In this document: one piece after another, positions 1 to 24,000 of the stretch
Numbering within the stretch: position 1 is the stretch's first letter
Layout of the letters: every line of letters begins with the position of its first letter
Position numbers and translations under genes: made by a program
Assembly: GCA_022560785.1 (NCBI GenBank)
Contig: JADFSL010000003.1
Coordinates: forward strand, 6,738 to 30,737
Direction: 5' to 3'
DNA: 24,000 nucleotides
DNA from: Patescibacteria group bacterium
Lineage (GTDB): Bacteria; Patescibacteriota; Minisyncoccia; Phycocordibacterales; JADFSL01
The notes under the pieces: generated by a model
What the model saw: the letters and a program-made list of their open reading frames with translations, nothing else
Database searches by the model: none
Told to the model about the DNA's origin: nothing

Positions 1-1
1 A

Positions 2-406
2 GTACTCCACACAAATCTAACAGGTGCTTTTATTGTTTCTCAAGTAGCAATAAAAAGAATGAAGAACAAGAAAAGCTGTTCAATTACCAACATTTCATCA
101 ATAGCGGCCCGTATACCTTCAAAATATTACTCTGGAGTTCATTACATTTCGTCTAAAGGAGGACTTATTTCTTTTACACGTGGTTTAGCCATGGAAATGG
201 GCTCTACCCCTATTCGTGTAAATGCTATTGTGCCTGGCGTTATAGAAACAGGAGAGGAGAGGAAGTGGATATATAAACATGCAGCAGAATCCACATTCCT
301 TAAAAGACCGGGAAACAAAGAAGAGGTAGCATCAGTGTGTCTTTTCCTTGCATCTGATTTAGCTTCGTATATAACAGGGGAAATAATTACTCTTGGAGGA
401 TATTAA
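2..406 (+). CDS. Short-chain dehydrogenase/reductase (FabG-like), C-terminal part; 5' end lies outside the window
   Basis: Frame is open from nt 2 (..NLTGAFIVSQVAIKRM..). It has the SDR catalytic YxxxK (HYISSKGG), PGVIETG, and the C-terminal ASYITGEIITLGGY typical of classical SDRs. Confidence 0.85.
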   Translation, partial: VLHTNLTGAFIVSQVAIKRMKNKKSCSITNISSIAARIPSKYYSGVHYISSKGGLISFTRGLAMEMGSTPIRVNAIVPGVIETGEERKWIYKHAAESTFLKRPGNKEEVASVCLFLASDLASYITGEIITLGGY

Positions 407-465
407 CTTGAAGTAAATAAGTATGTATTGCCATCAAACGCAAATTGTTTTACCATTAGTTACAT

Positions 466-2085
466 ATGGGAAAAACTCTTAAATTGTTTAATAAAATAAA
501 ATTACAAATCTGGGTTGTTTTTGTTGGTTTTATTGCAGTCAAGTTGAGTGGTATAGAAATGATAGCACCTCTTGTTGCCCTTTGTGCTGGTAGTGGTGGA
601 GGTGGAGGTAATGGAGGTGGAGGTGATGGAGGTGGAGGTGATGTTGATCCTGGTGGAGGTGTTGGTTGTGGATGTGGAATGGCTTGTGCTTGTGGTGGCT
701 GTGTTGGTAATGTTCCTTCCACTCCTTTTCTTTGCACATGGAATGGTAAAAAATTTGTATTTGAAAATGATTTTCTCTTTGGCAAGCCGTCAAATTATTT
801 CCAAACAGTTGAAGAAGGGAGGATGGCATATGAAAACAGTTTTATTGAAGGAGATCTTTACAGAATAAAAAATAGTATACATTTAGAAAATAAACAACCA
901 AGATTTCAAATAAAAGAGATTGAACCGGAGGAAAGTTTTATTGATTATCTGTCACTCTTTCATGTCCTATATCCAAAAGAAGGAGAGCTCATAGTTGATT
1001 CAAAGTTTAAGGATTTTTTCATATTTAAGAGAGAAGCCATAGAAAACGGCGAAGGAGTAGAATCCCAAACTATCACAAGTCACAATAGTAAAAATATTGC
1101 TCACAGAATGGGGAGCACCATTGATTCTTTGGAGAACACCAAAGGTATCAATGTGTATGAAATGGAAACCGGTGACACTATTCAAATAAAAGGGAATGTT
1201 AACACTGGATTAACAAAACCACTCTTTCTCCTTCTTGGATCTCATTATCGTGATTGGACTCTGGGTGAGATTTTTAATGTAGATCATAAAGACACACTAA
1301 AGGGTGAAATACTTAGTATGCTTTCATTTGGAGATAAGTCACCGAGCATGATTTTTCGCAATACAACCAGAGTTATGATGTTGGTGTTAATACTCAGCGT
1401 AGTTTGGTTTATGGGTGCTGTACAAAACCCCTCTAAGGTAACAGAAAACGAACCTCTTGATAGAGCAGATCATAAGAAGCTTGCAACAACTTTTGGTGTT
1501 AATGTAGCAAGTGCCGACACTCCTCCTCCTTCCAGGTCTCTCGTTATTGAGTATTACGACGGAGTAGTATTTAAAAAAATTGATATTGTTGAACCCAGAT
1601 ATTATCAACCAAGTGTTGATGCAATATCAATTCCAGAAGAAGCCATCTTAGATAATGGAGAAGTGACTATTAGAGTAAGCGCAACCAAAAAACACAATGT
1701 TACATCTGCTCTACTTATGTCTCCTAAAGAATTTTTACCATATAAGATAGAAAAACTAAGCGTTAGCAAAGCCTTCCACAACAGAGAGAAATCAGATTAC
1801 GCTCATGTTTTGAATACAGACGGTTCAAAGCAATACTTACACACAATTCCAGCTGATGTGGTGGATATAGAATTTGAAACCCCCAACCTTAAAGAAGATC
1901 CGTCTATTCAAAAAGAGGCATATCTTGTTAAAGCAAAAGGGTTCTACGCCGCCGCATCTGAAGAAACTCAGCGTACTGCAGGGGATTGGGTTAACAAACT
2001 TGACCCAGAATCACACGAGTGGCTCAAAGAAACATATTCGTTGAAAGATTATAGCAAAGATGATAGAGAACCTGTTTTGTCATAG
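466..2085 (+). CDS. Hypothetical membrane protein with N-terminal Gly/Cys-rich low-complexity tract
   Basis: 539-aa ORF with an N-terminal hydrophobic segment, a GGGGGNGGGGDGGGGD..GCGCGMACACGGC tract, and a second TM (MMLVLILSVVWFMGAV) mid-protein. I recognise no family. Confidence 0.6.
   Translation: MGKTLKLFNKIKLQIWVVFVGFIAVKLSGIEMIAPLVALCAGSGGGGGNGGGGDGGGGDVDPGGGVGCGCGMACACGGCVGNVPSTPFLCTWNGKKFVFENDFLFGKPSNYFQTVEEGRMAYENSFIEGDLYRIKNSIHLENKQPRFQIKEIEPEESFIDYLSLFHVLYPKEGELIVDSKFKDFFIFKREAIENGEGVESQTITSHNSKNIAHRMGSTIDSLENTKGINVYEMETGDTIQIKGNVNTGLTKPLFLLLGSHYRDWTLGEIFNVDHKDTLKGEILSMLSFGDKSPSMIFRNTTRVMMLVLILSVVWFMGAVQNPSKVTENEPLDRADHKKLATTFGVNVASADTPPPSRSLVIEYYDGVVFKKIDIVEPRYYQPSVDAISIPEEAILDNGEVTIRVSATKKHNVTSALLMSPKEFLPYKIEKLSVSKAFHNREKSDYAHVLNTDGSKQYLHTIPADVVDIEFETPNLKEDPSIQKEAYLVKAKGFYAAASEETQRTAGDWVNKLDPESHEWLKETYSLKDYSKDDREPVLS
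592..660 (+). repeat. Coding GGN/GGAGGT tandem repeat (15-nt unit GGAGGTGGAGGTGAT and variants)
   Basis: ggtggaggtggaggtaat ggaggtggaggtgat ggaggtggaggtgat read directly. It produces spurious Pro-rich, His-rich and Val/Glu-rich ORFs in other frames. Confidence 0.7.
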
Positions 2086-2125
2086 TCTTTCTATTGGGTA
2101 ATATACGACACAATACACAAATACT

Positions 2126-3196
2126 ATGGAACCAAACTCATCTGGGAATACAGAGAAACAAAACAATTTAGGAGAAGCAGGACAAGACTCGCACTCAAGT
2201 AAGAGAAGTCTGGTAGCTATCTCAATTTTAGCAATTATTTTTGCTGGGGTAGCTGTCTTTTGGTTCTTCTCTCAAGAGGAGAAGATAGAATCCTTTGTTG
2301 ATTTAAAAGGTAAGGTATACCTCACACTTGCTCTGGCAAACGACAATGCCGCTGATTTATATGTACTTGATATTGAAAGTCGTAACATAAGCAAATTTCT
2401 CGATGATGGTTTTGTTAAATATACAAGCGAAATATCACCAAATGGAGATAAGATTGCTTATACAGCAGCTCCTATAGACAGGGAGTCAAAGTTCGCCTTT
2501 CCTCATACCGAATTTTTACAGGTTTATGTTAAGAATTTTGGTAATGGAATTGTCGGCAAACTAACAGATAGTCGCACTAACGCCAAAAGACTTCCAACAT
2601 GGTCACCAGATGGTACACAAATAGCATTTACTGCGCAGTACCCAGATGCTTCTGAAGATGATTTTTCTATACCAAACGAGTGGGGAGTAGGGGTAGTTGA
2701 TTTAAGTGGAAATATAGAGCGAATAGATTCAGGAACATCACCATTTTGGTCTCCTGATGGAAATAAACTACTCTTCTTAAAAAATGATGGCTTGTATACT
2801 TATAATTTCAATGACAAGGAAAGCATAAAAGTTTGGAGTGTAGTAGGTGGAGAAGCATCAACAAATATGAAATTTGATGTTTCAAAGGATGGGTTGCTAC
2901 TTGCGTTAAGTGTTGCTAATAATAGAGGACTGGAACTTTATGAAATTATATCATGGGAGCCGTTTCAATTGACATTAAAACAGAAGATTGATATTGGAAA
3001 CAATATGGCGTTTTGGCCGGTTTTTTCTCCTGACAATCGGTATCTTATTTTTCAGGAAGTGTCAGTAAGTGAAGAAAATGGAAAATTGATAAACCCAGTT
3101 CTTATTATTTATGATATTAAAACGTCTGAGCGTATGAAATTCGTAAGTATTGATGAGTATAATTTTGATATGGCTTTTATTACTGACTGGCGCTAA
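2126..3196 (+). CDS. Membrane-anchored TolB-like (PD40/WD40-like) beta-propeller repeat protein
   Basis: N-terminal TM (LVAISILAIIFAGVAVFWFF). Repeated SP(D/N)G..(I/L)(A/L)(F/Y) blades: ISPNGDKIAYTA, WSPDGTQIAFTA, WSPDGNKLLFL, FSPDNRYLIFQ. Confidence 0.75.
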   Translation: MEPNSSGNTEKQNNLGEAGQDSHSSKRSLVAISILAIIFAGVAVFWFFSQEEKIESFVDLKGKVYLTLALANDNAADLYVLDIESRNISKFLDDGFVKYTSEISPNGDKIAYTAAPIDRESKFAFPHTEFLQVYVKNFGNGIVGKLTDSRTNAKRLPTWSPDGTQIAFTAQYPDASEDDFSIPNEWGVGVVDLSGNIERIDSGTSPFWSPDGNKLLFLKNDGLYTYNFNDKESIKVWSVVGGEASTNMKFDVSKDGLLLALSVANNRGLELYEIISWEPFQLTLKQKIDIGNNMAFWPVFSPDNRYLIFQEVSVSEENGKLINPVLIIYDIKTSERMKFVSIDEYNFDMAFITDWR

Positions 3197-3247
3197 GGGG
3201 ATGGAGAAGTATAAAATAGCTTTAAACTAGAATTTAAATAAATTTAG

Positions 3248-3278
3248 GGCTGCAACTTTTATGTTGCAGCCTTTTTTT
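3248..3278. terminator. Intrinsic terminator hairpin between convergent genes
   Basis: GGCTGCAAC (3248-3256) / GTTGCAGCC (3263-3271), loop TTTTAT, followed by T7 (3272-3278). Confidence 0.7.
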
Positions 3279-3323
3279 AAGATTGTGAAGACTATTCAGT
3301 TCAACGATGTGATAGAATTTCCA

Positions 3324-3809
3324 TCAGTTCTTTATTCGTTTGAACGAACCGTATGTTCTTCCTCCGTAAGTACCCTCGAGCTCATTGTCGACAAGGCGAT
3401 AAGTAACAAGGATCCCGTTGCGGAGTTTAAAAGAAAGTTCATCTTCTTTTATTTTCCCCGAGAAACGACCATATGAACCTCTACGCAAATTCCACGGGGG
3501 ATATACACCGGTGCTGTAAATCACCTTCGCTCTACCGTTGGCTTTCACCCGCGTTACAACGAGCGTGTGACAAAGACCTCCTCGTATGCCATCTTCCCAC
3601 ATACCAATCCATACACCAGAAAAGTTAGCCACCTCTTTTGGTACGTTCGAAGCCGGGGCTTTGATCTTGTATTTGGGAAGAGGTGATTCCCCAAGACAAT
3701 CGTTTCCATCGCTACCGGCCAGTGCGACATTCGTACTTCCTGCCAGGAAAATGAAAATTGTAAACAGCGATGCAGCCACTTTCAAAACAGACATTTTGAG
3801 CTTGTACAT
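3324..3809 (-). CDS. Secreted hypothetical protein (signal peptide)
   Basis: ATG at 3809 is preceded by AAGGAG (3822-3817) with 7-nt spacing. Signal-like N-terminus MYKLKMSVLKVAASLFTIFIFLAGSTNVALA. Visibly GC-richer than its neighbours. The longer ORF to 3851 is less likely. Confidence 0.7.
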   Translation of the reverse strand: MYKLKMSVLKVAASLFTIFIFLAGSTNVALAGSDGNDCLGESPLPKYKIKAPASNVPKEVANFSGVWIGMWEDGIRGGLCHTLVVTRVKANGRAKVIYSTGVYPPWNLRRGSYGRFSGKIKEDELSFKLRNGILVTYRLVDNELEGTYGGRTYGSFKRIKN

Positions 3810-3852
3810 AGGACTACTCCTTTCGTGTTGTTGACAAAGATATACCGTCAAA

Positions 3853-3881
3853 ACTGTATACTACTTTAAATTATTTGTCAA
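3853..3881 (-). promoter_or_regulatory. Sigma70-like promoter for the 3809 gene
   Basis: On the minus strand: TTGACA (3881-3876), 17 nt spacer, TACAGT (3858-3853). Confidence 0.45.
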
Positions 3882-4016
3882 CACGTTGCTCAGAAACGGC
3901 TCAATTTTGCAAGCAACACACAAGTTGAAATATTTGATAGCATTTTTAATATATTCTATACTTACAACACTTTATTATCACTTAGTTTGGCAGATATATA
4001 AATATATAATTTTAAC

Positions 4017-4814
4017 GTGAAAAGTAAGAACGCAAAAATAATATTTTCTGTTCTGGGAGTACTTTCTATTATATCGGTTGGTTTTTACTACTACAGAGCG
4101 GAAATCAGTTTATATGCTTGGAATAATTACCATATATTTCCTCAAATGGTGATGGCATTCAACGAAGATGCAACACTTGCTCTTGAGGTTGGAAATTATT
4201 ATTTTAATGTATACAGTAACGGTGTATATGATTTGAAAAAAGCGGAATACCATTTTGAGAGAGCGCTTATGTTGGATTTATATGTAAAAGATGCATGGCA
4301 TCAACTTGCAAGAATAGATTTTCTTGAGGGCAATTTTGATGGCGCCATTTTTAAAATAAATAAACAGATTGAATTACACAACGATGAACTTATGTCCTCA
4401 TACTATATTCGTGGACTTATTCTTGGCTATATGGGGCGATATGATGAGGCAGAAGAAAATTTTCTGTTATTTTTAGAGTGGGATCCAAAAAATTGGGCAA
4501 CACACACTGATTTAGCGTGGGTTTATTTTTCGGGTAGTGAATATCAAAAATCCGCTGATATAGCACGTGCGGGACTTTTCTACAGCCAAACCAACCCGTG
4601 GTTACTTAATATGCTTGGTGTGGCATTAATTAATACTGGAGAAATAGATGAAGCAAAAAAAATACTTGAATTTGCGCTTGAAAATGCAAATTTATTAACT
4701 GAAACTGATTGGCATAAAGCATATCCCGGCAATAATCCAAATATTGGCATACAAGGGCTTTCAGAGATGAAAGAAGCAATACAGTATAATATTACACTTA
4801 CTGTGAGTAATTAG
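4017..4814 (+). CDS. TPR-repeat protein with N-terminal membrane anchor
   Basis: GTG start. TM IIFSVLGVLSIISVGFYYY. TPR-like helical repeats (AEYHFERALMLD, YDEAEENFLLFLEWDPKN, IDEAKKILEFAL). Confidence 0.7.
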   Translation: MKSKNAKIIFSVLGVLSIISVGFYYYRAEISLYAWNNYHIFPQMVMAFNEDATLALEVGNYYFNVYSNGVYDLKKAEYHFERALMLDLYVKDAWHQLARIDFLEGNFDGAIFKINKQIELHNDELMSSYYIRGLILGYMGRYDEAEENFLLFLEWDPKNWATHTDLAWVYFSGSEYQKSADIARAGLFYSQTNPWLLNMLGVALINTGEIDEAKKILEFALENANLLTETDWHKAYPGNNPNIGIQGLSEMKEAIQYNITLTVSN

Positions 4815-4866
4815 CTGTTAGTAACTAGTATCTTGTATTTTTAGAATAAAGTATAATGAATATACT

Positions 4867-5970
4867 GTGAATATTTTTAGAAAAGATATATCTAAAATAG
4901 GTTTTGGCATATTATTTCTTGCTATTGTTGTAATATTTGGTGGCGGTTTTTCTGATTCAGGAATTCAAAACACTTCAGTTGAAGTTGGTGTTGCAACACT
5001 GTCTCCTTTAGGTCAAGCTGGTGGATTCGCTATTCCAGCTTCGTGTCCTTCATATGTTCATGTTGTGGGTGAATGTAATCCCATAGCGCGCATCTCTCAA
5101 GATAAGGGTACGACTGAACCGGGAGAATCTTTTGTTGTTTCTTGGAGTTCAACAAGAGCTAGCTCTTGCAAGGTGCAGCACATTTTACCTGACGGAACAT
5201 ACGACTATTATGTAACTGTTACTGAATGGTATGATTATAAAGCAGGCGAGACTATTACATCTGAAGTAACAGAGGATTATTGGGCAACAGGCTTGAGTGG
5301 ATCAAAAATCACCGTACCAACTGAACTTGGAACACATAGATATAAAAATACGTGCACCAACTCTCTGGGATCAAATACTGCCTCCATAAACCACACTGTA
5401 GCCTTACCTCCGCAATGCTCGGATGGTATAGACAATGATAGCGACGGCCTTACTGATTTGGCTGACCCTAGTTGTAGCGGATCATCTGATAACGATGAGT
5501 CAAATCCAGCACAGTGCTCAGATGGAATTGACAATGATGGCGACGGTTTTGTTGATTTGGCTGACCCAGGTTGTATTTCGTCTGGTGACAATAATGAGTT
5601 TAATATTTTCCCACAATGCTCAGATCGTATAGACAACGATGGGGACGGTCTCATTGATTTGGCTGACCCCGGATGTACTGATCCTAGCGATAATAACGAA
5701 ACAGCTCCACCAGCGTCTCTGAGCTTAGAAGCAAGTCCTATTAATCTGATACGCTCCGGGACAGGAACCATAATCGTTTGGTCTGCAACAGATGTAATCA
5801 GCTGTACCATATCAGGTCCAAATGGGTTTAACTTCACCACTACAAGCGGGTCACAATCAACAGGCCCTCTCACCGAGCAGAGCACATACACACTCTCATG
5901 TGAAACAGACACTGGTCCCGTAAGTGTTGGAGTCACAGTAAATGTCCTGCCGGTATTTGAAGAGATTTAA
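4867..5970 (+). CDS. Secreted/anchored protein with three Cys/Asp-rich repeats (CSDGIDNDxDGxxDLADPxC) flanked by Ig-like beta regions
   Basis: GTG start, N-terminal TM/signal (IGFGILFLAIVVIFGGG), and three tandem 33-34-aa repeats. The antisense ORF 5277..5936 is judged an artefact. Confidence 0.7.
   Translation: MNIFRKDISKIGFGILFLAIVVIFGGGFSDSGIQNTSVEVGVATLSPLGQAGGFAIPASCPSYVHVVGECNPIARISQDKGTTEPGESFVVSWSSTRASSCKVQHILPDGTYDYYVTVTEWYDYKAGETITSEVTEDYWATGLSGSKITVPTELGTHRYKNTCTNSLGSNTASINHTVALPPQCSDGIDNDSDGLTDLADPSCSGSSDNDESNPAQCSDGIDNDGDGFVDLADPGCISSGDNNEFNIFPQCSDRIDNDGDGLIDLADPGCTDPSDNNETAPPASLSLEASPINLIRSGTGTIIVWSATDVISCTISGPNGFNFTTTSGSQSTGPLTEQSTYTLSCETDTGPVSVGVTVNVLPVFEEI
5413..5712 (+). 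repeat. 3 x ~100-bp in-frame tandem coding repeat
   Basis: Unit starts (QCSD) at 5413, 5512 and 5614. Conserved block gatttggctgaccc in each unit. Confidence 0.75.
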
Positions 5971-5979
5971 TTAGGATTT

Positions 5980-6474
5980 TTAAAAACCAAACAGCTCTAA
6001 AATTTTATGCGAGAGAGGTTCGTTGTGCTCCTTCTCTTCTAAATATTTGTTTATGTAGTCGTGAATCGCTTGGCAGTCCGCATCCGCGAGAGGGATGATA
6101 AGGTATGGCATAAAAACTTTCTTTGATTTTATAATCAGTTTTGGATCAATATTCTTGTATTCATCGCTTATCCAGAACGAATCAAGTGTTTTGTACGGAT
6201 ACAGCGTATCTCCTATGACCACACCTCTTTCATTGATTTTAAACTGAATTAAATCAGGATGCCGATTTGCAAACAATGCGAGTGTAAATGAACCTATAAC
6301 GATAAGCACTCCAAAGAGAATATTGCTGAGCATAAATGCCGCTATAGTCCCTGCGAGCGCAACAATACCGAGCGCCCAAAACCAATCCACAGTTCTTTCT
6401 TTGTGTTCGTATTCAAATGCATTCCATTGTATCGGAGGTCTTTGCATGTTTGTTTTATCTATGAGACCTTGCAC
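5980..6474 (-). CDS. Hypothetical two-TM membrane protein with soluble C-terminal domain
   Basis: 164-aa ORF. TM pair WFWALGIVALAGTIAAFML / LFGVLIVIGSFTLALF. Alternative start ATG at 6447 (MQRPPIQW). Confidence 0.6.
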   Translation of the reverse strand: MQGLIDKTNMQRPPIQWNAFEYEHKERTVDWFWALGIVALAGTIAAFMLSNILFGVLIVIGSFTLALFANRHPDLIQFKINERGVVIGDTLYPYKTLDSFWISDEYKNIDPKLIIKSKKVFMPYLIIPLADADCQAIHDYINKYLEEKEHNEPLSHKILELFGF

Positions 6475-6478
6475 AAAG

Positions 6479-6565
6479 CGGAGGCGGGAGGATTCGAACC
6501 TCCGGTACCCTTTCGGATACTCTGGTTTTCAAGACCAGTGCATTCAACCACTCTGCCACGCCTCC
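6479..6565 (-). tRNA. tRNA-Ser (anticodon UGA), no encoded CCA
   Basis: Manual cloverleaf: acceptor GGAGGCG/CGCCTCC, anticodon arm CTGGT-CTTGAAA-ACCAG, long variable arm, T-arm GGAGG-TTCGAAT-CCTCC, discriminator G. Confidence 0.9.
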
Positions 6566-6571
6566 AGTGTA

Positions 6572-6781
6572 TTATGATATTGATTTTGCACTTTGTCGTC
6601 GTGCCACAAAAAAGATATAAATGATTTCAAGTATTGCAAATGTGTTCACCACAAGAATAATAATAAACCACCACTTGTGATTGAGTTGCGCTGCCCTCCA
6701 CATAGCATATCCCTTCCAAGGAAGTATCCACAGTGCAATGAGAGCGAAAATCCATACATTCTGTTCAAAAAACAATTCCAT
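6572..6781 (-). CDS. Small two-TM membrane protein, resembles the DUF5652 family common in CPR bacteria
   Basis: ATG at 6781 (MELFFEQNVW..). Motif WILPWKGYAMWRAAQLNHKWWFIIILVVNTFAILEIIYIFF. The ORF-track start at 6817 is a TTG. Confidence 0.6.
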   Translation of the reverse strand: MELFFEQNVWIFALIALWILPWKGYAMWRAAQLNHKWWFIIILVVNTFAILEIIYIFFVARRQSAKSIS

Positions 6782-6937
6782 TGTTGATAATGGTATCAAA
6801 AACAACAGTAATTGCAACGCATTTCCGTTCCTACTTTCTCAATGTTATTATATATAAATAGTGAGTAGTGAATAAAGCAGACAAAAACCCACAAATTAAC
6901 AACAACAAACTACTAACTAATAACTACAAACTAAATA

Positions 6938-7333
6938 ATGCGTTTTCTCGGAATAGATTATGGGACAAAAAAAGTTGGCATTGCGTTTTCAGACGAGAGC
7001 AATATATTTGCATTGCCAATATGTACGCTGCAAAACAATGCGTTACTTATAGAAAATATAAGAAATATTATTAAAGAAAAAAAAATTTCAGATATAGTAA
7101 TAGGAGAATCAATTAACTTTAAAGGAAAAGACAATCCAATTATGAAAGATATTTATATATTCAGAGAAAAAATTGAGGAAGAAATAAAGTTGCCCGTACA
7201 CTTTGAACCAGAACATATGACTTCCGAAGAAGCGCGACTGTTTCAAGTTGACAAAAAAAACATAGATGAATCTGCCGCAGCTCTTATATTGCAAGGTTAT
7301 TTGGATAAGTTGCAAAATAAAGATAAGAAATGA
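6938..7333 (+). CDS. ruvX: Putative pre-16S rRNA nuclease / Holliday junction resolvase-like YqgF
   Basis: N-terminus MRFLGIDYGTKKVGIAFSD, about 130 aa, and C-terminal DESAAALILQGYLD, typical of the YqgF/RuvX family. Confidence 0.85.
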   Translation: MRFLGIDYGTKKVGIAFSDESNIFALPICTLQNNALLIENIRNIIKEKKISDIVIGESINFKGKDNPIMKDIYIFREKIEEEIKLPVHFEPEHMTSEEARLFQVDKKNIDESAAALILQGYLDKLQNKDKK

Positions 7334-7347
7334 CATAGTAAAACAGT

Positions 7348-7968
7348 ATGATATTTACATATCTTGATAATCTGAAAATCAAATGGAGAGACTGGTTTAT
7401 CGATCATGCGTATGGCACTCATGCGAAAGCATGGCTTTTTCTTTTTTCGTTCAGCGAATCCATCTTTTTTATTTTTCCGCCTAGCATATTACTCATTGCA
7501 ATTTTAATGATAGATGCAACACGGTGGGTCTACTACGCGTTACTCACCACCGTCGCTTCAGTCCTCGGAGCGATACTTGGATATATCATAGGAGCATTTT
7601 TCTTTGATCTACTCGGAGTGCGCATTATAGAATTCTACAACCTCTTCGAGCAAATGGAATATGTGCGTACGATGTTTGATAAAAACACGTTTGTGGTAAT
7701 TTTCACTGCGGCATTTACCCCGATACCATTTAAAGTATTTGTACTCTCTGCCGGCTTTTTCAAAGTTAATTTTGCCGCATATCTTCTTGCGTCGATCTTA
7801 GGTAGAGGAGCCCGATACTTTTTGGTTGCATACCTTACCAAGAAGTTTGGTTCCAAAATGGCGCAAATCATCTTCAAGTATTTCAATATCATTACACTTG
7901 TTGTTGTACTCATTGCACTCTTGATATTGCTTGAATATCAAGAATTCATAAATCTGTTTCCATGGTAG
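7348..7968 (+). CDS. YqaA/DedA (VTT-domain) family membrane protein
   Basis: AWLFLFSFSESIFFIFPPSILLIAILM motif, multiple TMs, and GRGARYFLVAYL near the C-terminus. Confidence 0.75.
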   Translation: MIFTYLDNLKIKWRDWFIDHAYGTHAKAWLFLFSFSESIFFIFPPSILLIAILMIDATRWVYYALLTTVASVLGAILGYIIGAFFFDLLGVRIIEFYNLFEQMEYVRTMFDKNTFVVIFTAAFTPIPFKVFVLSAGFFKVNFAAYLLASILGRGARYFLVAYLTKKFGSKMAQIIFKYFNIITLVVVLIALLILLEYQEFINLFPW

Positions 7969-8020
7969 TACACGCCAGAATAGTTTTCTAGTAGTGCACG
8001 ACACGGTATACTAAAGACAC

Positions 8021-9127
8021 ATGGCAAAAAGGAACACATCATCACATAGTGGTAAAAGATCACTGTTTAGTTTTTTTCCGATACCGCGGTTCTTAACAAT
8101 GCCTTTTGTGGGTATTGATATATCTGACAATTCAATAAAATTTGTAGAACTCAAACACACTGAAGACGGTAACGTATTAAGTAGGTTTGGTAGAGAGGTC
8201 GTCCCGGCAGGAGTTATAGAAAAGGGTAATATTCTGGAACCAGAAAAACTTGTACAGATACTGAAATCAATGAAACAGAAATATAAGCTCGATTTTGTCC
8301 GAGTGTCGCTTCCAGAAGAAAAAGTATACCTATTTCAAATGCAGGTTCCCGACACGGCGAATGAAAAAGAGATACGAGGAATTCTTGAATTTAAACTTGA
8401 GGAACATGTTCCCATATCGTCAAAAGAATCGATATTCGACTATGAGTTTATAGATGAGAGTGAAGATAAGGAAACAATAGGGGTGAGTGTAGCCGTGTAT
8501 CCTAAAACAGTTATAGAACAATATGCTTATGCATTTCGCAAAGCGCACATTACCCCATTATCATTTGAGACAGAAGCACAGGCGGTTGAGCGTGCTGTTG
8601 TTCGAAATGGAGACCGCGGTACCTACATGATTATTGATTTTGGAAAAACGAGAACAGGGCTCTCAATTGTAAGTAACAGCATGCTTGCGCTTACTTCAAC
8701 CATTGAAATAAATGGTCAATCTATTACTGATGTTATAGTAAAACATTTCTCGGTTTCGGAAGAAGAAGCAGATCGCATCAAGTCTGAAAATGGGCTTGTG
8801 AAAAACGAAGGCAGTAAAGAGTTTGCTACAGCTATGACCAAAGTGATTGATACATTAAATGATGAAATAAAAAAATATGTGGATTATTGGCATTCTCGTC
8901 CAAATACATCCGGAAAAAAAGTGGAAAAGATAGAGAAAATCATCCTTTGTGGTGGAAGTGCCAACATAGCAGGATTACCTGAATATATGTTAGGAGGTTT
9001 AAAAATACCAACGGAGATTGCCAACGTATGGATCAATGCATTCTCAATTGAAGATGTGGTACCTGAAATGAATCGTTTCCAATCTCTCGCATATGCCACT
9101 GCGATAGGACTTGCTTTGCGGCAATAG
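8021..9127 (+). CDS. pilM: Type IV pilus assembly ATPase-fold protein PilM
   Basis: Actin-like fold motifs: VGIDISDNSIKFVEL, MIIDFGKTRTGLSIV, ILCGGSANIAGLPEYM. Followed by PilN/O-like genes. Confidence 0.8.
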   Translation: MAKRNTSSHSGKRSLFSFFPIPRFLTMPFVGIDISDNSIKFVELKHTEDGNVLSRFGREVVPAGVIEKGNILEPEKLVQILKSMKQKYKLDFVRVSLPEEKVYLFQMQVPDTANEKEIRGILEFKLEEHVPISSKESIFDYEFIDESEDKETIGVSVAVYPKTVIEQYAYAFRKAHITPLSFETEAQAVERAVVRNGDRGTYMIIDFGKTRTGLSIVSNSMLALTSTIEINGQSITDVIVKHFSVSEEEADRIKSENGLVKNEGSKEFATAMTKVIDTLNDEIKKYVDYWHSRPNTSGKKVEKIEKIILCGGSANIAGLPEYMLGGLKIPTEIANVWINAFSIEDVVPEMNRFQSLAYATAIGLALRQ

Positions 9128-9138
9128 AGTAATATATC

Positions 9139-9678
9139 ATGCGTAACTTACTTCCTATAAAGGACAAAAAACACATACGTCTAGAGTATCTTATCCGTCT
9201 TTTGTCTATTGCCATGTTTTTTGTATTTTTTACGGCACTACTCAGCAGTATTTTCTTACTTCCTTCATTTTTTATTTCACAAACAAAGGAAATAGCAATT
9301 CGTGACCAAGCCGAAGTGTCAAAAAGGGCACTTGCATTGCGGGAACAGAACACCTCAGACATATTACTCAACGAATCAAAAGAAAAGCTCAATTTGCTCT
9401 CGTCTGGGGTAAGTAGACCTCTTATACAGAATGCGATACGTACAATTATTGACGATTTGCCCAGCGGAGTTGTTCTCTACATAATTTCCTATTCAGAAAT
9501 ACCCGATGAGCATGGACGAATTTCCCTTATTGGTGTTGCTGATCGCAGAAGTGTACTGTTGTCATTTAAAAAGTTTCTTGAACAAGAAGCATTATTTTCA
9601 AGTGTAACACTGCCGGTTTCAAATTTGGCACAAGACAGTGATATAAACTTTTCAATTCAGTTAAATATGGAATTTTAA
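9139..9678 (+). CDS. pilN: PilN-like pilus assembly protein
   Basis: N-terminal NLLP motif (MRNLLPIKDKK), a single TM, then a periplasmic domain. Positioned directly after pilM. Confidence 0.6.
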   Translation: MRNLLPIKDKKHIRLEYLIRLLSIAMFFVFFTALLSSIFLLPSFFISQTKEIAIRDQAEVSKRALALREQNTSDILLNESKEKLNLLSSGVSRPLIQNAIRTIIDDLPSGVVLYIISYSEIPDEHGRISLIGVADRRSVLLSFKKFLEQEALFSSVTLPVSNLAQDSDINFSIQLNMEF

Positions 9679-9684
9679 ATTATT

Positions 9685-10227
9685 ATGATATACAAACTGC
9701 ATACTATTCAATTTCTCACTATTGCGACGGGATTAGCTGTTGTTTCCATTGTTGTGTATACACTGTTGTTTCTTGAAATCAAAGAAAAAAATAGAGAAGC
9801 ATCATTAATAGCGAGCGAGCTTGATTTGGAAGCTAAGCGTGATAAGCGTTTGCGTTCAATACAAAATATTGTGAGAGATACGGAGCAGCAGCGAGAGCAA
9901 CTCAATATATATTTTGTTAATGAAGATTCGGTCGTTACATTTATTGAAACCATCGAAGCACTTGGGGGCAAGAGTGGTGCCGAAGTAGAAATTGTCTCGG
10001 TTAACATAGAAGAGAGAAACACTGAAGAGGGCAATAGTGAATTTTTACGTTTAACTTTTTCAGCCACTGGCACATGGAACGAAGTGTTTTATTTATTTTC
10101 ACTCGTTGAATTACTTCCGTACAAAATAGAAATCAAACGAGCTTCATTTGAATCTAGGAAGAGTGGAACAATTAAATCAAATGTATGGAATGGGTCGTTT
10201 AGCATAGCAGTTGCAAAAAGCGGTTAA
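9685..10227 (+). CDS. pilO: PilO-like pilus assembly protein
   Basis: Single TM, coiled-coil (ELDLEAKRDKRLRSIQN..QQREQLN), then an alpha/beta domain. The call rests on gene order pilM-N-O. Confidence 0.5.
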   Translation: MIYKLHTIQFLTIATGLAVVSIVVYTLLFLEIKEKNREASLIASELDLEAKRDKRLRSIQNIVRDTEQQREQLNIYFVNEDSVVTFIETIEALGGKSGAEVEIVSVNIEERNTEEGNSEFLRLTFSATGTWNEVFYLFSLVELLPYKIEIKRASFESRKSGTIKSNVWNGSFSIAVAKSG

Positions 10228-10239
10228 CATTTTGATAAC

Positions 10240-10581
10240 ATGGTTGAATTGAAAAATATAAAGCAAATTTTTAATAGGTGGAATATAAGTAAACTTACAG
10301 GTGGAGCAAATAGGAAAAGAGATTTGTTTAACACTGCGCGTGACTGGAAAATTATTTTCTCTGTGTTTGTTGTTACCGTTTTAATAAGTGCACTCTTTAG
10401 CATATATCTGTTTTTGCAAATCAGTCGAGGGGAAATTTTTATCGTGCATCGTAATAATGTGTCACTCGACACAATTAACCGAACACTCCTCAATGACACA
10501 CTTTCTTTTTTTGAAAATAAAGAGCGGCGCTTTATTGAGATGAGTGAAAACAAACCTAGATTTATTGACCCGTCTCTTTGA
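10240..10581 (+). CDS. Hypothetical single-TM protein co-oriented with pilMNO
   Basis: 113-aa ORF 12 nt after the pilO-like gene. TM WKIIFSVFVVTVLISALFSIYLFL. Confidence 0.45.
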   Translation: MVELKNIKQIFNRWNISKLTGGANRKRDLFNTARDWKIIFSVFVVTVLISALFSIYLFLQISRGEIFIVHRNNVSLDTINRTLLNDTLSFFENKERRFIEMSENKPRFIDPSL

Positions 10582-10607
10582 TGTTGATATTATCCAAGCA
10601 TTAGTAT

Positions 10608-10681
10608 CTCCCCGTGGCTCAATTGGATAGAGCGGCTCCCTTCTAAGGAGCAGGTTGCAGGTTCGAGTCCTGCCGGGGAGA
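10608..10681 (+). tRNA. tRNA-Arg (anticodon UCU), no encoded CCA
   Basis: Acceptor CTCCCCG/CGGGGAG, D-arm GCTC..GAGC, anticodon arm GCTCC-CTTCTAA-GGAGC, T-arm GCAGG-TTCGAGT-CCTGC, discriminator A. Confidence 0.9.
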
Positions 10682-10816
10682 CAAATATGGTTTCCGCCAA
10701 AGGCGGACCCGCCTTTGGTGGGCGATTCCTGCCGTGGGTACAAACAATTGCAGGCCTGCCCTCCAAAATTTTGCAAAGCAAAACTTAGGAGGGTGAAAGT
10801 CCCGCTGGGGGAGACA
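10682..10816 (+). other. Two tandem short elements, each ending in a decayed copy of the tRNA-Arg 3' end
   Basis: tRNA 3' end tcctgccggggagacaa (10668-10684). Copy b is tcctgccgtgggtacaa (10727-10743). Copy d is tcccgctgggggagaca (10800-10816). Hairpins at 10697-10718 and 10759-10793. Confidence 0.5.
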
Positions 10817-11063
10817 GAAGTTTGATGTAAAGAAAGACGGTTTATGGGGAAAGTGGGACGCACAACGTTACGGACAGGACAACCCTATAATTACCGACAA
10901 CACCGGAGGATATTCATTCCTTGCTCCTGAAGGTGATTATTATCTTGAGGTCGTACGAGACGGATACGAATTATTTACCGGAAAAGAATTCAAACTCACC
11001 GAAACAGAAGCGGTCAATGAAATCATAGAGCTCAACTACCTCGGCGAGGACATAGAGTTTTAG
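10797..11063 (+). pseudogene. Start-less C-terminal gene remnant (carboxypeptidase-regulatory / Cna-B-like beta-sandwich fragment)
   Basis: The frame is open only from 10797 to TAG at 11061-11063 and has no in-frame ATG/GTG/TTG. It translates to ..FDVKKDGLWGKWDAQRYGQDNPIITDNTGGYSFLAPEGDYYLEVVRDGYELFTGKEFKLTETEAVNEIIELNYLGEDIEF. Confidence 0.55.
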
Positions 11064-11116
11064 AAGTAAGAAATTTTGCGATATAATACCCACAACTTTT
11101 CAAGTCCGCTCGTAGA

Positions 11117-11148
11117 CACAAAACCACCCGAGGAAAATACCCGGATGG
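11117..11148 (-). terminator. Hairpin plus U-tract downstream of tRNA-Val
   Basis: Minus strand CCATCCG..CGGGTGG stem followed by TTTTGTGT. Confidence 0.5.
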
Positions 11149-11159
11149 TTTTGGTCTAG

Positions 11160-11232
11160 TGGGCGATGAGGGACTTGAACCCCCGACCTTCTCGGTGTAA
11201 ACGAGCTGCTCTACCAACTGAGCTAATCGCCC
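11160..11232 (-). tRNA. tRNA-Val (anticodon UAC), no encoded CCA
   Basis: Acceptor GGGCGAT/ATCGCCC, D-arm GCTC..GAGC, anticodon arm GCTCG-TTTACAC-CGAGA, T-arm GGGGG-TTCAAGT-CCCTC, discriminator A. Confidence 0.9.
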
Positions 11233-11356
11233 CTGTTTGTTTTAAATATACTATATATGTTTTCAAAAATAGCTACCAGCTCGTTCACACCAAGATGTAA
11301 ACGGAGAAACTATACCCCGCACAGTTTCTCCTCCACCAACTGAGCTAATCGCCCCT
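11233..11356 (-). other. Upstream partial tRNA-Val duplication (5' 22 nt) plus inverted anticodon-arm copy
   Basis: accaactgagctaatcgcccct occurs at 11213-11234 and again at 11335-11356. The plus-strand segment 11277-11294 cagctcgttcacaccaag matches the tRNA anticodon arm 16/18 in inverted orientation. Confidence 0.5.
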
Positions 11357-11452
11357 TAAAAAATATTAAGTAACTATAATCCTACGCTATCAGTAGGTAT
11401 TTTTCAATCTTTACGTTTTTTTTTAACATCAATATAATGTGTGAAAAAACCC

Positions 11453-11481
11453 TTGAAAACAAAGGGTTTTTGCGTTAATAT
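11453..11481 (+). promoter_or_regulatory. Sigma70-like promoter of the acyP-uppS-rlu-rplS operon
   Basis: TTGAAA (11453-11458), 17 nt spacer, TAATAT (11476-11481). The ATG is 9 nt downstream. Confidence 0.6.
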
Positions 11482-11490
11482 GACTCTCAT

Positions 11491-11772
11491 ATGTTTGATG
11501 TGAAGGAGATTGAGGCAAGAATCATAGGGAAGGTGCAGATGGTCATGTTCCGGGACTCGATACAGAGAAAGGCACGAGCGCTTGGAATAAAAGGTGAGGT
11601 AGAAAATATGGACGACCTGTCTGTTCGGATAGTGGCACAAGGTACCGAAGACTCACTTAATACTCTTATAGAACATCTACACAAAGGACCATTTCTTGCG
11701 CGAGTAATTAATGTTGATGTAGACTGGAGAGATCCCGAAGAGAAATTTAGTGAGTTTAAGATAATATATTAA
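11491..11772 (+). CDS. acyP: Acylphosphatase
   Basis: 93 aa. GKVQMVMFRDSIQRKARALGIKGEVENMDDLSVRIVAQG..GPFLARV matches the acylphosphatase pattern (VQGVxFR..A..LGL.G.V.N..DGSV). Confidence 0.8.
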   Translation: MFDVKEIEARIIGKVQMVMFRDSIQRKARALGIKGEVENMDDLSVRIVAQGTEDSLNTLIEHLHKGPFLARVINVDVDWRDPEEKFSEFKIIY

Positions 11773-11774
11773 AG

Positions 11775-12473
11775 ATGGGTAAAGAACAAAAAAAGAATAA
11801 AGTTCCAAAATGTATCGGCGTGATTATGGACGGTAATCGCAGATGGGCGAAAGAAGAGGGAATAGCAATATTTAAAGGGTACAGTGCAGGATACGAGAAG
11901 CTAAAAGAATTTATCAAGTGGGCAAAAGAAGCAGGAGTTAGAAATCTTATATTTTTTGCATTTTCAACTGAAAATTGGAACAGATCAAAAAAAGAGGTGG
12001 CGTATCTTATGGATTTGTTTGAAAAAGCGCTTGTTGGTGAACTAGACGAAGTAAAAAAAGAAAATGTTCGTATGAAGTTTATCGGACAGAAAGAACGATT
12101 TTCCGATAAGTTTCAGGGTATGATGAAAAAAACTGAGGAAGACACCAAAAATAATACTGAAGGAACAATCGTCTTGGCACTTTCCTACTGTGGAAGATTA
12201 GACATACTCTCTGCGGTGAATTATGCGATCAATGCGGGAAATAAAAACATTACCGAAGAAGAATTCAGCAAAATGCTTTGGACGAAAGATATTCCTGACC
12301 CGGACATTATAATTCGCACCAGTGGTGAAAAAAGACTCTCTGGATTTCTACCATGGCAGGGTGTGTACAGCGAACTGTTTTTTATAGATACGTACTGGCC
12401 TGCATTTTCCAAAGAAGAATTTTTAAACATTCTTGAAGAGTATTCAAACAGAGAACGAAGGAGAGGAAAGTAA
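11775..12473 (+). CDS. uppS: Undecaprenyl/isoprenyl diphosphate synthase (cis-prenyltransferase)
   Basis: MDGNRRWAK, FAFSTENWNR, IRTSGEKRLSGFLPWQ and ELFFIDTYWPAF motifs. Confidence 0.9.
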   Translation: MGKEQKKNKVPKCIGVIMDGNRRWAKEEGIAIFKGYSAGYEKLKEFIKWAKEAGVRNLIFFAFSTENWNRSKKEVAYLMDLFEKALVGELDEVKKENVRMKFIGQKERFSDKFQGMMKKTEEDTKNNTEGTIVLALSYCGRLDILSAVNYAINAGNKNITEEEFSKMLWTKDIPDPDIIIRTSGEKRLSGFLPWQGVYSELFFIDTYWPAFSKEEFLNILEEYSNRERRRGK

Positions 12474-12483
12474 TATTTAAATT

Positions 12484-12511
12484 ATTCTCTTATTCGTACG
12501 AATAAGAGAAT
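12484..12511. promoter_or_regulatory. Perfect 28-nt palindrome / hairpin between uppS and the pseudouridine synthase gene
   Basis: attctcttattcgtacgaataagagaat equals its own reverse complement (12-bp stem, GTAC loop). No U-tract follows. Confidence 0.5.
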
Positions 12512-12526
12512 AGTTAGTCTGAAATT

Positions 12527-13261
12527 ATGTCTGTAATAAATATTATTTATGAAGACGACGATGTGCTTGTTGTAAACAAACCTTCTGGTCTTGTGGTGCA
12601 TTCGGATGGGAAAACAAAAGAAATCACGCTAAGCGACTGGGCTGTTTCACACTACCCACAGATAAAAGGAGTCGGTGAATCCCTAATACTCAGTGACGGC
12701 ACTACAGTAGAGCGTCACGGCATTGTGCATCGATTAGACCGAGAGACTTCAGGTGTTATGGTGCTCGCTAAAAATCAGGAAGCATTTTTGTTTCTCAAAA
12801 ATCAATTTGAAAAAAGAGAAATAAAGAAAATATACAATGCATTTGTATATGGAAAACTGAAAGAAAAGGAAGGAACAATAGACAAACCGATTGCAAGAAG
12901 CTCAAGCGATTTTCGCAAATGGTCTGCACAAGAGGGAATGCGGGGAAAAGAAAGAGAAGCAGTCACATCCTACACTGTTCTCGAAGATTGTGCGGACGCA
13001 TCATTTGTTGAAATTACTCCCACGACAGGAAGGACTCACCAGATACGGGTACATTTCAAAGCAATAAATCACCCACTTGTATGTGACAGTCTTTATGCTC
13101 CCAAACGCAAATGTTTATTTGGTTTTGACAGACTTGCACTTCATGCTCGCATACTGACCACGTCTCTTCCTAAAGGAGGCACTGCAACACTTGAAGCAGA
13201 ACTACCCAATGATTTTAAAACTGCGCTCACAGAACTCGCAAAGCTCAAACAGAGCATATAA
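12527..13261 (+). CDS. RluA-family pseudouridine synthase (no S4 domain)
   Basis: HRLDRETSGVMVLAKN catalytic Asp motif, GRTHQIRVH, and LHARIL. Confidence 0.85.
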   Translation: MSVINIIYEDDDVLVVNKPSGLVVHSDGKTKEITLSDWAVSHYPQIKGVGESLILSDGTTVERHGIVHRLDRETSGVMVLAKNQEAFLFLKNQFEKREIKKIYNAFVYGKLKEKEGTIDKPIARSSSDFRKWSAQEGMRGKEREAVTSYTVLEDCADASFVEITPTTGRTHQIRVHFKAINHPLVCDSLYAPKRKCLFGFDRLALHARILTTSLPKGGTATLEAELPNDFKTALTELAKLKQSI

Positions 13262-13302
13262 TTCTTGCGTGCTTGATAGGTGTGTGGTAAAGTTTCACCA
13301 CT

Positions 13303-13836
13303 ATGAATATGGTTGGCGTTAAAATCTCTCCTGTAAATATGGAGGATCGGAAAAAACTCGGCATTCGTGCCGGAGACACAATTCGTGTGTGGCAGAAAAT
13401 ACAGGAAAAAGACAAAACAAGACTTCAAGCATTTGAAGGACTTGTGCTCGCGACTAAGCACGGCAGTGAGCCAGGGGCAACGTTTACAGTGCGTAGGGTT
13501 GCAAGCGGTGTTGGAATGGAGAAAATTTTCCCACTATATTCTCCTATGATAGATAAAATTGAGATTATAAAGCGTTCAAAAGTGCGTCGGTCAAAACTCT
13601 ACTATATTCGTGAAAAAGCGGCTAAGGAAATCAAGCGCCAGATGCGTCACATGACCATGGTCAATCTTTCAACTTCGTCACAAAAGGACGATGAAGCAGA
13701 AGAAGAGCCAGCTGAAGATGTGGTTACAAATGAAGATGGAGAGGCACCAGAGCAAACTGAAGAAAATCCGAAAGAGAAAGAAGACAATCCCAAAACAGGT
13801 GGAGATACGGATGCAGAAGCAGACAAGAAAGAGTAA
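13303..13836 (+). CDS. rplS: 50S ribosomal protein L19 with an acidic C-terminal extension of about 60 aa
   Basis: [68 protein letters not shown], then an E/D/K-rich tail. Confidence 0.9.
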
Positions 13837-13848
13837 ACTGGAGTAAAT

Positions 13849-13932
13849 GCCCAGGTGGTGAAATTGGTAGACACGCTACCTTGAGGGGGTAGTGGGGGCA
13901 ACCCCGTGCTGGTTCAACTCCAGTCCTGGGCA
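13849..13932 (+). tRNA. tRNA-Leu (anticodon GAG), no encoded CCA
   Basis: Acceptor GCCCAGG/CCTGGGC, anticodon arm CTACC-TTGAGGG-GGTAG, long variable arm TGGGGGCAACCCCGT, T-arm GCTGG-TTCAACT-CCAGT, discriminator A. Confidence 0.9.
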
Positions 13933-14131
13933 CAAATACAAATAGATACTGCTGTGTGGCAGTATTTACTTATATTTTTGTGGACTGGAGTTGAACTGGA
14001 AGGGGGTCGGGGGAACATATGTTCCCCCGTGGAGGAAAACAGATCGCAGAATGCGGTCGTTAGAAACAGTGAGTTTCTAAGGCGCAACGAATGAAATGAG
14101 TGAGCAGTGAAATTTCCAGTCCTGGGCACAA
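13933..14131 (+). other. tRNA-Leu 3'-flank structured element bounded by a 17-nt direct repeat of the tRNA 3' end
   Basis: DR tccagtcctgggcacaa at 13919-13935 and 14115-14131. Anti-T-arm segment 13982-13996. Hairpins 13946-13965, 14009-14028, 14042-14058 and 14061-14079. Core shared with the tRNA-His element. Confidence 0.6.
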
Positions 14132-14140
14132 GTTATTTTT

Positions 14141-14173
14141 GTAATGAAAAAAGCGAAGGGTAGCACCCTTCGC
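14141..14173 (-). terminator. Intrinsic terminator of the CDF gene (potentially bidirectional)
   Basis: GCGAAGGG (14153-14160) / CCCTTCGC (14166-14173), loop TAGCA. On the minus strand it is followed by T6 (14152-14147). Confidence 0.7.
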
Positions 14174-14174
14174 T

Positions 14175-14807
14175 TTATGTGTTATCAGTTTCGTCATACG
14201 AATTAAATACAAGTTGAAAAGTACGATATACAATCCAACATGCAATTCCAATAGAAAGCAGTGGGTCTATTAGGATCCAACCACTTATCCAGATGAGAAT
14301 ACCTCCTATGACCACTACAACACTTTGTATGAGATCGGAGATTACATGAAAAGACAGAGCGCGATGTGCATGGTGTTTGTGCTCGCTTGCCGCACCTTCA
14401 AGGACATGGTGTTGCCAGTAGTTACCAACACCACCGATGAAGGCGACAACAATCATCACCGAACTTATTATCTCATTTGGATTCTCAAAGCGTTTGATTG
14501 CTTCAAACACTATCCAGATCACAATTAGGAACAAGAGTCCAATATTAATCCAAAAGGCGACATTGCGTACACGTTTCGCTTGAGCACCGAATCTGACGAG
14601 CACAGCAGCCAAAAGTGTTACCACGATGGCAGTACTGTCGCCGAATACATGTCCTGCATCAGCAAATAATGCAAGGCTATTCGAGACAATTGCACCAATG
14701 ATTTCAAAGATAAGAATTGCGAGAGTAATCCACAGTACCCGGGAAAGCCGTCTGACCTCACACCAACAATCGGTAGGGTCAGGGCAGTTAATAAAGTGCC
14801 CCTTCAT
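14175..14807 (-). CDS. Cation diffusion facilitator (CDF) family metal efflux protein, membrane domain only
   Basis: SNSLALFADAGHVFGDS (TM2 HxxxD-type site) and ALSFHVISDLIQS (TM5 HxxxD). Strong SD AAGGAGG at 14819-14813, 5 nt before the ATG. Confidence 0.8.
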   Translation of the reverse strand: MKGHFINCPDPTDCWCEVRRLSRVLWITLAILIFEIIGAIVSNSLALFADAGHVFGDSTAIVVTLLAAVLVRFGAQAKRVRNVAFWINIGLLFLIVIWIVFEAIKRFENPNEIISSVMIVVAFIGGVGNYWQHHVLEGAASEHKHHAHRALSFHVISDLIQSVVVVIGGILIWISGWILIDPLLSIGIACWIVYRTFQLVFNSYDETDNT

Positions 14808-14861
14808 GGGAACCTCCTTGCTGGTTATAATCTGTTAAAATCAAAACATTTATTTTTTATA

Positions 14862-14889
14862 TTGTCAATTACATCAGAAGTAGTATAAT
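14862..14889 (+). promoter_or_regulatory. Sigma70-like promoter, leaderless configuration
   Basis: TTGTCA (14862-14867), 16 nt spacer, TATAAT (14884-14889). ATG at 14897, only 7 nt downstream. Confidence 0.6.
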
Positions 14890-14896
14890 CGCTCTA

Positions 14897-15448
14897 ATGC
14901 TCTACACACGGAAAGGTGATTATGGAAAAACAGGCACATTCGGTAGTGAAAAGAGAATCTCAAAAAGTTCTGTACTTTTGGAAGCCCTAGGAACGATGGA
15001 CGAGATGAATTCATTCTTGGGTTTATGCAAAGTGTCCACAAAAGAATCCGGATTCAAACTCGGCAGGACACCACTCCACGAGATAGTGCACGCAGTTCAG
15101 AAAAATCTGTTCATTATTCAAGCAGAGCTTGCTGGTGCGGATAAGACTATAGATGAGAAGAAAGTAAAAGCACTAGAGAGTATTGTGGATGCGACAGAGA
15201 AAGAACTTCAGCCTATAACAACATTCTTTATTTCAGGAGGTACTGAGCTTGCGGCGCGCTTTGATTTTGCGCGAACACTCACGCGCCGCGCTGAAAGGCG
15301 AGTCGTTGCAGTAAATGAAAATACCGAGCAGAAAATAGGCGAGCACACACTCGCATACCTCAATCGACTTTCGAGTTTATTCTATACACTAGCTAGACTT
15401 AGTAACCATCTCTCTGGTATAACTGAAGAGTCTCCGGATTATAAATAG
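14897..15448 (+). CDS. ATP:cob(I)alamin adenosyltransferase, PduO type
   Basis: N-terminal YTRKGDYGKTG..RISKSS..EALGTMDEMNSFLG and the C-terminal helical bundle (LAYLNRLSSLFYTLAR). Confidence 0.8.
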   Translation: MLYTRKGDYGKTGTFGSEKRISKSSVLLEALGTMDEMNSFLGLCKVSTKESGFKLGRTPLHEIVHAVQKNLFIIQAELAGADKTIDEKKVKALESIVDATEKELQPITTFFISGGTELAARFDFARTLTRRAERRVVAVNENTEQKIGEHTLAYLNRLSSLFYTLARLSNHLSGITEESPDYK

Positions 15449-15452
15449 ACAT

Positions 15453-15525
15453 GGTGGCTGTAGCTCAGCGGTAGAGCCCTCGGTTGTGGTCCGAGTGGTC
15501 GTCGGTTCGAATCCGATCAGCCACC
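15453..15525 (+). tRNA. tRNA-His (anticodon GUG) with encoded G-1, no encoded CCA
   Basis: G-1 plus acceptor GTGGCTG/CAGCCAC, discriminator C, anticodon arm CTCGG-TTGTGGT-CCGAG, T-arm GTCGG-TTCGAAT-CCGAT. Confidence 0.9.
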
Positions 15526-15708
15526 CAAGATAATATAAAAATAGCATGTGCCATTTTTATATTGACTCTGTGTGTAGTGTGTTCGGATTCGAACACGAAA
15601 GGGGTCTGGGAAACAGTTGTTTCCCCGTGGCGGAATTATTCAAACCGAGGGGTTTGAAAGCGCAGCGAACAAAGTGAGCGAGCAGTGAGTATTCCGATCA
15701 GCCACCCA
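15526..15708 (+). other. tRNA-His 3'-flank structured element bounded by a 16-nt direct repeat of the tRNA 3' end
   Basis: DR tccgatcagccaccca at 15512-15527 and 15693-15708. AT hairpin 15532-15563. Anti-T-arm segment 15583-15594. Hairpins 15608-15625 and 15639-15658. Core blocks are shared with the tRNA-Leu element. Confidence 0.6.
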
Positions 15709-15781
15709 GTAAAATCCAATACTAATTTATAGTGGATAAGTTTTGCGCTTTAAGAGTGCTAATTTTCTATACTATAGGCAT

Positions 15782-16171
15782 ATGGAACTAACTCTATTTC
15801 TGGCTCAACTATTTGGGCTCTACTTTATAATTATGGGAAGTGCTTTGCTTATAAAGCGAAAAACACTGGTTTTTGTCATTAACGATTTATTTAAGTACAG
15901 TGGATTTGTTTTTTTTACCGGAATCATAATTCTCATTATGGGGCTTCTTTTGGTTTTGAGCCATAATGTCTGGGAGCCGGGTCTTGCATGGATTATCACA
16001 CTACTTGCATGGGTAACGTTGGTTAAAGGAATGTTGTACATCTTCTTACCTCAAGCTGTACTTGCAAAAATTGGGAAACGATTCAGCAAGAATGGCTGGT
16101 ATCCATTGGCAGGGATTATCGCTATTGCTATGGGTATATACTTTATTTCACAAGGATTTGACCTTTTCTAA
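15782..16171 (+). CDS. Hypothetical 4-TM membrane protein
   Basis: ATG at 15782 (MELTLFLAQLFGLYFIIMG..). TATACT -10 at 15768-15773. The ORF-track start at 15743 is a TTG. Confidence 0.55.
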   Translation: MELTLFLAQLFGLYFIIMGSALLIKRKTLVFVINDLFKYSGFVFFTGIIILIMGLLLVLSHNVWEPGLAWIITLLAWVTLVKGMLYIFLPQAVLAKIGKRFSKNGWYPLAGIIAIAMGIYFISQGFDLF

Positions 16172-16284
16172 AAATCATTGCATAAGTTTATAAAAAAGTG
16201 CAATTTCCAAAACCCTTGCCTTTTTTAAGAATATAGTATTAAATTACATGCACTTATTATTACTAGAGATATGTATATTTAGGT

Positions 16285-16845
16285 ATGAACAAAACAGTAC
16301 TTACATTAGTCGTTATCGCAGTAGCCCTCCTTGGGGGATACTACGTATTTACCACTTCTCCAGCAGGAGATGGGCAAGTCGCAAACGTTGCATCGGTTTT
16401 AACACAAGACAATGATGTATACGCCGAGGACCAGCTTGCGGGTAGTACCGTCGTGGTGCGAGGCGTAAAGTTATCAGCTCCAGGATATGTTGTTATACAT
16501 CTTGTGGCACAAGATGGTTCAGCCGGTGACATTGTGGGCAATTCTGAATTGCTATCAGAAGGAATCACCGAAAATGTATCAGTGAACCTTGCTGGAGTTT
16601 CAGAAGTTGGTGACGCATTTGTCGCTATGCTCCATTCAGACAATGGTGACGGGGTATTTAATACAGAAGAAGACGCACCGACAGTCGATGGTACAGAAAT
16701 TGTAGTAATGCAATTTGACATCGTAGCTGAGATTGCTGAAGCAACGGAAGTTGATGAAGTAACAGATGATGGTAATGAAGTTGTGAAAGATGGTGATGTG
16801 GTGGAAGATGATAGTGTTACAGAGGAAGAAAAGACTATAGAATAA
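16285..16845 (+). CDS. Membrane-anchored, highly acidic extracytoplasmic protein of unknown function
   Basis: N-terminal TM (VLTLVVIAVALLGGYYVF), a beta-rich central domain and a D/E/V-rich tail. The antisense ORF 16341..16898 was rejected. Confidence 0.6.
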   Translation: MNKTVLTLVVIAVALLGGYYVFTTSPAGDGQVANVASVLTQDNDVYAEDQLAGSTVVVRGVKLSAPGYVVIHLVAQDGSAGDIVGNSELLSEGITENVSVNLAGVSEVGDAFVAMLHSDNGDGVFNTEEDAPTVDGTEIVVMQFDIVAEIAEATEVDEVTDDGNEVVKDGDVVEDDSVTEEEKTIE

Positions 16846-16861
16846 TTCAAATACATCAAAC

Positions 16862-16891
16862 AAAAAAGAGGGGCATTAGCCCCTCTTTTTT
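16862..16891. terminator. Bidirectional intrinsic terminator between convergent genes
   Basis: A6-GAGGGGC-ATTA-GCCCCTC-T6 (stem 16868-16874 / 16879-16885). Confidence 0.8.
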
Positions 16892-16913
16892 GTTGCACGA
16901 TGAATGTGTCAAT

Positions 16914-19157
16914 TTACAGTGTGGTGAACGACTGCTCACTTGATGTTGCGGTGTTGCTCAAGCTATCTACAGATTCTACGATAAAGTGGTAGGTCGTGCT
17001 AGCGGTGAGTCCAGTAATATCAAGCGAGTGACTTACCGTTAGTATACCATCTTCCACTTTTGGTATGCTTTCACTTATTGTGAATCCTGAAGTGGTGTCA
17101 TAGTAGACCGTACTGTCTGCATTCTCATCGGTTGTCCAAGTGACAACCGTTGTGCTTGCAGTTATATTTGCTGAAGCCACACTACTGATAACTGGTGCGG
17201 TAGTATCAGGAGCTGTTGTGATGAAATGATGATCACTTGATGTTGCTGTGTTGCCTGAAGTATCGCTTGAAACAATGGTATAGAAGTAAGTTGTTCCCTC
17301 AAGTAGTCCAGAGAGCTCTATACTATGGCTCTGTGTCATGGAAGTGTTGCTGACAAAGTCTGTCTCACTGTCGCTAGTGTTGACTGGATCGGTGGTACTG
17401 CTGTAATAAACGATAGAGTCGGCATCCTCATCGGTCGTCCAAGTAATTGTCGCTGAGGTGTGGCTGTCGACCGTCTCATTTACATTACTTATAACTGGGT
17501 TTGTTGTGTCTGGTGTGGGCGGTTTGGTTGTAAATGTAAACTCATTTGACGTTGTTGCATTCCCAGACGGGTCTTCAGACAAGACGATAAAGTAGTATGT
17601 AGTTTCAGCTATCAGTCCGGCAATTATTAGTGAGTGGCTTGTTTCATAATTTGCAGAGTGCACTGATGAATCGGAAGTACTGACTCCAGAGGTCGTGTCG
17701 TAGTGAACTGTACTGTCTGAAATCTCATCAGTGTCCCATGTTATGGTTGCAGTAGTTTGAGTTGTGCTCGATGCAACATTACTGACTGTCGGTGCTGTAG
17801 TATCACCCTCTGGGGCAGTAGTGAACGAGTGAACACTTGATGTGGTTTTATTTCCAGATGGGTCTTTTGATGAAACTTCGTAGAAATACTCTGTTTCAGC
17901 AAGAAGCTCTGTTAGGTTAATACTATGTGATGTTACATCATTTGTGTTTGATACTGTTTGCGGGTCAAATGCATCATCTATAGGTGTTGAAGTAGCGTAC
18001 TCTACTTTACTATCAGCGTTTTCATCAGTAGTCCAAGTAATAGTTGCAGTTGTGTCTCCCGTTACATCACTTCCAATTGATGAAAGTACTGGATCAGTTT
18101 CATCTGGAGCGTCGTCATCTGCACTATCATCCGCACATGCACCTAACACATCCCCATGAGACAAGTGTGCTCGCGCTACAGAACTACCTACTTTTATGGT
18201 TTGCTCGTTATCTGTATTGCCAGGAGGGACATGACAGAGAGTAATCTTTCCTTTCTTTCCATCTTTTTTACCCTTTTTATTCTTCAACTCAAATTTAAAT
18301 TTGATCTCTCCATCCTCCTTCTGTTCAAATTTAAATTCAGTCTTAAGCTCGTTTTCACCATCTTTTTTCTCTGTTTTTAGTTCAATCTTTATTTTTCCCT
18401 CTTCTTCTCCTTCTTCCTGTTCAAATTTGAACTTGGATTTAAGCCCATCGCTTGAAGCAATTATCTTAATACTAACTTTTTCTTCATCATCTTTAATTGT
18501 GATCTTGAGTTCATCAAGGTTGTTCATATAATCCACAGCAAGCGTTGTCAAATCACTGATAATGTCATCAATGATAAAGAGAGCGATTTCATTCCCCTCA
18601 TCTACAAGGATGATGCGTGTGTTTTCCAGATAGCCAAGAGCCACCGTTAGCGCTTCATTTGCTTTGTCTATATCGCCCGCATCGAATACGTGTCCAGCAA
18701 GTGGCGCACTTTGTGCTGTTTCAAGATTTGTTTCCGTTATTGAGTTATTATAGAAGTTACTTGTGCCGGTGACAGCAGCAAGTGTAATCCTTGCCTCATT
18801 TAACCGCTCCTCGGCAAACCTGAGACGCAAGGTGCTTTTTTTATTTCTCTTTGTAAATACAAGTTGCATTTTCTCCGATATAATATCAATAGGAAAGAGA
18901 AAGTCTCCAGGTTTTGCATCATTTGCTGTTGCAACAGTTACTGTCGAACCTCCAACAAGAGCCACTATTAAAATGGATGCAAAAGCAAACTTCCTGCTGA
19001 AAATTGAAAAGATTGATAGCTTCTTTTCGTAAGATTTTGTTTCTATATCACGCATAATTTTAGACCACAAAACACCTTTCTCTGAATCCGAGAGTTTTAC
19101 AGGCTTTATTTTTTCCAGTTTTTTCTCAATATCATTAGATGGTGTTTCCATGTTCAT
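16914..19157 (-). CDS. Anti-sigma-like transmembrane protein: DUF5667-like domain, K/E-rich repeat region, CHxPPGN..HGD..G.C motif and 4 tandem FN3-like domains
   Basis: Start ATG at 19157 (or 19151) overlaps the sigma gene stop. TM FAFASILIVALVGGSTVTV. Four repeats of about 95 aa (TATITWTTDE.ADS.V.Y....SHS..L.GL...T.Y.F.V.S.D.SGN). Confidence 0.7.
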   Translation of the reverse strand: MNMETPSNDIEKKLEKIKPVKLSDSEKGVLWSKIMRDIETKSYEKKLSIFSIFSRKFAFASILIVALVGGSTVTVATANDAKPGDFLFPIDIISEKMQLVFTKRNKKSTLRLRFAEERLNEARITLAAVTGTSNFYNNSITETNLETAQSAPLAGHVFDAGDIDKANEALTVALGYLENTRIILVDEGNEIALFIIDDIISDLTTLAVDYMNNLDELKITIKDDEEKVSIKIIASSDGLKSKFKFEQEEGEEEGKIKIELKTEKKDGENELKTEFKFEQKEDGEIKFKFELKNKKGKKDGKKGKITLCHVPPGNTDNEQTIKVGSSVARAHLSHGDVLGACADDSADDDAPDETDPVLSSIGSDVTGDTTATITWTTDENADSKVEYATSTPIDDAFDPQTVSNTNDVTSHSINLTELLAETEYFYEVSSKDPSGNKTTSSVHSFTTAPEGDTTAPTVSNVASSTTQTTATITWDTDEISDSTVHYDTTSGVSTSDSSVHSANYETSHSLIIAGLIAETTYYFIVLSEDPSGNATTSNEFTFTTKPPTPDTTNPVISNVNETVDSHTSATITWTTDEDADSIVYYSSTTDPVNTSDSETDFVSNTSMTQSHSIELSGLLEGTTYFYTIVSSDTSGNTATSSDHHFITTAPDTTAPVISSVASANITASTTVVTWTTDENADSTVYYDTTSGFTISESIPKVEDGILTVSHSLDITGLTASTTYHFIVESVDSLSNTATSSEQSFTTL

Positions 19158-19731
19158 GTAGGTTAACTCGTAATTTTTGTAATGCTCTGTGGTGGCGCAC
19201 TTTCGCTGCACTTTCTGTAATCCCCAAGACCGAAGATATTTCTCCAAAAGTCATGCCTGACCAATACCGGAGTCGAAGTAAATCCTGATACTTTTCGCCA
19301 AGCGCGCTGATATGTCTTAGAAGATAACGATGGTCTTCTTTTTCCATCTCATAACTGGGATCCAAACCGTTCTCCTCTAAAGACACTGTCTTGCGTTTTG
19401 ATTTTTTGTAATATCTAATGAGCTTTCGCTTGAGTATTGTGAAGATAAATCCGTAGAATGCCTCGTCAGACTTGTAGGAGAACTTTTGAAGTCCTATCCA
19501 CAGTTCCACGAATGTATCTTGTAGAATATCCAAAGCGTCATCTCTACCTTTGGTATGCGATAGACAATAGAGAAAGAGCCGGTCATTTAAGTGCTCAAAA
19601 ATCTCTCGGAATGCCTTCTCGCTCCCATTTCTAGCCTCTTCAATCAGAATATGCAGTTGTATACCACCTGAATTCACAGTAGCTTTCTCTATCAGTATGT
19701 AACTGTACCCAGAAAAGGTTACAAAATGCAA
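19135..19731 (-). CDS. ECF-type RNA polymerase sigma-70 family factor
   Basis: Region 2 (AFREIFEHLNDRLFLYCLSHT..DALDILQDTFVELW) and region 4 HTH (LLRLRYWSGMTFGEISSVLGITESAAKVRHHRALQKLR). The true start may be the GTG at 19677. Confidence 0.8.
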   Translation of the reverse strand: MHFVTFSGYSYILIEKATVNSGGIQLHILIEEARNGSEKAFREIFEHLNDRLFLYCLSHTKGRDDALDILQDTFVELWIGLQKFSYKSDEAFYGFIFTILKRKLIRYYKKSKRKTVSLEENGLDPSYEMEKEDHRYLLRHISALGEKYQDLLRLRYWSGMTFGEISSVLGITESAAKVRHHRALQKLRVNLHEHGNTI

Positions 19732-19743
19732 CTATACCGTTTT

Positions 19744-20511
19744 TTATATCTCAAGCAGCAAAAGTGCAAACATTAACCCTATTCCAACCAAAATCATAAA
19801 AAGTTGCAAAGACGAGCGTTTTAAATCAGAAATTTTGTGAATCTCTGGCACAAGGTCAGATCCCGAAATGTAAATAAATCCTCCAGCAGCAAAAGCGAGC
19901 ACTGCAGGAGTAAATATTTCACTGTTTCCACCAAGAACAAATGCAATTCCCACTCCAACTATTGCCAATAGAGCTGTTGCAAAATTAATAGCGAGCGCTT
20001 TCATTTTGGTAAATCCAGCATGAATTAAAAGTCCAAAGTCGCTGATTTCTTGTGGTATTTCATGCAGTATAACGGCAATAGTGGCAGCGATGCCGACCTC
20101 AATGCTTATAAGGTAACTTGCCCCGATGATGATACCGTCTACAAGATTGTGTATACCGTCTGAAATGATAACCAAAAAACCAAGTGGTTTAATATTGTCG
20201 CCAGTATGATCTTCGTTACTACCATGACCATGACAGTGATGCCACATGAGAAATTTTTCCAAAACAAGAAATGACAGAATACCTGAAATAATAAGTAGGG
20301 AAACCAGAGCTGAATTTTCTATTTTCTCAAATGCTTCTGGTATGAGGTGAATCAAAGCACCACCAAAAAGTGCACCAATTGCAAGACTCACTATTAGAAA
20401 AATACTTTTTTGGAGAAGTTCCTTCCGCAATGATAGAACCATAATTCCAATGAGTGATATAAGACTGATGATTATGACGCTTGAGAAAGCGTATAGATAT
20501 ATGGTAACCAT
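19744..20511 (-). CDS. ZIP (ZupT/GufA-like) family divalent metal transporter
   Basis: HLIPEAFE, His-rich loop HHCHGHGSNEDHTGD, HNLVDGIIIG and LHEIPQEISDFGLL motifs. The ORF extends to 20538, but the ATG at 20511 sits 6 nt after a good -10. Confidence 0.85.
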   Translation of the reverse strand: MVTIYLYAFSSVIIISLISLIGIMVLSLRKELLQKSIFLIVSLAIGALFGGALIHLIPEAFEKIENSALVSLLIISGILSFLVLEKFLMWHHCHGHGSNEDHTGDNIKPLGFLVIISDGIHNLVDGIIIGASYLISIEVGIAATIAVILHEIPQEISDFGLLIHAGFTKMKALAINFATALLAIVGVGIAFVLGGNSEIFTPAVLAFAAGGFIYISGSDLVPEIHKISDLKRSSLQLFMILVGIGLMFALLLLEI

Positions 20512-20517
20512 AGAAAA

Positions 20518-20546
20518 ATAATAGCGCACAAGTTGCATGTATACAA
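20518..20546 (-). promoter_or_regulatory. Sigma70-like promoter of the ZIP-sigma-anti-sigma operon
   Basis: On the minus strand: TTGTAT (20546-20541), 17 nt spacer, TATTAT (20523-20518). Confidence 0.5.
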
Positions 20547-20576
20547 TAAATCAGCTTCTTTGTGCAGTTTTTGCTA

Positions 20577-20585
20577 TGCTATACT
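20577..20585 (+). promoter_or_regulatory. Extended -10 element (TGcTATACT) upstream of the phosphatase gene
   Basis: TGC-TATACT at 20577-20585. ATG at 20596, 10 nt downstream. Confidence 0.45.
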
Positions 20586-20595
20586 GTAAATCATC

Positions 20596-21057
20596 ATGGA
20601 AGAAAAAAATCATCATGCGACTGAGTTTGAATATAATCAAATTACCGATGAAATTTTTATTGGCACCAATGCTTGTTGCGGAACACATTTCAGCAAGGAA
20701 CTGCTGGAAAAAAGAATAACGGCGGACATGTCTCTTGAAAAGGAGCGTGTCGACCAGCCGTTTGGTGTTGAATTTTTTTTCTGGCTCCCTACAGCGGACG
20801 AGCATTCACCGAATGAAGATCAATTTACCGTTGGCGTTGCGATTTTGGAGCAGTGTGTGGCGCTCAAACGAAAAGTATATGTACATTGCAAACACGGGCA
20901 TGGTCGGGCGCCGACGATGGTCGCCGCGTATTTTGTTGCACAAGGCGATACGGTTGAGGAGGCAATAGGTAAAATAAAAAAAAAGCGTCCAGTCGTTCAC
21001 CTAAACGAAGAACAGGTTGAGTCACTCAACCACTTCAAGGAAAATATAAAGAAGTAA
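20596..21057 (+). CDS. Dual-specificity (Cys-based) protein phosphatase
   Basis: HCx5R P-loop: VHCKHGHGRAPTMVAAY. About 150 aa, DSP-sized. Confidence 0.8.
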   Translation: MEEKNHHATEFEYNQITDEIFIGTNACCGTHFSKELLEKRITADMSLEKERVDQPFGVEFFFWLPTADEHSPNEDQFTVGVAILEQCVALKRKVYVHCKHGHGRAPTMVAAYFVAQGDTVEEAIGKIKKKRPVVHLNEEQVESLNHFKENIKK

Positions 21058-21097
21058 TCCACAGTATTTTACATTGACTCGCTGTTTCTATATGCTA

Positions 21098-21121
21098 ACA
21101 TATGAACATATGTTCATATGT
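21098..21121. promoter_or_regulatory. Perfect 24-bp palindromic operator of ArsR/SmtB type
   Basis: ACATATGAACATATGTTCATATGT equals its own reverse complement and contains TGAACA..TGTTCA half-sites. A possible promoter TTGACT (21074-21079), 16 nt spacer, TAACAT (21096-21101) overlaps it. Confidence 0.7.
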
Positions 21122-21125
21122 ACAT

Positions 21126-21416
21126 ATGCATGATATAGATAAAGTTATAAGAACCACATCTGCGTTTAAAATTCTCTCCGACCCGACCCGTTTTAAAATA
21201 TTGTGTCTGTTGCTCAAAGAAAAAGACGGAATGTGCGTCAACGAAATTGCTGATTCGGTTTGTGTTTCAAACTCTGCTGCATCACACCAGCTCTCCAAAC
21301 TTGAATCAAAAGGTGTGGTACTTTCGTTTCGGGAAGGACAGACGATCTGCTATGAGTTAAAGCACAATTCATTTACAAAAAATTTGATAAGCGTTATTGG
21401 TATATTTAAACGATAA
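21126..21416 (+). CDS. ArsR/SmtB-family winged-helix transcriptional regulator
   Basis: FKILSDPTRFKILCLLL..MCVNEIADSVCVSNSAASHQLSKLESKGVV. Start chosen at ATG 21126, just after the operator (the ORF-track start 21102 lies inside the palindrome). Confidence 0.85.
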   Translation: MHDIDKVIRTTSAFKILSDPTRFKILCLLLKEKDGMCVNEIADSVCVSNSAASHQLSKLESKGVVLSFREGQTICYELKHNSFTKNLISVIGIFKR

Positions 21417-21417
21417 T

Positions 21418-22485
21418 ATGGCAATTAAGGTATTAGTTGTAATAATCATTATTTTTGTTGCGGTGGCGACCTACTTTTTTATAAGGGGAGAATCATTTCA
21501 AATCCCAAGAGGCGACACCATTACACTTGAAGAATTTGAAGGTGTGATGTTTGGTAACGCTTCGGAAGAAAATAGTGAGATAGATAAATCAAACAGCACT
21601 ATGCCAAAATCAACACGAGAAGTATTTGTCACCGATGGCGTCAAGCATTCAATACCGCTTGATGAAATTCTCTCAGGTGGCCCGCCAAAAGACGGCATTC
21701 CGTCAATTGACAGTCCGAAGTTTATAGGCATAAAGGAGGCAGAAGGGTTTTTGAAGGACAGTAGTGTCGGTCTTGGAATTGTGTATAAAGGGACTAAACG
21801 GTTTTATCCATACCAAATTCTTGTGTGGCACGAGATAGTAAACGATACCATAGCAGATGACCCTATTGTGGTGACTTATTGTCCGCTTTGTGCAACCGGT
21901 GTCGTGTTTGAAAGAAAAATTAATGGCAAGCCTGTTGAATTTGGTGTGTCGGGCAAACTGTGGCAGTCAAATCTTCTTATGTATAACCGCTCAGATAATC
22001 CAGAGAATGAATCACTGTGGTCGCAAGTTCTCGGTGAAGCAGTTCTTGGAATATTTACCGGCTTTCGTCTTTCAATTATTCCGTCCGACACCGTACTGTA
22101 TGGTGACTGGAAGAAAAAGTATGCAGATACCGAAGTTCTTTCTCGTAACACCGGAGCAACTCGCATATACGGATCGGATCCGTACGGAGACTATTATACC
22201 GATGACACCGTCAGTTTTGGTGCGACATTCAGCGACAGCAGACTTCATCAAAAAGAAATAGTACTTGGTATTGAGGTGAATGGAAAGTTCAAGGCGTATC
22301 ATTCGCCTGCATTGACTGAGAGCACAACAACTGACACTTTTGACGGAGAACTTATTACTATAGAGAAAAGCGACATTGGAGAAGTGCGCATGTTTATAGG
22401 GGAAAACAAGACTCAATTGCCGTATATTGCAGGTTTCTGGTTCTCATGGCTTGCAGTGCATCCCAATACGGAGCTTTATAAATAA
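21418..22485 (+). CDS. DUF3179 domain-containing protein, membrane-anchored
   Basis: PKDGIPSIDSPKF, YPYQILVWHEIVND, VTYCPLCATG and GVSGKLWQSNLLMYNR motifs. ATG at 21418 is 1 nt after the ArsR stop. Confidence 0.8.
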   Translation: MAIKVLVVIIIIFVAVATYFFIRGESFQIPRGDTITLEEFEGVMFGNASEENSEIDKSNSTMPKSTREVFVTDGVKHSIPLDEILSGGPPKDGIPSIDSPKFIGIKEAEGFLKDSSVGLGIVYKGTKRFYPYQILVWHEIVNDTIADDPIVVTYCPLCATGVVFERKINGKPVEFGVSGKLWQSNLLMYNRSDNPENESLWSQVLGEAVLGIFTGFRLSIIPSDTVLYGDWKKKYADTEVLSRNTGATRIYGSDPYGDYYTDDTVSFGATFSDSRLHQKEIVLGIEVNGKFKAYHSPALTESTTTDTFDGELITIEKSDIGEVRMFIGENKTQLPYIAGFWFSWLAVHPNTELYK

Positions 22486-22496
22486 ATATAAAAAAT

Positions 22497-23129
22497 ATGG
22501 ATGAACTAACACCAAAGAATGAATACGAAGAAAGAAAAAGAGCAAAACAAGAAATGCGAGACAGTTCGCATAAGTCTGCACAAAAAGCTCAATCTACCAA
22601 ATCATTTATTGGATATTTTATTCTTGTTCTTATTCTTTTTGCTCTGGGGTATTGGTTTTTCGTATCGGTTAGAAATGAATTGCCCAAAAGCGAAGACTTC
22701 AGTGTGGTATTTGACGATCAAGGCAGAAATCATATTAAAGAAGGCGACGAACATCCGCCATACAATTCAAACCCACCTTCTTCAGGGTGGCACTACGCAA
22801 ACCCCGCTCTCATTGGGTTTTATGATCGTGATGAGGCATTATTTGACGAACAAGTAATACATAATCTTGAACACGGCGATATTTGGATTGCGTACCACCC
22901 ACGAATTTCGGACTCTATTCTTGAAGAGTTGGAAACATTTGATGAAGCAAAAGTCATAATCACGCCGCGGCAGTCAAACGATACCGATATAGCCCTCGTT
23001 GCATGGAGGAGGATAGACAGCTTCGATATTGAAAACGATATGTTGGATAATCAAAGAATACAAGATTTTATTAGCAGGTATAAAAATAGGGGACCGGAAA
23101 GAATTTCAGGACCAAGTCCGCAACGGTAA
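22497..23129 (+). CDS. DUF3105 domain-containing protein, membrane-anchored
   Basis: TM FIGYFILVLILFALGYWFFV, plus the PPSSGWHY and NLEHGDIWIAYHP motifs. Confidence 0.75.
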   Translation: MDELTPKNEYEERKRAKQEMRDSSHKSAQKAQSTKSFIGYFILVLILFALGYWFFVSVRNELPKSEDFSVVFDDQGRNHIKEGDEHPPYNSNPPSSGWHYANPALIGFYDRDEALFDEQVIHNLEHGDIWIAYHPRISDSILEELETFDEAKVIITPRQSNDTDIALVAWRRIDSFDIENDMLDNQRIQDFISRYKNRGPERISGPSPQR

Positions 23130-23133
23130 ACGT

Positions 23134-23844
23134 ATGGAAGAGAAGGACAATAAGTATTCAATTCCAATTCCAATTGCTATTGTTATCGCAGGAGTAGTTG
23201 TAGCTGGAGCTGTCATATACAGCGGGTGGAGTGCTGGTGGTGCAGTCCCGCGTAGCGAGAATAGTTCATTCGGCAATAATCTTTCACCGACCGCAGAAAA
23301 TATTCGTCCCGTTGATGAAAACGACCATATTTTTGGTAATAAAAATGCTTTAGTTTCAATTGTGGAATATTCAGATTTTGAATGCGCGTTCTGTAAGCGT
23401 TTTCATCCAACTCTTACGCGTATAATTGAAGAATATCCTAATGAAATAAAATGGGTATACCGACATTTCCCCCTTACTTCTATACATTCTCATGCGTTTC
23501 TTGCCGGCATGGCTTCAGAGTGTGCAGCCCAGCTTGGTGGGAATGATATATTTTGGCAGTTCACAGAAGAACTTTTTGATAATCAGAGCAGGTTAGGAAC
23601 TGATTTGTACAAAGAACTTGCCAGTACTCTCGGATTACCACAAGTGGCATTTTCAGAGTGTCTTGAATCGGAACGGCACAGAGATAAAGTTCAAGCAGAC
23701 CTTCGAAACGCAATTGATTCCGGTGGTCGCGGTACTCCGTTTACGATAGTGATAAATAAAGACGGAGAAGTATTTCCATTCAGTGGAGCGCTTCCATATG
23801 AACAAGTCAAAACCATTATTGAGAAGGCTCTTGCTAGTCAATAA
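23134..23844 (+). CDS. DsbA-family thiol:disulfide oxidoreductase, membrane-anchored
   Basis: ATG at 23134 (MEEKDNKYSIPIPIAIVIAGVVVAGAV). CxxC active site SDFECAFCKRFHP. GTPFTIVINKDG near the C-terminus. Confidence 0.85.
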   Translation: MEEKDNKYSIPIPIAIVIAGVVVAGAVIYSGWSAGGAVPRSENSSFGNNLSPTAENIRPVDENDHIFGNKNALVSIVEYSDFECAFCKRFHPTLTRIIEEYPNEIKWVYRHFPLTSIHSHAFLAGMASECAAQLGGNDIFWQFTEELFDNQSRLGTDLYKELASTLGLPQVAFSECLESERHRDKVQADLRNAIDSGGRGTPFTIVINKDGEVFPFSGALPYEQVKTIIEKALASQ

Positions 23845-23850
23845 CGAAAT

Positions 23851-24000
23851 ATGATAAACAAGACATTCATCACAATTATTATACTCGCTGTTGTCGCCGT
23901 GGTAGGGGTGATGATATTTTCAAGTGGTGATTCAAAAGAATCTAATACAACCTTTGATACCGTTCCAGATTGTATTCTTATGGACTATGAAGAAAACGAA
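23851..24000 (+). CDS. Membrane-anchored protein, 3' end outside the window (possibly a thioredoxin-like/TlpA-type redoxin)
   Basis: ATG at 23851. MINKTFITIIILAVVAVVGVMIF anchor. Only 50 codons are visible, so the family assignment is a guess from context. Confidence 0.4.
   Translation, partial: MINKTFITIIILAVVAVVGVMIFSSGDSKESNTTFDTVPDCILMDYEENE

Follow-up and report, generated by a model that had tools for sequence, protein, structure and literature searches.

The described systems closest to the one considered here are SegB of phage T4 and the Ssn nucleases with their hairpin repeats. SegB is a free-standing GIY-YIG homing endonuclease encoded in a phage tRNA gene cluster; the conserved T-psi-C stem-loop motif forms part of the site that it recognises, and its spread starts with a break in recipient DNA, into which the donor region is then copied (PMC2330249). 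The Ssn family comprises small GIY-YIG single-strand-specific nucleases that are tied to oriented hairpin repeats (NTS/SRM), and the role ascribed to them is to limit transformation, not to rebuild genes (PMC11893778). A further point of reference is the Islander principle, by which incoming DNA supplies the sequence that restores a split target gene, the displaced fragment is left at the far end of the element, and serial events leave arrays of fragments (PMC4383910).

The DNA behind the tRNA-Arg(UCU) gene of a Patescibacteria genome, which lies in the window (the whole 24,000-nt stretch of DNA that was analysed), invites comparison with all of these. As with SegB, GIY-YIG genes adjoin tRNA genes and the junctions lie in the region of the T-psi-C stem-loop motif. 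SegB, however, is encoded by a phage, is of normal size and has a DNA-binding domain, whereas the present proteins are bare catalytic domains of 80-100 residues in cellular genomes. Duplicated tRNA stumps and hairpin plugs are found here, and the SegB abstract mentions none (PMC2330249); moreover, no nuclease gene is left at the tRNA-Arg locus. Two features expected of a SegB-like cassette are present at tRNA-Arg, namely a junction in a conserved loop with a regenerated gene, and empty sites in relatives, and one is missing there: no GIY-YIG gene separates the intact tRNA from the displaced piece. By analogy with Ssn, a small GIY-YIG protein may be associated with a dispersed, oriented hairpin repeat that has many copies and sometimes flanks the nuclease gene. 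Both hairpins of the locus, PAL and SDhp, appear to behave as Ssn-type repeats, but their sequences differ, and the text of PMC11893778 never mentions tRNA. Islander-type islands share with the locus a regenerated tRNA gene and displaced fragments in the form of direct repeats; unlike them, tRNA-Arg has neither an integrase nor island DNA, hairpins lie inside its fragments, and the filled sites of relatives hold a nuclease gene at the place of the integrase. No description of these elements was found in the literature searched.

The tRNA-Arg(UCU) locus and its two tail copies

The intact tRNA-Arg(UCU) gene occupies 10608-10682 on the plus strand (ARAGORN; Rfam tRNA, 69 bits; sequence) and is preceded on the same strand by a promoter-like site recognised in the sequence, TTGACC-17-TATTAT with a TG before the -10 hexamer (10565-10593). 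Its T-loop lies at 10662-10668, the 3′ strand of the T-stem at 10669-10673, the 3′ strand of the acceptor stem at 10674-10680 and the discriminator A at 10681. CCA is not encoded, and the resident tail reads TCCTGCCGGGGAGACAA (10668-10684). At a spacing of 7 nt from the tRNA follows PAL, a twin-hairpin mini-palindrome without strand, TTTCCGCCAAAGGCGGACCCGCCTTTGGTGGG (10691-10722), delineated by its inverted repeat, its fold and its dispersed occurrences. Tail copy 1, a stump of sequence CGATTCCTGCCGTGGGTACAAA (10723-10744, plus strand), starts at T-loop position C56. It is followed by the heptamer TTGCAGG (10748-10754, plus strand), which equals the 5′ strand of the T-stem plus 2 nt (10655-10661) and is likely the left part of a second stump. 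Next comes the oriented, dispersed hairpin SDhp, whose arms are of the anti-Shine-Dalgarno and Shine-Dalgarno type, CCTGCCCTCC...GGAGGGTGAA (10755-10797, plus strand), defined by repeat searches, fold and alignment. Tail copy 2, the right part of stump 2, is AGTCCCGCTGGGGGAGACA (10798-10816, plus strand) and spans T-loop A58 to the discriminator and CA.

Beyond the copies, an open frame without any start codon (10797-11063, plus strand) is a gene fragment, identified by Pfam, reading frames and homologues, and corresponds to the C-terminal ~75 residues of a CarboxypepD_reg-type protein. The homology starts at ~10827, immediately 3′ of copy 2, and the segment is found at the extreme C terminus of homologues of 254-2246 aa. 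A 72-codon ‘ORF’ with an ATG at 10845 was rejected as being in the wrong frame. The tRNA-Val side of the spacer (11064-11158, minus strand) contains a terminator-like hairpin (11119-11153), an antisense T-loop segment GGACTTGAA (11099-11107) and ~25 nt similar to the start of the type-B core, and harbours no tail copy; it ends at an intact tRNA-Val(UAC) gene that is convergent with tRNA-Arg (11159-11232, minus strand; ARAGORN, Rfam). There is no ORF in 10683-10830 and no nuclease ORF or remnant at the tRNA-Arg locus. Rfam scans (E up to 1) that took in 17 loci as well as the window yielded tRNAs and noise only. Assemblies L025 and L029 are identical at the locus (100%). In assembly L026 (3.4x coverage), nine of the 11 differences fall within 10666-10729, including a change at the conserved T-loop A58, and the differences at tRNA-Arg are probably sequencing errors. 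A metagenome scan with UppS returned no relative above 57% identity.

The tail copies are real, share a T-loop register and are independent of each other. They had been reported in an initial annotation, the coordinates and letters of which are all correct. Copy 1, given there as TCCTGCCGTGGGTACAA at 10727-10743 with 3 mismatches, extends as a match to 10723-10744 (18/22), and copy 2, given as 10800-10816 with an indel, aligns at 10798-10816 with 2 mismatches and one inserted G. Both begin inside the T-loop, as had been described, with aligned starts at C56 and A58, and run through the discriminator and CA; the strong hairpin ascribed to each unit likewise folds, with 12 bp at 10694-10721 and CCCTCC/GGAGGG at 10759-10793. 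Neither copy is at chance level (copy 1, P ~3e-4; copy 2, P ~1-2e-3), and the two occur together in none of the controls, neither in the 3000 dinucleotide shuffles nor in 3000 windows drawn at random from the genome. In a harsher control, in which 36 tRNA tail probes were set against 36 downstream regions, the score of 24 obtained by the own probe at tRNA-Arg would rank among the highest 1.1% of the off-diagonal scores, and none of the other tail probes (36 tested) beats it in that region. tRNA tails do resemble one another: copy 1 scores locally as high against tRNA-Trp (its first 12 nt) as against tRNA-Arg, and the same holds for copy 2 and the tail of tRNA-Lys(UUU). Over its full length, copy 1 is nearer to tRNA-Arg than to tRNA-Trp (18 versus 15 of 22, hand count).

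That they are separate, older copies of the tail, as the initial annotation had held, is supported. By hand counts, each matches the resident tail in 14/17 positions, compared with 12/17 between the copies, and the two units have nothing in common but the tail copies. T-loop position 59 is T in copy 1, the state of most relatives’ tRNA-Arg, and G in the resident tail and in copy 2. Relatives show 0, 1 or 2 units at their tRNA-Arg loci, a pattern that had been proposed for comparison, and 10 of the 15 related tRNA-Arg(UCU) loci are empty sites without a tail copy. A retro-origin from mature tRNA was rejected, since the copies include trailer bases beyond the discriminator and, at tRNA-Met and tRNA-Asn, entire downstream hairpins; a reverse transcriptase was not found.

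Dispersed hairpins at tRNA stumps

PAL and SDhp are unrelated dispersed palindromes that lie mostly away from tRNA tails; both also split or bound other tRNA stumps. SDhp occurs in this genome only, in at least nine short-form copies and further long-form ones. Five of nine short-form copies lie in tRNA fragments, in one orientation throughout, and non-tRNA copies show no target-site duplications around them. At tRNA-Arg, SDhp takes the place of the T-loop bases TTCG expected in stump 2, and its flanks, once joined, are collinear with tRNA positions 47-76. The left flank TTGCAGG alone reaches P ~0.05-0.10 in the score test, and it is because of the parallel at tRNA-Ile that it is assigned to stump 2. 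There, at tRNA-Ile(GAU), the flanks of SDhp join into a 42-nt tRNA copy that begins in the anticodon loop and reaches the 3′ end (35/42 columns), with SDhp placed after TTC of the T-loop; this stump is 100 nt from its gene, next to tRNA-Leu, and its downstream flank differs from that of the gene. Upstream of each of the three tRNA-Gly genes, SDhp interrupts the D-loop of a 5′ copy (positions 1-23, 1-28 and 1-33). With tRNA-Ile included, four or five loci of this genome other than tRNA-Arg have a tRNA fragment that SDhp divides within a loop. The motif GTGAAAG before copy 2, which the initial annotation had linked to the Leu and His loci, turned out to be the conserved 3′ end of one of the dispersed hairpin repeats, the 3′ arm of which, AAAACTTAGGAGGGTGAA, recurs exactly at eight other places.

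The right end of PAL abuts C56 of tail copy 1; its left flank gives GG(TT) only, too little to place PAL inside the T-loop. An identical PAL lies 3′ of tRNA-Leu(CAA) in the same genome, and a search of 401 genomes of the order finds PAL in 28, with no hits for a reversed-pattern control. It is a palindrome of 30-36 nt, and 25 of the 28 sampled loci are away from tRNAs, some of them in-frame inside genes, as in G016, where it adds 11 residues to a TrmD-like protein. As PAL is mostly found away from tRNAs, its presence at tRNA-Arg could be a later, unrelated insertion. Two of the 28 sampled loci are beside a GIY-YIG gene. The order in G001 and G189 is tRNA-Ser 5′ half, PAL, nuclease, intact tRNA-Ser, and in G023 a PAL-like hairpin lies beside a nuclease gene in the order tRNA-Trp, nuclease, hairpin, after which the contig ends before any stump. 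A tRNA-Val stump of G020 is plugged by TCCGCCGCGGCGGA, a half-PAL hairpin, and is followed immediately by a GIY-YIG ORF and then by the intact gene.

Rickettsia palindromic elements are small palindromic repeats that insert in-frame into genes. PAL, a short palindrome scattered over many genomes, resembles these and REP/RAYT systems but is much shorter than the Rickettsia elements. In REP/RAYT, a Y1 gene is flanked by its own repeat; the one Y1 gene of this genome (C49:745-1455) is flanked by another hairpin, GGACATCCGATGTCC, not by PAL or SDhp, and was discarded as the mover. The association of Y1 transposases with type-A elements is weak (14/16 versus 13/25, 41 genomes). Bridge-RNA/IS110 and TnpB guide-RNA readings were discarded as well, as the genome encodes no IS110 or TnpB protein.

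Tiny GIY-YIG nuclease genes and a proposed origin of the stumps

Relatives contain complete modules of tRNA, nuclease, hairpin and displaced stump, a layout that matches the tRNA-Arg stumps. Tiny GIY-YIG genes are present in 31 of 41 relatives, and of the 32 copies sampled, 8 have a tRNA no more than 400 nt away and share its strand in every case. The proteins match Pfam GIY-YIG, weakly TIGR01453, and the UPF0213 structure PDB 1zg2. In G020, G001, G189 and one metagenome contig, the intact tRNA and its displaced piece have a nuclease gene between them. G020 has a complete module of the 3′ type, consisting of tRNA-Ser(GCU), 108 nt, the GIY-YIG ORF, 45 nt and a tail copy that starts at C56 (17/19). 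The genome under study encodes six tiny GIY-YIG ORFs, all away from the tRNA-Arg locus. Only two of the six adjoin a tRNA; for one of them (C27) the stump is weak, an 8-mer. One ORF ends inside tRNA-Glu, 3′ of a hairpin-split 5′ stump.

The best explanation for the array behind tRNA-Arg, to which we assign about an even chance, is that the tail of the gene was replaced twice in succession by nuclease cassettes that later lost their genes. Tiny cassettes would settle in tRNA genes of this bacterial order, each made up of a gene for a GIY-YIG nuclease of 80-100 residues and ending in a characteristic DNA hairpin, and each bringing its own copy of the tRNA portion beyond the insertion point. A break in a tRNA loop, repaired from a cassette-bearing copy, would restore an intact gene, and the old piece of the tRNA would be pushed aside as a stump with the cassette hairpin in or at its loop. 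The outer, SDhp-split stump (10748-10754 and 10798-10816) would then be the older tail, the inner one behind PAL (10723-10744) the next, and the present tail the youngest. The nuclease genes and the remaining cassette DNA would have been deleted, likewise the 5′ part of the neighbouring gene, and hairpin-plugged stumps, now decaying, would be all that remains in the 135 bases behind tRNA-Arg. We infer that nuclease cassettes made both stumps, as well as the cut-and-repair mechanism and the order of events; the stumps would be tied to nucleases solely through their layout and the shared hairpins. With only 7 nt between the tRNA and PAL, loss of the whole cassette body must be assumed, twice. 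A regenerated tRNA should also keep the target, so that immunity is not accounted for by the cassette reading.

Integrase-type relics provide another, improbable origin. Small integrative elements would have recombined site-specifically into the T-loop of tRNA-Arg, the tail supplied by each displacing the previous one by accretion, in the manner of tRNA genes that harbour genomic islands; nearly all of the element DNA would then have been deleted, with the hairpins arriving later. A regenerated gene with a displaced fragment is the classical signature of such events (PMC4383910) and is found here; the identity blocks begin in the T-loop, or in the anticodon loop at tRNA-Ile, where the stump retains its original flank beside tRNA-Leu, and the empty sites of relatives fit as well. 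The genome does encode two tyrosine recombinases. These are, however, the sole Phage_integrase matches, two Xer-like genes of ~300 aa on contigs C50 and C41, far from the loci; the filled loci examined contain no integrase, and in several of them GIY-YIG genes lie exactly between tRNA and stump. Just 5-12 nt of non-hairpin DNA is left between the tail copies, and the hairpins in the stump loops would go unexplained.

We also give little credence to tandem duplication, in which replication slippage would have triplicated the last ~30 bases of the tRNA with its trailer, and hairpin repeats with a preference for DNA that itself folds into hairpins, T-arms for example, would later have settled in the useless copies. 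Once the hairpins are removed, three head-to-tail copies of a ~30-nt unit do remain, the hairpins are dispersed repeats in themselves, and a Y1 (HUH) transposase gene is available, albeit beside hairpins of different sequence. The tRNA-Ile stump, distant from its gene and differently flanked, is unlike a tandem duplication, and so is T59 in copy 1 against G59 in the resident tail and copy 2; five SDhp insertions into targets of 20-45 nt would demand extreme target specificity.

Relation to Leu/His-type elements and to a trailer RNA

The initial annotation regarded the two units as serial, older events of the process seen at tRNA-Leu and tRNA-His. Its separate, older tail copies are supported, and its decayed Leu/His-type elements are not. 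The Leu/His-type elements lie in the same genome, on the same side of the tRNA, and share with the tRNA-Arg units a tail copy from the T-loop to the discriminator and CA; unlike them, the tRNA-Arg units have neither an antisense arm nor the conserved core, and their interior is fully covered by two other repeat families. For an antisense T-arm segment in 10685-10830, the best match scores 11 against a shuffle average of 11.5 (P = 0.6). A covariance model of the core, the check that had been suggested, gives 127 bits at Leu and 100 bits at His but finds nothing across 10685-10816, even when run unfiltered with E allowed to reach 10; neither BLAST nor Rfam detects the core at tRNA-Arg. That two old elements with antisense arm, folded core and tail copy have decayed here beyond recognition is accordingly quite unlikely, even though such elements lie behind at least 12 tRNAs of this genome. 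tRNA-Arg(UCU) itself carries a full type-A element in G017 and a type-C element in a metagenome relative, and partial forms exist, with arm and core but a cut tail copy in G006, and arm and core start only at tRNA-Val here. The right end of one nuclease cassette resembles type-C right ends, which suggests that nuclease cassettes and Leu/His-type elements may be related. Replacement of tRNA tails by small nuclease cassettes is the more likely shared process, over Leu/His-type decay.

A working RNA, co-transcribed with tRNA-Arg as its trailer, with its tail mimics and hairpins acting in processing, termination or regulation, has very little probability. The region behind tRNA-Arg folds better than shuffles (z = -2.7), no canonical terminator separates the gene from the trailer region, and the sequence is fully conserved in the second assembly; this conservation, however, spans near-identical strains. 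The copies have degenerated and the resident tail has not, the acceptor part of copy 1 has lost its ability to pair with the 5′ end of the tRNA, most of the relatives surveyed are without any copy, and the hairpins recur in many unrelated contexts, including the inside of ORFs. Chance similarity of G+C-rich hairpin flanks to the tRNA tail is scarcely credible, for all the likeness among tRNA tails and the ties with tRNA-Trp and tRNA-Lys(UUU), given the joint occurrence of both copies in no control, their common register and the recurrence of the layout at tRNA-Ile.

Serial replacement by nuclease cassettes also lends itself to a broader, speculative reading that we consider unlikely. Far from being passengers, the hairpins could be the working ends of a new kind of minimal selfish element, a bare GIY-YIG domain with a loop-seeking hairpin, that cuts tRNA genes in the D-, anticodon- or T-loop, uses its tRNA-end copy as a homology arm and can thereby home into the same tRNA of whichever genome it enters. 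The antisense-core-tail elements, which are much commoner in Patescibacteria and include those at Leu and His, could be gene-less derivatives mobilised in trans, and the tRNA-Arg array a dated record of successive invasions, position 59 having been G, then T, then G, as a change in immunity would have it. If true, this would amount to a very small homing system aimed at conserved tRNA loops, would explain a widespread class of unannotated repeats, and could be a source of compact sequence- or structure-specific nucleases. The tiny GIY-YIG nucleases are a concrete candidate agent for the rewriting of tRNA tails. In the minimal genomes of these ultra-small bacteria, tRNA genes are essential and present once only, and still their ends are overwritten repeatedly; one genome joins tail-copying elements behind Patescibacteria tRNAs with hairpin-plugged stumps beside tiny GIY-YIG genes. 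On a practical level, stumps and hairpins cause assembly breaks and give rise to false small ORFs and false RNA predictions beside tRNA genes.

Tail copies at the tRNA-Arg locus

The studied genome (579 kb, 40% G+C, 58 contigs, 38 tRNA genes; window at C3:6738-30737) represents an order of ultra-small bacteria, and all relatives compared with it belong to other families. tRNA-Arg(UCU) (10608-10682, forward strand) has a good promoter-like site upstream and is convergent with tRNA-Val(UAC) (11159-11232, reverse strand) across a spacer of 476 nt. Two degenerate copies of the tRNA-Arg 3′ tail are found in this spacer; copy 1 (10723-10744, CGATTCCTGCCGTGGGTACAAA) is identical to the resident tail at 18 of 22 positions, and copy 2 (10798-10816, AGTCCCGCTGGGGGAGACA) departs from it by two mismatches and one extra G. 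On re-reading of the sequence, the coordinates and sequence strings in the initial annotation were all correct, and the hairpins of both units fold as it had claimed. The repeats also withstand comparison with dinucleotide shuffles and random genomic windows (P ~3e-4 for copy 1, 1-2e-3 for copy 2), and the two copies together occur in no control.

When 36 tRNA tail probes were run against 36 downstream regions, all against all, the own-probe score of tRNA-Arg fell in the top 1.1%, with no better probe for that region. By local score copy 1 ties with the tRNA-Trp tail and copy 2 with that of tRNA-Lys(UUU), because tRNA tails resemble one another; adjacency and full-length identity favour tRNA-Arg as the source of both. 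By hand count, each copy matches the resident tail at 14 of 17 positions and the two match each other at 12 of 17; since both are nearer to the resident tail than to each other, each was copied independently from the working tail, and they do not represent a duplicated unit. Compared directly, units 1 and 2 have nothing in common except the tail copies.

An open frame without a start codon (10797-11063) covers ~75 residues at the C terminus of a CarboxypepD_reg-type protein, the homologues of which measure 254-2246 aa. It is wedged between the relics of tRNA-Arg and tRNA-Val and directly adjoins the outer of the two displaced tail pieces, or stumps, of tRNA-Arg; a start-less fragment abutting this stump implies that the region has been trimmed by deletions. 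The 3′ side of tRNA-Val (11064-11158, reverse strand) holds a terminator hairpin, an antisense T-loop segment (GGACTTGAA) and ~25 nt resembling the start of a type-B core, and contains no tail copy. Upstream of that gene, its first ~22 nt are present a second time (11280-11365, reverse strand).

One further assembly of the locus (L026, 3.4x coverage) shows nine differences within 10666-10729 (64 nt), T-loop A58 included, and only two in the other 1470 nt, a cluster that could stem either from sequence-specific error at hairpins or from genuine differences between strains. In other samples (L028, L030, L031), short-read contigs stop at 10665 and begin at 11160.

Relation to the Leu/His-type elements

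At least 12 tRNAs of the studied genome are trailed by a hairpin, an exact antisense copy of the T-loop and T-stem, a folded core and a sense tail copy. A covariance model of the Leu/His-type (type-A) element, built from six members (Leu, His, two Gln, Met and the tRNA-Arg(UCU) of a relative, G017), scores tRNA-Leu at 127 bits and tRNA-His at 100 bits; even unfiltered and at E values as high as 10, it has no hit at 10685-10816. A search for an antisense arm at tRNA-Arg found none (P = 0.6), and neither Rfam nor BLAST revealed a core. The tRNA-Arg units were rejected as Leu/His-type elements, since they have neither arm nor core. The initial annotation had read them as serial, older events of the process seen at Leu and His: the two independent tail copies bear out the serial part, while the lack of a Leu/His arm and core speaks against the same kind of element. 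GTGAAAG, once taken as a link to the GTGAA/GTGAG of the Leu and His loci, is the conserved end of the unit 2 hairpin.

Among 15 tRNA-Arg(UCU) loci, 0, 1 or 2 units are present. No tail copy is found at ten of them, where spacers to tRNA-Val go down to 1-111 nt. The studied genome has two units, and G029 has a single short one that lacks the arm; G006 shows arm and core together with a cut tail copy, G017 a full type-A element, and a metagenome relative a full type-C element.

The type-A model has three more matches in the studied genome, at 43-50 bits (C11:19585-19715, C13:4945-5045 and C15:224-351), one of them ~180 nt downstream of tRNA-Glu(UUC).

Hairpins at tRNA stumps

The palindrome of unit 1, PAL, is a twin hairpin, TTTCCGCC-NNN-GGCGGA-[TC]CCGCC-NNN-GGCGG. 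Of the 401 genomes of the order, 28 contain it, against none for a reversed-pattern control. The majority of copies are intergenic or in-frame within ORFs, mostly away from tRNAs; in a TrmD-like ORF of G016 (C11, locus L077, 1501-1528) PAL supplies an 11-residue insert, SAQGGSALGGK, between conserved blocks. Such in-frame insertions resemble the palindromic elements of Rickettsia. At tRNA stumps, PAL is informative at its right end alone. This end borders directly on C56 both in copy 1 and in a tRNA-Val-like tail 3′ of tRNA-Leu(CAA) (C47:27800-27952, reverse strand, L022); in G001 and G189 it borders on tRNA-Ser stumps, at their anticodon-loop end. In the tRNA-Leu(CAA) case, PAL and the Val-like tail are followed 72 nt on by a second Leu T-arm and tail, from which 4 nt are deleted; the Val-like tail ends in CCA, while the resident tRNA-Val gene has no encoded CCA.

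The unit 2 hairpin, SDhp, is oriented, its arms being anti-Shine-Dalgarno and Shine-Dalgarno (CTTGCCCTCC...TTAGGAGGGTGAA), and it is dispersed in the studied genome only, the relatives searched being of other families. Five of nine short-form copies lie within tRNA fragments, in constant orientation. Behind tRNA-Ile(GAU) (C54:7909-8075, L023) SDhp sits after the TTC of the T-loop, and its excision leaves flanks that make up a 42-nt tRNA copy from anticodon loop to 3′ end (35/42), 7 nt before tRNA-Leu(CAG). Upstream of each of the three tRNA-Gly genes lies a 5′ self-copy (positions 1-23, 1-28 and 1-33) with SDhp in the D-loop (C50:6940-7028, C50:11990-12089 and C11:11670-11762; L016, L024); by eye, the D-loop letters are those of the own gene, and no ORF lies between copies and genes. 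At tRNA-Arg the joined flanks, TTGCAGG (T-stem 5′ strand) and AGTCCCGC..., are collinear with tRNA positions 47-76; the left flank alone has a P of 0.05-0.10 and is only suggestive as the left part of the outer stump.

A longer SDhp relative has the inner hairpin TTTAGCTTCGCTAAAC and the 3′ end AAAAACTTAGGAGGGTGAA (C40:9530-9610, C23:13570-13650, C47:24740-24820, C19:2690-2762 and C40:11950-12030); in some copies AAAAACTTAGGAGGGTGAA acts as ribosome-binding site for the gene that follows.

GIY-YIG genes and a possible origin of the stumps

Apart from UvrC, the studied genome encodes six tiny GIY-YIG ORFs of 82-99 residues (C27:404-673, C18:2080-2328, C23:5431-5685, C6:3282-3566 and C38:1867-2145, both reverse strand, and C19:7032-7331) and one fragment (C18:376-528). 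The C38 ORF has its 3′ end within the 5′ end of tRNA-Glu(UUC). Ahead of this ORF, GGCCTCGCCG and then TCTAGTGGGCTA, parted by a 66-nt double hairpin, make up a split 5′ stump of tRNA-Glu; the C27 ORF follows a tRNA-Gln at a distance of 250 nt. Full modules of stump, GIY-YIG ORF and intact tRNA are found in relatives: for tRNA-Val in G020 (stump 1-43 with a half-PAL hairpin), for tRNA-Leu on a metagenome contig (20-nt D-loop palindrome) and for tRNA-Ser in G001 and G189 (5′ half, then PAL). On the 3′ side, G020 has tRNA-Ser(GCU), a GIY-YIG ORF and a tail copy from C56, and G023 has tRNA-Trp, a GIY-YIG ORF and a PAL-like hairpin before the contig ends. Tiny GIY-YIG genes are present in 31 of 41 relatives; of 32 copies sampled, eight lie ≤400 nt from a tRNA, all on its strand, such zones covering an estimated ~5% of these genomes.

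The tRNA-Arg locus is a relic, and there is about an even chance that its stumps are the shells of gene-less nuclease cassettes. A cassette would lie beside a stump and carry a nuclease gene, a terminal hairpin and a new end for the tRNA. In a naive genome the same tRNA gene would be broken in a loop; one broken end would pair with the donor's intact gene and the other with the donor's stump, repair would copy the whole stretch between the two matches, and the recipient's own tRNA end would become the new stump. Break-and-copy of this kind would yield stumps with the local gene's letters, an intact gene and junctions in conserved loops. Two such events would be stacked at tRNA-Arg, the outer stump with SDhp being the older, and the cassette bodies would since have been lost; no nuclease remnant was found at the locus. 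On the tRNA-Val side, all that survives is the hairpin, the antisense arm and ~25 nt from the start of a core. T-loop position 59 reads G in the outer stump, T in the inner stump and G in the resident tail (T in most relatives), only a hint at immunity changes. Integrase-type accretion is a possible alternative, as is slippage followed by colonisation by hairpins.

Precedents exist for two parts of the cassette model. T4 SegB, a GIY-YIG enzyme, recognises the T-psi-C stem-loop (PMC2330249); the Ssn nucleases show that small GIY-YIG proteins can be associated with oriented hairpin repeats (PMC11893778). The literature searched holds no description of the present elements. The value of the tRNA-Arg locus lies in linking tail-copying elements to hairpin-plugged stumps beside GIY-YIG genes, and in suggesting enzymes that can be tested.

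In G020, a nuclease cassette (C9, locus L126, 1720-1790) has the right end ..AATGTGAGCTGACGCC followed by CGAATCC, which resembles the type-C core right end of the element behind tRNA-Val in G023 (C9, L007), ..TTTAGTGAGCTGACACC followed by AAGTCC; the antisense-core-tail elements may thus derive from such cassettes by loss of the gene. The studied genome has a single Y1 (IS200/RAYT-like) transposase ORF (C49:745-1455, reverse strand). Hairpins of the sequence GGACATCCGATGTCC, seven in the genome, lie on its flanks and also interrupt it in-frame; 27 of 41 relatives carry Y1 genes, at up to 13 copies.

What the first reader, a model, noticed from the sequence alone, without database searches (positions are those of the whole stretch)
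13912..14131. ORF-poor structured element after tRNA-Leu, beginning with an anti-T-arm segment and ending in a perfect 17-nt copy of the tRNA 3' end
The element has five parts in order.
- Direct repeat: TCCAGTCCTGGGCACAA occurs at 13919-13935 (T-loop nt 60 through acceptor, discriminator and 3 more nt) and again at 14115-14131.
- Hairpin: just after the tRNA there is an AT-rich hairpin (ATACTGC-TGTGTG-GCAGTAT, 13946-13965) followed by a T-rich run.
- Anti-T-arm: 13982-13996 GGACTGGAGTTGAAC is a 15/15 reverse complement of the tRNA T-arm (13912-13926). It can also pair 8 bp with the distal repeat (GGACTGGA/TCCAGTCC), so three mutually exclusive pairings exist.
- Core: three hairpins follow (14009-14028 GGGGGAAC-ATAT-GTTCCCCC; 14042-14058; 14061-14079).
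- Tail: a purine-rich tail GCGCAACGAA..GAGTGAGCAGTGAA leads into the repeat.
Repeat boundaries in the T-loop and just past the tRNA end are the classic footprint of site-specific integration into a tRNA gene. However, the insert is only about 180 nt and has no recombinase. It also shares a core with the element at a different tRNA (His). Options are a miniature non-autonomous tRNA-targeting element whose anti-T-arm segment helps select its target, or a co-transcribed RNA acting on tRNA maturation or as a 3'-end decoy. I know of no described family with this architecture.
Basis: seen in the sequence. Interest (0 to 1): 0.88.

Follow-up and report, generated by a model that had tools for sequence, protein, structure and literature searches.

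The report
Small mobile element behind tRNA genes
A ~200-base stretch with no protein gene sits directly behind a leucine tRNA gene; it has a folded core framed by a mirror copy and a direct copy of the tRNA's tail, and it belongs to an apparently undescribed family that has inserted behind many different tRNA genes of the tiny 'CPR' bacteria by a mechanism not yet known.

Summary
tRNA-Leu(GAG) lies at 13849-13933. Its last 17 nt (13919-13935) recur exactly at 14115-14131. The same layout follows tRNA-His (15454-15712). It is neither chance nor artefact: three other assemblies carry it, and DNA-pattern scans found nine more copies. A covariance model then scored all 11 at 85-128 bits. All are on CPR-like contigs, each behind a different tRNA, and each arm matches its own tRNA. 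A second family with another core but the same layout lies behind four more tRNAs. Three relatives keep the same tRNA-Leu, and two tRNA-His, without it. In one locus the tRNA's native trailer follows the distal copy, so this is an insertion with duplication of T-loop-to-3'-end. The core is a covarying fold on the tRNA-sense strand. Rfam and the papers searched have nothing like it, and no recombinase or reverse transcriptase lies nearby. Best reading: a non-autonomous tRNA-tail-targeting mobile element. How it moves (RNA copy, folded-DNA recombination or RNA-guided) is unresolved.

The parts
13849..13933 (+). tRNA-Leu(GAG), intact; this is the insertion target.
   Evidence: ARAGORN; Rfam tRNA, 50.4 bits.
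13919..13935 (+). Proximal copy of the duplicated segment S. It runs from T-loop nt 60 through the T-stem 3' strand, acceptor 3' strand and discriminator, plus CAA.
   Evidence: Exact 17-nt repeat.
13936..13981 (+). A-rich trailer, terminator-like hairpin H1 (stem 13946-13952 / 13959-13965) and a T-rich run. TTTGT at 13977-13981 mirrors ACAAA at 13932-13936.
   Evidence: Called terminator-like on both strands. Segment 13912-13996 folds as one long hairpin, dG -43 kcal/mol, z -9.5.
13982..13996 (+). Anti segment: a 15/15 reverse complement of tRNA nt 53-67 (13912-13926). It is the 5' strand of closing helix P1.
   Evidence: (inverted pair I1).
13997..14008 (+). Conserved junction TGGAAGGGGGTC (family consensus NN-GRAAGGGGUC).
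   Evidence: Alignments.
14009..14028 (+). Hairpin H2 (GGGGGAAC-ATAT-GTTCCCCC).
   Evidence: Six of its 7 pairs show changes on both sides across the family.
14029..14041 (+). Conserved junction GTGGAGGAA (consensus GYGGMGGAA) plus linker.
14042..14058 (+). Copy-specific extra hairpin GATCGCA-GAA-TGCGGTC. The His copy lacks it; L008 and L027 have other inserts at this position.
14060..14080 (+). Hairpin H3 (TTAGAAAC-AGTGA-GTTTCTAA; family form UUxAAACC-loop-GGUUUxAA).
   Evidence: Five of its 8 pairs show changes on both sides.
14082..14105 (+). Conserved hairpin with tandem G.A pairs (K-turn-like): GCGCAACGAA-T-GAA-A-TGAGTGAGC.
   Evidence: The most conserved block, used as the scan pattern. 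The pairs Y-R (U-A / C-G / U.G) and R-Y (G-C / A-U / G.U) covary.
14107..14122 (+). 3' strand of closing helix P1 (GTGAAATTTCCAGTCC). It pairs with 13982-13996 and includes a tandem G.A (CGAAC / GUGAG in most copies).
   Evidence: helices 1 and 2, 89-100% paired.
14115..14131 (+). Distal copy of S; right end of the element.
14150..14176 (.). Bidirectional terminator shared with the convergent cation-efflux gene. It lies outside the element and is probably the locus's original terminator.
   Evidence: the gene is identified.
15454..15526 (+). tRNA-His(GTG), host of the second copy.
15527..15712 (+). Second family-1 copy. Hairpin H1 is at 15532-15563, the anti segment at 15582-15594, the core at 15595-15692 and the distal repeat at 15693-15708 (identical to 15512-15527).
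   Evidence: (D10). It is the best hit to model R1, 128.5 bits.

Best explanation
WHAT IT IS (confidence about 0.65-0.7). Window 13934-14131 is one copy of an apparently undescribed family of non-autonomous insertion elements, 140-200 bp long and without a protein gene. They occur in CPR/Patescibacteria bacteria and insert into the 3' part of tRNA genes, in the tRNA's orientation.

Insertion duplicates the tRNA from T-loop nt 56-60 to the discriminator plus 0-3 nt (occasionally much further). The tRNA therefore stays intact, and a second 'tail' copy ends up at the far side of the element.

Each copy has four parts in order:
1. An A-rich trailer with a terminator-like hairpin.
2. An arm complementary to its host tRNA's T-loop and T-stem 3' strand, with a degenerate or partly deleted complement of the acceptor strand.
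3. A conserved core of about 110 nt, which in family 1 holds two hairpins (H2, H3; some copies add a third) and a tandem-G.A (K-turn-like) hairpin joined by G/A-rich junctions.
4. The distal tail copy.

The arm pairs with the distal tail copy to close the core (helix P1). Alternatively it pairs with the tRNA's own tail across the terminator hairpin. In a unit-length or circular form these two helices are the same helix.

HOW IT WORKS (inferred). The mobile unit is the stretch from just after one discriminator to the next. The tRNA-matched helix is the target-recognition and attachment device. The enzyme acts in trans and is not encoded nearby.

Preferred route (absolute probability about 0.3):
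- The unit is read through from the tRNA promoter as a 3' trailer.
- tRNA 3'-end processing cuts it at both discriminators.
- The fold places a tRNA-like 3' end on the arm.
- That end anneals to a nicked tRNA gene at the T-loop, and a reverse transcriptase supplied in trans copies the RNA into DNA.
- A staggered second nick then gives the variable duplication.

A DNA-only route through a folded attachment hairpin is almost as likely (see rivals).

Shown: family membership, tRNA matching, insertion polymorphism, target duplication, a covarying fold on the tRNA-sense strand.
Inferred: transcription, processing, the enzyme, and the order of events.
For: Family and tRNA linkage:
- A scan for the conserved 3' block gave 8 metagenomic loci (one locus seen on two contigs) and 2 genome hits, Ca. 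Liptonbacteria and bacterium SZUA-485.
- Every true hit lies about 140-270 nt downstream of a tRNA (most 140-200). With the window's two copies that makes 11 different tRNA genes.
- Covariance model R1 scores these 11 at 85-128 bits. Its next hit in 135 kb scores 16.9 bits.

Same layout, different core:
- Family 2 lies behind tRNA-His (L035), tRNA-Val and tRNA-Ser (L033) and tRNA-Ser (L029).

Matching to the element's own tRNA:
- The distal copy ranks its own tRNA first in 13 of 15 copies.
- Exact repeats of 14-21 nt occur in 7 copies and 56 nt in one.
- The anti segment follows all 11 variant T-loop positions (read).

Insertion rather than ancestral feature:
- Relatives L032, L035 and L036 keep tRNA-Leu(GAG), and L032 and L033 keep tRNA-His, with no element. 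L032 and L035 have the identical T-arm and 3' end.
- In L029 the trailer after the distal copy of tRNA-Ser(GGA) is 33/38 identical to the trailer directly after the paralogous tRNA-Ser(CGA). None of 2000 shuffles scored as high.

Structure:
- 88% of cells are paired and 17 pairs show changes on both sides. None of 500 shuffles reached this, and slid controls gave 31-54% paired.
- The tRNA-sense strand folds 2-11 kcal/mol better than the antisense strand in 11 of 11 copies.
- The stretch from tail through hairpin to anti segment folds as a long, mostly continuous hairpin in all 15 copies, z -2.6 to -12.8.

Non-autonomous:
- All genes in the window have housekeeping Pfam assignments or none. None is an integrase, transposase or reverse transcriptase.

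Hints for the RNA route:
- The orientation is always that of the tRNA.
- No promoter-like site lies between the tRNA and the core.
- The unit's ends coincide with tRNA 3'-processing sites.
- The duplication has one fixed end and one variable end (14-21 nt, and 56 nt).
- Two distal copies end in CCA where the adjacent gene has TTT or CAG (L006, L008).
Against: - No mobilising enzyme was identified anywhere.
- No excised form, circle junction or transcript was observed.
- A terminator-like hairpin lies between the tRNA and the core in most copies. That should limit read-through and argues against the RNA route.
- In five copies (L003, L005, L008, L027, L029 family 1) the distal copy differs from the neighbouring tRNA. 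In L029 family 1 the native trailer follows the tRNA itself. These copies do not fit a simple 'fresh duplication' and need decay or secondary events.
- G.U versus A.C counts in the modelled helices (16 vs 11) do not by themselves fix the strand.
- The filled-versus-empty comparison for the window's own Leu site is between genomes too diverged for the flanks to align. The exact boundaries here are inferred from other copies.
- Only 15 copies were available because the collection scans were capped.
Confidence: 0.62

Rival explanations
1. The same mobile element, but DNA-only. It would be a miniature, integrase-less integrative element whose attachment site is a folded hairpin made of the tail copy paired with the anti arm. 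This resembles the single-strand attP of phage CTX or an integron attC. A tyrosine (Xer/IntI-like) recombinase encoded elsewhere would recombine it with the T-loop region of a matching tRNA gene. The direct repeats are then the homology shared by element and target.
For: - Repeat limits from T-loop to tRNA 3' end are the classical footprint of tRNA-targeting integrases (my knowledge of Williams 2002).
- The element supplies a terminator behind the tRNA, as integrative elements often do.
- Helix P1 is an imperfect inverted repeat with a bulged or deleted middle, like folded attachment sites.
- The stable C-GAA-G-type loops work in DNA as well as in RNA.
- Viral contig L022 has a tyrosine integrase. 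Just upstream lie an inverted pair of tRNA-3'-end fragments and a weak match to model R1 (16.9 bits; E about 0.02 in the full search; 0.001 on L022 alone).
Against: - No integrase lies near any of the 15 copies, and tblastn with the L022 integrase finds nothing in the CPR loci.
- The junction shows no recombinase-type inverted core sites around a 6-8 bp overlap. The left side is the constant GUGAG.
- A 56-nt duplication (L009) and variable repeat ends are unusual for site-specific recombination.
- Campbell-type entry into a non-identical tRNA would leave a chimeric tRNA, yet the two families together lie behind 15 different tRNA genes.
- L022 was found by a pattern that forces part of the match.
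Confidence: 0.25
2. An orphan guide-RNA module. The core would be the scaffold, and the anti and sense arms would be guides that pair with the two strands of the tRNA gene. An RNA-guided recombinase or nuclease encoded elsewhere (IS110/IS1111-like or Tas/Nop-domain-like) would insert or maintain the module.
For: - The arms match both strands of the target and change with the tRNA while the scaffold is conserved.
- Dual-strand guide systems exist in CPR bacteria (TIGR-Tas, PMC12045711).
- Stand-alone copies of an IS110-family sRNA gene are reported in the abstract of PMC12288879.
- A G.A-rich, box-C/D-like motif is present.
Against: - The two arms cover the same target segment and pair with each other. 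In bridge RNAs and tigRNAs the guides lie side by side.
- There is no array.
- No Nop-domain or DEDD recombinase gene is in the window.
- IS110 elements duplicate only a 2-nt core, not 14-56 nt.
- The CCA/UG boxes described for tigRNAs are not evident.
Confidence: 0.08
3. A host-beneficial small RNA gene, expressed dicistronically with the tRNA and released by RNase Z. It would act on its cognate tRNA, for example through T-arm pairing for modification, quality control or sequestration, or as a 3'-end decoy. On this view it is not a selfish element.
For: - The core fold is strongly conserved across distant CPR lineages.
- The orientation is the same as the tRNA and no promoter of its own was found.
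- The arm is complementary to the tRNA's T-loop, including tRNA-specific variants.
- There is precedent for tRNA-sRNA dicistronic genes processed by RNase Z (plant tRNA-snoRNA, cited in PMC12045711).
Against: - It is patchy. It is absent at the same tRNAs in relatives and lies behind different tRNAs in different genomes.
- Two unrelated cores occupy the same niche, and family 1 and family 2 sit at the same tRNA-His in two relatives.
- Decayed copies and fragments exist (window tRNA-Arg and tRNA-Val; L032), as expected of selfish DNA.
- The terminator stands between the tRNA and the core.
Confidence: 0.12
4. A scar of a conventional large integrated element (prophage or island). The attL and attR ends would have been left next to each other after internal deletion.
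For: The direct repeats of the tRNA 3' end resemble attL/attR.
Against: - Eleven independent loci share the same 110-nt core with the same ends, which random deletions would not produce.
- The core shows compensatory base changes.
- No phage or island genes flank any copy.
Confidence: 0.03
5. A T-loop intron or split/permuted tRNA arrangement, in which the distal copy is the real 3' end of the tRNA.
For: - The anti segment could hold exon-like sequences together.
- Archaeal tRNA introns at T-loop positions carry exon-complementary segments (my knowledge).
Against: - The contiguous gene already folds as a complete tRNA.
- These are bacteria with an ordinary RNase P RNA (L029), and bacteria are not known to have a tRNA splicing endonuclease (my knowledge).
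- There is no group I or group II intron signal in Rfam.
- The distal copies have decayed in five loci without loss of the tRNA.
Confidence: 0.01

Closest known systems
tRNA-gene-targeting integrative elements with tyrosine integrases (T-loop class of attachment sites)
   Same: - Insertion at the 3' part of a tRNA gene.
- A direct repeat running from the T-loop to the tRNA end.
- The tRNA is kept functional and the orientation is fixed.
   Different: - Those elements are kilobases long and carry their integrase next to the site. Here 140-200 bp carry no gene.
- They have no conserved covarying core and no anti arm.
- They do not show one near-identical core at 11 different tRNA genes.
MITEs and other small bacterial intergenic repeats (REP/BIME, Correia, RUP, BOX)
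   Same: Small, non-coding, hairpin-forming and non-autonomous; presence varies between relatives.
   Different: - MITE terminal inverted repeats are element-specific and their target duplications are 2-10 bp.
- Here the inverted arms are derived from or matched to the target.
- The duplication is 14-21 nt (once 56).
- Every copy is tied to a tRNA tail.
Folded single-strand attachment sites: integron attC and phage CTX attP(+)
   Same: - An imperfect inverted repeat with an unpaired middle and a variable terminal structure.
- Structure is conserved more than sequence.
- The hairpin mimics the chromosomal target (CTX attP mimics dif).
   Different: - No IntI or Xer gene is linked.
- There are no R/L boxes or GTTRRRY core.
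- The 'loop' is a conserved multi-hairpin domain.
- The target is a tRNA gene.
RNA-guided insertion and targeting RNAs: IS110/IS1111 bridge and seek RNAs, TIGR-Tas tigRNAs (PMC11208160, PMC12045711)
   Same: - A conserved scaffold with variable segments that match both strands of the target.
- TIGR-Tas systems occur in CPR bacteria.
   Different: - No adjacent recombinase or Nop-domain gene, and no array.
- The guides overlap and pair with each other.
- The target duplication is long.
RNAs and retroelements that ride on tRNA genes: tRNA-derived SINEs, plant dicistronic tRNA-snoRNA genes, Mauriceville retroplasmid
   Same: - Use of a tRNA promoter and tRNA end-processing.
- A tRNA-like 3' end, with CCA in two copies.
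- A variable-length target duplication with one fixed end.
   Different: - All of these are eukaryotic or organellar.
- No reverse transcriptase is linked here and there is no A-tail.
- A terminator lies between the tRNA and the element.
- This is a comparison of how it might work, not a membership claim.
Mobile tRNA introns of Thermoproteales archaea (my knowledge of Fujishima et al. 2010)
   Same: Related short sequences found in different tRNAs, with segments complementary to the adjacent tRNA sequence.
   Different: - Those interrupt the tRNA and need the splicing endonuclease.
- Here the tRNA is uninterrupted and the host is bacterial.

Membership tests
Any Rfam 15 family | Match to a curated covariance model | tested here: not met
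   Only tRNA reaches the gathering score. With permissive E-values the region gives only weak generic long-hairpin (miRNA-model) hits far below threshold. Five related loci gave no hit on family 1 or family 2 elements.
Tyrosine-integrase integrative element at a tRNA gene | Direct repeat of the tRNA 3' part (T-loop to 3' end) flanking the insert | tested here: met
   17-nt exact repeat here; 14-21 nt in six other copies and 56 nt in one.
Tyrosine-integrase integrative element at a tRNA gene | Integrase gene inside the element, next to the attachment site | tested here: not met
   The insert is 196 nt with no credible ORF. The window's genes are housekeeping. tblastn with a viral integrase finds nothing in the CPR loci.
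Tyrosine-integrase integrative element at a tRNA gene | Inverted core-type binding sites around a 6-8 bp overlap at both junctions | tested here: inconclusive
   At the right junction the T-stem 5' strand is replaced by the constant GCAGUGAG, which is not an inverted copy of the T-stem 3' strand. No binding data exist.
MITE | Terminal inverted repeats conserved between copies of a family | tested here: not met
   The inverted arms differ between copies and follow each host tRNA.
MITE | Short fixed-length target-site duplication | tested here: not met
   Duplications are 14-21 nt and 56 nt, with variable right ends.
IS110/IS1111 element or orphan bridge/seek RNA | DEDD/RuvC-like recombinase gene adjacent; duplication of only the 2-nt core | tested here: not met
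   There is no such gene, and the duplication is long.
IS110/IS1111 element or orphan bridge/seek RNA | Two internal loops carrying side-by-side guides for target and donor | tested here: inconclusive
   The consensus fold puts the two tRNA-matching segments opposite each other in one helix. No donor-type loop is recognisable.
TIGR-Tas | Array of repeat units with two 8-12 nt spacers, next to a Nop-domain gene | tested here: not met
   The copies are single, not arrayed, and Pfam finds no Nop domain. Features taken from PMC12045711.
Integron attC / CTX-type folded attachment site | Imperfect hairpin with an unpaired centre that mimics or pairs like the target | tested here: met
   The P1 and tail/anti hairpins have bulged or deleted acceptor parts.
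Integron attC / CTX-type folded attachment site | Conserved R/L boxes (RYYYAAC ... GTTRRRY), or dif-like XerC/D half-sites, with a linked IntI or Xer dependence | tested here: not met
   The Leu T-loop fits the GTTRRRY pattern by accident, but the His copy and most others (TTCGAAT) do not. No intI is present in the window. Xer dependence cannot be tested here.
K-turn / box C/D-type RNA | C-stem, 3-nt bulge, tandem sheared G.A pairs, NC-stem; binding by an L7Ae-family protein | tested here: inconclusive
   Sequence 14082-14105 can be drawn as CGC-[AAC]-GA-AU ... AU-GA-GUG, or as a continuous helix with tandem G.A. The flanking pairs covary.
Group I/II intron or archaeal bulge-helix-bulge tRNA intron | Interrupts the gene; has a ribozyme core or bulge-helix-bulge motif | tested here: not met
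   The tRNA is contiguous and there are no intron models in Rfam output.
Retron / other bacterial retroelement ncRNA | Adjacent reverse transcriptase gene | tested here: not met
   No reverse transcriptase domain in the window.
SINE-like retroposon (works-like comparison only) | RNA intermediate made from a tRNA promoter; target-primed reverse transcription | not testable with these tools
   There are only indirect hints: orientation, unit ends at tRNA processing sites, variable duplication, and CCA in L006 and L008.

The most novel reading that the evidence does not exclude
These are the first bacterial SINE-like or viroid-like retro-elements. On this reading each is a unit-length RNA cut out of tRNA read-through transcripts by the cell's own tRNA 3'-end machinery. 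The RNA folds so that its tRNA-matched arm splints its two ends, giving a tRNA-like, CCA-accepting and possibly circularisable molecule. It is then copied back into the T-loop of a matching tRNA gene by a reverse transcriptase supplied in trans, and each insertion automatically renews the tail copy. A variant is an orphan guide RNA that directs a trans-acting RNA-guided recombinase to both strands of tRNA genes.
Probability: 0.28. Interest if true: 0.95.

Novelty: new variant of a known kind. Interest (0 to 1): 0.78.

Why it matters
- tRNA genes are the classic landing sites for mobile DNA, but the known users are large elements that bring their own integrase. Here a 200-bp passenger with a conserved, covarying fold does the same job with no enzyme of its own. 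It also keeps a mirror image of its target inside itself.
- At least two unrelated cores share the layout, so the layout itself appears to be the functional principle.
- If the route is RNA-based or RNA-guided, it would be a new way for bacterial selfish elements to move and to retarget. It would occur in the CPR lineages, where another dual-strand RNA-guided system (TIGR-Tas) has recently been described.
- If the route is DNA-based, it would extend folded-hairpin attachment sites from dif and integrons to tRNA genes.
- Practical consequences: these elements leave partial tRNA copies and extra hairpins that can mislead tRNA, terminator and island predictors in CPR genomes. They also provide two new RNA-structure families for Rfam-type curation.

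Tried and rejected
- **Rfam, gathering and permissive thresholds**: nothing except tRNA, RNase P and generic hairpin noise.
- **Viral-contig scan with a looser 3'-block pattern**: 16 loci, essentially all chance matches inside coding sequence. Only L022 was interesting.
- **Search for relatives of the L022 integrase**: returned only L022 itself.
- **Genome scan**: two of the four hits were chance matches in Verrucomicrobia signal-peptide coding sequence.
- **Aligning the window's Leu flanks to the empty sites in L032 and L035**, to decide which copy carries the native trailer: no significant similarity either way. The question was settled only in L029, for family 2.
- **Counting G.U versus A.C pairs to fix the strand**: indecisive at 16 vs 11. 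Comparing folding energies was clearer.
- **Looking for a promoter between tRNA and core**: none found.
- **The AAGATAA(A)T motif at the start of three elements**: it could belong to the element or be a native tRNA-His trailer. Left open.
- **Ideas considered and dropped, with the reason for each:**
  - T-box: wrong position and no Rfam match.
  - tmRNA or permuted tRNA: ARAGORN negative.
  - Retron: no reverse transcriptase.
  - IS200/605 or TnpB omega-RNA: no conserved end hairpins and no nuclease gene, and that family makes no duplication.
  - Casposon-like integration: no Cas1, and the arms are target-derived.
  - CRISPR/TIGR arrays: no array.
  - Fold-back copying of the tRNA tail at each insertion: in L009, the copy with a perfect 56-nt duplication, only the inner 15 nt of the arm match perfectly, so the arm was not freshly copied.
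- **Paper searches**: no description of such elements.
Full report
**1. The observation**

The window is a bacterial contig of the CPR/Patescibacteria type.
- Its genes include ribosomal protein L19, UppS, a pseudouridine synthase, PilM and a cation-efflux protein.
- The closest L19 proteins are labelled Patescibacteria or Paceibacteria.

ARAGORN and Rfam place tRNA-Leu(GAG) at 13849-13933.
- the exact 17-nt repeat TCCAGTCCTGGGCACAA at 13919-13935 and 14115-14131;
- the AT-rich hairpin at 13946-13965 with a T-run, scored terminator-like on both strands;
- the 15/15 reverse complement of the T-arm at 13982-13996, which the repeat finder extends to 26 nt at 85%;
- three further hairpins.

tRNA-His (15454-15526) is followed by the same arrangement, with its own 16-nt repeat and a core that aligns block by block. 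Contigs from three other samples carry the Leu locus with at most three SNPs inside the element. The repeat is therefore not an assembly artefact.

**2. It is a family, and always behind a tRNA**

The two window copies share an invariant 3' block. A pattern built on it found eight metagenomic loci (two are the same locus) and two species genomes, a Candidatus Liptonbacteria MAG and 'bacterium SZUA-485'. Two other genome hits and almost all hits of a looser viral scan were chance matches in coding sequence.

Every true hit lies about 140-270 nt (most 140-200) downstream of a tRNA gene, in the tRNA's orientation. With the window's Leu(GAG) and His(GTG), the tRNAs are:

| Amino acid | Anticodons |
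|---|---|
| Leu | GAG, CAA |
| His | GTG |
| Gly | TCC |
| Glu | CTC, TTC |
| Arg | CCG, CCT |
| Lys | TTT |
| Asp | GTC |
| Ser | CGA |

A covariance model built from the 11 copies scores them at 85-128 bits. Its next hit in 135 kb of fetched DNA scores 16.9 bits.

I also scanned all 66 tRNA calls in the fetched DNA for a downstream copy of their last 15 nt (some calls are the same locus in overlapping contigs).
- The scan recovered the intact family-1 copies; those with decayed distal copies gave 3-5 mismatches.
- It also revealed further cases.
- The upstream control never came closer than 3 mismatches.

The further cases belong to a second family (family 2) with an unrelated core but the same layout. 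It lies behind tRNA-His in L035, tRNA-Val and tRNA-Ser(TGA) in L033, and tRNA-Ser(GGA) in L029. A possible third type follows tRNA-Arg(GCG) in L032, together with a 14-nt fragment of the family-1 block.

**3. Anatomy**

Each copy reads, in order:
- the intact tRNA;
- an A-rich trailer;
- a terminator-like hairpin (missing in L009, weak in L027);
- an 'anti' arm;
- the core;
- a 'sense' copy of the tRNA, from T-loop nt 56-60 to the discriminator plus 0-3 nt.

The family-1 core reads NN-GRAAGGGGUC, hairpin H2, GYGGMGGAA, optional insert, hairpin H3, a hairpin with tandem G.A pairs, then AGCA and GUGAG(A)AU running into the sense copy.

The anti arm pairs with GUGAG(A)AU plus the sense copy to form closing helix P1. 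The inner part of P1 (CGAAC/GUGAG) holds another tandem G.A.

Support for the fold, measured on the model-based alignment:
- 88% of cells pair and 17 of 29 pairs show changes on both sides.
- No shuffle out of 500 reaches this, and sliding the partners drops pairing to 31-54%.
- The alignment is fitted to the model, so these numbers lean in its favour. However, RNAalifold on the plain MAFFT alignment finds helices at the same four positions, though some pairs differ in register.
- The tRNA-sense strand folds better than its complement in 11 of 11 copies, whereas G.U versus A.C counts are indecisive.

The G.A hairpin (14082-14105) can be drawn as a standard K-turn or as a continuous helix with a tandem mismatch. 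I call it K-turn-like and no more.

**4. The arms are matched to the host tRNA**

- The sense copy ranks its own tRNA first in 13 of 15 copies.
- Exact repeats are 17, 16, 18, 14, 21, 19 and 19 nt, and 56 nt in L009, where the repeat runs 39 nt into the trailer.
- Much of the anti arm complements the universal T-loop, so its own tRNA ranks first in only 8 of 15 copies.
- Where a host T-loop departs from TTCGAAT (Leu TTCAACT, Arg TTCAATT, Gly TTCGATT, Leu TTCGACT, Asp TTCGAGT, Val TTCAAGT), the arm carries the complementary base at all 11 variant positions (read).
- Upstream of that, the complement of the acceptor strand is degenerate or partly deleted. In the window, TTGTG-[5 nt missing]-GGACTGGA stands against TCCAGTCC-TGGGC-ACAA.
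- The stretch from T-loop through trailer and hairpin to anti arm is a long quasi-palindrome in every copy, z -2.6 to -12.8. This explains the weak miRNA-model hits in Rfam.
- In a unit-length or circular form of the element, this hairpin and P1 are the same helix.

**5. It is an insertion**

- Relatives with 75-89% identical L19 are syntenic.
- L032 and L035 have tRNA-Leu(GAG) with the identical T-arm and 3' end but no element. L036 (with a different T-arm) also lacks it.
- L032 and L033 have tRNA-His without it.
- L035 carries a family-2 element at tRNA-His, where the window has family 1.
- The flanks of these distant empty sites do not align significantly with either flank in the window.

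The clean case is L029. The 38 nt that follow the distal copy behind tRNA-Ser(GGA) are 33/38 identical to the trailer that directly follows the paralogous tRNA-Ser(CGA), at the same offset, and none of 2000 shuffles scored as high. The element there therefore lies between the tRNA body and its native trailer, with a 19-nt duplication.

Five copies do not fit a fresh duplication. In L003, L005, L008, L027 and L029 family 1 the distal copy differs from the tRNA.
- In L008 the arm matches the distal copy rather than the tRNA.
- In L027 it is the reverse.
- In L029 family 1 the native trailer follows the tRNA itself.

I read these as old, decayed or secondarily rearranged copies, but that is an assumption.

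**6. What moves it**

Nothing in the window or the related loci encodes an integrase, transposase or reverse transcriptase. I therefore rate 'non-autonomous mobile element targeting the tRNA tail' at about 0.65-0.7 and treat the route as open.

For an RNA intermediate (about 0.3):
- fixed co-orientation with the tRNA;
- no promoter of its own;
- unit ends that coincide with tRNA 3'-processing sites;
- a duplication with one fixed and one variable end (14-21 nt, and 56 nt);
- CCA after the distal copy in L006 and L008, where the gene has TTT or CAG;
- an RNA-like fold.

Against it: the terminator between tRNA and core, and no linked reverse transcriptase.

For a DNA-only route through a folded attachment hairpin (about 0.25):
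- the classical T-loop-to-3'-end footprint;
- the attC/CTX-like imperfect hairpin;
- viral contig L022, where a tyrosine integrase lies just downstream of an inverted pair of tRNA-tail fragments, GAATAGAACCG repeats and a weak model hit.

Against it: L022 was picked by a pattern that forces part of that match, no copy has a recombinase, the junction lacks inverted core sites, and entry into non-identical tRNAs would break them.

An orphan guide module for an RNA-guided enzyme (about 0.08) is suggested by arms that match both strands, and by TIGR-Tas in CPR bacteria (PMC12045711). But there is no array and no Nop-domain gene, and the two arms overlap instead of lying side by side.

A host sRNA (about 0.12) is disfavoured by the patchy distribution, the two interchangeable cores and the decayed copies.

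**7. Comparison and novelty**

- The element behaves like a tRNA-targeting integrative element, but it fails that family's defining feature of a resident integrase.
- It is small and non-coding like a MITE, but its inverted arms are target-matched and its duplication is long.
- It resembles folded attachment sites, but it lacks their boxes and enzymes.
- It matches no Rfam family, and seven full-text searches returned no description of it.

I file it as a new variant of a known kind: small non-autonomous elements that exploit tRNA genes. I give a 0.28 chance that the mechanism turns out to be categorically new for bacteria.

Noticed in passing
window 10683-10816: tRNA-Arg(TCT) (10608-10682) is followed by two short units of about 60 and 73 nt. 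Each is made of small hairpins and ends in a degenerate copy of the tRNA-Arg 3' end (10725-10742 ATTCCTGCCGTGGGTACA; 10798-10816 AGTCCCGCTGGGGGAGACA). The second is preceded by GGGTGAA, like the family-1 end CAGTGAA. They are possibly decayed, miniaturised or nested relatives. In relative L032 only 55 nt (one terminator) separate tRNA-Arg from the convergent tRNA-Val, against 476 nt here.
   Followed up: partly
window 11096-11115 and 11328-11356: tRNA-Val(TAC) is on the minus strand at 11159-11232. Downstream of it (in its own orientation) lie a terminator and then an inverted, partly deleted copy of its T-loop and acceptor tail (plus-strand CTTTTCAAGTCCGCTCGTAG), with no recognisable core. 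Upstream of it, 11328-11356 repeats its first 27 nt plus two upstream bases at 93% identity. A hairpin and an anticodon-arm-like stretch follow, which looks like a pseudo-tRNA or the footprint of another element.
   Followed up: partly
L035 2716-2890; L033 7306-7479 (-) and 2716-2896 (-); L029 4539-4731 (-): A second element family (family 2) has a different conserved core: GAAAGCCGGAR..GAGGCGGGGU.GC.AGUACUUAG...CUUAGUAACUUGUGACC. It has the same layout of tRNA tail, hairpin, anti arm, core and tail copy. L033 Ser(TGA) keeps a 20/22 anti arm but has lost the distal copy.
   Followed up: yes
L032 1330-1498 (-), behind tRNA-Arg(GCG) 1499-1570: A possible third core type with an anti arm and a 13-nt tail copy. 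Directly after the tRNA there is also a 14-nt fragment (CGAACGAAGTGAGC) identical to the family-1 G.A hairpin. This suggests nested or recombined elements, in the same genome whose Leu and His sites are empty.
   Followed up: partly
L022 1500-2778 (viral contig IMGVR_UViG_3300018469_000082): An attP-like region has five GAATAGAACCG repeats, a full tRNA T-arm/acceptor/CCA fragment on the minus strand and an inverted partial copy 10 nt away. A stretch resembling the family-1 3' block overlaps the start of a tyrosine integrase gene. This may link these elements to integrase-type attachment regions, or it may be coincidence.
   Followed up: partly
L033 10710-11375 and L036 1657-2322: A 221-aa LAGLIDADG-type homing-endonuclease-like ORF ends 0-1 nt before tRNA-Leu(GAG) in two relatives that lack the element. 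The window has no such ORF between L19 and tRNA-Leu.
   Followed up: no
L029 3514-3603 / 4732-4819 (-) and their trailers: Two tRNA-Ser genes share a conserved trailer of about 40 nt (CCTCGCAGARGCTCGGCTYCGRCKGACACAGTCMGCAA). In the Ser(CGA) copy the trailer ends in GCGAAGGCGG, which is complementary to the tRNA end plus the first trailer bases. It could be a trailer hairpin or yet another small element.
   Followed up: no
window 15528-15540; L035 2716-2728; L010 (after tRNA-Asp): Three elements, at two tRNA-His loci (families 1 and 2) and one tRNA-Asp, begin with AAGATAA(A)T right after the tRNA. The motif occurs only 36 times in 635 kb of both strands. It is unclear whether this is the element's 5' end or a native trailer motif.
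   Followed up: partly
window 5413-5706 and 17081-18038: Tandem coding repeats: three units of about 99 nt in ORF 4867-5970 (Cys/Asp-rich), and four units of about 300 nt in the 777-aa purple-acid-phosphatase-N/FN3 protein on the minus strand. These are ordinary repeat-domain surface proteins.
   Followed up: no

Follow-up and report, generated by a model that had tools for sequence, protein, structure and literature searches.

Protein-less cassettes with a structured core are inserted at the 3' ends of tRNA genes in Patescibacteria

Small protein-less cassettes form a family of insertions at the 3' ends of tRNA genes in Patescibacteria (Paceibacteria). In a typical cassette (about 180-200 bp overall), the tRNA gene is followed by an AT-rich palindrome, an inverted copy of the T-arm, a core of about 100 nt and a second, direct copy of the tRNA 3' end. 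The type-A family described here is real, recurrent, structured and apparently undescribed; no published description of such elements was found in the literature searched. It was recognized in a 24-kb stretch of DNA, the whole of which is called the window below. The window was placed in the Patescibacteria/Paceibacterota by the homologues of its neighbouring cobalamin adenosyltransferase gene.

Results

Organization of the cassette behind tRNA-His

An intact tRNA-His (GTG) gene was detected on the + strand at 15454-15526 by ARAGORN and by the Rfam tRNA model (64.9 bits). Its G-1 is at 15453. A repeat search gave the direct repeat TCCGATCAGCCACCCA twice on the + strand: a proximal copy at 15512-15527, which is nt 60-73 of tRNA-His plus CA, and a distal copy at 15693-15708. 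The limits of the repeat (T60 of the T-loop and the CA past the discriminator C73) were set by counting the standard tRNA numbering on the sequence. Both positions and limits had been given in an initial annotation made from the sequence and are confirmed here. Next comes an AT-rich near-perfect palindrome (15532-15563, no strand assigned), which is terminator-like in both directions. The hairpin predicted at this place in the initial annotation is present and its arms are 15 nt each (15532-15546 and 15549-15563), with 93% complementarity and a 2-nt centre, GCATGTGC. When the reverse complement of the downstream DNA was aligned to the tRNA 3' end, a gapped inverted repeat was obtained. It extends outward from the AT hairpin, from the trailer to the acceptor end and then to the T-arm. 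The AT palindrome is the centre of this longer imperfect palindrome, which reaches the tRNA 3' half on one side and the inverted copy on the other. The inverted copy (15580-15594, + strand) corresponds to tRNA-His nt 53-67, that is, to the T-loop, the 3' strand of the T-stem and the start of the acceptor. It is complementary to 15505-15519 over 15 nt (93%), and the perfect 12-nt reverse complement of the T-arm noticed earlier lies inside this pairing. The TCGGA of the inverted arm is able to pair with the TCCGA of the distal copy (helix 1).

The core follows directly on the + strand. A conserved purine-rich joining strand, ACGAAAGGGGT (15595-15605), precedes the covarying hairpin P1 (15606-15627), formed by CTGGGAAAC and GTTTCCCCG around the loop AGTT. 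A second conserved joining strand, TGGCGGAATTA (15628-15638), leads to the covarying hairpin P2 (15639-15658), formed by TTCAAACC and GGTTTGAA around the loop GAGG. The core ends with block 2, AGCGCAGCGAA-N6-GAGCGAGCAGTGAG-TAT (15659-15692), which is the most conserved of all the parts. The whole insertion behind tRNA-His is about 180 bp long. The last eight bases of block 2, GTGAGTAT (15685-15692), read as a degenerate T-loop in which G53 and T54 are followed by GA in place of T55 and C56, and their counterpart in the tRNA-Leu cassette of the window, GTGAAATT, is likewise a degenerate T-loop. Position 57 (R57) matches the host tRNA in 10 of 10 copies: two copies have an A there, as does their tRNA, and the other eight have a G. 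The degenerate T-loop and the agreement of R57 with the host indicate that the distal tRNA copy truly starts at nt 53.

Other loci of the window

The window contains five tRNA genes, including tRNA-Leu(GAG) at 13849-13933. A sister cassette lies behind this gene at 13934-14131 on the + strand (69.5 bits with the covariance model described below). Its palindrome is at 13943-13968, its inverted T-arm at 13982-13996 and its distal repeat at 14115-14131. At both window loci the flanking repeats are exact and 16-17 nt long, beginning at T60 and ending with the CA beyond the discriminator. Block 1 is represented by a common 39-nt pattern at 13999-14037 and 15597-15635, for which the expectation by chance, estimated with dinucleotide shuffles, is 0. 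The two blocks that the initial annotation had described as shared are indeed common to the His and Leu loci, with 78% (block 1) and 72% (block 2) identity in the alignment. The compensatory change of a G-C pair to A-T, the difference in the loop and the fully exchanged second hairpin were all seen again. The Leu core carries one hairpin more than the His core. The Leu cassette points toward the 3' end of a convergent gene, so it has no downstream target to regulate and is not a cis-regulator.

Diverged copies of the 3' part of tRNA-Arg (10608-10682) were found at 10723-10744 (82%) and 10808-10816, within 10723-10816 on the + strand. Palindromes lie between them and the type-A core is absent; the general pattern is the same.

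Type-A copies in other genomes

Public collections were scanned with the block-2 pattern. The scan gave one copy in a metagenome-assembled genome (L001), seven independent copies in metagenome contigs and four chance matches in coding DNA. In total, 11 type-A copies (10 distinct loci) are known from Patescibacteria contigs; 10 lie behind a tRNA gene and one has no tRNA nearby. Besides tRNA-His and tRNA-Leu(GAG), the upstream tRNA is Ser(CGA) in L001, Leu(CAA) in L002, Gly(UCC) in L004, Glu(CUC) in L006 (identical to L009), Glu(UUC) in L007, Arg(CCG) in L012 and Asp(GUC) in L013. Type A is hosted by about eight isoacceptors (named as His, Leu-gag, Leu-caa, Ser, Gly, Glu-ctc, Glu-ttc, Arg and Asp). 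In L003 no tRNA was found anywhere in the 12-15 kb available, and the upstream extension, which reaches the end of the contig after 4.5 kb, contained neither a tRNA nor an integrase. L014, a relative with 97% identity, carries the His cassette of the window too; of the two substitutions that set its copy apart, one restores a P1 base pair.

All the copies share one layout. The palindrome is followed by an inverted T-loop/T-stem copy of the host tRNA ending in GAAC. Then come GGGAAGGGGTC, P1, GTGGNGGAA, P2 and GCGCAGCGAA-N6-GAGYGAGCAGTGAR, and the cassette is closed by a terminal copy of the host tRNA from about nt 60. The window His cassette carries these motifs in this order and belongs to type A. 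At every tRNA-linked copy the tRNA-matching ends are swapped to suit the host tRNA. The proposal that a kept core is combined with swapped ends, first drawn from the His and Leu loci, holds for eight further tRNA genes of seven further isoacceptors, and each of these genes has the same core with its own arms. 'Programmable', the term used in the initial annotation, describes this pattern of swapped ends well. Some loci depart from the simplest form. The distal copy differs from the adjacent tRNA in L006, L002 and L013. In L001 a native-looking tRNA trailer stands between the tRNA and the cassette, and in L007 a 5' fragment of tRNA-Glu is present upstream of the gene.

Folding and covariation of the core

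A covariance model was seeded with two His copies, that of the window and that of a relative. In 141 kb of related loci its matches were the 11 type-A copies, at 43-175 bits, and no others. The score of the window His copy (171.8 bits) is high by construction, as it is a seed; the nine non-seed copies scored 43-97 bits. Alignments made with MAFFT mis-registered the hairpins, and the model-based alignment was used for covariation. In this alignment, which is fitted to the structure, 95.9% of the cells of the three helices are standard pairs versus 74.5% in shuffles. Both sides are altered in 17 of 22 pairs, a count that includes helix 1, which covaries by construction as both its arms are derived from the tRNA; none of 500 shuffles equalled the observed values. 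When the partners were slid by 1-3 columns as a control, the pairing signal collapsed. Helix 2 (P1) has 7 of 9 pairs altered on both sides. Helix 3 (P2) has 6 of 8 and is 100% paired. Despite the structure-fitted alignment, P1 and P2 are convincingly supported. A search of this kind had been envisaged with the initial annotation; it yields both further tRNA-linked copies and covarying helices.

The pairs of P1 and P2 were also tabulated by hand. On the top strand, 178 are Watson-Crick pairs, 7 are G.U and 0 are A.C, which designates the top strand as the one that folds, either as RNA or as single-stranded DNA. GNRA-type loops occur in several type-A copies. Some 45 single-stranded positions are kept from genome to genome. 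The joining strands, rich in purines, hardly vary, and conservation of the core blocks is 80-90%. The strong conservation of these single-stranded blocks suggests a function beyond that of passive cargo. A known RNA family, a match to which the initial annotation had named as something that would refute it, was looked for in Rfam. At the gathering threshold the window gave only tRNA, and nothing relevant appeared up to E=10; the other core types (from L018 and L020), searched up to E=1, gave nothing relevant either. A few microRNA-like Rfam matches were attributed to chance, arising from the long hairpin that the T-arm forms together with the palindrome and the inverted copy.

The inverted arm and the AT palindrome

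Across the copies, the AT hairpins have arms of 15-20 bp. The centre, 2 nt in the window His hairpin, measures 4-6 nt in most of the rest. Ordinary terminators are shorter and less AT-rich than these hairpins, which would terminate transcription in both directions. Mismatches between the inverted arm and the tRNA comprise 12 that are compatible with wobble pairing, 9 A.C and 24 transversions. This absence of a wobble bias means that reading of the arm as RNA is not forced. The inverted arm of L012 finds its perfect 10-bp complement in the distal copy and not in the adjacent tRNA, which indicates that the two arms belong together. The opposite was found in L006, where the arm fits the adjacent tRNA rather than the distal copy. 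The 5' arms of L003, L006, L007 and L012 can form pairs with the acceptor strand as well. An inserted small hairpin separates the anti-acceptor part from the anti-T-stem part in L018 and L021.

Empty sites, other core types and arrays

In L015, whose adenosyltransferase is 83% identical to that of the window, tRNA-Leu is followed by 6 nt and then by the terminator of an efflux gene. There is no cassette, and the repeat is present as a single copy with its CA included. This empty site identifies the cassette as an insertion. The tRNA-His of L015 itself is quite different; 11 nt beyond it, part of a tRNA-His of the window type is present, from G53 onward. The tRNA-His loci of relatives, all with other tRNA-His alleles, were compared as the initial annotation had proposed, with a divided outcome: cassettes lie behind tRNA-His in L016, L017, L018 and L020, and the site is empty in L019 and L021.

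The relatives with other core types were fetched through the adenosyltransferase gene only. Type B has an unrelated core ending in AACTTGACCCCG, after which the repeat starts from C56. It was found behind tRNA-His in L016, L017 and L020, tRNA-Leu(UAG) in L021 and tRNA-Ser(GGA) in L001. Type C has an unrelated core ending in ACAGAATCTGTAAGA and a repeat from T54, and it follows tRNA-Leu in L018 and L020. One tRNA can carry several core types, and one core type extends over about eight isoacceptors. A tandem array of at least four units, the distal ones more decayed, is present behind tRNA-His in L018; one of its units contains a 91-aa ORF. A copy of the tRNA 3' part was found within 600 nt downstream for 12 of 31 tRNAs and upstream for 0 of 31. 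For the loci picked only via the adenosyltransferase gene, which are an unbiased sample, the downstream count was 6 of 13.

Search for an enzyme, a promoter or an autonomous relative

The neighbours of the copies are ordinary housekeeping genes. Searches with Pfam, and with phmmer with the L029 integrase as query, detected no recombinase, transposase or reverse transcriptase in the 24-kb window or adjoining the other copies. An autonomous relative was sought in viral-contig scans, which returned nothing or chance matches, and by BLAST against phages and plasmids, and none was found. A 4.25-kb segment with flanking 115-bp repeats adjoins the L003 copy. Genes of a diversity-generating retroelement lie 1.5-3 kb from tRNA-His in L016, L017 and L021, the last of which has an empty site. 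An inverted copy of a tRNA 3' end and 27 nt similar to block 2 occur in L029, an actinophage-like attP-integrase region. The region is not matched by the covariance model and was set aside as a coincidence. A promoter scan between the palindrome and the arm or core of the window gave no candidate. In L003 a sigma-70-like promoter (TTGACC, 18 nt, TAAAAT) is present upstream on the same strand.

Discussion

A proposed non-autonomous integrative cassette

The reading that we favour, tentatively and as something just short of probable, is that the cassettes are non-autonomous integrative elements that enter tRNA 3' ends by Campbell-type recombination with an enzyme provided in trans. We infer the circular intermediate, the position of the crossover, the kind of enzyme and the DNA or RNA nature of the folded molecule as follows. 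The free form would be a circular permutation of the cassette made of a tRNA copy (from the T-loop to past the 3' end), the AT palindrome, the inverted copy and the core of about 100 nt. Campbell-type site-specific recombination would take place between its tRNA-like segment and the resident tRNA gene, with a crossover within nt 60-76. The product would be an intact tRNA followed by the palindrome of the cassette, acting as its terminator; the opposite end of the cassette would carry the second tRNA 3' copy. The recombinase would be supplied in trans. By analogy with integron attC sites and CTX phage, the tRNA copy and the inverted copy may fold back in one strand into a duplex mimicking the target site. 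The core may be cargo; alternatively, in the form of RNA or single-stranded DNA, it may act as a scaffold or an accessory site.

The integrative reading is drawn from the flanking repeat, the regenerated tRNA, the terminator supplied by the element, the empty sites and the arrays whose older units are distal. Also counted in its favour are the type-A copies behind many tRNAs, the recurrence of the architecture with unrelated cores, the tRNA 3' copies found downstream but not upstream, the covarying helices with G.U and no A.C pairs, the matching arms of L012 and the continuous palindrome. Several points weigh against it. Neither an integrase, a transposase or a reverse transcriptase in or near any copy nor an autonomous relative was found. 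No excised circle or junction was observed, and a double-stranded circle of 180 bp makes a strained substrate. In its left half (the constant GCAGTGAG), the distal junction is unlike a T-stem, and a classical symmetric integrase core site is therefore not evident. The mismatched distal copies of L006, L002 and L013 and the trailer of L001 mean that simple Campbell insertion fails to explain every locus. A function beyond that of passive cargo, suggested by the conserved single-stranded blocks, is a further point against it.

A bolder reading is that the cassettes are protein-less and truly programmable. The swapped modules would specify the target by pairing, through a folded strand or an RNA, and would recruit a general, sequence-independent recombinase in trans. 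We consider it unlikely. The swapped modules could equally have been copied from the target at insertion or exchanged at the universal T-loop.

Other explanations

The cassette might instead be the gene of a small structured RNA, in which the 5' arm and the 3' tRNA copy would form a tRNA-like acceptor/T-stem helix or would serve as two guides, one per strand of the tRNA gene. This RNA would direct a trans-encoded recombinase, or another enzyme, to that gene in the manner of a bridge RNA. This is a minor possibility, somewhat on the unlikely side. It would account for the top-strand fold with its G.U pairs and GNRA-type loops, for the covarying helices and conserved single-stranded positions, and for the presence in the element of both a complement of the target top strand and a segment identical to that strand. 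The ability of the 5' arm to pair with the acceptor strand in four copies and the same-strand promoter of L003 also point this way. The terminator-like palindrome would block read-through, however, and the scan of the window gave no promoter between it and the arm; the mismatches of the inverted arm have no wobble bias and no recombinase gene is associated with the cassettes. IS110-type recombination does not leave a 16-nt flanking repeat, and a guide to nt 53-67 would match the restored tRNA too. A further reading, which is unlikely, dispenses with dedicated mobility machinery: the units would have been created at the tRNA 3' end when DNA was duplicated by fold-back or template switching. Recombination or gene conversion, also following natural transformation, would then have carried cores from one tRNA locus to another at the universal T-loop microhomology ...TTCGAAC / GTGAR... 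found on either side of the core. One long imperfect palindrome does comprise the tRNA 3' half, the AT hairpin and the inverted arm, as would result from an inverted duplication, and all the junctions fall in the T-loop (nt 53-60). The core-less duplications behind the window tRNA-Arg, the fragment of window-type tRNA-His in L015 and the 5' tRNA-Glu fragment in L007 also speak for it. Yet the limits of the type-A core are identical in 11 copies, over about eight isoacceptors and several genomes, and the conservation of the core blocks suggests selection or an efficient and precise transfer, not sporadic errors.

Scars of larger prophages or islands at tRNA genes, whose interior was lost and whose two attachment-site arms were fused, are a very doubtful origin. 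The flanking repeat from T-loop to 3' end is the classical one for such elements, and the 91-aa ORF of the L018 array unit and the 4.25-kb segment beside the L003 copy also speak for this origin. Against this, 11 copies at different tRNAs would not have come to share one internal junction through independent deletions, gene remnants are absent and the hairpins evolve by compensation. That the cassette encodes a micro-protein, in the 43-codon frame starting at the ATG at 15546, is scarcely credible. The frame is open in the His copy, and the initial annotation had it shared with the Leu locus up to the same TGA. The long Leu ORF (13906-14094) is in another frame and ends at a different TGA, 5 nt upstream of the His stop. 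Among ten copies, the length that stays open in this frame lies anywhere between 5 and 82 codons. A start codon is missing from four of them and a stop from L003. Conservation is highest beyond the stop, and the hairpin insertions are not multiples of three. Frame, start and stop are not kept across copies, which refutes this alternative of the initial annotation.

Comparison with known systems

The cassettes are best filed with the tRNA-targeting integrative elements. Many tRNA-targeting integrases use an attachment site that extends from the T-loop to the 3' end. Integrative elements of the T-loop sublocation class in tRNA genes, reportedly treated by Williams (2002) among others, are tyrosine-integrase prophages and genomic islands. 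Like the tyrosine-integrase elements, the cassettes show a T-loop-to-3'-end repeat, a regenerated tRNA, empty sites in relatives and tandem accumulation. They differ from them in being 100 times smaller, without an integrase or any other gene, and in having an inverted copy of the target, a structured core and a single core spread over about eight isoacceptors.

Integron attC cassettes and CTX attP share with the cassettes a tiny size, the lack of promoter and protein, and an imperfect palindrome foldable into a mimic of the target. Arrays with younger-looking proximal units are common to both sides of this comparison. CTX phage integration is Xer-dependent and uses a folded single-stranded attP. 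In a CTX-type attachment site, two inverted target-like sites fold into a mimic of the chromosomal site, and a host recombinase acts on it. The inverted and direct tRNA copies of the cassettes can pair and may form a comparable fold. Unlike these systems, the cassettes target a tRNA gene and not attI or dif. The R boxes of attC (RYYYAAC ... GTTRRRY) were not found, the T-loop GTTCGAA / TTCGAAC misfits RRR/YYY, and no IntI-like gene was seen. IS110/IS1111 elements with a bridge RNA or seekRNA resemble the cassettes in carrying a structured non-coding segment of about 130-180 nt with one stretch complementary to the target and one identical to it. In contrast, the cassettes have no DEDD-type recombinase gene, and their repeat is 16-17 nt long instead of a 2-nt core. 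Casposons also insert at tRNA 3' ends and duplicate about 14-17 bp of the target. The cassettes are of about 200 bp, lack a casposase (Cas1-type) and a family B polymerase, and their ends are not inverted repeats of each other. MITEs and REPINs are likewise small, non-coding and hairpin-forming, and they are mobilized in trans, as is proposed for the cassettes. The cassettes depart from them by their tRNA-derived ends, which differ at each site, their strict linkage to tRNA 3' ends and their long target duplications.

Significance for Patescibacteria

If targeting were specified by pairing, the cassettes would represent a new class of guide-directed integration, retargetable to any tRNA and perhaps to any sequence, and would offer a natural template for retargetable DNA insertion. 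If mobile, they would be among the smallest site-specific integrative units known. As selfish or semi-selfish elements, they would then colonize many different tRNA genes by keeping the core constant and swapping the two short target-derived modules around it. The cassettes shape the tRNA loci of Patescibacteria. They are missed completely by annotation pipelines, and they lie behind about half of the tRNA-Leu and tRNA-His genes in the relatives sampled, where they supply the terminator of the tRNA and build arrays.

Duplication of the 3' end at tRNA-Arg(TCT)

The region downstream of tRNA-Arg(TCT) (window positions 10683-10816) was found to contain the 3' part of this gene twice, each time in a diverged form, at 10723-10744 (82%) and as GGGGAGACA at 10808-10816. 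Two palindromes (10694-10721 and 10759-10793) separate the 3' copies, and the core of the type-A cassettes, the non-coding family found behind tRNA genes, is absent there. A 3'-end duplication is therefore present at a third tRNA of the window.

Trailers and fragments at other tRNA genes

In the metagenome-assembled genome (MAG) of type-A locus L001, a conserved trailer, CCTCGCAGARGCTCGGCT…GACACAGTC.GCAA, accompanies both tRNA-Ser genes (3450-3513 and 4480-4540, minus strand). It lies directly behind tRNA-Ser(CGA), whereas at tRNA-Ser(GGA) it lies behind the distal repeat. Another conserved trailer, purine-rich and reading …ATGTCGCACGGAG.G.AGCGAGTACG… or GTGAGACGGAGCGCGAC, was observed in three contigs fetched through the adenosyltransferase gene neighbouring tRNA-His (L016, 3515-3600; L019, 1756-1900; L020, 646-760). 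It comes after a tRNA-Leu or tRNA-Arg terminator, has no obvious tRNA 3' repeat and shares a GAGCGAG-like motif with type A. At the type-A locus of tRNA-Glu(UUC) (L007), a decayed 5' fragment of tRNA-Glu (GGCCCTATCGTC…TAGTCTGGTCTAG, about 5150-5270), interrupted by a 20-nt GC palindrome, precedes the intact gene (5269-5345) by ~110 nt.

Repeat-flanked segment and viral contig

On the contig carrying the tRNA-less type-A cassette (L003/L030), a 115-nt direct repeat (84%; L030 238-352 and 4489-4603) flanks a 4.25-kb segment of four genes, one of which encodes a PIN_12/DUF4935 protein. The repeat contains a sigma-70-like promoter (TTGACC, 18 nt, TAAAAT) and a stretch of ~40 nt that can be folded like a minimal acceptor and T-arm; the second copy of the repeat closely precedes the cassette. 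In the GC-rich viral contig L029, encountered in the search for an autonomous relative, GAATAGAACCG occurs five times within an attP-like region (1540-1740), which also contains tRNA 3'-end copies arranged as an inverted pair. This region gave no match to the type-A covariance model. A 27-nt stretch of L029 is similar to block 2 of type A and overlaps with the beginning of a tyrosine integrase gene.

tRNA-His loci of the related contigs

Diversity-generating retroelement genes (bAvd and reverse transcriptase) follow tRNA-His at a distance of a few kb in L016 (5849-7256), L017 (2322-3729) and L021 (7446-8552); no link between these genes and the cassettes was found, the tRNA-His site of L021 being empty. 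Behind tRNA-His of L018 (4717-6043), at least four tandem units with differing cores were observed. A zinc-ribbon-like ORF of 91 aa lies within one of them, and the distal unit is a copy of the second, roughly 70% diverged and including the same palindrome. In L015 (1411-1518), the position after the adenosyltransferase gene is held by a quite different tRNA-His, with an encoded CCA and the unusual T-loop TGCAAAT. After a further 11 nt comes a piece of tRNA-His of the window type, which begins at G53 and reaches the 3' end. At this locus, a replacement of the tRNA-His gene itself appears to have taken place.
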